Shown in pieces: positions 1 through 64,000 of a stretch of 64,000 nt of DNA. Within the stretch, counting starts at the first letter, position 1. Each line of letters begins with the position of its first letter. Where the stretch lies: contig OZ316896.1 of the NCBI GenBank assembly GCA_973895155.1, positions 5,213,925 to 5,277,924 of the forward strand, given 5' to 3'. The DNA is from Marsupella aquatica. Its lineage: Eukaryota; Plantae; Marchantiophyta. The notes beneath the pieces are model-generated. The model made no database searches. It was not told where the DNA came from and was given only the letters and a program-made list of their open reading frames with translations. A program made the translations under genes and the position numbers.

Positions 1-1198
<1,198 letters not shown>

Positions 1199-1376
1199 CG
1201 TTGCTCCCTCTCAGACCGCTCCTGCTCTCAGAGACCCCGAGTGAATCCCTCCTCCGCCTGCCTCCCGTCCGCTCCCTGCCTTGCAAGCTTTTCAAAGAGA
1301 CCTTCTCTCTCGACGAACCCCTTCACAATCGCTCCGCGAGCCGCCTGCTCAGCACACGGTGCTCTCGTTACGATCG

Positions 1377-1385
1377 AACCCTAAA
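1377..1385 (+). promoter_or_regulatory. telo-box-like motif upstream of RPL23
   Basis: AACCCTAAA ~180 bp upstream of the ATG. Telo-boxes are typical of plant ribosomal protein promoters. Confidence 0.55.
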
Positions 1386-1412
1386 ACCTGGCGCAGGATC
1401 ACTGATTCTCGA

Positions 1413-2225
1413 CTTCTCTGTTTAGGGTCTATTAATTAATTCTATTAATTAATTAATTAACCAGGCTCTAATGAAGGTACTACCGTGCTGAAGTTTCTGT
1501 TTAGAGTGTAGGAGTTAATTAAGCACGCTTTAATGAAGGTACTACCGTGGTGCGTTTTTTGGTTTAGATTGTTCTAGTTAGTTCAGGCTCTGATGAAGGT
1601 ACTACCGTGGTTCGTTTTCTGTTTAGATTGTACTAGTTAGTTAATCAGGCTGTGATGAAGGTACTACCGTGGTGCGTTTTCTGTTTAGATTGTACTAGTT
1701 AGTTAATCAGGCTGTGATGAAGGTACTACCGTGGTTCATTTTCTGTTTAGAGTGTATTAGTTAATTAATCAGGCTCTGATGAAGTTACTACCGTGGTGCA
1801 TTTTCTGTTTAGAGTGTATTAGTTAATTAATCGGACTCTAATGAAGGTACTACCGTGGTAAAGTTTATGTTTAGAGTGTATTAGTTAATTAATCAGGCTC
1901 TGATGAAGGTACTACCGTGGTGAGTTATCTGTTTAGGGTGTATTAGTTACTTACTCGGGCTCCGATGAAGGTACTAACATGGTGACTTATCTGTTTAGGG
2001 TGGGTATTAGCTAATTAACCGGGCTGTGATGAAGGTACTACCGTGATGACTTTATCTGTTTAGGGTGTATTAGGTAATTAATCAGGCTCTGATGAACATA
2101 CTACCGTGGTGACTTATCTGTTTAGGGTGTATTAGCTGATTAATGAGGCTCTGATGAAGTTACAACTGTGGTCACTTATCTGTTGAGGGTGTATTAGTTA
2201 ATTAATCAGGTCTGATGAAGGTAGT
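1413..2225. repeat. ~62-bp minisatellite, ~13 copies, directly upstream of RPL23
   Basis: Unit ~ctgtttagggtgtattagttaattaatcaggctctgatgaaggtactaccgtggtgacttat. Variants occur in blocks (tagattgt, tagagtgt, tagggtgt). Confidence 0.95.
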
Positions 2226-2973
2226 ACTGTAGTGCCATCCTGGTTAATGAACAAAATTATTTATTTTGGATTTTGGGAAAACTCATACTACTAAAAAATA
2301 GAGTCTGGATGGATTGCTCCAATAGGGTGTTTCAACCCTTTAGTTTTGCGGGGAAAACCCTGGCACGAAAGTACCAGTTGTGGTCTGTAGCCATTAGTGT
2401 GCGGACAAGCATTTTTGTGTCCATCAAACCTTTCAAGAAAACACCCTTGACCACAACTGGAGGCAAAACAAATAGATTTGAGATTCCCCTAGTGTACTGC
2501 ACGAACTATCTTAAAAAATAGGTCATATGTCTAGACTGAAATGTGACCTGTAAACTAGTTCTTCACCATTCAGTTCCAACTAGTTTACCTGATCATAAAT
2601 GGTTCCAGTTAGTTTGCCCGGTGGTAAATCACTGCTCAAACCCCAACGACTCAGGACTTCTGTGATAAAAGTCAGACTTCTTTCCCAAAGCCGGTCATCC
2701 CTAGCTGCCCAAAGTACTCAGTGTATCCTTCACAAAAAGTGAAATGTCCTTTGGCAGCTGATTTATAATATTTGATTATTTCTTGTTTGAATAAAAAACT
2801 AGCAAATGATCTTTGAAAATCTCAAACTTTTAATAGGTAATAGATCAAGACACCTATTATCAATTTTAGGGTTGTACATTGAACAAATATTGGTAGGATG
2901 TCATTTAATAGATCCAGACAAAGAACTCTACCAGATCTTCAAAAGAGCCATAGGTCTCCACGTATGGGGGATA

Positions 2974-3264
2974 GCAAAGATCATTCTGACCAGAACATAA
3001 ACGGAGATTTTGTAGACTTGCAGGCATAATTGCTACTTTTGTTGTGATTCCACTTGGCTTCAGGTATTACCTCCACTATCGAATAGACTTGTGGACTGTA
3101 GTTTTTATCAGTGAATGGCAAAGATCATTCTGACCAGAACATAAACGGAGATTTTGTAGACTTGCAGGCATAATTGCTACTTTTGTTGTGATTCCACTTG
3201 GCTTCAGGTATTACCTCCACTAGTCGAATAGACTTGTGGACTGTGGTTTTTATCAGGGAATGGC
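2974..3264. repeat. near-perfect 144-bp tandem duplication
   Basis: gcaaagatcattctgaccagaac... starts at 2974 and 3118. Confidence 0.9.
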
Positions 3265-5336
3265 TTGAGGTTGTGACCACTCTTCAGACCCCTTGAGACA
3301 TCCTGTCCTGGGTTAACCTTACATTTTGCTCAAGGTGTTTTAGTACTAATGTAGTGTCATCCTGGTTCATGCAAAATGCAAATAATTAATAAAATTTTGT
3401 ACATGACTAACATATATTTTAGAGTGCTCATGAAAACATCAAAATCTCTTTGTGATGCAGATTTAAGAGCATTGTGAATGTTTTGATGTAAACACTGACT
3501 TTGCAGTGTTTACATTATTCTTAAATTTCAAAGTAACATCAACAGGTATTAGAGTCCTGACAAGTATGAAAGCATACATAAGTAGGGAGTCCACAAACTG
3601 ATTATATTTGACTGTTGACAATGAAGTCACTGCCTTAACCCAAAAGGTTTGAAGGAGTTGTAGTGCAAATGAGACCACCAAAATAGTAACACAGAGCATT
3701 AACAGGTTCTCCTAGACTTAAAATACCAGTTTAGCAGGGCAAGACACTAACACAAAAGGTGGCTATTGATATTTTCAACCCCTAATACAATGTTCAACAA
3801 ACCTGTCAGTCAAATAACTGTTTCCCACCCATTTCAATACATATGGTGACCATGGGCCGCCTTTTGCAAAAATGTGTTTTATAATCATTAACACAGGATA
3901 GAAAGATTGCTAACAAGTTTCTTCGAGGTTTGCTGATTTCTGTGTGTGTTCGCCTCCTAAAAAACCACCGAAAGCGAAAAGCAAGGGTGATGCCTCGATG
4001 CAAAGGGAGGGGATATCAAGAGCTGTTGCAACCATCACCAATCAAAATAGAAATGTTTTACAATCTGTATTTTAGTAATATTCAAAACACTTTGATGTCA
4101 AACACTGATTTCTCAGTGTATAGTCTGTTTTTGAAGTTAAAAATGAAAATTACACAAACTCTTCATGGCATTGCGTTGTAGCTTAAAACCAAAAAATATT
4201 TTCTCCTGACAGTCCCTGTGGTACAAGATGGATCAGAGCCAAGTAACCAGTTAAGGAGGTTTCCCCAAGGATTTAGTTTGCTGCAAATAATATAGTGGCA
4301 CTGTGATACTTTTTTACATCTGGTGCTCCACTAAATATGTAGTCACCACCGGAAGACTATAGTTAGATTGGGTAGCTAGGCTCTTCAATTTGCCAGTAGG
4401 TAGGGAACAGGATTTTTTGTATCCTTAGGTTGTTTTTGTGCTGGGCTTCTCTTCGGATCCTTCTAGCTTTCTGATTTTTTGGTTGTCCTCCCTTGCAATC
4501 TTAAATGTGATGAAGACTTGGAAACTGACTTAGTTATCACTCCTCTAGTATAGCCACTTCGTCACTCCTCTTTTGTGAAAGGAACAGACAGATCTGATGT
4601 TGCCCGATATTCTGTGAATAGAGAGAGATACAAAAATGTGAGCTTACACTTGCTCGATACAGTGGTAGATGTTCTTGCTCACATTGAAAATATGGAAGCC
4701 ATCAAGAGGTCACTGCAATGAATGAATTCCATCTATCAATGCAATTTGAAGCGCACTGAGAATGCAATAGCAGAAAGCAGATCCTCATCGACGACTGGTG
4801 AAAGGTACCGATAGCCCAGTATAGTGGATGCTGCTCTTGCTAATATTAAAAAATGTGAAAGACAGAGAAAACCTTAGACCAGGGCTTGGAAACCAAAATA
4901 AAAGAAATCCGAAGACTCAGCATTGTCATAGGATTACCAATGTTCAAGACTAGACCACAACATGATGAAAAACAATCTCGCTTACAATCAGAGCACAGAG
5001 AATCATTCATCCTCAGTGGGAACGGTTTCGAAAGGTTGGGGTCCACTGACTTGTAGTGGACAAAAACAATTCAGTGCATAAAGTTTAAACGTGGCAAATC
5101 TACAGCCAATATTCAGTAGACGAAACGGTAGGCAGGGGCCCGTGTATTCTGGAAATATGCAGGGGGCTCAACCGATACACAGGGCCCGAAGATTACGGAA
5201 CAGGACAGCGATGCCCGGTGGGCTACTGGGCCAAGGTTTTCCTTGACATCCTGTACAGACTGCTCACCGGACCGTTTACTTAACCATGGTGGACATGCTC
5301 TCAAATTCTTTCTGCAAATAACAGATCCTACTAAAC

Positions 5337-7965
5337 TCAAATTTTGAAGTCCCGCAACTGGCTAACATTAACTCGAATGGAAGGTCCCATTGTTGAACAC
5401 ACATACGCTGTCTTCCAGTAGACTCCCTTTGATCCTGATGGTCTGTTGCTGTCCACAGAATTCTGTACACCCCAATCATTATTAAACTATTAGTGATTTT
5501 GACCTACCATCTGATAATTTCTATTCAATGAGCCCGTTGAAATTTACTTCAGTGCTGGGGCACAACGGCTTCGAGAACTAAGACAAAATAAATACAGTCT
5601 GGATAGGATTTTCTTTCGAGATCAGTCCACAGTAGCACCAATACATAGCTTTTCGCACAAAATGGAACCGAGGAGAAAATCGTGCTTAAGCAACATTTAC
5701 AAAAATAGAGAAATATAGCCATACTGTAATCCAGCAAAAGCCACGTACCGCAACTGCAACAAGATTTGCAAGGAGGTCTTCAGCTTCGAAATCAGTTTTC
5801 CCAAAAGGAACATGAACAATTCCTGTTTTATCACATCGATATTCCACCTTTCCAGCTTTGAATTCTTCAATGGCCTGAGGAAATCGAGCATACATACTGT
5901 CAGAGAACGCATAGGTGTAGACTACCTTCCGGAAATCTTAAAATGAAGGAAGCGGTCCAGCGATAAACCTTAACCGATGAGCAAAGTTACAAAGTCAACC
6001 AATTCGGATATGATTCACTGCTACTTTGCGTAGCACACGCTTACCTTGGTGACATCTACTGTGACAGTGCCCGCTTTGGGATTGGGCATCAACCCACGTG
6101 GACCCAACAACCTACCCAACTTCGCCACCTGCAACATCCACCTTTATATTAGCAATTGTGGCGAATCTTGTAATGTCTCTCCAGCCAATCAAATGCACAA
6201 ATGTTAAGGCAACTCTGTCTACCCCTGGAACAAACCCTGCTCTTATATGACGAGTCCCAGACTTAGTTATGCGGCACCTTGGGCATCATGTCCGGGGTTG
6301 CAATAAGCTTATCGAAGTCCAAAAACCCGCCTGCAATCTGCTCAATCAGATCTTCTCCTCCCACAATATCTGCTCCTGCATTTTTGGCCTCTTGCTGCTT
6401 TTCTCCTGGCAAAGACAATCAAGAAACATATTTAAGAAACAAATCAAAAATTGAATGATGAGATATGGCTCCTGAAGAACCTCTCAAACCTCTCGAATTT
6501 TAGCAGCACAGATACTGCCACTTCTAAGAAAGTAGATGTAGCTCATACATCTCAGGTCAGCCACGCACAGCAGAATTACCTAGGATTGACTATGTTCTAT
6601 GAAGCTCAATAAAATCACTCTGGCGCGGACCCTTCAAACCCCGTGGTTAGAGGTAGTTGGTTCACTTACTTGCTCAATTCTACTATTGAAAAAGCTATTT
6701 ACCAGGGGAAGTAACATGAGAAACCGAATTGGGTTCTGTTCATCAAGTCGCCTTCTCACTCATGGCTGTGGAGAATCATACTGAACCCCTACCCGCAGAC
6801 TTTTTAATCGAAGAATTCAGCCTGCAGGACCTTCGAAAGAGGCGTTGGGCTGAAGAGTTGCAGCTGCAGACTCTTCAGGAAGTGCCATCAATTTTCGGGA
6901 TATAACTTTGTTCACTATCGCTGGGTCCTGGCGACTACAACCAACCATTTACGTTCATAGATGCTGTCTGTACACTATGGTGTTACAAACCCACAAAAAA
7001 TCATTTTTGTAAAGAAGTTTTTGGAGGAGGTTGATGTCTGGGTTAGAATCCCAGCTTTCTGTCTGGTACAAGTCACAAACCTTGGGTGAGAATCGCCACT
7101 CTCACAACCTGTCCCGTTCCCTTGGGGAGTGAAACCTGCATACCAACTCCATTGCTGAGAAGGTGACGGTCACAAACACCCAAACAAATGTGGGAGAAAG
7201 CAAAGCGCCCGCAAGCCAAAATGACATTCTGCATAAAATCAATCAGGAAAAATGTGAACGAAGGCGAGAACTTTCCAACACATACCGTGGCTCTCAATTG
7301 TTGGTCGGTGTATTTAGGGTCTAAATTTAGGCGAAAGTGAGCCTCAGCAGTTTCAGCAAACTTAACACTGGCAGTCTCTTTGAGCAGTCGAATTGCAGTG
7401 GTGGGTTCGTACTCTTGCTTGCTAACGCGTAGCTTTGCAACTTCCAAGAACCTCTTGGATCGCCCCCCCTGTAAATCGAACGCGGAGCTTCAGCCACAAC
7501 ACGAACGCTAATTCCGAAAAAAACTGCCCTCGTATCAATAATACACTTGCATTCTTACTACATTCGGCAAATGCGTTGATCATTTCCTTTTCAGTTCATC
7601 ACCCGAAGGAACTACCATTTTGCAATCAATCCTCTACTCAAACTCAGTCAATGGCTGAGGTATACCGTTGTCCGGAATTTGCAATAGTCTGGCATCCTAA
7701 GAAAAGAGCATCAAGCGAGTAAAGAGCCGCCACCAACCTTATCGATCTTAGTAGAAGAAGGTTTGACAGAAATCTCCTCAGCAGCGGGAGCAGCAGCTTC
7801 GTCGTCCACTGCCACAGTCATCCGTATGCCCCTGTACACACCCCTCGCTTGTGGACGGGCACAGCAGCTACCCTGAAACGACCCACCATCTTTGCTATGG
7901 CTTTTAAGCCCCGACCACTGCGTCGCCAATGTCAGCCGACTCGTGCTGTTCACCAACGCCTCCAT
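5337..7965 (-). CDS. RPL1: 50S ribosomal protein L1, chloroplastic (uL1c), nucleus-encoded; exons 7965-7738, 7468-7286, 7135-7081, 6405-6278, 6128-6045, 5874-5749, 5462-5337 (309 aa)
   Basis: All introns GT-AG and phase-consistent. Ser/Thr-rich transit peptide; motifs [59 protein letters not shown]. Confidence 0.97.
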
Positions 7966-8275
7966 TGTTTCCTATCAACCCAATCTCTTCCTTGATGAAA
8001 TCCAAACAACGGAATCACTCGAGCTGCTGTACCTCGTCAAGACTCTCTCCACCGTGTCTCCACCGTCTACACCAATTCGGTCCACCACCTCGGGAGAACA
8101 TCAAGCAGAACGAGAAGCGGCTCGAATGTGGAGATGGCGAGAAGAAGGTTGGCCATGAAATTCTATTCCCCAAAAGCGACCTGGATCGACTACCATAGTA
8201 TAGTACCGTTTCATGAAACAGGATAAGATGCGAAATGGGTCAATATTTATCGGAGGGTTCAAGTTCCTACAGTAC

Positions 8276-8790
8276 TCGATATTGGAGGGCCCAGTTTTAA
8301 ATTGGCTACTAAGGGGGACTTGTAGGCTTTACAAGAGTCCAGTTTAAATTGGCTACTAAGGGGGGCTTGAGTGTTCGAAGGGTTAAAATTACTAATAGTC
8401 GATATTGGAGGGCCCAGTTTAAATTGGCTACCAAGGGGTACTTGTAGGCTTTACAAGAGCCCAGTTTAAATTGGCCACTCAGAGGGGCTTGAGTTATCGG
8501 AGGGTTATACTAATAGTCGATATTAAAGGGCCCAGTTTATATTGGCTACTAAGGGGGTCTTTTAGGCTTTACAAGAGTCCAGTTTGAAATTGGCTACTAA
8601 GGGGGGCTTGCAGGCTTTACAAGAGCCCAGTTTAAATTGGCTACTAAGGGGGGCTTGAGTGCTGGGAGGGTTAAAGTTACTAATAGTTAATATTGGAGGG
8701 CCCAGTTTAAATTGGCTACCAAGGGGAGGGGGTCTTGTAGGCTTTACAAGAGTCCAGTTTAATATTGGCTACTAAGGGGGGCTTGAGTGT
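8276..8790. repeat. composite tandem array (~43-bp subunits) upstream of plastid RPL1
   Basis: About ten repeats of ccagtttaaattggctactaagggggg, alternating with ggctttacaagag and gttactaatagtcgatattggagggcc. Confidence 0.9.
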
Positions 8791-11401
8791 CTCTCCATCC
8801 AAAGCAAAACTGCCTGCCGGTTCCATATACCAAAGTTGAAATGTCTGAGCCAAAAATGTATCAGGTCTGGAGGTAATTCCCTGAAAAAGAAGTGGAGGTC
8901 TAAGTTTTTGACAAAACAGCATGTACACATCAGCTAAAAAATAGGTCCACTGACAAATGACTAGGTTTGATAATGATCTTGTTTGATTGTGCCCCTAAGT
9001 TCATGGAAAGCTAAGTCTCACCTGTTCTTCTATTTGAACTACTAGGATTGCATCTCACACCAAAAACAAATTGCTGCCTCCAAGTTCTTGTAAAGCCACT
9101 TTAAGAACTACTTGCTACTGCCACTGAAGGATTTGCTTACAAGTTTTGCTGTCTGGGAAGTAGCTTGGCCTCTAATTCAGAGTCAGTCCCATCAATAAGC
9201 CGAAAGTCATTATGTCTGCAGTGCTTGTGGTGCAGTGGTCCACTAGCTTGCAGACTGTGTTTGCATGGTTGATCACTTTTGAGGTCTTTAGCACCCTTGA
9301 TAGGCAACCACCACTCTTGGCAACTTTTGGGGTAGACAGAGACACTTGGAAGGTGGATCTCTGTTGTTTGGCCCATTCTGAGTACGGATGGGAGACAAAA
9401 CCTGGAAAATTCATCTGTTACATATCCTTTTTTAGGAGGTTGTACAAGCTAAAACAGGCCCCCTGGAGCTCCTCTAAGTGTTATTAATGTCATGGTGGGA
9501 TTTGGCCTTTGCAAGACAAGTGTTAAGGAAACAAGCTGAACGGACCTATGGGTTTGCAAAAATACCCAGATAGACTTGCACAATTGGCATGGACCTCAGC
9601 TTAAACCCTCCTTTTTGCTCAGATGGCAGATATTATACCAGAGGGTTAAATGTGACAAGAAAAGATTGTCATGATCTAAAATTTGGAGCATTCTCAATTT
9701 CAATGGAAGTTTGAGATATAAGGTTAGTTGGAAAGATCTTTCCAAGCTCAATCTAGATGCATAGCAAAAGATAAATTGGCTAGTGACATTTTCTGGTCAA
9801 AAAGTTTTGGAAGTGGGCAAAGTGTCAGCAAAATGAGGGTGTAAGGGGTGTCACGGTCCATGAGGGTTGAAGGGTTGACTAGGTCCGACCCTTGGCGCAA
9901 TTTTTGATGAAAATAAGGTCCATTTCCGTTTCATAGTGGGATTTGGGTTTTGCATGACAAATATTAAGGTTGTGATAGAGTTGTACGTAAAATAAGACAA
10001 GGTGGGTGAGTTACCTGCAGTTAGTAGCCAAATTCAGTATGAGTCACCACCCCACCCTGCAAGTAGGCCTGAAGTATTGGTCAAATTGAACAAGGGCTCT
10101 TAGAGTTTTTGGCTCTTTAGTCTTCTTGGGCTTTTCTCCAACATTCTCCACATCATTGGGTCTCCCAATCTTTAGGTTCCCTACTTGGACTGGGTTTTTG
10201 CTTGTTGGTAGTGTCTATGGTGCTGACTGCTGAGCACTTGGCAGAGTCCCCATATTCACTGAGTTTTCTTCAAGGCTAGCTGCTCTAGAGGCAAATTTAC
10301 TAATAAAGCGCAATGCAAAGCTAGTTTCGAGGTAACTCTCAATAAGGACAAAACAGAAAAGTAGAGTGAAAAAAAACAGAAATGGGGCAAAAATGAATCA
10401 GAAATAATTATATGTAATAGTTTTATTGTAGGATTCTTCATTGTCTTGGTCTCTGTTTATGTTTTAAGGACTTAGGGGGCGACAATCAAATTAGCGGTAG
10501 GGGTGAGAAATGGGATGGGGTGGAGTAGTGCAGAGAATAGTGCACCGTATTTAAAAATAGGGTCACCTGTGAAGAGAGTCGGTGGAGTAGGGGCCGCTTG
10601 AGAGAGTCGGTGAATTAGGGAGGCTGCCTGTGAAGAGGCCAGCTGCTATCATCAAGGGTAAAGGGCTATGGTGAAATGGCAGGTGTTCTTCAATTACTTG
10701 AAAAAGCTTTGGTCAGCTGTTGTCATGAGGGTAAGGACTTTTTCATCCTCATGTCTATTAACATTCAAAGAACGAGTAGTTGGCTAGTGTCTAAGGATGC
10801 TTGATCTCCAGGGAAAACTGCACCAGGGACCCCACTTTCCACCTCAAGTCTTATTATTATGTAAAACTTTAATATCACCAGAAAATGGGGAAAACTCACA
10901 TTGCTAACAAGGCTGGCAGAACCCAATCAGCCCCACACATCCACTTGGTGGGGATTTCTTTTCTCTAGACTTCTCTTTTGACCAGGTTAGTTGTTTCTTT
11001 GAATGTTCTTCCTCCTGCCATTTAATTTATTGACGTTTCCACTTGGCATTGGTGTAAGTACTTTCCATTTATCTACCAATTTCTTACTCTCACTTTGATT
11101 TCCCTTTGGTGGAGAGTACAAGGTGAGGTTGTTTAATTTTGTTGTGTCCACGAGTGAGCAGTAAATACGTCCATACGACTTTGTCTAGCTCTTTCACTAA
11201 AAGTACACCAAGAGGTTTTGAAATCTTCAAATATGACTACAAATATCTACATTTAGATACGAAGATAATGGATATCCTCAAAAAATCAAGTAGAGAATAT
11301 TCAGATAAGCTACAGTAGCTTTACAAGATGTTGGACCCATTACCTTTTTTTCATTCCCTCTAAGATTAAATCTAAATCATATAACGAGTGGAAACAACTG
11401 A

Positions 11402-11676
11402 GGTTGGCTTTACAAAAACTAGGGGGGCATTTATTCAAGCCTGGTGTCTAGAGATTCTACACGGTAAACAGTGGACCCAAGATGCTGATGTGGCCTGCTT
11501 GTTCCTGTGTAGAAGTTTAGAGAACCTCCACACCTGGTCAAAACATTCCAAACTTTTACTCCTTCATTCAAGGGGATTTGCATTTATTGAAGTTCATTTT
11601 TAAAAGATCTTTGGTCTAGAGTGTGGAGCTCTAGTGAAAAATATCATAAGTGCCCCCAATGTCTTGTAAAGCCACC
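11402..11676. mobile_element. MITE with ~32-bp imperfect TIRs
   Basis: Left ggttggctttacaaaaactaggggggcatttat versus reverse complement of right ggtggctttacaagacattgggggcacttat. No clear TSD. Confidence 0.6.
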
Positions 11677-12946
11677 ATTATGCATTGCACTTGAAAGAGA
11701 CCACCTTAGTACCTGCCCACAGCTACTAGAAGGTTCTCATGAATGCAATCATGAGATAAGGGTGCTCCAACTTTAAACAATCTCCCCCATGTGGTAATAG
11801 AAAGCTTTTAGGACTTCTTATCTAGATAATTGTGAAAATTAGTTCGTGGACCCCTATCTGCTTGTGTTTGTAGTTTTAACAGAAGCTTCTACTACATATC
11901 TAGCACCCCCACTTGGACCATCAAATAATGAACCAGAAATTTCAGGCTGGGGCTGGCCATTAAGATTGTTTTTGCGGAGCTCTCTAAGCAGTCACGCCAC
12001 AATTCTATTCCCTCCTCATTTTTGTGGACGGACCAAGCGCAGTTGTTTTTTGCCACTAAGTACAAAATTCAAGATGCTCATTTAGTCAATTCTAACCAAT
12101 TTATTACAATTCATTTCATGTTCCAATTTCCCTGTCTGTCGATTGGATCTTGAAATGCAGTATTCAACTTACAGGTGCCACTTTGCCTTCTAGTGTGCCA
12201 CAACTGACAAAAAACAAATCCTTGCCTTTTCATGCCCAGCTTTCATAATGGACTTCCAGGCTTCAGTTTGTTCTTCATTCCAAATGTCGCGGGTGCTTGA
12301 AACTCTCGTGAAGTCGATCTTGACTGGCTTGTTGATCTTGCACGGTGCCGGTCGATCTTTCTTCTGTGAATTAAGAGTGCCAGACAGTGCGAGACCTCAT
12401 GCGATTGATGGTTGTCTCAATCATCTGCTACCAACATAGTTTTTTTTATCGTCCTTGTCTGTTTCTTCTCATAGTGAATTTTAATCTCATGATCCCCAAT
12501 TTTCATCTTGACATCCTCATCATTGGCGGCCCTTTGTTGCTTAGTAATACCCCCCATCATTACGCTTCTGGTAAACATTTCTCTCGCTATCCTCTACTCA
12601 ATTGAATCAAAATCCAGAATGATGGTGGGCCTACTACTAAATGCACAGGCGGTTACTCTGGGTAAATAAAACGGTTATTTGAAATAAATTTACATCATGT
12701 TTTATGCAATGAAGTCCTAAATGTTACGAAAAACTTGCAGCAAACACGAAAGGGTGGAGTAGTTTTATTTTGGAAACCAATTTGTTCCTATTTGCAGGAT
12801 GCCATGATGACATGGTGCGCTGTGGAGTCTCAAATTTTGGAAAGGACCCCTACTGGGGTCTGGAAAAACATTCTTTAGGATACCTAAAGTGTGGGGATCC
12901 CCAAAACTAAAGTCAAATAGTTTTTCTTGTAATGTGTACCCCCTCA

Positions 12947-13269
12947 AAAGGATTCTCATGTTGAGAAGAATAATTAATCATTCCTTTCTTGGATGAATTA
13001 TTCAGTAACCACTTTGAAGCAAGAATAAATTAGTTTTGGGTGACTAGGTACTTGTGCTTGAATGTTTATTCTTTGAAAGTGTGTTCTGCTACTTTTTGCT
13101 TTATAAAGTGTTGGACCCACTTCTATCCCCACATGTCATTTGTGTAGTAGACAACTGCTTCTAAACTATTGTGAACCACTTTCAAAAAAATGGCGGGCCT
13201 CTAATGTTTTTCTCATTATGACTTAGGTTAGCACACGTCAATCAGTCAAAACCATAAACTTAGGAAACA
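12947..13269. repeat. dispersed repeat, copy 1 (second copy at 22973-23265)
   Basis: Shared blocks agaagaataattaatcatt, tagttttgggtgact, gggcct and ccataaacttaggaaaca in the same order. Confidence 0.75.
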
Positions 13270-16200
13270 TGGTCCATCGCCTTCCCTTTCTTTTCACATG
13301 CCTTGGTTGGGCCTTTTGTCGCTTCTTGATGCGTTTTTGCTTTTATCAGGTTGTGGCCCGTCATGTCTGCGTTGAGAGTGTTGGCGCGGGGCAAGCGCCC
13401 AGCCCCACCACACAATTCTCCCCCATCCTCCCCCCCCTCATGGCCGTCTTCGCATTTGCTCTTCTTCACTGGATCTCTCTCATCTTCATGATGACCCCAT
13501 GCCCGATGCTCTGCCAGTCCCCCCCAGTCTACTACCCACCCCATCGTCGCCCTGGCTCCTCTCCCCACCCCATTCCCCCTGCACCCATTTACCATCCTCC
13601 TCCGGCCTCCTCATCCACATCTGTTCCACCCCCACCTCCTGTCCAGTCTTTCTCTGCTCCCTCCCCGGATGAGCGTCCCCTGCATACTTGTCCTGACTGT
13701 GGATGGGTGGGCATCTCCCTCCTTCATCATCGCGGGCGGGGGCGGTGCCATCGTCGCCAGCAAGCACAATCCCAGCCCCAGCCCCCTATTGACCCTGTTA
13801 GCTCTGCCCCTCCCTCCTTGGAGGCTCCCAAGCAGGCATGGAGTTGGGTTCGCACTCTAGACCCCCTTCCAGCCTACCATCCAGGGTACATTAGACCTCG
13901 CCTTTATAACCACATTCCTCTCGCGCTGCGCCCTTTAGTTCGGTCCTCCTTGTTGCAACTCATGTAGCTTATCTTGGCGCATCCTATGGAGGTCTCCTAC
14001 TGGTCTTTACTGATGCTTTTTCCATAGTGGACTCTTACCCTCTCTAGTCATGGTGATCGTGTGGGTCACCGTGAGACTGCCTCTCGTATCCATCATTTTT
14101 TGCGGGGGAGATTGGGAGTAGCTTCAGGAAGAGTACTTTCTTCGCGTCCGATCTTTTACCACCCGTGCTTTGTCTGACCCAGCTCGCCACTCTCATCCTC
14201 CTGAGCATAGACGTCTTCATTGCTCTTGTTGTTTAGCCCGGGGTTTAGCCCAGGCTGGTGAATATAGTCGGGTTGTCCGGACCCTTTCTTCCACCACACC
14301 AGCCCCCCCTGGCGAGGTCATCTCGACGGCCCTTCAGGATCTCCATCCGCAGCCCCATGATCAGCTCCCTTTGTTCGTAGAGAATTTTGAGCCTGAGGAG
14401 GATCTTCAATTTAGTAGGGACCACTTTACCTATGCCTTCCTCCATGCCCCGCGTTGTGCTGCTGGTGGACCCTACGGCCATGTCTTTGAGCATTTTTGTG
14501 ATTTATTCCCCCCTGAGGATCCTTAGTCTAGTTTTCTTCTCCTTTTGCTAGTGTATTGCAGCCGGCCGTTTGCCTCCCCCCATCTCTCGGCTCTTGAGTG
14601 CTTCTTGTTTATTGGCCATGGCTAAGTCTTCATCGGGTGTTCGGCCAATTGCGATTGGGGAGGTTTTTCTTCGTCTGGTGTCTCGCACACTTTCCTCGCA
14701 GTTTTGCTCTGCACTATCGGATCATCTCTCTCCACATCAGTTTGCAGTGGACGTTCCTAGCGGTTGTGAGACAGTTATTGCGAGCATTCGAGCTACCTTG
14801 GACCTCCACCCTGATTGGGTTGTCCTCCAGGTTGATGTCTCTAACGCTTTTAATACGGTTTCTCGGGCAGCCATTTTTCATGCTTTGAGGGCGGCGGATC
14901 TAGACATCCAGTCCCTGATCCCCTTTTTCTGTTGTTTTTATGGACTTGAGGCTCCACTCTTCTATAGTCATCACTCCTCTACAGGAGTTTATACCACTCT
15001 TTCTTCTGCAGAAGGTACACGTCAGGGTGACCCTTTGGGTGGGTCTCTTTTTGCCATTGCCCATTTTACAGCTTTACGGGAAGCCGCCATGGCCCACCCC
15101 CAATGTATCTTTCCCTTCCTTTCAAATGACACCCACATCATTGGTCCTCCTATCGCGGTTACTTTTGCCCTCGCCACTCTTTCCACCCATTTGATGGGCC
15201 TCGGTTTACGGGTTCAGCCTGTGAAGAGTCGTGCATGGAGTCTAGCTGGGTTACCCTCTGATCTTGCGCTTCCCCCAGGATTCTTACGTCCAGCCGATGG
15301 TCTTCAGGTCCTTGGCTCTCCAATCGGTACCGCCTCCTTTTGCTCATCTTTCATCGTTGACGCTCTACAGGCTGCCTTAGCCCCTACTCCTATGCTCCCT
15401 AAGTTAGCAGATTCTCATGCAGCATTTGGGATGTTGTTGAGGGGCATCCACCCTCGTGCGTCTTATCTGGCTAGGATGCATCCCCCTACCGAGGATCTTT
15501 GTCTCCACCTTCGAGCATTTGATGTCTCCATTCGTGAGACTCTGGCCTCTCTTTTAGGGCCGGGTACGTTGCTCTCATCGACAACTCGGTCTTCCTATTT
15601 CGCAGGGTGGTTTTGGTCTTACTTCCATTGAGAGCCTTGCACCTTTGGCCTTTTTGGGTGCGTGGGCGGCCACCTTCTCATTGTTGGCCAATCGTTTCCT
15701 TACTGAGGATCGCCCTTTTTTACTTTCATCTCTCATGGAGGTAGAGGAGGGTTCCCTCCCGTTTCAGGTTCATTTACGTGCGGTGCAATCATCATTACCA
15801 GATCCTGTTTGCGCTGCGTTACCTTCTTTTCAAGAGTTTTTATCCTTGGATCCTGTCCGTCTTCAGGCAGACCTCATTGGGCGTATGCACGCTTTCACCC
15901 TTTCCGAGCATCCTGTCTGAGGCAACTGACACAGACCGAGCTCAGATTCTTTCTTCTGGAGGGAAGGGCGCAGGAGGATGGCTTCAGGCCAATCCAGTCA
16001 TTCCTCATTTGCGGATGTCTTCAGCGGAGTTCTCCACAGCCATGCGTCTTCGTATGGGGCTGCCCCACCCACTTCTTGCAGGTTTACCTCCTTCTTGCAC
16101 TTGTGGGAAGCCTTGTGATGCCACAGGTGTCCATCTTCTTCGGTGCAGTTTGGGAGGTGAAACCATTATTGTTCACGACGCTGTGCAAGATGCGACTACT

Positions 16201-16977
16201 CAGGTTCTCTCTGGCTCTTTGGTATGCGTGCGGTGGGAGGTGGTACTCGAGTTACTTGGTCCTCCATCACAGCGGTTACAGGTGGATCTTACCATGGTCC
16301 GTGAGGGTCAACGTACTTTGGCAGATGTAGTGGTGGCAAACCCATTGCGCCAAGACATCCTTGGGACAGCGGCAACAACGGCAGGGGCAGCAGCATCACG
16401 TGCGACAACAACAAAGGAGGCCAAATATGTTGCACGAGCTTCATCCGACAGCTTCCTCCCCCTTGCTCTGGAGCTATTTGGGCGTCTTCATCCTCAGTTT
16501 GATGGGCTTCTTCGGCAAGCTGCCCTGGATGTTCATGGTCGAATGGGTCCCACGGACCCCCGCTATCTGTTTTGACCACGCACTTTCGCCAACGCATTTC
16601 AGTCACCTTACAACGTGCTCAAGCTTGGGCCATCTATCGTCGATCTCTTACAGTGGGTGCTAGTGTGCCTTCGCAGCGGCTCGCTCCCCTAGAGGATGTT
16701 CCAATCCCACTTGCCGATCTAGTTTTGACCCTTGATGTGGACATTAGCTTTTTGCCAGATTTGCTAGGAATGATGAGGACCTCGATCCGTTTGGGTTAGT
16801 TTTAGTCTCTCTTTCTTGGTTTTTAGGGGTTCCCTATAGCTCATTTCTTACTTTTAGTTCCTCTTTTTTGGTGTTTAGAGGTTCCCTTTTGTTCACTTCT
16901 TTTACGTTTGGTTTTGTCCACTTGGACCCTCTTTTGTTTGTTCTTTTGTACTGTGTTTGTTCCCTTTCTATAAAAAA
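13270..16977 (+). mobile_element. decayed CRE-like non-LTR retrotransposon (RT plus restriction-like endonuclease)
   Basis: RT motifs RPIAIGEVFLRL, QVDVSNAFN, GTRQGDPLG, FLSNDTHI. C-terminal CTCG..H..C/HD, LADV and KEAKY..FLPLALELFGR. Several stops and frameshifts. T-rich 3' UTR ending tataaaaaa. Confidence 0.85.
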
Positions 16978-17333
16978 TGTGTATATATTCTCATCGTATC
17001 GGTAGGCATCATGTTGAAATGTTTGTTACTCACACCCCTTGGTGTCCATCACACGCTTGGGAAAAGATAGCTTAGGGTCTAGGTATCTAGTGTATGACAA
17101 ATGAGTGTAATATAAAGTCCCAAAATTACAAATGATGCACCTTGTCTAAAGCAATTGAAAAAAAAGACATATCAAAATCTCAATAAGACAAAGTAACCTG
17201 AGTAGGCTCCCAAACAAGGTAACACAAACTATAAAACATTAAATCTTTCCTCCACTCTCTTTTTAAAAATATAATAGAAAAGCACTACACAATGATTTCT
17301 TCCAACCAAGCTGAGTTGTTGACAGGACATAGT

Positions 17334-18075
17334 GTTTTAACAAAGCTAAGGGGGATGTGATGGGGACCTGCCTTTCACCCTTAAAACTCCAACCAGGCCA
17401 ATGGAAACCCACATGATGGTACTCACTGTCTACTTACTAGTAACGCCTCGTCCATTCAGGCTAGCGTTAGAAATTCTCAAAGATGGCTCTGATCTTCACC
17501 CTTCCAGCTTTCTCAGATCTTAGGCTGACCATTGGATCTTACAAAGAGGGTCTTGACAAGGTCTTCTATTTACTCAGTTTTTTAACAAAGCTAAGGGGGA
17601 TGTGATGGGGACCTGCCTTTCACCCTTAATTAAACTCCAACCAGCCCAATGGAAAACCACACAATGGTACTCACTGTCGACTTACTTGTAACGCTAGTCC
17701 ATACAGACTAGCGTTAGAAATCCTCAAAGATGGCTCTGATCTTCACCCTTCCAGCTTTCTCAGATCTTAGGCAGACCGTTGGATCTTACAAACAGGGTCT
17801 TGACAAGGTCTTCTGCTCACTCAGTATTTTAACAAAGCGAAGGGGCATCTGATGGGGACCTGCCTTTAATTAAACTCCAACCAGCCGAATGGAAACCCAC
17901 ATAATGGTACTCACTGTCCACTTACTTGCCTACTTACTAGTAACGCTCGTCCATTCAGGCTAGCGTTAGAAATCCACAAAGATGGCTCTGATCTTCACCC
18001 TTCCAGCCTTCTCAGATCTTAGGCCGACCGTTGGATCTAACAAACAGGGTCTTGACAAGGTCTTCTGTTTACTCC
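17334..18075. repeat. three tandem ~245-bp copies
   Basis: ttttaacaaagc..ggggacctgcc..aagatggctctgatcttcacccttccagc..agggtcttgacaaggtcttct repeated three times. Confidence 0.92.
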
Positions 18076-18285
18076 AGGGTCCACCACGAAACCGTGTTGA
18101 CCGCAGTCCGCAGTACTGTCCCGGTACCTCACTTCGTCGTCCACGTAACGCAGTACGCAGTAAAGTTCCGCCGCACTTCGATCCAGAGGCAGTCCTATTC
18201 TCAACGCTGTTCAATAACTCAATTGCTTCCCCTCTTGGCCCCATCGCCAGGTCAAACTGCCCAGCTCTTCAATCGATGCTCGTCG

Positions 18286-18650
18286 TCCGATTCAAGTCCT
18301 CAATTCCCGCCTCGCACTCCGCACAACGCTCACCATATAGTGCTGCAGCTCCGCTCGCTCTGGATATAATTATCAGCGCTCAGTGTGGAGTGAATCGATC
18401 CATCTAGTCATCCAGAGCTGTTTCTCGCTCATCTCCCCTCTCGGACAACTCACTGAACGAACTCGAGGAGGGCCATAGATCATCGGATTCAAGTCCTCGA
18501 CTCCCGCCTCGCAATCTTCGCAACGCTCAGTGTTTAGTGCTGCAGCTCCTCCTGCTCTGGATATAATTATCAGCACTCATTGGAGTGAATCGATCCACCC
18601 AGAGCTGTTTCTCGCTCGTCTCCCCTCCTCGGAAAACTGATTGGACGAAT
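18286..18650. repeat. ~196-bp tandem duplication in the CpG-rich leader of the 19.1-kb gene
   Basis: gattcaagtcctc..tagtgctgcagctcc..ctctggatataattatcagc..ggagtgaatcgatcca..cagagctgtttctcgctc occurs twice. Confidence 0.8.
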
Positions 18651-19116
18651 TCGGGGCCTTCAACAGAAAGGATTTCGCCGGATTGGATTCCTATCGGAGG
18701 TGGCAGGAATTCTGTCTCACTTCCGCTCGCTTTCCACTCAACTGCCGCGTTGTTGGCTTCAAATCCGGGAGCTGTTGTCTTCGGATTCGTTTCTCATCAG
18801 CTCTATCTTCTGCCGCACAAGAGGATTGATTGAAACCATTTTTGAGGCCTTTCTCAGTACATTGATTCCATTTCTGTCGCAAGCGGCAGGGATCGTGATC
18901 ATTCGGTGTCCGTGCATTTGAATTCCGTGTGTCTTGATTGGCATTTCTTGCTTGTAGTGCCATTTCGCCGATCCATCCGTTTCTTTCGTCCGACATTGTC
19001 CACGGTCTCGCGAACATCATCCGAGCCGAGTCGAAGGGAAGGTTGTTTATTCCTTTCCCCCATTCCTTGCTGGAAAGGAGGAGGCGAGAGGAACCATCGG
19101 AGGGAACTTGACTAAT

Positions 19117-19650
19117 ATGTCGACGTTTCTGCAGTCGATCACGAGCCCTAGCGTCCATTACAGCCACCACAGCATGGACAACATGGACGTCAGCGCCTCC
19201 ATTCTGAGCCGACGCAGAGGATATGGGAAATTGGGGCCAGATGGAACGTACGAGGCGCCCACCCCTTCCGTCGTTTTTCGAGTTCCAAGAAAACTTCGCA
19301 TCCTGAAGTTGGGCAGTCGCAAGGCGGGAGCAGGCAATAGCAAGGGCCAAATGGGGACATCAGGCGAAGGGCCTTCGAAGACCTTTTTGGGACGTTTCAA
19401 ACTAGCGTACGAGAGGATGATGCTCAAGGCTGCTTCGAGGAGCGGAGAGATCAGTGTAATTCCTGTCGCCCAGGCTTCCAGAGCGCCCCCGGCTCTGTCA
19501 TCGGTCGTCAGTACTTATCCTGTTTGGTCAGCTTTCGGTTCACGGAAGGGCAGTAAGGTCTCGGAGCTCGATCCCGGCTTCAAGCTCAATTCTGTGGAGA
19601 AGAAGTACTTGGAACATCTCAAGAGGACTGCTTCCTCTGGGAGGCATTAA
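19117..19650 (+). CDS. uncharacterised plant-specific basic protein (177 aa), intronless
   Basis: Open ORF with RRRGYGKL, FLGRFKLAYERMML and VEKKYLEHL. Resembles the plant RRRxYxRL / LRDAYxxMML family (PTHR33702-like, from memory). Confidence 0.75.
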   Translation: MSTFLQSITSPSVHYSHHSMDNMDVSASILSRRRGYGKLGPDGTYEAPTPSVVFRVPRKLRILKLGSRKAGAGNSKGQMGTSGEGPSKTFLGRFKLAYERMMLKAASRSGEISVIPVAQASRAPPALSSVVSTYPVWSAFGSRKGSKVSELDPGFKLNSVEKKYLEHLKRTASSGRH

Positions 19651-20473
19651 CGCAATAAATCGCTGTGGATGCATATATGTATCATCACCATCATCCGTTT
19701 CATCGTACCTTCTCAGGGTGCAAGAGCACACCCGCATCTATTGAACCATGGCTCAGTTTTGGCGTGAAAGAATATATTCTGCTGCGCGACCTTTCTGAAA
19801 AGTTCTATTCGATCAAAAGAGAACCGTAAGACTGCCGCCCCAGAGAAAGAGCGCAGCCTCAGAAGAATCGTGCACTGGCGAGAAATCCAACTGTGAATTG
19901 TGGTGTGGCAGTGCAAGGTCGCGAAATGACTTGGTCTGGGAACTCCAGGTACGACATGATTGTACAGACAGGATTACACGGGCGGCCGTAGTGCCTGGAC
20001 CAAGATGAATCAAACGAGGGCATGTCGGACCCACGTTCAAAGAGTCAGAGGGTACGGAATTGCGGACACAGAGCATTCCTGGCCGAGTAAAGTGTCAGAT
20101 TCAAGCGCAAGAGAGGGCTGTACATTGCAGCAGTTTAGAGGGCAGAGACTAGTTTATCATTTATCATTGTGCCGAAAGCGTTGGATGATCATGTTGTAAT
20201 ATTTTTTTGAGGACTCGGACTTTATAAACTTCGTCTCATCGCCCCCTTCACTTCGAAACTGAGTGCCTTTGGTGTAGACACGGAAGTCTGAGCTCTCCAC
20301 TTCATCCTATGCTACTCTTTTTTAACATCACTTATTGACCAATGCTATGCTACCGTGCGCTGGTCTAGGCTTGAAATGGTGGACCTCTGCCTGTTGGCGA
20401 AATGGCATCTCGTGGACTGCCAATTGGAATGTCGTGTGGGTTGTGGTCAGGTGTTCCAGCAGGACAGAAGTCC

Positions 20474-20689
20474 TGTGCAGGATGAATCAATTGTTTAGGC
20501 CATATTCGTTACTCAAATGATATAAATGGGTGACCTCTGGACTCGGAGATCATTTTCAAGGAAACCAAATACTCTTGTGCAGGATGAATCAATTGTTTAG
20601 GCCATATTCGATACTCAAATGATATAAATGGGTGACCTCTGGAGTCGGAGATCATTTTCAAGGAAACCAAAAACTCTTGTGCAGGATGA
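20474..20689. repeat. 102-bp tandem duplication
   Basis: tgtgcaggatga at 20474, 20576 and 20678. Confidence 0.9.
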
Positions 20690-21040
20690 TTCTAGTCTTC
20701 GACCACATTTGGTTCCTACAATGAAATGGATGTATGAACACTGGTGCTCGAGCGCATGTCTTGCTGGTTATGGAAGGACCACCATCTCTTGACGAGCCCG
20801 TCTGTGTAATTGAATGTGAAGCGGTCGTTCTGGTACAGTAGGAGGTGTACTGATCAATTGAGCAGATTCCTCGACTTATGAGTAGAGGAAATGAGACCTC
20901 CAGAAGGAACACAAATTTTACTTCTATACACAATAATTACTACACTTAAGAGTCTTGGTTTGTACCACATTCATACCATACACTGTAGATAAATAAATGG
21001 CAGATTGAGTTTCATCAAATATCTTGCGCTTTGACACAGT

Positions 21041-21155
21041 TCCGATCGCTGATTTAATGCTGAAAGAGGCAGGACAACAGCAGGTTGCATTTCCAGGTCC
21101 GATCGCTGATTTAATGCTGAAAGAGGCAGGACAACAGCAGGTTGCATTTCCAGGT
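21041..21155. repeat. perfect 57-bp tandem duplication
   Basis: tccgatcgctgatttaatgctgaaagaggcaggacaacagcaggttgcatttccagg twice. Confidence 0.95.
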
Positions 21156-22972
21156 ATCCCAAAAACCACAGGATTAGTCCCAAAGCAAAACAGACTCTTG
21201 ACTTTGTGAGACCTTGAAAGACTTGAAAATTTGCTTGCTAATGCCAGTTTCCTGTTAATTGCACATCAAAATATAACAATATAGGTGGTGTTCCAATAAT
21301 TGTACATCAAAATGTAGGAGTAATGTTACCATAATGGTAATTGCACATCAAAATATAACAATATAGGTGTAGTGTTCCAATAATTGTACATCAAAATGTA
21401 AGAATGGAGGAATAATGTTCCCATAATTGCAGATCGAAAGGTGACAATGAGGTTTACTATGTCACTCCATGACAAATCTACAGTAGTTCTTTTAGGTTTA
21501 CTATTTCACTCCATCCCATGATAAATCCAGAAGGGTATCAATTGCAGATCCAAATGTGACAAGCAGTTGAATTATCACTCATCCTGTGATAAACTCAATT
21601 CTTTTATTTAAGTCACCTACAAGTATTCTGAATACATAAATAAATGTTCATACCATAATAAACTCAATTCTATTGTTTCAATCACTGATTGGTATTCTAA
21701 ATACATAAAATGTCACCGTGAAAGTGCATTATATCACTCATATGAAGACAAAACTAATTTTTCTGTTTACACACTGAGTGGTATTTTAAATAGTACTTGA
21801 GTGTACTGTACATTGTGCAATTACCTGGACGCCTTTTAAGTGACTTCTAAACACAGTTTTGAGACAATGGTGACTGCGTACTGAGCTTCGGTCGGTGACC
21901 TGGGATTGGACATTGTCTTCTGAAATGGCCACGTGAGAACCAGTCCACGACAGTATTGATAACTCTTGATGACCTGCCATAGATATTCATTAGCTCACGA
22001 AGGATCGAGAGATTCCAGCCTTAATAAACCGCCAAAATGATACTGCCGTTTTTGCCACTGACGAGAAATGTTCGTTGTCGTATGTTTGATCTGCTTTCAC
22101 TCAATGACAACTAACACAATTAGATCCACTTTTGAACAAATCAATCCAACTGACGACAGCATATTTCTTTATTATCCTGTACTACTGCCTTCCCCAAAAA
22201 AGCAGCGCCCAGTCCACTCTAGTGATAAACCATCAACAAAACTTATCACTAGGAAGAATATTACATTTTGGAAGGGCATCGCTTTTGAACAAAACGTGAA
22301 CAAAACTTACTGTAGTGCCTAAAGGCAATCAGGTCCCAGGCAGGTGGTTTTAGAGTCTGTAGACAAATTTCACTTTTAACCCTCCTTCACACTCCTGAGT
22401 TCTACTAGGGTTTTCAGTTCTTCACTCAGTAGAGTGTTAGTCTTCTCAACCACTTTGTTGGCTCTTTGTTTTTGACTTTGTTTATTTGTTGTTGTGGGGA
22501 ACTCCTTGGTTTGTTGGACCTCTTTGGTCTTCTTCGGCCTTTTCTCCTTTCTGCCCCCCCCCCCCCCTAATTGGGCAGCTCTGCCATTGAGACCTTATCG
22601 CCCAGTTTGGTGCCCTTTGGCGCTGTGATATACATTACTTAGGTTGCTCTGGACAACTTTAAGCAACCTTCCCCCAATGGTATTAAAAAAACTTTTAGGA
22701 CTATTGCATGTACATAAATGAGCAAAATAATTTCTTTACACTAATGAAGTTATGAGTATCCCAAAAAAGAAAATAAGGCAACTTGTCTATCACAACACTG
22801 GTAATAACTTACTAACCCATGTGCCACACTTCCATACCATTGCATGATAGTGACATTGTCTTGGGTCGCGAGGACAGGTACAGAGGTTGGTCTTCCCTTA
22901 GCGTTAATTATTCCTCTGGCCCTTAAGTTGTCTAGTATCCGCGAAAGCCATGCTTGTAGTGGTTCCTTCTCA

Positions 22973-23265
22973 AAAAGATTCTATCTTAAGAAGAATAATT
23001 AATCATTTCTTTTTGGAGTTGGGATGAATGCTTATGAATCACCTTAAAGCATAAATAGAGTAGTTTTGGGTGACTGGTGCCCTCTCCTCACTGTTGATGG
23101 CCTTACAAAATATTTGTTCCACTTTTATCCTCATATATCATTTTTCTAGAACATAAATTCTAGATTCTAAAATATTATAAATATTTTTCAACAAGGTGAT
23201 GGGCCTTTCACGTTTCTCTTATAATAATTTTAGTTAGTGACTCAAACCCATAAACTTAGGAAACA
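22973..23265. repeat. dispersed repeat, copy 2 (homologous to 12947-13269)
   Basis: Same block order, ending ccataaacttaggaaaca. Confidence 0.75.
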
Positions 23266-25437
23266 ACTCTTTACAATCAAAACGGGAGGGGTTGGCATTA
23301 TCTTGAACTGTTTGTTTAACGCACCGGCATTTTTCGCGCAACAACATCTTTTTCACAATATGTTTCAATCTCACAAATGGCATCGTTAACACACCGGCAT
23401 CTTTGGCGTAACTACAACTTTTTCATAACATCTTTCACAAATGATATTTTTTGCACATTGTCATCTTTCCCACAAACATACTTATGACAATGAAATATTT
23501 GTGCAATATCTATTTTGGAAACCACATCTTCATGGGATCAACATATTTCTCGCAAGATCGTCTTTTTTGCACACTATCTCTTTTGCGCAACAACATCTCT
23601 TATACAATGCCATCTCTTGTGCAACTTCTTTTTTGCAAACAAAATCTTTTGCGCATTGACAACTTTTGCGCAATGATATCTTTTGTGCACTGCACATGCA
23701 TTGAGCTAGTTTAATATGATTTAAATATAATGATGAACAAAACATTTTCTAACAAAAGGTCCAAAATATTGAAAAATAAACATGGACCAAAAGAGGGGTC
23801 TAGAAGAGAAAATGAGAACAATTAGAGAAGGGAGAAACAATTTAAAGTCCAATGATACAAAAGATGTACCTTGTCTAAGGCAAATATAAATACTAAATCT
23901 TAATCAGACAAAGTAACCTGAGTGGGCTCCTGAATGAGGTACGTAACACCATAGCGTGCCTAAAAACTATGGCTTTAGCTTGAGTTACGAGGAACTATTA
24001 TTACACACAAATGCTATGCTAATATGACAAACGAAAGACTTGATATGGAGCCTAGAGGAAACAAACCCTTTTCTTTTGAACAGACTCATTGGACCCCAAG
24101 TATTTGTCATCTTTTTGTATCACTTGCCACAACCTCCAATCCTCTCCCTGAATAAGCTGTCAATGCACATCCTTGACACCAGTATGGTTATGGTGCTCCA
24201 TAGGGAACCAGGCTGCTATTGCTTTGTCCTTAGTTGCTGTCACTCACATCGTGTTGTAGCCTCAAGCAATGTGAAGGGTGCCCCATGTCATCTAAAGGGC
24301 ACTGTGGTAAAGGGTCCCTCTTACCCTTCCCATCCTTATTTGTAAGGTTGCCTTATGCAAAGTGAATATTGTGACGCCTCTAGAAATCAGAATGAACTCA
24401 AATTTTTGTTGGAACTCTAGGCAACTAGGACACACTCCAAGGATGCACTATAAGTTATATGTCTATTGTTATAAAAACATTCCTTGCTTATGGTTTATAG
24501 GTCAATAGGTGTCACCTGGGCGGAGAACTCCTACATAAATAGAGACTCCTTGAAATTGAGCCTAAAAGTAAAAAGGTACAAAGTTGACTTACTTAGCTTT
24601 CAATCACAAAATAATGCACCTACAAAGTACAGAGCTGACTTGTGTATTCAAGTTAAAAGTATTTGTCTTTCAACCAAGACTATTGTACATCTCTTCACTT
24701 TAATGAGATATATATTTTTATTTACTTTCTATCATTGTTTCAATATTTTTTAATCTACTTCTATAATATGGAATCTCGCCTATTTCTAGGGTTCGTGTGC
24801 TTACGAACATCTGTAAAGGCGGGAACGAATCCAGATTGTCCATTGAAGAGAAGATTTTTAATGACCATTAGATGACACCAAAATCATCCAAGTGTCTCCC
24901 CTCATTTCTATCTCATATGCAAAGGTAAGTAAGGCCAAGGTACATCTGACCACTTTACATGCTCTAATTATACTTGGTAACAATTGTACTCGAAGGTACA
25001 ATGATTATGGAGCTAATTAGAGTGTACTTTTTGGTTTCTCATCATGGAGGTTATATTGGAGTATAATTAGTACACTCCCAAAAAAATACTGCAATACCCA
25101 CAGGGATAGAGAGAAATTGGCACATGGAGAGTTTAATAAGTGAGAAAAGTAAGAAGAGATGAGGAAAGGAGACTAAAAACAAGAGTGAATGTTCTCTTCT
25201 CAACATCTTCTATCACCTCAATATCTTTTGCTCACCTCAATATATTTTCTCTCATTGACATTTTTTATCATCTCGGCATCTTTTCTCTTCTCGACATCTT
25301 TTATCACCTTGACATCTTTTGTGCACCGCACAAGCATCGGGCTATATGACATAATAGGTTGTGTTTCATAACTAGAGTAGTTACATTCTCCCATAATCTG
25401 CATAAGGAAGACTAGACTTTAATATGAATAAGTTAAA

Positions 25438-26059
25438 ACAACTTTTTACTATCTTGTCCCCCAAACTGAGCTAAATTAGCAACCTACCCCCAAAATTATT
25501 TAAATTGCTAGGTTGCCCCCCATATTGTATATATGGGTTACATCAACCATTTTTGTTTAACCTGAGGTGGTTTCTCATTGGTGGACTAACACGTAGCAAG
25601 GTGCTATTGGCTTCGCCTTACCCTGGTTGAGTTTACCCTCACCTGGCTACCCTGTTCAATTTTTTGAACAAACCCTGCATTGGACAGGGCTGGCCCCTCC
25701 CCAACACAAGTTCCAATCCCAACCCGGACGACCTGGCTAGCTGGGTGCTGTTATTTTTCTCCAAAATGGGGTCCCACACTCAATAGGGTCTTGTTGATCC
25801 TTTGGTCCTGATGATTCACCTACTCCCACTTTTTTGAAGGAAAGAGGCCCCGAACATATACATATTTTCCATGTGTAAAACAAACCCACATTCGGGCCTT
25901 CTGCCTGATTTGAGCTGGGTCATTGGGATTGATACCTAGAGTTAACTAAAAGGCTTAAAGTAACTCATATATATAGTATGGGGGGCGACCTATCAATTAA
26001 AATATTGGAGTAGGTCAATAATGTAGCTCAGTTTGGGGGACAATATAGGAAAAAATTGT
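25438..26059. mobile_element. non-autonomous DNA transposon (MITE, Mutator-like long TIRs of ~100 bp)
   Basis: 25438-25541 is the inverted copy of 25960-26059 (ttgtcccccaaactgagcta / tagctcagtttgggggacaa). TSD not evident. Confidence 0.8.
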
Positions 26060-26567
26060 AAACTAAGATAGACATGTTTTAAAACGGGCCAGTTTGATCA
26101 CTTTTCATGTGTTCAAGCAGGTATTAAAGCATAATGTCCAGGAATGTCACATACAAACATTTGATTTAATGTGAAAGCGCACCCCCTTATGTCTCAGCTT
26201 TGACAGTTCCTCCATCCTCCATCCATGTGCCAATGAACACTTAAAGAACGAAAGGGCTCGCTGATTGCACCTATAGCCACCCTCTCACACTCTATCTCTT
26301 CCTCTCATGTCATTTGTTAAAGAGTTGTGAGCCGGTAAAGTGAACACTGATCATAGGCTATGTATTTCTATCCATGATAAAAGGATGTCATTGCGCAAAT
26401 GATGTCAATGCAAAATATGTTGCCCAATTAAAAGATGTCTTTATTACTGGTGTTTTACCAGCTCTCCCTATTTCTTCCTCCTACTCGGGGAGACCAGCTC
26501 TCATGTAATGTGCTCCACTCGGCTCCCTTTTACTCGAGCCAGTCGAGTAAAGGGCAGAGCCTGGTCA

Positions 26568-26684
26568 GGCATGCTACATTCCAGTAACCTCCTTATACCT
26601 GGGGGTTATTATATTAAAACTGCACCCTTGGGAAGGTCATGCTGTAGCCCTCCCCTATATTGGACGGTGGGGGTGCTCTTATTC
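26568..26684. repeat. ~118-bp direct repeat, copy 1 (copy 2 at 29457-29575)
   Basis: gctacattcca.taacctccttatacct..cacccttgggaaggtcatgct.tagccctcccctata.tggacggtggggg shared. Confidence 0.92.
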
Positions 26685-27166
26685 GTTAAGGGTTGTGGGG
26701 TTTTTCTAATGCCTCTTGGCTTAGCGGAGCTTGCCATGTACGCAGCTTTATATGTCATTATTTGTGGTCATATTTGGGGTGTATTTTAAACACGACATTT
26801 ATCGATACAGATTTTCCAAAAACAGAAATACTTCAATAAGGGGAAATCCCACAGAGGGGGATAAGACTTTATTAAAATGTAAAGTAAAATTTACAAATAC
26901 TCTACAAAGTCAAAAAATGAATCCCCCAGAAGGAGTTCTCGACAACAATTAGTTGTCGAAAGAATGTTCGTCTATACTGGCAGAAATCTAGGGTCTGGTG
27001 TAATCTATCATATGGAAGTTCTGGTCACTATAACTATCTACATCCTATTAGTGCTAACTCTATAATGCCTCAAAAGGCAAATATGTGCCTTGTTTAATGT
27101 CTATATGCCTCATAGGCCAATATGTGCCTTGTTTAATCTCTATATGCCTCATAGGCTAACATGTGA

Positions 27167-28943
27167 CTAGTTTAATGACAGTCCACAGGACGGTCCTCGT
27201 CCATCTCCACCTCCTGAAGGCCCCGGTCCATGAGGACCAAAGTTAAGGCTGAAACTACAGCCATTCATAGTGCAATTCGTCAATGCTTCAATCTTTTCAA
27301 AGACACTGTTAATTATTGGATTGACAATGGTCAAGTTTGGCAGCCGGGCAATGCCCTTAAATCTTGGGTTAGAACAACTTAAAGCATCCGAATCCATGGA
27401 CTAAAAAAAATATCCAACTCATTATCCTGTTCCTCTTCAATGAAATGAGTCGGAACATCATTGTCCAATGTGCTTAGGCCACGTTCGACAATTGGCGCCA
27501 AGAGCTCAACGCTCACAGCTGTTGTGACAGCTTCAATAGCCGCGACCTCCATCACCGGCTCAACTACTTGCTGAAGGAGAGTAGGTTCCAGTTCTATCAC
27601 AGAAGGCAATGTCGACTTTGCATAATCGGCAGCTGCACTCACCAAGAAACAAACGAGTTATAATCATAAATAATAGATTGAGAAAAACTGAACACAAGTA
27701 ATAGATTGAGCAAAACTGGGAAAGAAAGACTACTTTATTACCTTCGGATGACAGCAACTTGGCTCCATCCTTCAGTTTCTTAGGCTATGGCTCATCCACT
27801 AGAGATACATCAGGCCCAGACACATCTTCACACGTCTCACCATCAATAAGCACCCTCTTGCCTTTAGTTGTCTCCAAGAGGACTGTCTCAGAGAAAGCAG
27901 TCCTGTCTGTGGCACGTCTGAGTGCAGCTTGCACTTTAGCCTGTATGATGTGATCTCTTGTATGCACCCTCACTTTTGTGGCCTGAGATTTTCATCCCAA
28001 CCTTTGGTGGAACGCCCTCATCTCCCATCCGAGAGATGCAAGTGGTGTGTCCAGTTTAGGGTTTAGGGTTTAGGGTTCATGAAATCACCAGGGACGTCAG
28101 TTGCAAAAATAAAATTCATGAGCCTTCATAAGATTATAGAGCTCCTTACCGCCACGTATACACAAAAGATTCAACAAAAAGAAAACTACCCTCCTCTGTA
28201 GGCCACACGAGTGCAAGACATAAGTATTCAAATGAGCCAATATGGTAACCTTATCTACGAAAGTAATGACAGAGGCCTTCTTCCTTGGCACATTAGGGAC
28301 TGCGTTCTTTGACCGCTCCATTGCTAGCACACATGCAACAGGCACTGTCTGGCTTGAAGATTGCATATCAAACACGACTCTTCCTTACCTGTCACAACCA
28401 CACATTTCTCTTGTTTCTTTCTTAAGATATGGTGAAACGCATGATAAAGACCCATCAGGGTCTGCGACAAATAGAGCTTACCACCCCTCTTGCAAACCTG
28501 TTCAAAGAAGTTCATCAAAAGCATCACACAGTCTCGACCAGCCATTTCCTTGAATGGAATGCTAGTCTCCCACCCTTTGAACTCACAAAACTTGCTTCGG
28601 CGGTTAGACGCCCACTGATCAACAGCTGCACTTGGGTTACTCCCACCCTCGGCAAGGGTGTGCTTAAACTGTGCATTTTTTGGCAGGAACTCGCACAAAG
28701 TTCCATTTGAGAGATTGACTGTCAACTATTGGGAGATGATGGATTCAAGTGCAATAACATCAGGGTCTCCATGCAGATCTTGAATATCAGAATCTAGACA
28801 AGATAGTGACTCAACAGCACAGGAGCTCTCAGTGAATGGATCAGACACGGTTCCACTTGAGGCGCAGCAGTCGAAGTCATTACTGACATCCCCAAGCTAA
28901 ACCATGGTGCAGTCTCTTTGGCAACATGTGCTTCATCAACCAT
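27167..28943 (-). pseudogene. Crypton-like tyrosine recombinase (DUF3504-type) relic, frameshifted and internally deleted
   Basis: LMNFFEQVCKRGGKLYLSQTLMGL, RKKASVITFVDK, GLQRRVVFFLLNLLCIRGGKELYNL (first catalytic Arg box) and C-terminal NCTMNGCSFSLNF tail. HxxR and Tyr boxes not found. Confidence 0.7.
28055..28077 (+). repeat. interstitial plant telomeric tract (TTTAGGG)3
   Basis: tttagggtttagggtttagggtt. Confidence 0.9.
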
Positions 28944-29456
28944 GTTGAAACACACAATCAATTGACTGAAACAAAGTCTCATTTCATCTCTATAGTGACC
29001 GACTGCAATAGGGAAGAGACAAATGAATGTAGAGACGAACGGATTGTTACTCAACGACATCAATCTGGAGCGCTTCGAACGCGGTTTATCTTGATGGAGA
29101 AAGGATTCAACAATGCCAAATACTACTAAACACTCAAAACAACCTTGGAAAGTTTTTGGAGGCCTAATCCAACGGTTTATCGTAGCATCGAATAGATGTT
29201 AGTGTAAAAACACTACTAACATACATCCGCAAACACACCGCCAATGACTGTTAGCAAGAATGTTCACCATTAACATCGATATCAGATAAGCTTTGACATC
29301 AGATAAGCAAACTACATTAACTACAATCAGAACCAACAGACAGCTCTTAGGAGTGCAGCTCCAGAAACACCCCCAATACAAATGGGGTCGCAATACTCCA
29401 TTAAGGAGGAAGGAGGGACCTTAAACATATACATTTGGCTTGTCCCCTAAAATTTG

Positions 29457-29575
29457 GGCACGCTACATTCCAATAACCTCCTTATACCTAGGGGTCTCAT
29501 CATATTAAAACTCCACCCTTGGGAAGGTCATGCTATAGCCCTCCCCTATAGTGGACGGTGGGGGTCCTCTTATTC
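29457..29575. repeat. ~118-bp direct repeat, copy 2, flanked by a 22-bp duplication
   Basis: Flanks catttggcttgtcccctaaaat (29432-29453) and catttggtttgtcccctaagat (29575-29596). Confidence 0.9.
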
Positions 29576-29665
29576 ATTTGGTTTGTCCCCTAAGATGCCC
29601 TCTCTTTCAGTATGCACATTTTCCTCACGATTAGAAACCAGAAAGAAGAAGGTCGCGGGGGCTCG

Positions 29666-29674
29666 AAACCCTAA
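29666..29674 (+). promoter_or_regulatory. telo-box upstream of RPL38
   Basis: Perfect AAACCCTAA ~240 bp before the ATG. Confidence 0.7.
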
Positions 29675-29911
29675 CATCGACGGCCAGGATCCAGTCCAAA
29701 GCGGGGGTTTGGATCGCTTCATCGGGCGGCCAGGACGCATCGGAAGTCATCTCTAGCTCCTGCGCTCGCGTTTGCACTCTCCCCTTTGCCCTACGAGCTC
29801 CTTCTCGTCGGTGGCTGCCTCGTCGTCGCTCCATCGCTTCTCTTCCTGCGGACAAGGTCGAGTTTCTGCAACAAATCAATTCCTCGACCACCGATCCTCA
29901 AGTCTGCAGCC

Positions 29912-30984
<1,073 letters not shown>

Positions 30985-32728
30985 ATCAATATGCGCCGTA
31001 AAGTTGTGTAGATGTTTGCGAGACAGAATTCCGCGAAGCCAGTCTTTACAGAGGTAGCTATATCTGATTGGAAGGGGTGACTTAAAAACATGTCCCTTTG
31101 ATTGGTCTGGAAGGGATGCTATATCATCCTGCCCTCAGTGATCTCGGGGTTATTACGAAAGAAAATTTTGATCTTTTCCCTGTGTGCTCCTCATTGAAAT
31201 TGTATACCACGGTCGACCAGTCTTGGGCCCTCCTTGATTGGTGAACCTCATCTTCACCTGTTGTCGTCGTTTACGGTCCCTGTCAGTGCACTCGTTAGCC
31301 GGACAGGCTTGATGCTGATAGTGTTTCAAAGCTTTTCTTTAATTCGGTACCCAATTGCACTCAGTTTCATGTTGTGATTGTTTTAATCGCCAATCTTGTA
31401 AAGCCTCAACCATACCTGTCTGAGAACTTTGTCATGCTTCATTAGTTATCTGCCGCTTCTTATTGTTAGCGTTGACGGAGGTTAGGGCTTCAGCCTTCGT
31501 AGTGCTCTCTGTAACTAATTATTGTCTTTGAGGTTAAATTCAACCGTCGGTGGCTAGTTTAGTTGTTGTAGATTCTACAGTTAGTATGCAATCTCTTGCA
31601 ATTTTTTGGGATATATAAGACCACCTTCGATTGTAGATTCCTAGGCTCACCGAATCCTCTAACCTCGGTGATTAGGTGGCACGGCGTCTGGCAATGCTGC
31701 TTGCAATCCATTAGTCTTGTTGCTCAACCTGGCCTCATCACTTGCAAGTCGGGTTTCGTGAAATATACAACTACCCACAGGAGCTCTGATTTCGATTTTC
31801 GCGCAATGTGTGGAAGAACTTCGTGGTGGGACTTTCACCTTGCATCCTCTACTTCGAAACTATTTTTGTCTGCATTTTTGGAAATCTAAATTCTTTTATC
31901 GGTGGACATCGAGCTCTCGGTTGGTTAGTATCTCCACGGGCACATGAGAACGCTCAATTATTAGATGTGGCCGAGGATGTTTTTGTGAGCATGGATGGGA
32001 ACGAAGAGACTGTTTCTATTCGGAGTTTTTTTTCGTTTGAATTCAAAATAGTGGGTGAGGGTTGTACTTGGGGGCAACTACATGGCAACTGCATTTCCTA
32101 GAGAGATCCAAGTCTGATCAAAGATCAAGCAATTGGCCATAATTTGCTGAAACAGGTTGCTGCCGTGACGCCAGGTTTATTACATGTTAATCTACTATCT
32201 TCGCAATTCTCGACTTGCAGTAACCATTCATATATGCAGAAAAGTAGTAACCATTACTATATGCAGAAAAGCATGGTGTATCGAACAACCTTTGACTGGG
32301 ATTGAGAGAAAAGTAGACGCGTAACGATGGACTGGCCTTCACTTGTGACATTGTGCACTGCGAAAAGTGATACTGATTGTACAAGTGAAGCAAATATTCT
32401 GCCATACTAACGATCAGCTTCCCCAAATTCTACTTGCATGATCTCAGTTGTCGTTGGCCCATTGCAAAGAACGTTAGTTCGCCATAATCCTACTTATTTT
32501 TATTCCTTAAAACAATTGCACTTGCATTTCAACAATTGGTTTTGGCCGATGGAAAGATTGGAGGAAAGCTGACGCCATTGTCCCTTGCCCTTTGTACGGT
32601 AGATGGTTGCACCTAAAGAAGGCGAGCAGTGGAGGACATTCATTGGGCCCAAAGTAAGGTTAATGCTCCTATTGCGCTCCAAGTAATCTATAAAACATCT
32701 TAATTCTAACATGGGAAAGCTAGAGTTT

Positions 32729-33086
32729 GGGTCTAGGGTTCTAGACTAATTCTCCACACACATGCTCCAAGTGACCTGTGAAACTCATTTTGGGTCCAGG
32801 GTTCTAGAACAATTCTCCACACATGCTCCAACTATCCTGTGAAACGCATCTAGGGTGCTATAACAATTCTCCACAGTTATGCTCCAATTAACCTGTGACA
32901 CACATCTTAGTGTCTAGGGTTCTAGAATAATTCTCCACACTTATGCTCCAAGTAACCTGTGAAACACATCTTTGGGTCTAGGGTTCTAGAACAATTCTCC
33001 ACACATGCTCCAAGTATCTCGTGAAACACATCTAGGGTTCTATAGCAATTCTCCTCACTTATGCTCCAAGTAACCTGTGAAACACA
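32729..33086. repeat. ~50-60-bp minisatellite, ~6 copies
   Basis: tctagggttctagaacaattctccacacatgctccaagtaacctgtgaaacacatc repeated. Confidence 0.9.
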
Positions 33087-35333
33087 ACTTACTTATAAAA
33101 CGTGAACCCTAAGCTAGAGTTCTCATATAGGCTTCATTCTAGAAGCCTATACCATAACTGTATAGCCCACCATGCATTCTTTTTGTCATTGTTTCTCCTT
33201 ACATTCAAATAAGGGGCATTCAGGCTTCTAGTGTTGGTTATGCCCTTAACCCTAAAGCTGTAAGTAATCTGTGAAGCTAGTGTACTAACGTTCCCAAACT
33301 ACTTAAATTACTAGCCTGTTCCTAAACAAAATAGTTTGTTAAACAGCCTCCCATCTTGTATATGGGTTCTTATTAATTTAGCCATGTTAGTCAATTTTTG
33401 GTCAAGGCTTCCCGTGGCCATGAGCTACAGCACCATTGGCTGGGTATTGGCCTACTACCCTGTCCCTCCCTTCTTGCTGCTGGCATGAGATAGACTCTCA
33501 AGGCCTGAGCAGCGGAAACCAGCCCTAGGAACTGCCAAATTGATTTTTTTTCCAAGACTCTCACTTTTAGTCACAAAAATGAGAAAATTGTTTGCACATT
33601 TGCCAGACCTAAATCAACTGTCACCCGCCACAGTCTACCTCCCTGGCTTTTGATCTGTGCTGGACCTCCAATCTTTATCTTTGGCCTCTGGCTAGGGAGA
33701 GGAAGGCAGACAAGGTGGCCAGAGGTGGGCGGAGCAAATCGTAGATAGGACCCTTTGCAGGTCCAATCTAGATTCAGGATTCAGGATTTTTGAACTCAAG
33801 ATCTATGAGTCATTACTCAATTCAAGTGAGCTACCACCTAGCATGCCTGCGGGGCTGAAATGCTGCCTTGTTTATGCAGGCAAATGTGTCTTTTTACCTC
33901 AGAAAATAGGGGCCTGGAACAATTGCTGGGCCAGGAGGATGGTTGGATTTGCCTTCACAAAGGGTTAGGGCCTTCTTGCCCCGGGTAAGGTGGGGCCAAA
34001 CACACCTTGCCATGTGACAACCAACCATTGACTGCTGACCTTAGGTCAACAGCTGTGGTCAAGGTCACCCCATATATGAAAGTTAGGGGGACAGGTTATT
34101 GAAAAAGGGTCCACATGAGAAGGAGGGCAACCTCATCACAGTCATGCAATCTTGGGTTAATGTAACTCATGTTAGGCAAACCAATACACTTGAGGGAATC
34201 CAAACTGCTGCTCTCCATAGCCTGGTAAAAGAGATGCAGTAGTACAATGAAGACTACTATTGCTCCCCCAATTAAAGAATACTGTGTGTCTGTTTCTTTA
34301 TCAAGTTGCAGTTACTACATAACCAGACAAAGAAAATGTGCTGTTTGAAGGAAAAGTTTTCCTCTGTGGTCCATCTGGATATTTTCTCATACATTTAAGT
34401 CCACAAGGGCTTAAGTTACAGAGCAAGTTGGAATATTTGGGGCATCTCAAAGCTTCATAATTACAGAAGGTGGCTTCACAGGGTTCAAGTTTACATTTTC
34501 CTCCACTATCCTCTCCGGTGAGGTAGAGTCATGGAAAACTACCAATCTCTACAGCCGAAAGTTGGATATTGAATTTGAGAAAAAGTTATGGAGTACCAAA
34601 TTACTAAATTAAGGTACATTAAATATTAAAGTTGATATTGAATTTGAGATTCCGTAATGTTTCCTGTTAACTACTAACTTAAGGCAAATAAAATTTTAAA
34701 GTAGACATTGAATTTGGTACTGCAATATATATTTTCTGTTATTTATTATAGTAATCGAGGTACCTTTAAATGTAAAGTATATACTGAATTTGGCATTCCA
34801 TAATTTTTTTTGTTAATTATGGACCCCATGAGAGGTCCCTTGCAAATTCTCTGTCACAAGGTTATGTCAGCACAACCAGCCACAAACAAGAATGATCTTA
34901 TTTTTAACACTAACAAAAGTGCATATTCATGTTTATGGCAAAAGCAATCTAAGTTTTGGGTTACTACGTAAAGGTCCATCAAATTCTAAAGTCTAAGACC
35001 ACTATTTATTTATTTATTTTGCAAACTCGAATGGCACTATGGTACTCGTGTTCGGAGCCGATTCCTTCGTCAAAGGGTCACTTTGTGCCCTCCAATGTTT
35101 CCAGATTTTTTCCTCCTTTTCCGGTCTTCGGAAAGTGTAGTCTGCGTTTTTCGAAGTTTTAGGGTTCGGTCGCAACATTCAATTCGTGAATGACACAAAG
35201 GCATCGGCAGACCCACAATCTGGAACCTTCGTAGTCGGATCGGCTTTCGCTATAGTCCTTGGAAGAAGACGAAGCAGCAGCAGAAGGAGCAGCAAGAGGA
35301 GACAGCCGAGGTCGAAGTCGATCAGGAGCAAAG

Positions 35334-35519
35334 ATGAAGCCGTTTCCAGTGTTCGTGGGATTCGAAATGGATGACCAGGGCGTAGGTGCAGCGATGGATG
35401 TCGATTTGGACGGGGACGCTCTGGACTTGCTCGGCGATGCGCTCTCCGATCATAAACCCTCTGATGCTGATTTCTTCAATTCGTTCGAGGACGATTTCGA
35501 TGATGCGGATCTTGAGTGA
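35334..35519 (+). CDS. SMAP1: small acidic protein 1 (61 aa)
   Basis: MKPFPVFVGFEMDDQGVGAAMDVDLDGDALDLLGDALSDHKPSDADFFNSFEDDFDDADLE, with the characteristic C-terminal Phe/Asp motif DADFFNxFxDDFDD. Confidence 0.92.
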   Translation: MKPFPVFVGFEMDDQGVGAAMDVDLDGDALDLLGDALSDHKPSDADFFNSFEDDFDDADLE

Positions 35520-38500
35520 ATTTGAGCTTGCCAGCCAGTATATGGTCCCCACCTTCTGTGTTAGAAACGTAGGGTAGAAGATACTGGGGATTCCCTACAC
35601 TTGTTTCTGGAGCCCAAACGTTTTGTGTTCTTCCTCTCGTAGACGGCTTTTGTGGGGTTTGAAGGACTCGGATGTGAAGGAGCTTGCAATAGCGGAAGGA
35701 AGCTGCCGTTAGTGCTTTTTGAGGTTTCATAATGTTTCGATCGAAGAAGGCTCCTCCGGCACCGTGCAGTAAACATGCTTGCGACATACAGGCTTGCTTA
35801 ACGAAGAATGGCTTCCAGCATGAAAGGTATTAGTTTAAGTGCATGGGAGTTGAATTTGTGGAATCATCTCACTTTAGTTACGTTCTCGCGGGGCACAATT
35901 TTTGGATTAAAGTGTTTTCCATGTTCTTTGAACGGCAATTTTATTGCGTTTCGGTACGTGTTTTGGGACCTCACAGTTCTGCTTAGCTGTGTCCTGTTGA
36001 TCGTGTTATAGCAAGATACCTCTCGAGGGCAGCATCTCGGTTATTAGTGTTTGTTTTAGAGCAGAGTTCTACTGCACACACGCCTACTGTCTATTTCAAC
36101 CCCAATTTCCAGGATTAAGGCATTCTATCCATGGATGGTGCTTTTAGAACATTGGCATGCCTCCCTTGATAGACAAAGGACCTTTTGTGAATTTGGCTCA
36201 ACTTATCCCACACCTAATCTGCCCCCTGAGATCTACATTCCCGACTAGTAGTCATAGAATCTCCGAGAAAACGAATTTTGCTCCTTGCCCTAAACTTGGT
36301 AGTATGCCTTGTCAGATTGAGAAGGTTGATAACTTGTAATCTACCTATTTTTTACAAGATTTAAGGCCAATATTTTCAGAGGAACAGCAGCGTATCAGTG
36401 TATACCCATGTGCTCACAACCTCTAGCAGTTCTCATATTCCCAGCACATTAGAATGAGTTAACCAGGTGCTGGAATTGTCAGGCCTGAACTTAAAAACTC
36501 CAAAAATGGTTATATTGCTGACTCTGGTGGTCTGTTGAGAGCTAGAGCTGTGTTCAGCGGTTCTATTCCACTATTTGTTTCTTTCCACGTAGGACCAGCA
36601 GTTCACGTGGGGACACTCAGTATACTAAAGTGTACGTGAAGGCACAATAGTGGTCGGACGGCTGACAGCGAAATGTGCACTCGTCCAGCACTTAGCTCGT
36701 ATCGTAGGTGAAAGCCGCCCGAGCATTACCCAGCATTGGCTTGCCATGTATACAAATGGATTAGAAACGATGCGATTACAGTCTCCAGAAGTACACTTAT
36801 TCTGGCTAAAAGCGTCAGAAACTTCCCACAAACGTCCTCATCTTCGGCATATTCGTATAGGAATTAACAAAGAGGGAGGAGTCTTTTTATCTGTTTGTAT
36901 ATGTAATTATCAGAGTCGACATAGGGATTAGGTGTATCTGTAAATATCAGAGTTCACATAGGGATTAGGATATGTATTTTATTTTCAAATGGTTGCTCTC
37001 CGTAAAGCTCAGACATTGGTTGTCCTGGCCTTGACTCTGTTAACGTCTTTCATTTTTGCAGGTGCAAATACGAAATTTCGAAACTGCAAAAGTGTTGCGA
37101 GAAGTGTGAATATAAATCCGTGCACTGTGGATCCGTGACCAATATTTTGGGCACCAGCAAGCCCAAAGCTTGATATCTCGGTCATACATTTAGTCTTGGG
37201 ATGCGTACATCATAAACATTGGAAGGAGTAGGGCATGTGCTTGCTGTTATCCAGTTGGGAGAGTTCTTGATGTGATCTGATGTTTGTTTACGGTCCTTAT
37301 TACTGTGGTAAGGACGGATAGGAAATAAGAATTGTTCCATAACTGTTTTAAGTTGTATCATTGTTTTTTACTTACTTTGTTCTAGTCTTCGTTTTGCCCT
37401 TAACGTTATTACACCGAATTCATATACGATAAATGGTTCCCAGCGCTGCTGTGTATACAAGTTCTGAATATCTTTTGGTCTGTCCAAGCACCTCTTCCCT
37501 CCTTGATTCGGTTTCATAAACCGATATGGTGGCTACCTGGCAGATAGTTTTTCTCCTAGAGCAGGGTGTATCTGAGACGGGGAACGTCGGAAAAGAGCCA
37601 ACAAGGGTTCAAAATGCCTGGAATAAAGCTCTTTCATCCTGAGAAAGCTACAAGAATATCTTTATCGTTAGTTGTGACAAAAATCCCTGTCCTGCTTGCC
37701 ACAGACAGTTCTGACACGGGCTTCAGACTGGAGCAAACAGAAAAGTCTTGCGCGGGTACAAGAGCTCGCATCTGGAATGATGAGCTTTCTAGCATACACG
37801 AGGTAGATAGCTATGTCCTACATGCTCGAATTACTACTGGTTTCTCAATATAATTGCCATAAGATGTACCTGAGCTGAAAACTAAGCTGTCATTTCGAGA
37901 CAGCAGAGTTGAGCTAGAGGGCTTTCTATGAATCGTGCTGGGGGGTTTCGAGTCAATATTTCCGTCGATTCAATTTCCCGTACACCAGACCCCTGGAAGC
38001 ATGTCGAACATGTCATATGGAATGTCGAGGCCTAGAAGCATTACGAAGATGTTATATGGAATGTCGATGAAGTGTGTAGCAACAGCCTCCACTCAGACTA
38101 GACTTAGTGCGGTATAAATAGCACTCGAACAGTAAGCAACTCTGCTTTGTAAACGTGTCCAGCTTTCGGTGTCTCCCTTAGCAAGTGTTTGCATCGACAT
38201 TAGGAGCGAATTCTGTAGTAAACATTGCTATGTACCTTGCAGAGTAGCTTGTAAATTTTCTTTCTAAAATTCAGGAATTCTGCTAACGACCATCTTCTCT
38301 ATTGCATCTAGTTTCCTTGGTCCAAGCGAAGCAGTCCTGAATCCATATTCCTTGGACACCCAGTTCTTGAAATGATTGACTTGAGCAGTTTGGGAATATG
38401 TAATTGACAATCACGACAAGTATTGTAGTTTTTTCCAAGTGCTTCAAAGGCTCGGATGCTGAAGACTGTTTTGAGAGCGTCCAAACAGAACATTGTCTCT

Positions 38501-41500
38501 AAGATTGTGTAAATCAAATCAAACAGAACATTGTGTCTAAGATTGTGTAAATCAATTCACCACATATGCCGCAAAATATTTGATTCTTCTGGACTTGTCC
38601 ATGACAAAACCTGGATCCAACAGGTTTCACCATTTTAAGTGCCTTTTTAATCACTGTTTTAAGTGCCATTTTAAACCCTGGATCCACTAGGTTTCACCAT
38701 TTTAAATATCTTTTGTAAACCTGTATTCACTAGGTTTCACCATTTTAAGATTTTTGAGTAACAAAGTCTCACATAACAAAGTCTCACAGTAGAGGAGATA
38801 AATGTGGAAAAGAGAGAAAATTTGGACATTTCTCTTTTTATTCGACCAGTGGTGGTTTAACCTGCAGCATCCCTGATTTCAACACCATTTTATGAACAGG
38901 GCATGCATTGTGCAGATTTGTCATATCTGAGCTGGTACCTACTAAGGTTAGCGAGGAGGTCATTCTTATTGTCTAGATCTAGAAAAGGCAGATTGCCCTT
39001 GCCAGTGACCTAATGAAATAGTCAGAGGAGGCAAACAATATTTTTCAAGTATAACAAATCAAGCTCAGATGAAGGTAAGTACATTTACTTTACTTATATT
39101 TATAAGCCATTTATTTATAGCATTATGGATCAATGGGGACCCAATCGCTGACGGGTCTTTTGTCATCAACGCGGCTTTCAAGGCATGTGATGATGTTGGG
39201 CAGGCAAAAAGGCGAGACTGCCAGAGTCTGTACTGCCTGCTGAACCCACTCTCTCTTTCAACTGCTGCAGCATCAAGACTGTGCTCCAAAAGGGAGCGGA
39301 GCCCAGCAGCAGCAGCAGCAGCAGGCCGTTGCAGAGCTCGAGCAAAGCTGAATCAATGCCAGCCGCAGCAGCTCAGCTCAAGTCGAGGCGACGTCCAAAT
39401 TGATCTGGCCTCAGGAGGAGCAGCTCAGGCTGGATCGTTGGATTCCCTGAGCGCGGAGGAGACTTTTTGAGCAGCTGAGTGGGACGATCGGGCTAGCTAG
39501 ATCAGTACTTGTACTTACAGTACGATTGTGCAAGTGTGCCAAAGGGCACGAACGCAAATTGGAAAAGGAGGCGGCATGCAGGGCAGGATGGGCAGGGTGG
39601 TTGCCGGCTTCTTCTCCGTGCCTAGCTACTACCCGCACCATCGATTCCCCCATTCCATTCCAGCCCCGTCCTGATTGAACGCGGATATGCCTGAGAATCA
39701 TTGCCTTGTTAGTTTCCAGCTTTTTAGGAGAGCAACAATCTCCATCTCAGCTGAGTCTCTTCAAATTTATATTCCCGGCCGTGGCCATTCAGTAAGTAAC
39801 GCAGGCTATATAATTATGTATGCCCAACGGAGGAGGACACTGATGAGAGATTTCAACCGACCTCGAGTCAAGAGCCGTCCGGCAATCGTCCGGCAATCGT
39901 CCGGCAATTGTCCGGGTCGGTGGGATAGATAGACATTCGTTCTTTACTTGCTTTTTCTTCGTCGCTGATCTAATCAGTCAATTTGAGAAAGGGTAAGGAC
40001 TGAGGAGAAGGGTGCCGGGATGGCTGGCTGTCAACTGGCAGAATGCGGGACTGGCAGGCTTGTCCATATCTAACGCGGCAATGAGGGGACAAGAGGACAT
40101 ATGCATGACAAGATTGGTACGTCAGAAGCATTCGTCGTCCCCTACAGCCGGACACACCCTTGATGCTTCCATCCGCAGGCAGCAGGCTCTTTCAAATTCA
40201 GAGGCTTGGACTCACTCGCCATCACGTAGGTGGAAAGGAGGCTCAGTCACCGATTCTTTCCCAGACGTTCATTCCGTGCAATGCCCGCCCGGCCCCAGCT
40301 CTGCAGCAGACGCTTCAACCTGCAGGCAAGGCATGTCATGTTGGCAGGCTCCGTGCCAGATCTCAACAGTTCTTTCACAATTCAATGTGCCCACCAGGTT
40401 CACTATTTAACTCGATCATCACCTTTTATCGAGGAGGGAGCTCTCCTGGCCAGAAAAAGGGGAAGTCCTCTATATGGCAGGTTGGATGCATACTGGTAGG
40501 TCCAATTTCACACATGTATCGAGAAGTTTCTATACTGCCACATTGTCAATGCATGTGTACCCTCTTTCCCCACACCCTTTCCACAAATTTTGGACTTGCT
40601 AGTTCTTAATATTCCCGGCTTCATACGTAAACCGGGACAGTCAAATACCCGGGTCAAATGTTCCACAAATCATCCTCTTTTCACCCACTCAGTTTGTAGA
40701 GAGAGGGGTTTACGGAGGGACTGTCAAAACGCCTTAATTATGTTTCCCGAGGAATGAAGCCGGCACATGCTTATATAGCTCACACTTGGGATCGATCCAC
40801 CTCGTAATAAGCAATCTTTGTGAAAAGAGTTATTAACAAGCTACAGTAGGTAACTAAAGAAGATCGCACTCGATTAACTTTTCACTGGGATGTTCAATAT
40901 GAATGATGAATCCATAATGCTCTTCTGACGCAGGTCTCCATGCCACAAAGTGTAATTTTGCTCAATCGATAAGTCCGACGCTTTTATTACTGAATGATAA
41001 TCATCTCGAAAGTCAAGATACTTTTCTGTTTGTGTGTCGGCATGCATGCTCTTCATTCACCTATGGCAATCTAGAGCTAGGAGGCTAACGAACGGGTGTC
41101 CTTTGACCAACTTTGTCGAGTCAATTCATAGCATTCATAGCTGGGTTTGTAACGCTGCAAAGCTGAAAGTGAACGTACAGACGAACATGATCAATGACAT
41201 AAATTTTGCAGTCAGTGAGCTCTCCGTTCTGAGATGCTTTCGGTGATTTTCATCCTGGATACATGGTCGCGGTCAGAAATTTTCCGCAAGGTGAATCAGA
41301 GGTCCAAGTCCCGAAGACATGCAAGGTCAAGCTCTAGATGTTTCGAAGAATTTTTTAGTATATGAATGCAATTTGAATTTATGAGATCAGTGTTAGATCA
41401 TGCACCCGATAAGAATGCCCAGAAGAGGATTCAATTATAGACTGGTCCCTCGGTCCCTTGAAATTGAAAATCCCGCATTTGGAAAATAAGTGAAACTTTG

Positions 41501-44500
41501 CTCGTTTGTTCAACAAGTCACTAGCTGCAGTAAAAGTTATGAGTTTACATAACTGTTTATACTCTTTACAATGACGAAATAGCCCTTCAATTAGTGAATG
41601 GAGATCATCTTCAGCCGCAATAATTTAAGTTGATCGTTCTTGTTGGCTGGGATTTAAGCTTTTTTACGTATTAAGTGCAAATTTCGAGAAAAGAAAAGTA
41701 ACCATAGAAAAAGTCAGACGGACGACAGTTTCCGAGTGTGGGTCTACTGAGAGCTCGAGCCCTTTCCTGTACGTGGTCTCGGGAGAAGCTAGTCTCGGGA
41801 GAAGTAACGTCACAGTACCCAAAGTCAATATCTTGTAGTTGGGGGTCGATCATTGCTTCTTGCACGCTAAGCATATCGTCTCACGCTGCTTCTCTCACTA
41901 CTGTCGACTCTCACCTAGATTCTCTCTCTCTCTCACTCTCTCTCTCTATGTACGCATCTCTATGTATGCATCTCTCTATCGACCTCTGAGCTGTCTCTTT
42001 ACTGTTCAGTAAGGGTGGGTTACTTGTACTGGATCCCACTGAGGAATAGATGTAACCTTCGGCTAGATATAATTTGAACATCATGTTTCTGTTTTCTATA
42101 TCGATCCCGAATCTAGATCAGGGATCGAAATGGACCGATCGATCGAGAGGAAATCCGGTCTCGTAGAAGTTAATTTCATGCTTTGTTGGTCTCGATCTAT
42201 GAGCACACTTGCATGAACTACAGTTGAAATGCTTAGTAGCCACCAGCTCTGGCATGAACAGTTGATATATAAGAGGTTGACGATAGGAATGAAAGCATGT
42301 TCATACGTGTCTATTTCTGATAGACAGTACCAGACATCGCTACCTGCATCTATTCTTTCACCCTGGTTGATGATGGCTCGGGTTTGCGTGAGTTGAATTG
42401 CGTTCCGCCGCCCCAATAACCGGATTCTGTCTGATTTCTATGGTATGAGAAAAATGAATGAGAAGCAGGTTGTAAAGTAGAATGAATATGAATGCCTTCT
42501 GTCGAGAAGCTTCCATGATCTAACATTGAATCTGAAGTCCTATCAAACAATTCCTTTGAGCCCACAATTACTTAAAAAAACGTTAAAGTCAAGATGTTCT
42601 ATATAACAGTTTCATCGAGAGTACAAATTTGTCGTCACTTAGATCCAGTGTAATATCATGATCGATCGGCTCGCAAAGGTTGCTTTAATTTAATTTCCTG
42701 GGAGCTTAGCAATGCGAATTCAGTGGAGAGATTGAGCTACACCTAGTGCGTTTCACTATTTTCAGATATAAAATAAGACTTAAAGTTGTCTCAGTCATGT
42801 GTGCAACAAAAACCCAAAGACTTGATTTCTCGGTGACGGAAAGAATGTGACGATTCGATTCATCCATTCGTCATTTGATCCCATTTGTTGTGGTTAATCT
42901 ATAGCTTTTGTTAATTGAGCAGGATACCCCTTTTATAAGTAACCGTCAGGAAACTGAAGTGTTGGATCGATTTTGAGTCTCAGAGGCGTTTCAGCTCCCT
43001 GGTTCAAACAATGACATTCTTCTGGTAAGATCTTTCAATTCGTTGGTTGGTTTGGAACGTTCGACATTCTTTGTCCTCCATGTGTTCACAATTGAAACTG
43101 TCCTTTTTCTCTCTCTCGATCCGTATGTTCAGAGCTTGCGCTGGGATGTACTTTCTAATGATGTGCTTCTCTTAATTCTTACTTTCGTTTGTGCCCGTCC
43201 AAGTCTTTTTCTTTCATGAATGTTGCCGGTCCTTGTCACGAGAACTGAAGCGACCATAATCATAAAATAAGAGCATACAAATTCGTGGGGGTCCACAAAC
43301 GATAGAGAAAGGCGGAGATACACGAAAATGTTCTCAATGTCCTCCTGATTGCCAACAATCGTACAGAACTTGCTGTACTATAGATCTCTGAGTCCAATCG
43401 ATTGTCAATCACGCGTACTTGGACATTGGTACTGCCACAGAAGTACCACGGAAATTATAACAGTAAATTGCATCCTCGAAATTGTGTGGGCCACAATGTT
43501 TGCCTTTCCTTGGCCCATGTCTTGCCCTTTTCCCTGACAGTAGATCACATGCACAATGTCGTAGCAGACTCGCCGAGGAAATCATAATGAAACCATGGTA
43601 ATAGCATAGATCACCACATTGTAGGGTTCAACATATTGTAGGTGTCCCACAGTTAGCATTCGTTTGACCATGTCCATTTCATGAGCGCAATTTTACGGAT
43701 CAATGATCAATGATCAAAATTAATACTCATCTCTTAAAACTAAGCTACAACTGCCAAGCCGGCGAATTCTGAAAGCTGGGGATGGTCCCATGTATCTTAG
43801 GGAGTCGATCAAATCAAAAACAATTTTTGATTTGCCCATGAGAGAAAAGACAAAGTTTAGGTTGGCCCGTCTAACCTCAGAGGTGTTCGGGGTTACCCAG
43901 TTCCGATTTTCTATTTATCCCTTCGGATTGGGCCGCAAAGCTAGACGCCGTGCGTAAAGTGCGCCCCCGCAGTGACCCATTCGACCCATTGTATCGAAGA
44001 ATGGGATAAAATAATGTCCTGATCGATTGACAGTCCTTCAATCAGTATTTGCCACATCGTTCTTCAGTTCTAACGAGACACAACTTTAATTTCCAGCCTC
44101 TGCTTTTCCTCTTGCCCTGTCATAATGCACTGCATACTGGATATGAATCATTCCCGTTTATAGTGGACACGGTGTGTCTTCACTTAACCAAGAATTCAAG
44201 TAAGATTTAATGACTCCGGGTGATATATCATCATGATGGCGGATCTTTTGTGACGGCAAGCCTTGAATTCAAAGTATCTAGCATCCTAGACTCCGAAATT
44301 CAACATGATTCTATCATTGTTCCAGTTAGAATTGGTCCTATCAAATGTCACCACAGACTGATCAAGTTTTGTCGACATGGCACTTCCATGTAGGTTGGTG
44401 ACGGTGCAGAGATATGGAGGATAGTTACACAAGATTGTGGTCTATGCACAGGGAGACTTATCTACAGTACAAACTTTCCAGCTCTGACATATAGGACGAG

Positions 44501-44797
44501 ATTGAACTCTGGAAAATAAACTACTAGCGTGGAGAACAATCCGAATGTGTGATCCACCCCTTTCTCGCGCAGACAATTAATACTCCCAAATACCGAAGTA
44601 GTATCCATGGTGTGACTTTCCAGATTGACATGATTATAGAGTACTGCTGGGCCACATGTGGCTCAATTAAAGAGCAAGGGGCAGGGGGTGCAGTTAATAG
44701 AATGCTTGTTCGAAAAGGCCGCGTCAAGTATGTGGAGTGAGTACTCTTCGTTAATTACACATCTACGTTCAGATTGGGACATTAATAGTTTAGACAG

Positions 44798-44976
44798 CAC
44801 CTTAAATCTATGTCAGCTTTAGAACCAGAAAATAACAAATACACATGTTATTCAAGTCATGACATGTTCCTCAAGTGACTTGGTTTGTAGATCCACCTTA
44901 AATCTATGTCAGCTTTAGAACCAGAAAATAAACAAATATACATGTTATTCAAGTCATGACATGTTCCTCAAGGCAC
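44798..44976. repeat. ~97-bp tandem duplication; second copy interrupted by a MITE
   Basis: caccttaaatctatgtcagctttagaaccagaaaata..atgttcctcaag occurs twice. Confidence 0.9.
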
Positions 44977-44977
44977 A

Positions 44978-45258
44978 GAGGGATTCTATAATGCAAGCAA
45001 ACAGAAACTTTGTTAGCGGGGAGAGTATTGTTAGCGAGACACTTGTGGTTTTAAATTTATTTTGCTTTTTTCTGCCTTTTCTATTTTTTGTGTGTTTTTT
45101 ATGACTCCAGATGGCTAGCGAGATCTCTAGCAAAAAGAGGAGTCCCCAAAATGGATGTTATCGAGCAGTTTACTGATAGCGAGGCAATTGCATATAGAAA
45201 AATTAGGGGTCATCTGAGGAAATTTCTGCTGTTTCCTTGCACGCTACAATGACCCCTC
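44978..45258. mobile_element. 281-bp MITE with imperfect TIRs and ~8-bp TSD
   Basis: Left gagggattctataatgcaagcaaacag versus right reverse complement gaggggtcattgtagcgtgcaaggaaacag. TSD aaggcaca/aaggcact. The uninterrupted site is visible in the first tandem copy. Confidence 0.75.
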
Positions 45259-46893
45259 AAGGCACTTGGTTTGTAGATCATAAATATACTGTATTGATTT
45301 ATGCTTTGATGTACCGAGCATATTAAGTTGACATAGATTTAACACTAAGTTTAGACTGTGCTCATGGCCTTGAGACTCCCTAACTTATACCTTTTGACAA
45401 CGAGCATAGTACCCTATGCACCATCTCCATATCCCCTTCTGCATCATACTATAGTAATTGGACTTAAATGACAAGTACATTATTTTATTTGGTAAAATTC
45501 TCCCATAATTGGGTTTATCATGGTATGGAAAATACATTTAACCTGAGCTAGGAGTTTGTCACATAACATGGTCCAGAAATTCATCTAAGTAAGCAGACTA
45601 GATAAAGGCCCTTCTCAGCAAATTCTCTTTCATGCTTGGTGACATTTGTCATCCTGCCAAAAACCCAAAAACCTTAGAATGACTGTGAACCAGACAGAAC
45701 TACTACCATTTAATTTTTTAACCAAGCCTAGAGCCAAAGATGCAACTAGATAAGTGCACAGAACTGATCAGGTCTGTGACTCTGAGTTGGGGCTATTTTA
45801 TTAGTGTCAATGGCTGAAATAGCTTCACCGGCGGTAGTGGAAACATAGACACTGCACTGCATGCACACAATAGTGTTCGTGACAGGGGAAATTGCTGGTG
45901 ACAAAGCTGAAACTCCCCTTGCAAGTCAAAATATTGACAAATAGGGTGTACGTCCCTCCATAATATAATAATCTAGTTATTTTCTTTAAATCAGTGAGTG
46001 CACACTGTATATTATCACATTTTGATGTGTGATTACCAACAGGGCCTGCAAGACCATGCATATACCATGACCAAGAGCACCGAGTTCATATGATATGTGA
46101 CTCCGAGTAAGTTGGGCTTATATCAATGGCTGAAATTGTGTCATTAACGGCAGTGGCAGCCATATAAACCAGACCATGGATGTCCACATTATAGGTAGGT
46201 GACAGGGCCAGGAAAATGACCGGGTGAAGTGAAATGACCCTGCAAAGACCCTGGGCAAAGGGAACGAGAAATTATCAGTTGAAACAGCACGAGCAAATGG
46301 GCGAGCAAAACATAATTATATATTAGGGTTGTATCATATCCTACTTAATAACATAACAAAAGATGATACAAAGAGTAAACACTCAGAACACGACTCAGAA
46401 CTGAAGGCAACTGTCTTGGAGGGCTCATTATGAGTCTCCCATACTTCCCCACGCATAGTGAACTTTCTGTGAATCCTCAAATTTTTCCAAGTGAAAGTAG
46501 GTGGACTCGAACAAATCCCACTTTTGGGTGAGATGAATGTTGAAAGAGAGTTGCAACAGCAGGTTTTGAACCAGGGACTCACCCCACCTCAGGAACTTGC
46601 CCTAGCATTTGAACCATTCCTGCCTGGCTGTAATATACACTCTTGGTCCACTGCCTGCAAAAAGTTAACCATTATGAATTTTTCTAAGTGTCAAAGAAAT
46701 GAATGAACCCACTTTTGGGTGGGGTTTGTGTAAAAAATGATAGTGTTTTACCGTTGATTTTGGCCCCAGTTTGCTACTCTATGTGTAACCCAATGTTAGT
46801 TCCATGTCCAACCTCCTTCATCTCTTGTGTTTATATGAAATTAGAGTTGGACTATAACCATGGGCAACAGGTAGGGACCTCCCTAGCCACACA

Positions 46894-47167
46894 GGCTAGG
46901 ATTATGCATTAATATCCATTGATAGTCAATTGGGCTAAATTGAAATCTTTGTTCTTATTGAGCAGGCTCATTTCTGGGGTGGTGTGGCTAGGATTATGCA
47001 TTAATATCCATTGATAGTCAATTGGGCTAAATTGAAATCTTTGTTCTTATTGAGCAGGCTCATTTCTGGGGTGGTGTGGCTAGGATTATGCATTAATATC
47101 CATTGATAGTCAATTGGGCTAAATTGAAATCTTTGTTCTTATTGAGCAGGCTCATTTCTGGGGTGGT
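46894..47167. repeat. three essentially perfect 92-bp tandem copies
   Basis: ggctaggattatgcattaatatcc at 46894, 46986 and 47078. Confidence 0.97.
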
Positions 47168-47369
47168 TAGCTGAACTACGTTCAGCATATGTGATGGGGG
47201 CTCGAAAAAAACCCCGAAGATACTTTTGTCAAAAATACATAATATTGGACTGCAATACTGGATTTCCATATAGCTTCCCTTGTTCTAAAGAGATCAATAC
47301 CAAATCTAATGTATTATATGAGGTATATAGTATTTGTATTCAGGCAAGATCATGATGGCTTAAACCACA

Positions 47370-48060
47370 CTTGTCCCCGGTTTAACCTGACGGGCAAGTT
47401 GACGGCTTGCCGGGCACGTCAAATTGTCAAATGACGGCTCGAAAATGATCAATTTGACGGATATTCCACAATATTCTCCCGAACTCACCCGGACTCCCCC
47501 GGACCCTTCCCGGACTCCTCCCGAACTCACCCGGACCCTTCCCGGACTCCCCCAGACCCGAACCCGGACTCCCCCGGACCCCGGTTCGGGGTGGCAGCCA
47601 GCCGGGGCCGGGTCTGGGGTCGGGGCTGGGGGAAGGAGGGCGGGGTTTAGAGTCCCGGACTCCCCCGGACCCGAACCCGGACCCTTCCCGAACTCCCCCG
47701 AACTCCCCCGACCCTCCCCCGAACTCCCCCGAAACTCCCCCGACCCTCCCCCGAACTCCCCCGAAACTCCCCCGAAACACCCCCGACCCTCCCCCGAACT
47801 CCCCCGACCTACCCTGAACTCCCGGTCCCCCGAACCTTGCCCAAACTCCCCCGAACCCGGCCCAGACTCCCCCGAACCCGAACTCCCCCTCGCCTGAACT
47901 CCCCCGAACTCCCCCGACCTCCCCCAAACCTCGCCCGAACCCGGCCCGAATGTCTCCCGAACTTGTCCCGGCCCGGACTGCTCCCGAACCCGGGTGCCGG
48001 GTTGCCGATTTGCCGACGATTTTTGGCCAGTTTGACGGGCAAGGTCAAACCGGGCACCTG
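47370..48060. mobile_element. GC-rich non-autonomous element (hAT-like) with 19-bp imperfect TIRs and CCCGAACT subterminal repeats
   Basis: cttgtccccggtttaacct versus reverse complement caggtgcccggtttgacct (15/19 matches). Dozens of cccgaact/cccggac motifs. No TSD seen. Confidence 0.6.
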
Positions 48061-49074
48061 TCCCTATAAAGGGCTAGGGGTAACCCATATCTCTCATTGT
48101 GAAGAGCATAGGTTCAAGAATGGACTTTGAGCTTCACAAAAGGTATTTATTGATAATTTTTTTTTTGGCAAATATTACACAAAGGTGCTAGTGTTACACT
48201 TTTTTGGTGATGAGTGAGATATGGAATGAAACTTTTATAGTGGCAGGTGTGATTTAAGTAGGCACAGGAAAGAGAATAGAGAAGAAGTATTTGTATTTTG
48301 TGTTTATTTCATTCTTTTGTTATTTTTCATTTTTTTTGTCTTAAAAGCTAAATATATTTAGTATTCTTTTGTTGTGGCGGATGATCTGGTTGCATTCCAC
48401 TCATTTTTTCATTGTTGGCCTTTGTCCACTTGACCTATAATGTGTTTGGTCTTCGTGCATGGCTGGGACCTTGTTTTTTGAGTCTGGCCGTGTTACTCCT
48501 TGATGTACTGGGTATTTATTCCGATTCAATAAAGAGCTCACTTCAAGACAAAAAAAAGAAGACCTGTGAGCGTCGAGAAAAATAAGTGCAAGAGGACGAA
48601 ATGCATGAGAAATAAATGCTACGAGAAAAGAGCACAACACAAACATGAGATCCGTGACTCATATCGACGGCTTAAATCGTGCCACGGACAGTAGGAGGGC
48701 ACCCGGATGCACCGTACCGTCGACGTCCCCATTATACGGTCGATATCCACACGCGGGAAAGGGCGGGCGAGCGGGTGGGCAGACGGGCAGGGCAGGGTAG
48801 GGTAGGGCAGGGCAGGACGACGGTGGATCTCAGAAACGGACCGGTGATCCTGAGAATCAATCACACTTCTGACGTCAGACGGCGACGGTTGCGTTTCCGA
48901 GCAGCGTCGTCGTGTCGGTCGATCGCCGACACGCAGACGGAGTTCGGGCAGTGGGGGCACTCTCGGGCAGACGTCAGCAGAGAAGTAAGTACTCGGGATG
49001 CGATGCCACGTGGGATGCGCAGGCGCTGGGTACGGTTTTAAGGTCGATTTTTTTTTCCTTTTTTCCTTTTCCAC

Positions 49075-50030
49075 ATTGGCGAAAGCCACCTCTTATGTGA
49101 GACGATGCTTCTGTACAACTATAATTGCTTATATAGAGTCGGTTTCGTAGATTATTTCTGGGTCGTTGGATTTCATTAGATTTTAGAATAACCCTCAGAT
49201 TTTGGCTAATGGCGTCTATACAAGGTGTGGCAAAAGTCACCTTGTGTGAGGAGACGATGCTAGAACTATTGCTTACCTACAGTTGATTTTGTAGATGATT
49301 TCTTGACCGTTACATTTGGCTTGATTTCAAAAAAATTGTCAGATTGTGTCTATGCAAGGTTGTCATCTTGTGTGAGGAGGCGATGCTAGAACTATTGCTT
49401 ATCTACAGTAAATGTTGTAGATTATTTATTGATCGTTGGATTTCTCTTGATTTTAAAATAATGGTCAGATTGTGACTAATGGTGTCCATGCAAGGTGTTG
49501 TGAAAGTCATCTTGTGTGAGGAGACTATGCTAGAACTATTGCTTATCTAGAATTTGTAGATTATTTCTGGATCATTGGATTTCACTAGATTTTAGAACAA
49601 CCCTCAGATTCTGGCTAATGGCGTCTATACTAGGTATGGCAAAAGTCACATTGTGTGAGGAGACTATGCTAGAACAATTGCTTCTCTAGATTTTGTATAT
49701 TATTTATTTTTTGATTGTTGGATTTCACCAGATTTAAGAATAACCTTATGATTCTGGCTAATGGTGTCTATGCAAGGTATGGCAAAAGTCACCTTGTGTA
49801 AAGGAGACTATGAATATTGCTTATCGAAATTTTGCAGATTATTTCTTGATTGTTGGATTCACTAGATTTAAGAATAACTTAAGATTCTGGCTAATGGTGT
49901 CTATGCTTTATGGCAAAAGTCAACTTGTGTGAAGTAGAAGATGCTAGCAATATTACTTATGTTAGTTTTGTAGAATGATTGGTTTTGATAGTTGGATTTC
50001 ACTACATTTAGAAGTAACCTTAAGATTCAG
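49075..50030. repeat. ~130-150-bp degenerate tandem array, ~7 copies
   Basis: cttgtgtgaggagac.atgctagaactattgctta..gtagattattt..ttggatttcactagattt..ggctaatgg.gtctat repeated. Confidence 0.9.
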
Positions 50031-53000
50031 GCCCAACTCGCATGTGCAAGGTCCTTCAAAATGCGGCCCTCAACTGGAGTAGTGTGACAGAGACAGTATG
50101 TGTAACTATGGCCGAGACCTTTCTGGCAGCACCCCTTCATGCGCCAGACTTGGCAGGAGAGATTTTGCCCACATTCTTTGTCACTCTTAAGTCACTTGGC
50201 CCCACTTGAGATTGTGATATTGAATAATCTTATGGGTTTGATCACCCTCAGAACAGATTCACACACACCTTAATAAGGTGACAATGGAAATAAAGGGTTG
50301 CTGAATTGCAAAATGCACACATGTCATCACGTGGTTGGTGCTGTACATATTTATATAGAGTAATTTGGGGGGGTCATAAATGACCCAAACCTTTAATTGC
50401 ACGTCATGTATGGCCCTCCACATAGTGACCCCATTGATCGAGCCCACCCTCTCCTCACTATTTCCATGGTATGGTACCCTCCTCCGTTCTCAAAGTAGGT
50501 GCCCCATGGTGCCCTACCCCAATGGTGATGAAAGGAGTCAGATTCTTTGATGTAACTATCTCAGAGCAGTACACTTCTGCGATGTATTAACCAGGGTTAA
50601 GTCACCTAAGCAGTGACCAGAGAAAGGTGTCATTGTAGTAACTAGTCAAAAAAGGAGCAAGTCATCATATTTGACCAAAAAGGCGACAGCCTACTAAAAT
50701 CCAGTATGTGCTTTAGCTCCCAATCGAAGGCAAAAGTCCATTAACCCTAACAGTGAAAGGGGAGACAGTGGAATGTTGTACAAAGAAATTTAATTCATAA
50801 AGGGGAACAGCCAGGCTTGTTTGATTATAATTTAACTTGAACAATTAGCTACTAGCTACAGTACTTCACAACAACAGTGGCATGAAAATGTACCTCCCAA
50901 GAATCTTTTGTCAGATCTTACCTTTAGAGCTTGCACACTAGACAAAGTTCACATAGTTTTGAAATCCCTTGCTTTATTGATGTGTTTCTTGACCTGGTTA
51001 TTAGGTAGTTGACTCACTAGTAACTTTCAGGTATTGGTCTCATGGGTTTTCTTTGCAAGTACAAGGTGCCAGATGTACTATAAAAGCACCCCTTGGCAAA
51101 AACCAGTGAGTAACAAGTAACACAAATCCAAGGGGCCACAGACACAGAAATAGACTAAAATGCACACACACAGCACCCCAAGACGTCAGGTCGAGACCTT
51201 GGCTGGGAACGAATCCTAGTGAGCCACCACCCAATTGGCAGAAATGAATCCATAGATAAATTAGAGGACAACACTTGGAGGGACGCTCTCCCTAAAGATG
51301 AGTCACTGGTGAAATTGTGGTTGCCATTGGTTCCCATTCCCTGACTTGGCAGCTGATTGTGGGGTTTTTGACCGATTGTAGAAAAGTCTAAAAAATAGCT
51401 TGAAGATTTCAAACCAATATGGGAGGGTAAGGTAATTGGGACTGATATAACAACCTTATGGGCTTTTTGGCTCCCCTGATTGGGTTTTCTTGCCTATGGG
51501 ATCTTGTCTCCTGGTTGGGCCCTTTCATTTTGTACCCCATATAAGATAGCTGGGAGGGGTAGGAAATACACAATAGAGGGAGGGAGGGAGGAAGAAGGAC
51601 GACTGTCTGTAAAAGACGAAGAATATGCCTTACAAGAAGTGTATAAACTGTCTTTCCGTTGAATTCCATCACCCCTGTTTTCACATCAATCTCACCCTTT
51701 TTACAACAATTGGGGCACCAGGATGAAAAGGGGGATTGGAACTGCACTCATACGACCCTTCAAGCCTTTGTGATCAAACTGTCTTTGGTGAGGACCTGGT
51801 TTCTATAGACAGTCCAACGACTAGCAATGTCATTATCACAGCAGATGTGTGCAAAGAGAAGATTGAAATTGTGATATCATGAAACCAGCATGACTCCAAG
51901 TCACACAACTTTTTCTTTGTCTGGAAAGCAATCTTTATCTGTGAAAAAAATGCAAAGCACAAAGACCTGACAACACTTTAATGGAAAGGTCAGACTAGCC
52001 TGGGAAGGTCTAGTGAGGTAACCGAGGTTACAGTGCAACCCAAGAGAAATATGAAAAAGCTACTCTAGACTACTATAGTGCTACTAGGGTTCGAGCACCA
52101 AATAATGTAAATTTTTTTGGGCCCAGTACATATAAAAATGGAGGCTGCAAAAAACATGCGACCACTTCCGGGAAAAGGGAAGAAATTGAATTCCAGAGAT
52201 GATGGCCTGAAAAACTTTATATGGGGCAAAATGCCCCCGAAATGGTGTTTTCAGTTTTATATCTCCACATTACCAGAAAAAGTTGACTGAGAAAAGTTTT
52301 TGGCAGGGAAAATTTTTAATGGTAGCCCCCTAAAGAGAGATATTTGTTTGATGGGACCCCAAAATGAAAAGTGTTCCTTGGTAACAATTAAAAATCTAAA
52401 TCGTCTGAAGTCCGGAAGCAAGTTAAAATAACTTTTAGTCATCAAATACCACCAAATTAGGACTAGGGTACAAATGATTGCAGGTAGTTTCTCTATGACC
52501 GAGCTTTGCCACTGCCAAGTAAGGGACTGACAATAGAATTTAATCTTGGAGAGCTACAGCGCTTCTTCGCATGCGAAGCAGCTGAACGGCCACTGATTTC
52601 TCCCAAAAAAGAAAAAGAGAATCACTTACAAAGTAATACTCAAATAAATTTATGCTTATGCTCAATGTGGAAAGGTGAACAATATAACGTAGATGTACAA
52701 GGGGACGACGTCGAGGCTGGACTGAGCTGATCGAGAGGTGGGGGAGTTATGAATGATCTACAGGAGAGGGTACATCCTGGACAAAGATCTTGCATGTTCC
52801 AACTTTCATTAAGCAAGAATCGGGGATGAAGCGAATTGACGTGGAGGAAAAGAGTGAAACAGGAGGCGTACGTCCTGCTCAAGAAATCATGCGCAGATGA
52901 AGATTGCGTGACTTAAACGCTGGGAAACTGAGAATAATTGCCACTGTTCCTACGCAACATTAAATGTGAACCGAAGCTCGATGGATCACTTGCATTTATG

Positions 53001-56000
53001 AGGAAAATTCAGGATGTTTAAAAGGATGTATGGCAAGACCTGGGGCTCAAAGTCGCTGACCTTCCCATGATTCCAAAAAGAACCTGGCAGGGGGCTCCGT
53101 TCCTTTGCTGATTTATTATCATATGTACATATATGGTAATTCCCTCTGCTGCCATTCTAGCTGTTCCAACGATGATTGGAGTCGTGGGAGATTCTCTTTG
53201 ACATTGGAAATAAAAAAATAGAGCAATGAGTGCGGTTTGCAGATCGATCATGATACTGACACAGAATTATGGAAACAGTACAGACTGGTCATGTTGGTAA
53301 TCTATAGCCCCGTCCACAGCCCAGCTGGTAAGACGGGATCAAACAGCAACAGTGCTCCCCTTTCCCAACCTCCCAGCTGACAGATCGAATCGCTATAGTA
53401 GAAGTGGAGGTACGTTCAGCATGTTTTTGGAGAATTCACAGTCAGTGGACGTCTCTTGTCAACTGATCGACCATCCCATTTGACGTATGGCCTGTGGTTC
53501 CGCAAATTTCAAAAGTCTACAGTTGCTTTCGCTTTAATTCGGCAGCTGCTCCTAGAGCTGACAACAACGGGTCCCTCCAATTGAACCGAGTGACAGTCAC
53601 GTTCCGATTGGAACAACTCTCCTTTGAGATATATCCTTAGCTTATCGAGTGAACGTGAGCTGCTGCTGCAAATCGTCGTCTCGCCGATGGAGCATTTGAA
53701 CATTTTAAACGCAGCACGACAGTGAGATTGAATCTGCCCATGCATCACGGGTTATACTCTCGCTCTTTTCTTTCCCTGAAAATTCCTCTTTACTGCAATA
53801 AAGTGAAAGAACACATTCCGCATCATTGCAATAAAGTGAAAGAGCACACAGAACGGGTTACACATTTTCTAAGCTCATTCTGACACTCTCGTACAAAAAC
53901 CCTTGCAAGCGGAAGTTATGCATGAATATTCTGAAGCTCCTTCAATCGCATGCGGTATGCCAATTCTGTCCTAAGACGCTTTTACCAGGAGCGAGAAGTC
54001 AGATTCCAAAGTAGCATCCAGTTGATCACCGTAGCGATTCGATGCAATTCGGACGGTCATCTTCCTTCACAGAACATAATCATTTCCTGGCGCAGCAAAA
54101 ATAACTATCCTGCATCTAATCATTCTGGACCTGCCATGCCTCGGGACGGAGAGCAAACGCAGATCGCACTTGAGCATGATTCTAGGCCTGCCACTAGAGA
54201 GCAACACCAGCAGACAGTTGCATGCGCATCAGGCAAGTAAAATATGGAACCGTTCTGAACTTTTGTACAGCAAACAGTACATCCGACCTCTTAATATTGT
54301 CAGCAACTGGTCCAATCCATGCCATAGTCATATCTAATCAGCCCCAAATTAAATAGCTTTTCCAATGTCAAAGACGCTCTTGAGACACAAGTTTCCAACG
54401 AACTATGATCCACCAATTTTGATGCCTTATAGAGATTCTTCAACATCATTGCAAACTAAGCTCGGGGGGACCTGGGACTGCCAGCCAGAACTTCTAAGAG
54501 CTTGTCACGAATGTTGACAGCAATCGAACCTAATATATAAACCCCCTGAATGGTTGTTACGAATGTTGACAACAATCTAACTTAAATTATAAACCCTGAA
54601 TGCTGAGAAAGGGGTCAAACTTTGAGAGGTGATCCTCATGTGAAATCAAGTTTGGGGAGACCTAAGGAATCGACAATGGCTAGTTGGTTTTCTAGATCCT
54701 TGTCTTTGGCACTTGGATGTTCTTGGGGAGCCAAAAAGGGAACCTTGGGCATCATGTGTCCACATATATGGTGGTACTTACTTTTTAACCGTAGACCTTC
54801 CTGATACAACTTCCAGGGGTTTGTTTCAATAACTGCGTTACTTTGCACAGGAAGTAGAAACAGTTGTAGGGTTGGCCTTGCAAGCGGTGCACCAGGATAA
54901 CATTCTATATATAGGATGTCAACATATAGGGAAACACAACAATCCAAATGATAGCCAGAACTTACGGTCATAGACTTAACCTCGGACTTAACATAAATAT
55001 TTATTTAATGCTAATATTATAGAAGATGATGATGGTGAAATCGAACCATAAAATTTTGATGGCTCAATCTTTGGGTGGATGATCACTTGTGATTTTAGAG
55101 TCTTGGCCTTCGTATGAGTTTTTTCCCTCCCTATGTTTAGTCAAGATCATTAAGTGTGAAACTCGGGCTGGTTAAATGCAGTGCATGAATGCAACTATAC
55201 AGTAATTTGATCTGTAAGATGATGAACTTTTCCTTATCATCCGTCCTAAGTAATATAAATGACAATGAAAATGCAACATCTCCTTTAAACCGCCACTGTC
55301 CATATAAATATCACATGGGGACAAGTTCCGGTCAGGTTATTTTCTCCGGAGGTGCCCAGCAAAGGCCCTGCTCCTGCCTCCCAGCCAGAGCCTGTAGCGG
55401 TGTAGCCCCAGCCAGGCTCCGCAATTCAAGCGGAGCCAGTGGTCCGCCGAAAAGCCCCAGCCAGGGTCCACAATACAAGCTGGGTCAGAGGTCTGCCAAA
55501 AAAGCACGTTGGGACATCCCGTCAGTGAGTTTGCTCGCATGAATGCCAGTGCCATGGTTCGTGAGTGTGGTGGGCTGCTGCCATGTAGCCATGGAGGTTC
55601 GTGAGTGTGCTGGGCTTGAAAAGCAGTTGTATCCGATATGGGGGTTTCTGCTTGTGCTGGGCTGAAGGGGAATCGCCATGTTCTCTCAACTCCCAGAATG
55701 TCAATCGATCGCAAACGTGTTTACAGCCAGCAATTGTTAATGTCATGTACAAGTTTACACTTCGTATGACATCGATCACAAATTTGTCCAGCAAAACTCT
55801 ATTCTCAATAGCAAGACGGCGAAAAGGTTACATTGTTTTTTTTTGTCTCCCTGCTCTGCTGCGATCTTCCATTATATGTACAGATACCTGGAAAAGCAAA
55901 GTCTCCCTGTTTTGATTGACAATAACAACTATGTGAATAAGAGGCAATGGCTGATGCCAATAGCAGTATAACCGGAAGATGAAGGATGAACTCTGGCTGT

Positions 56001-58207
56001 GGAGTGTTGCCCAAAGCTCTCCATAATTATCCAAACTTTGCGTAATGCAAAAGCTTCCGATGAAATCTCAATATGTAATTGAGGTCGCCGACACGGAAAG
56101 AAAGATCACAGCTCAACGATCAAAGTGTGTTCTGGAAGGGCTACTGTAGGTCCAATGCACCATGCAACTAAACTTCTTGAGTTTTCCATTTATGCACCAG
56201 TTTGTCGGATGGACTAAATTTCCGATAGTGGGATGGATGAACACATTCGCTACACTAATAATCCATGACACAATTCCAAACGAGATCTAGCTCATTCATA
56301 GCGAGACTCATTGTTGTATAGAATGAATGACTCGACCAGTGAGTGTTTGTAAAGCAATTCAATTCTCTTCCAATAATGTTCCCAGTACTTCCCATTACCA
56401 AGACATCGGACTATGGTAATTTCCAAAAGCAAACACAATGACCACGATGTCTTCATCAGAAGTTTGGCTCAGCACTGGCTGTTGCTCCGGCTTGGGCAGT
56501 GACATGGCGAGGGCTGCTCGTGCTCATAGCTAGTGACAAGCTTATCGCAACGGCTCCACTCGATCAAGAGCTTGAAGGCTGCGGGCGCTACACTCGCGTT
56601 GGACGTCACCGCGGGGCGAGCCACAATTTAAACATTGCAGCAAGTCAACCACGATTGATGAAGGCCTATGGGGGAGCACGAGTGGGGAATAGAAGTTTAG
56701 AAAGTCTAGAGCAGTCCCTAATAGAATCCACTCTGGTCGATAGATCTCTAGATATCAAGTTGACTATACGTTGTGAGAATCCACTCAAAGAGAGCAACTC
56801 AAACCGCAGTAGATTGGACTTCCGGGGTGTCAGGCAGAGGAGGAGAGGAGATATGTTCTAGCTGTCTGCCATGGCCATCAATCACCAATCCTCGTTCAAT
56901 CTTAGGAGTCAAGACGTTGTTGACTGGTTCATTCTCGCATACAGATAGCCTGATTATTCATGCCGATTGTAGAGCCTTGCCCGTGCTAAGACTGAAAACT
57001 ATGAACAAAACCTAATGAAAAAGAACTTGCTTCATCAATGAATCCATGCACCATTGCTACCGCTCGCCATCGCTATCGTGAGGTCCACTTACCACCAACA
57101 ATACCAACTCTGGACATGTACGAGCTAGGATGCAATTACCATAGCTTACTGGTCACTTGGACAGAGAACGTCCATGCCAGAACCCCCAGCTGAGAACAAC
57201 TGAACTCCACAACCCAAAGCTCGAACCTCCTTCCAAGCGGTCCAAGCTGAATAAGAACCAAAAACTTTGCATGCGCATCCATATCTTTTCGGGACAGAAA
57301 TGGCATAAGACGACAACCAATGCACAACTGCTACTGGTATGAACCAGCGATTTTATGGATTGCTCTATTATAAGCTCCGATTGCACAATCGAGCTGTCGC
57401 TTTCTCGAGTCTCTACTGCCAGATTGTGCTTGATTTACGTCTCTGCTCATTTTTGTTGACGAATGATGTTCGCACATTGCTAAGCAAAAGATATGACAGC
57501 TTAGCAACGCCGCAACATTGCTTCATTCTTTATGAACATTCGATCATCTCAAACCACATGATGTCAGTGAGCATATCGACTTCACATAACTAAAGTTTCC
57601 TAACCTTCTGTGTCCATCCTGTAACCAATTCCACAATGTTTGTGAAGATCGCGATTCGGCAATGCTTCTCCTTCCTTTGGCCATGCACTTCAAGGTAGAC
57701 GTAGATGAGCTTTAGGTAGTTCCCAGGTGCAATGATCGTTTTACACATAAGGACACGGTAACCATTTCCACAATGTTTGTGAGGATCACGATTCAGCGCT
57801 GCCTTTGGCCATGCATGCACTTCAAGTTAGACGTAGATGAGCCGAGAGATGAGCAGGGTAGTTCCCAAGTGCAATTATCAATTTACACATAGCAACACGA
57901 AAGGGTCAACATGGTTTACACTCAACGGGAGCCGGCTAGTTCGTTGCTGCAATTCTCTTTTTACACACAACATATAGGGTCGGGGGCAAGGTGGCATGGT
58001 TTACACACAATTTACACGTTAGAGGCAAGATGTGTAGGACAAATCCATTTGCATCTGTTGTGAGGGAAGGTATGAACCTACTAACTATTAAACTCTTGCA
58101 TCTTTTTCCCTAGTGCATTCTTGTGAGCTTGGTACTAGACAAATATAAGGACTTCTAATTTACAAAAATGTTGTTATTGTATTGTTATGGTTGCCAGAGT
58201 AGGAGAA

Positions 58208-61200
58208 ATGGTCCGGCAACCACATAAGATTGATTATCACCGAGTTGGGGGCAATATTGCATTTAGGCTTCCTGTCAGTCATATAAGTACATACCATCAC
58301 TTACAGGGTGCCCTACAAATGTCCCATGGGAAGGTGGTGGCTTGGCTAATGGATGGTATGTCCATGCAAATCTCTGCTGCTATTAGTGCTCATCATAGAC
58401 GGGATGAAGAGGAAGTAATAGCATTTGAGGGTCCTAATGACTTTGGATGGATAAATAATGAACACCTTGCTAATGATGATGACTTGGGAACATTTGGGAC
58501 CATAGCCGAGGTACTTTTAATATCATTTTTCCTTCAACTTTCAAGATTGCTTTCTTTCACTATTCCCTGTTTTCTAGGTTTTCATTCGAGTAAACCTCTT
58601 CTAGCATCTTTTTTCTCTATTTAAAAAATTGGGGTTATCCAGAATGTAGAGGTTTTGACTTTGGTAAATCATGATTTAGTATCGTTGTTGACACTGTATG
58701 TTTTTATTTATTTCTTGCAGCCATGTTGTGGTGCACTATCATCCTTTCCAAATGGTGACAACACCATTCCTAACGAGGCATCACCTTCAGACGAGGAGCA
58801 AGATGATTCAGACTTGAACACTAGTGTATTTGACCACATTGAGTCTGGGGAGGAGGATGCAGAGCACATTTCAGATTCCAACATAGATGTGGAAAATGGT
58901 TCTATGATGTCCAATTCCCAGGTAACTTTGTTTAGGGTTTTTAATCCTTTTGCTTTGTGTTACATTTGTTCCATAAATTGACAAGTTATGCAAATGACGA
59001 AGTTTACTTTACATAAAAATGCATTCATTTTATGTAAACCTCTGTATCTTCAACTAAGAAACAAATATTGCACACTAAACTCGTAACATATGTCAAATGA
59101 GGATGGTGCCAATCATTTGCTAGAACTGGCTGATCCAAGTACATTTGGATTGGACAATACGGTTTTCATGGATTCTGGATTTGAAGAGAATCACACTCAG
59201 GTATTACAGCATTTTTTCACAATGTTGTCATTGACTGTCATTTGGATCAATTCATAGTTATAATTATATTTTTTTCCTATTTTTGCATCTTTACATAGAT
59301 TACTAATTATTGTGTGCTTTTCTAGGCATCTAGCTCTTCGGAGCAAGTAGAAGTTGACTCTCGTTTGGATTTTGAGTACGAGCCATCCTCTCAAGAAAAT
59401 ACAAACGAGTCAGACCCTGAGAGTCTAGTGGAGTATGCTTTTTGGCAAAAAAGCAAGGTCCACGAATTTTTCCAGGAATTTTGTGTGCATTGTCGTGTTG
59501 AAGGTTGTGTTGGTAAGTATTCAGTTGAGGACATTGTGACCCACCATCAATTGTGGATATTGAAGTTGAAGTGCCCAATAGGGCATACACAATCTTTTAT
59601 GACTGGAGAGAATGAACTTCATAGAGGTATGTCATTTGCTCAACTTAATACTACTACTTTTGTATTGAATTAAGTTAAAATTGTGTGTTTCCTTTTAAAA
59701 AGTTTATAAGATCTTGCTTTATTGATCCCAATTATTGATGAATACACTCAGGTGTACCTACAATCACTGGACTGATTTACCACTCCACTCTCTCGGCTGG
59801 TTTAACACACAATATCATATGTGAACTATTCTCTCACATTGCAATCCATGTTCCAAGAAACACTCATTGGTTTCGATTTCAAAATGGAGCCCGAAGAGAC
59901 ATTGGATGGATTGCAGCAGTACTGCAAGTTTGGAATGATAAGAAACAAAGGCTACAACGAAGCCTAGCAGAAAGAGATGGTATGTCATTCTTATTTCTAG
60001 TAAGCATTTGTTAGTTAGCAAGATTGATTGTTTTTACTATATGATACTAGTTTGTTTGAGCATGCATGTACATGTTAGTTTCTAAATATTATTTTGTGGA
60101 TTTATGATAATTGTAGGTTCTACGCCAATGATTTTATATGTGGATTGTCGTTGGGACTCATCACGTTCTGGATATCATGGCACTGTTCCTGTGATAGACG
60201 TTTCTACTAGCAAGATAGTAGAACTTGTAACAATTTACCGAGTTGAGGCTGGGAATTCAAGCGCTATTGAGGCAATTGGTGTTCGTCGTGCCCTGCAACA
60301 TCTTCAGGATGTTGGAGTTACAATTAGTGAGGTTGTTCACGATGATAACCACACAGTTGATGCTATTCTTTGTGAGCTCAATGTTGATAACCAGAAGGAT
60401 CTATGGCACAAATGTAAGAATCTTTTGAAGCAGTTTAACAAAGACCTGGCAAATGTGAAGGAAACAGCACCCGCTGGTGGGATTGATGGTGCAATATCCT
60501 TGCAAGAATTGGGCAGATTCACTGTTCAAGTGTTGTCCAATTGGTGCAAGAATCAGAATTTGAGGTATACAGGTAACAAGACAGACTTGGTGCTTCGCAT
60601 TGGAAGACATAGAGGGCTTCCGGAGGAGGACATCACATTGCGCACCAGGAGGCAATTGAAGTATCCAGAACTAACAGAGAAACAACTTGGTGATAAGTTG
60701 AAGAGTTGGTTCTACTATTGTTGCTGCAATGCAAAAAAAAGGTAGGATGACAACTATGATATTATATTGCATTGAGATTAACTTGAGCAATCAACTCTTT
60801 CATTGTTTGAACTAAGCTAACTCTTGAATTATATTGTATGACTATTTTCTAATAGGGGAAACGATGATGCTACCATGTTGGCTAGGGAGATCATCACAGC
60901 AGCTAATCATTGGGCTGGTAACCATGAACCTTGCAAAAACTTCCTTCCTCGCAAGTGTTGTGAGGAAGGTGCAACTTATATGCCATACTATGCCGCAGGT
61001 ACTGTGTATTGATTATTAAATTTGGTTGTAAGTTATATATTTCTGAGATAAGTAATTTGCTTGGATTGTTACCTAATCTTTTGGGATTTCTAATATTTTT
61101 AAATATATGGATTATTGTGGATTTTGCAGGGGGATCTACACATAGAGCTTTGAAGCAATGGTTGCAAAAGAACATCACTGCAGTCAATGTTCGCTTCTAC

Positions 61201-61491
61201 ACTAGAGCCAGAGCAAACTTTTTCAGTGAAACATTTCATGGAAACATCAACAAATATGCTATGAAAAGGATTCATTTTTCCATGACTCATGAAGCTCGCA
61301 TGGCATGTGCTGCAATGTGCTGGAATGAAAACATTGGTAGAGAGGTGGTACGAATTCGAACACGGCAGCCTAGTAATACATGTACCCGACAGCGTACATC
61401 AAGAGTTCGTGACCTTGTTCCTAGAAGTATCAGGTGGAAGAAAGATGTGGCTCGTATCATATTTGGAATAGGTGTAGACTATGATTTGTGA
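58208..61491 (+). CDS. DDE transposase, Kolobok/Mutator-like, with SAP-like insertion; exons 58208-58510, 58721-58921, 59102-59200, 59326-59626, 59752-59979, 60117-60741, 60856-60998, 61130-61491 (753 aa)
   Basis: Phase-consistent GT-AG model without stops (the exon 3 acceptor is weak). Motifs CVHC..CPIGH, LYVDCRWDS, SSAIEAIG, VVHDD, KDLWH, NHWAGNHEPC and SETFHGNINKYAMKR..ARMACAAMCWNEN. Confidence 0.85.
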
Positions 61492-62381
61492 TATTTTATA
61501 CATTTATTTTGGCTGAAAAGTTCCACCGTTGTCTTGCATTTGACATGTATGGCATATGTAAGTTGTAAGTTAAATTACTATATTCATTTATCATCTTTTT
61601 AGTCCCATAGATCACCTTGCCATCTATTTTTGTTTTTGTAATAGAATATATATAATTTGTAGGATGTGAAAGTTAGGGCTTAGCACCATGAACAAAAATT
61701 GTGAGTTATGTCGCCGTATTACAACTTTGGAAATGGCCAGTCGTGGACCAAGTGTCCCTTACTGGCCATGCCTATGATACATCCTGTAACATGCAGCATG
61801 GCATTGCATTGCAAAAAAACTTAGTGGATACATTGCAAATATTTTTCAAAATTTAACTATACTCCAAAGGGGAATTGAACCCCTCGTGCTGCCATCCAGT
61901 AGGAGTTCCAACCCAAAGGAGGGGGAAGGAGGCACAAGCCAAAAAAACACAAAAAAGTAGCACAAAGAACCCATACAATGATAATACTAGGAATAAACAA
62001 ATATAGATACATTAAAAATCAGAACCTAAAAAAACCAAATGTAGAAACCAGGATGGTATTTGCCTCACATTTCCCAAGGATTTTGCGGTGCAATTGGGAG
62101 AAAAAAGGAGGCACATGCCAAACAAAGAAAAAAATAGTATAGTAGAACAAAGAAAACAATAAGTATTTAAGTAACATAGATGGAAAGGCATAGCTACAAA
62201 GCCTTAGAGCACTAAAGGCATACACCAACATGGTATTTGCTTAGCAGCTCCCAGGTTATTGACACTTGCGACTGGGAAAGGAAAGATGGCACATGTGAAA
62301 CAAACATGAAAAACACTAGTGAAACAAAGAACCCATGAAAAAAACTCAAGTGGTGAAAAGAAAAAAACACAAGTTAGAAAC

Positions 62382-63135
62382 CTAAAATCGGAAACCCACA
62401 TGTTCTTCGCCCGGTAGTTCCCAAGTGGATTGCATTACAGCTGTGACTGCTGCTGGGAAGGGTGTTCTATCAGCAAAGCTAGCAATATATGCTAGTTTGC
62501 GATACACAATATATCTCTGTCGACGAGGAACTGTTTCAGTGTATGCCCATGCAGCACACATATGAAAAGCTTCAGCTGTCGCAGGGGAAAGAACCTGGGC
62601 AGAGTTGAGGTCCTCAAGGTTGTCGTCTATCGCCGTGCAAAAAGCCGGGAACCTAGCAACTATGTCAGCATGTCTCAAAAGTCGGAATTTGCGACGTCCA
62701 GGTCGAGGAACAGGCCATGATAAGTGATATATGTGATCTCCATAGGAGATCAGCTCTGCCGGTCTGTTATGATGCTCGGCGCTCCTACAAAACATATGTA
62801 GGAAATTCAACACATACACTTGTTATCCCTAGAACACTAATGCAAGTAATTTATGTTTGATGGAGGTTATATTGTACAGCCAATTGAGCAACAACAAGCA
62901 AGTATTATGTGTGCATGAAAGAAAGTTAATTGTAAATAAATTCACATAGTTTGCAAGGTAGACAAAGTATATGCATGCAAGGTGCCAACACACGGAAATG
63001 TAAACATGATTGACCAAGAAAAAAATGAAGGGTAATAGCAAGTTTTATGCATGCATATTTGAAAGTCTTCGGTCAGTTGGAAGAAAAAATTAAAATTGTA
63101 GACATGCGTGATTGAATGTACCTGAAATTATTCAT
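62382..63135 (-). CDS. 138-aa KolX / P2X7 cytoplasmic-ballast-like protein; exons 63135-63122, 62784-62382
   Basis: ATG AAT AAT TTC AG|GTACAT...TGTAG|G AGC joins in frame. C-terminus RRQRYIVYRKLA..RTPFPAAVTAVMQSTWELPGEEHVGFRF fits the RxxxYR..RxxxPxCV..IR..FP..G.Y.GF pattern. Confidence 0.7.
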
Positions 63136-63172
63136 TGCAAGGGTGATCGATAACCCCTTCAATAACTTGGGT

Positions 63173-63343
63173 AAGTATTCTGAAGGGATGAGAACAACCA
63201 AACTGCAGAACCGCCGATCAAAGAACACTGAAAGTATTCTGAAGGGATGAGAACAACCGAACTGCAGAACCGCCGATCAAAGAACAAAAGTATTCTGAAG
63301 GGATGAGAACAACCGAACTGCAGAACCGCCGATCAAAGAACAA
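63173..63343. repeat. three ~57-bp tandem copies
   Basis: aagtattctgaagggatgagaacaacc.aactgcagaaccgccgatcaaagaaca three times. Confidence 0.95.
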
Positions 63344-63646
63344 AATGAGCTGCGCGCAGTAGTTCAAGCACGCCCTTCTTCTTTGGAGTGTCCTAAACAC
63401 AAAAACTAGGCTAGCGAACAACCAAGGAAAATGAGCTGCAAGCGGGGCTGCAAGTGTACTTGAAGCATGCCCACCCTTCTTACTAGAGTCGTAAACCAAA
63501 AGTGAGAAGCAGCACAACTACACAGTTTTGGTCGTAAACATAAAGAGCGAGAACCAATTATGGAAGCATAGAGTTTTTATATACACAACCTGTGTGAGCA
63601 CAATAGGCATGGGCAAGGCATTACTGTGAGCGTCACTGGCCATAGC

Positions 63647-63921
63647 AGCGCAAAGTAGCTTCATTGGCCTAATGTATTGTTAGTATGCTGCTTGAATTGA
63701 CAGAGGATGGGCGCCCGGATGGGAGGCCAATTGTAATTGAGTGTGATTGGCCACCGAAAGATTCATAGCATTTCGGATTAGCGCAAAGTAGGTGAGCTTC
63801 ATTGGCCTAATGTATTCTTAGTATGCTGCTTGAATTGATAGAGGATGGGCGCCCGGATGGGAGGCCAATTGTAATTGAGTGTGATTGGCCACCGAAAGAT
63901 TCATAGCATTTTGGATTTGCG
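63647..63921. repeat. ~135-bp tandem duplication
   Basis: cttcattggcctaatgtatt..gaggatgggcgcccggatgggaggccaattgtaattgagtgtgattggccaccgaaagattcatagcattt twice. Confidence 0.93.
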
Positions 63922-64000
63922 TGGGTGATGCACTCATCCACAGGTATGCAAAGACCCGTGCAAAGAGTGTCGGTGAGGATAGACGTTGCCCAAGAAGTGG

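Follow-up and report, generated by a model that had tools for sequence, protein, structure and literature searches.

The stretch of liverwort DNA analysed here, hereafter called the window (64,000 nt of Marsupella aquatica, contig OZ316896.1 of assembly GCA_973895155.1), contains two convergent predicted genes, raising the question of whether a land plant carries a Kolobok-type transposon with a KolX-like second gene, and whether such a pair is mobile or has been domesticated. From the letters alone, an earlier sequence-only reading had proposed an intact element of this kind. Our analysis indicates, with good but not full confidence, that the locus represents a single copy of a DNA element present in multiple copies; this element, which exceeds 8.7 kb, is likely a Kolobok-type cut-and-paste transposon with recent mobility, and has a predicted transposase and a convergent accessory gene which is probably derived from KolX.

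Transposase gene model and relatives

The joined model of the transposase gene has eight exons separated by GT-AG introns of 114-210 nt and, with the predicted splicing, would comprise 753 codons and a stop (Table 1). The motifs YVDCRWDS, VHDD, DLWH and SETFH are all present in the protein and correspond to D387, D453, D472-H475 and E667. The putative catalytic triad is conserved among the relatives (D387 in 16 of 17, D453 in 19 of 19 and E667 in 17 of 19), as is the DxxH motif (D472 17/18, H475 17/17). Among relatives having a residue at the position, the exon 4 finger is kept (C257 10/10, C262 9/9, C284 7/8 and H288 7/8), and so is the exon 7 finger (H609 in 18 of 18, C612 in 15 of 18 and C620 in 19 of 19 relatives). 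The stop-free, eight-exon protein of 753 amino acids with a D-D-E triad, DxWH motif and zinc fingers, as described in the sequence-only reading, was recovered when the model was rebuilt.

Table 1 Positions of the predicted genes and the inferred arms in the window
Feature	Position	Strand	Remarks
TTAA at inferred left end (target site)	55285..55288	.	matches to contigs with unrelated flanks start here
Inferred left arm	55289..58207	.	AC terminus, tandem repeats, transposase promoter region; near-exact contigs tile most of it
Short tandem repeats in left arm	55404-55502, 55544-55616, 57621-57899
Transposase exon 1	58208..58510	+	N-terminal domain without THAP match; 37 % identity to Riccia P0001 N-terminus, E 2e-7
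Transposase exon 2	58721..58921	+	acidic linker, unconserved in Riccia
Transposase exon 3	59102..59200	+	optional linker exon
Transposase exon 4	59326..59626	+	Cys/His finger C257-C262-C284-H288
Transposase exon 5	59752..59979	+
Transposase exon 6	60117..60741	+	D387, D453, DLWH (472-475), SAP insert (about aa 510-540)
Transposase exon 7	60856..60998	+	finger H609-C612-C620, upstream of catalytic E
Transposase exon 8	61130..61491	+	E667, basic C-terminus, stop
Spacer between facing stop codons	61492..62381	.	890 nt, repeats ~179 nt apart
Small gene, main or sole coding exon	62382..62795	-	KolX-like protein without zinc-cysteine cluster, 137-138 aa
Small gene, possible first exon of 14 nt	63122..63135	-	unconfirmed, optional
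Inferred right arm	63136..64000	.	56-nt x3 and 138-nt x1.9 tandem repeats; terminus beyond window

Over residues 184-745 the predicted protein is 45 % identical to one from Riccia sorocarpa (E 2e-160), and the four downstream exon junctions fall inside this alignment with indels of at most 2 residues. The acceptor of exon 3 is weak, reading CAT at 59087-89, whereas nearly all other copies have CAG, an acceptor (59088-89) which would yield an in-frame exon 3 of 111 nt. Since CAT replaces the acceptor in this copy, either a cryptic AG is used or exon 3 is skipped, and the protein of 720 amino acids predicted without exon 3 is stop-free too. Exon 1 encodes no cysteine and gave no match to THAP at E ≤ 1, and no THAP match was found in the full-length Riccia relatives.

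The transposase has 23 relatives, of which 21 are from Riccia liverworts, and the plant host named in the earlier reading is supported; contig scans of metagenome and viral collections found no relatives. PF20700 was matched weakly by six of the 12 relatives scanned (E 3e-4 to 3e-3, scores below the curated cut-off), and the MULE and MuDR families of Pfam were matched neither by the transposase nor by the relatives scanned. For these two families we take PF10551 to be MULE and PF03108 to be MuDR. The structural neighbours of Riccia P0001 in the ESM Atlas (TM 0.68-0.76) are PF20700 clusters of animal and protist origin, some of which carry THAP, RNase_T or YqaJ, which are accessory domains of Kolobok lineages (PMC9587614). 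Compared by eye, the core of the transposase tracks the Kolobok rows in Data S5 of that study, Kolobok_1_MyEd, Kolobok_1_OwFu and Kolobok_16_CGi_2p being most similar: these share the R after the first D, the HD form of the second-D motif, DxWH, a PEL-like motif before the W/LY helix and the H-x2-C finger, and have no CCHC finger after the first D, but they are from animal hosts and show no visible SAP insert. On the PF20700 matches, the Atlas neighbours and the absence of a MULE match among the proteins scanned, the transposase is likely of Kolobok type and not a plant MULE.

In a tree of 14 transposases the window protein occupies a long branch lying apart from the Riccia groups; the tree contains no Kolobok references, and it does not separate vertical from horizontal origin. 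The Riccia genes are annotated merely as 'hypothetical' or 'SAP domain-containing'.

Small convergent gene and its probable kinship

The stop codon of the small gene faces that of the transposase gene. It can be read as two exons (63135-63122 joined to 62784-62382, minus strand) coding for 138 amino acids or, equally possibly, as one exon of 137 codons starting from an in-frame ATG at 62795; a diverged contig aligns over 62442-62796 only. An HMMER search gave 20 matches, of which 19 count as relatives; the one excluded, P0025, is a tandem-repeat protein of a sturgeon and was judged an artefact before the relatives were counted. A word-index search returned nothing and the Atlas no usable match. 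The convergent orientation claimed earlier for a two-exon gene of 138 amino acids has thus held, and the gene has its 19 relatives, but its first exon has become optional. The main exon encodes two cysteines, one moderately conserved (13 of 19 relatives) and the other present in 7 of 18. A model with pLDDT 89 predicts a three-stranded sheet and helices, whereas a single-sequence model (pLDDT 51) gave merely generic helical matches and was discarded.

The last 45 residues of the small protein have the spacing R-x3-Y ... R-x3-P-x10-W-x8-G-F, as does piggyBac-2_GrCh_2p, and agree with R546, Y550, P570 and F581 of P2X7 (positions from PMC7016195) with a loop shorter by 4 residues. The pattern, fitted after both sides had been seen, fits 12 of the 19 relatives. 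In a fold search with VIA, the rat P2X7 chain 6u9v_A, named before the search, ranked 41 of 48,161, i.e. in the top 0.1 % of chains (Z 3.5, rmsd 3.5, 74 aligned), although such a Z is within noise, and 40 chains of unrelated proteins ranked higher than or level with it. Residues 58-133 were aligned onto residues 401-593 of rat P2X7, the ballast, with both C-termini in register. The P2X7 C-terminal family of Pfam was matched neither by the small protein of the window nor by any of its 20 matches, a profile search among PDB sequences gave no P2X7 match, and Foldseek with the pLDDT 89 model found no match at E ≤ 0.001 in the PDB and viral libraries, P2X7 being unlisted also on a second look. The zinc cluster of seven cysteines of KolX is absent.

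Kinship with KolX and the P2X7 ballast, claimed earlier from the C-terminal pattern, is thus weakly supported, by the tail spacing and the low-Z fold match but by no Pfam or sequence match and no zinc-cysteine cluster. Judged from sequence and modelled fold, the small gene is probably a zinc-free cousin of the animal P2X7 tail, descended from KolX. Published parallels are the KolX-like proteins of piggyBac-2_GrCh and piggyBac-14_PI (Data S6, PMC9587614), which have the C-terminal KolX half without most of the zinc cysteines, as the small protein appears to, and of which the former shares its R/Y, R/P, W and GF spacing; they differ in being carried by piggyBac and not Kolobok, in a loop 4 residues longer and in another N-terminal half. 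The P2X7 ballast / nanor / ZCD (Rump et al. 2020, PMC7016195; PDB 6U9V) appears similar to the model in its C-terminal helices, and the small protein has equivalents of R546, Y550 and P570, and most relatives a basic residue at the position of R578, but it lacks the dinuclear-zinc cysteines of the ballast.

Ends, copies and pairing

From position 55285 on, six contigs in X1 and five in X4 match the window, the preceding sequence being unrelated (agreement 0.49 and 0.54), and the X4 depth jumps from 9 to 117-146. The left end reads AC, and the variant list has no entry for either letter. The stretch 55285-63626 is covered, apart from gaps, by near-exact contigs equal in depth, none of them spanning from the left end to the genes, and we infer that the left arm and the two genes belong to the same element. 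A second increase in depth occurs near 58010, accompanied by loose ends at 57939-58131, and a joint of 55787 to 62063, found in three of four runs (28 letters on the short side), has the appearance of a copy with an internal deletion. The depth at 63729-64000 still exceeds the level of the near-exact contigs, and the window contains no TTAA after 63090 and no inverted copy of the left end.

A mirrored arm motif (55333-43, minus strand; 63342 and 63428, plus strand) had 26 matches with two mismatches against 29.6 by chance, and is therefore not counted as evidence; with variants found in other copies it becomes exact. The left arm also contains a foreign-looking piece of 80 nt.

Both genes lie inside a multi-copy stretch. 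At individual sites, as many as 13 contigs differ from the window and represent diverged copies, and the summed X4 depth over both genes is 178-383, compared with 20-24 for the near-exact contigs and 9 for the flank, depth not being equivalent to copy number. Relative to other copies, 13 of 22 coding differences are synonymous, compared with an expected 21-25 % (p 1e-4 to 7e-4; the count draws on the 40 variant rows with the best support out of 1,264). Transposase loci number at least 13 in R. sorocarpa; they are scattered, and many are truncated.

In R. sorocarpa, R1sor_008397, a relative of the small gene, is the next locus after the transposase R1sor_008396, with consecutive tags and accessions and contigs of equal size; the probability of consecutive loci by chance is approximately 1 %. 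The other six of the seven small-gene loci adjoin none of the 13 transposase loci retrieved. This adjacency, known by locus order and not by strand, indicates that the pairing probably recurs in a liverwort, in agreement with the earlier proposal of a plant lineage carrying both genes together.

Nature of the element

The sequence-only reading had left room for domestication, in which two transposon-derived host genes are kept for a cellular job, Harbinger nuclease/Myb pairs being an example. Open frames, introns and the synonymous excess are traits of host genes too, but this origin is highly improbable given the many diverged copies, the TTAA end with several flanks, the scattered and often truncated loci of R. 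sorocarpa, the intact catalytic residues, and a splice acceptor lost here and kept in nearly all other copies; the proposal is not supported, because the family is multi-copy and has an end delimited by TTAA. That the element is an ordinary MuDR/MULE of plants which has captured a fragment of a gene is scarcely credible. PF20700 does bear the Pfam name 'Mutator-like transposase' and the C/DxxH signature is common to MuDR (PMC9587614), but the identity is largely refuted by the Pfam results, the animal and protist Atlas neighbours with Kolobok accessory domains and the TTAA end, and the small gene belongs to a separate family, with 19 relatives, and is not a host fragment.

Two other readings, both unlikely, though less so, concern parts of the element. 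The TTAA end at 55289 could belong to another TTAA-targeting element, piggyBac-like or non-autonomous, with the true ends of the two-gene element elsewhere, possibly near 58000, which would suit the AC terminus, the second depth rise with its loose ends and the lack of a contig across the arm. The equal-depth tiling and the joint resembling an internally deleted copy argue against it, as does the length of published full-length Kolobok copies, which reach 6.8-13.9 kb (PMC6004289, Table 5). Alternatively, within a Kolobok-type transposon, the small gene could be an unrelated plant-specific passenger whose short helix-loop-helix tail resembles KolX by coincidence. The lack of a sequence, Pfam or Foldseek match (E ≤ 0.001), the VIA Z of 3.5 and an N-terminal sheet and missing cysteine cluster unlike KolX as described (PMC9587614) would fit such a passenger, but the tail spacing over ~45 residues agrees with both a published KolX-like protein and P2X7, the P2X7 chain was in the top 0.1 % with the ballast aligned and C-termini in register, and the gene is convergent to a Kolobok-type transposase.

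On the preferred reading of a Kolobok-type transposon with an accessory gene, the spliced transposase would bind the element ends with its N-terminal domain and Cys/His finger, the SAP domain inserted after DLWH probably adding to end binding, and D387-D453-E667 would, by analogy with the family, excise the element. Insertion would be at TTAA sites, such a target site being present on the left side. The small protein, which travels with the element, appears to retain only the C-terminal, non-zinc half of KolX/P2X7 ballast and would most likely act as a helper or regulator of transposition.

Of the described groups, Kol0 (Kolobok0, type Kolobok-1_XT; Kojima and Bao 2022, PMC9587614) resembles the element in having DDE, DxxH and a zinc finger ahead of the catalytic E, a TTAA site (here at the inferred left end), a small second gene (related to the P2X7 ballast in Kol0 and probably so here) and a length within 7-14 kb. 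Every Kolobok lineage except Kolobok1 has a zinc finger after DxxH and ahead of the catalytic E (PMC9587614), and an N-terminal THAP is usual in Kol0 (PMC6004289). The element differs from Kol0 in its land-plant host, the lack of a THAP match, the SAP after DLWH and a partner without the 7 zinc cysteines of KolX; the finger before E is, by eye, H-x2-C...C as in other Kolobok rows, the XT row having H2CH. The Kolobok superfamily is characterised by terminal inverted repeats, a TTAA duplicated at the target site and termini reading 5'-RR ... YY-3', compared with AC next to a TTAA at the inferred left end. Of the canonical two-gene Kolobok plan cited in the earlier reading, the second gene travelling with the transposase is retained, but the absence of THAP and of the partner's zinc-cysteine cluster, the SAP insert and the AC end depart from it; as the end reads AC and its tie to the genes is inferred, the name Kolobok-type is used here, not canonical Kolobok member. 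Algal Kolobok (Micromonas, the red alga CCri and the KlNi row of Data S5) share the plant kingdom in the broad sense, but the Micromonas and KlNi rows have a CCHC finger after the first D and CCri pairs with RecQ, so that the algal families represent other lineages. The KlNi row is presumably Klebsormidium.

The lineage also lives in liverworts. The finding extends a known range and adds a new architecture, without amounting to a system of a new kind. It is less surprising since green and red algae were already known to harbour Kolobok, and a few families of piggyBac to carry cysteine-poor KolX-like proteins (PMC9587614). The chances appear about even that this is an undescribed land-plant lineage in liverworts, still amplifying in its host, whose hallmarks would be termini reading AC, a SAP domain within the catalytic core and a KolX lacking zinc. 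No description of a Kolobok-type element in land plants was found in the literature searched, and Kolobok is seldom picked up by repeat pipelines for plants: a passage of a survey of 1,007 plant genomes mentions it solely in the list of superfamilies that were screened (PMC12973397). If confirmed, the element would bring a superfamily that targets TTAA into the mobilome of land plants and provide a candidate active element in a plant. The P2X7 ballast domain, at one time regarded as having arisen in animals, has been undetected in plants (PMC7016195), and its C-terminal half would, if the kinship is true, be an old transposon-helper module, functional without the zinc cluster. Comparison of this stripped-down natural KolX with animal KolX would single out the portion of the ballast on which a transposon depends.

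Gene models of the two-gene unit

The two genes probably belong to a real, recently active Kolobok-type transposon of a land-plant lineage. Both gene models of the sequence-only reading were reconstructed from the sequence without change, and the tail-to-tail arrangement was reproduced, with the convergent stop codons of the two genes lying 890 nt apart. Coordinates and open frames of the exon models stood, but the acceptor of exon 3 of the transposase gene and the first exon of the small gene need correcting. Exon 3 lies within an acidic linker, and no pyrimidine tract precedes its modelled acceptor at 59102. At 59087-89 the window copy has CAT, whereas almost all other copies have CAG, which as an acceptor would give an in-frame exon 3 of 111 nt; the normal acceptor has therefore probably been lost here, and exon 3 of the window copy is probably either skipped or spliced at a cryptic acceptor. 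The transposase without exon 3 has 720 amino acids and its reading frame is still open. The small gene can alternatively be read as a single exon starting with the ATG at 62795 (137 amino acids).

Genes and other features in the window
Feature	Position	Strand	Evidence or description
Plastid-type ribosomal protein L1 gene, nuclear, intron-split (exon pieces)	7076-7489	-	sequence match
Non-LTR retrotransposon relic, broken across several frames	13227-16575	+	reverse transcriptase PF00078, E 8e-11
G+C-rich low-complexity stretch, probably a degenerate tandem repeat	47360-48130		four open frames over both strands
Transposase gene	58208-61491	+	predicted splicing: 8 exons with GT-AG bounds, 753 codons and one stop
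Small KolX-like gene		-	predicted two-exon reading, 138 amino acids

The best solved relative of the L1 gene was the L1 protein of 4v61 (E 3e-24), well ahead of the bacterial L1 rows; 4v61 is presumably a chloroplast ribosome entry.

Relatives and class of the transposase

A search with exon 6 found 11 relatives (9 from Riccia and 2 from JGI) and a profile search 17, all from Riccia, which together made 23 distinct proteins. The named relatives of both element proteins were all from liverworts, except for one artefact. Taken with the plastid-type L1 gene, this marks the host as a plant, probably one of the land plants. The transposase model has 45 % identity over 567 columns with R1sor_008396 of Riccia sorocarpa (P0001, KAL3694745.1). 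The DDE triad, the DxWH motif and the zinc fingers that had been noticed earlier are present and conserved across the relatives: among those with a residue at the site, D387 was kept in 16 of 17, D453 in 19 of 19 and E667 in 17 of 19, and DxxH and two Cys/His fingers were retained to a similar degree.

Pfam and structural comparisons favoured a Kolobok-type transposase over a plant MULE. PF20700 was matched below threshold in 6 of the 12 relatives scanned against Pfam, and no match to the MULE or THAP families was found in them. The structural neighbours of R1sor_008396 in the ESM Atlas were PF20700 clusters from animals and protists, with TM reaching 0.76; some of these clusters carry THAP, RNase_T or YqaJ, accessory domains which PMC9587614 describes for Kolobok lineages. 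By eye, the core is nearest to MyEd, OwFu and 16_CGi among the Kolobok transposase rows consulted from that paper. Unlike the canonical Kolobok0 lineage, which has THAP, the window element has a SAP domain, inserted between DLWH and the finger preceding E (profile match to PDB 1jjr, E 1e-5). No report of a SAP domain in Kolobok was found in the literature search, and its presence inside the transposase is a new feature.

A JGI/IMG cluster of 18 members (P0007) represents a 527-amino-acid, apparently uninterrupted transposase relative found on many short contigs, which branches away from the Riccia transposases in a tree of 14 transposases.

The small protein and its linkage to the transposase

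A HMMER search with the small protein against 1.84 billion representatives gave 20 matches, one of which was discarded as a tandem-repeat artefact. The other 19 were 6 from R. sorocarpa, 1 from R. fluitans, 1 from Calypogeia fissa, 3 JGI and 8 Logan records. With the alignment of these relatives as input, AlphaFold2 predicted three strands followed by helices (pLDDT 89).

The tail spacing and a low-scoring structural match speak for the proposed kinship with KolX and the P2X7 ballast, but the small protein had no match to Pfam or PDB sequences and a zinc-cysteine cluster is absent, the partner protein being zinc-free in contrast to that of canonical Kolobok0. Its conserved tail consists of R-x3-Y, R-x3-P, W at P+11 and GF at W+9. 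Except for one loop that is shorter by four residues, the spacing equals that of piggyBac-2_GrCh_2p, a published Cys-poor KolX-like protein, and that given for P2X7 R546, Y550, P570 and F581 in PMC7016195. The pattern, which was fitted post hoc, matched the window protein and 12 of the 19 relatives; it occurred in none of 200,000 shuffled sequences and in one peptide of the six-frame translation of the window. In a structure search of 48,161 chains, rat P2X7 (6u9v_A) came at rank 41 with a weak score (Z 3.5), residues 58-133 of the model superposing on 401-593 (rmsd 3.5, 74 aligned, 15 % identity); the score is low, yet target and region are those predicted. The small protein is quite likely akin to the C-terminal half of KolX.

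Probable linkage of the two genes in another species was seen once. In R. sorocarpa the small protein R1sor_008397 (P0037, KAL3694746.1) and the transposase R1sor_008396 have consecutive tags and accessions, and their contigs are equal in length. When 7 loci of the small gene and 13 of the transposase, counted from searches that yield cluster representatives only, were placed in simulations among 27,626 genes (the count given in PMC11735767), an adjacent pair arose by chance in 1.0 %. The other 6 of the 7 small-gene loci had no retrieved transposase adjoining, the nearest being 12 tags off.

Copies, ends and mobility

Contigs of four public runs from two studies were compared with the window. 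Other letters occurred at a site in up to 13 contigs, which indicates a multi-copy family. In run X4 the summed depth, which is not equal to copy number, was 178-383 across both genes; near-exact contigs reached 20-24 and the flank contig 9. Depth rises stepwise at 55285, where exact matching starts at a TTAA in 6 contigs of run X1 and 5 of X4, preceded by unrelated sequence. The near-exact contigs cover 55285-63626 with gaps at about twice the flank depth, consistent with two copies that are nearly identical or with a homozygous element whose flank is heterozygous. In three of the four runs 55787 was joined to 62063, with 28 letters on the short side, which hints at an internally deleted copy. 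No right end was found within the window, so the element would be longer than 8.7 kb, inside the range of 6.8-13.9 kb reported for full-length frog Kolobok copies (PMC6004289). The left terminus reads AC, whereas Kolobok, including canonical Kolobok0, is defined by RR.

Whether the pair is mobile or domesticated had been left as alternatives; the diverged copies and the TTAA-bounded end speak for a mobile family and against domestication. Among 22 coding differences from other copies, drawn from the 40 variant rows with the best support out of 1,264, 13 were synonymous, with 21-25 % expected. This excess is purifying selection, as expected for a transposase family obliged to keep moving.

Two open, conserved genes are seen in a multi-copy unit bounded, at its visible left end, by TTAA. 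By analogy with the Kolobok family, the DDE enzyme would carry out cut-and-paste transposition into TTAA. In place of THAP, the N-terminal domain, the Cys/His finger and the SAP domain may hold the ends or the target DNA. The small protein is a putative helper or regulator, as presumed for KolX.

PMC9587614 names red algae, one chlorophyte, protists, fungi and animals as hosts of Kolobok, with Kolobok0 elements carrying KolX in animals, and the available text of PMC7016195 describes the ballast domain as not detectable in plants. No description of a land-plant Kolobok family was found among the papers listed by literature searches on land plants, ferns and bryophytes, including Marchantia, though Repbase may have unpublished plant entries. 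In the text available, Kolobok is a mere label among 67 miscellaneous elements in spinach (PMC6337768), and a survey covering 1,007 genomes of plants names it once, in its methods section (PMC12973397).

An 80-nt piece of the left arm (55945-56025) has far higher depth, and in other contigs its flanks on either side are conserved but different; it is probably a fragment common to another repeat family. Three to five contigs per run match only the first 33 nt (55285-55317) before continuing into a form of the arm that is diverged yet conserved; they could stand for a sister subfamily or for the right end of the element. Within the intergenic spacer, contigs of three or more runs lead from 61908 back to 61860 through 9 intervening letters, which suggests a short duplication there in other copies.
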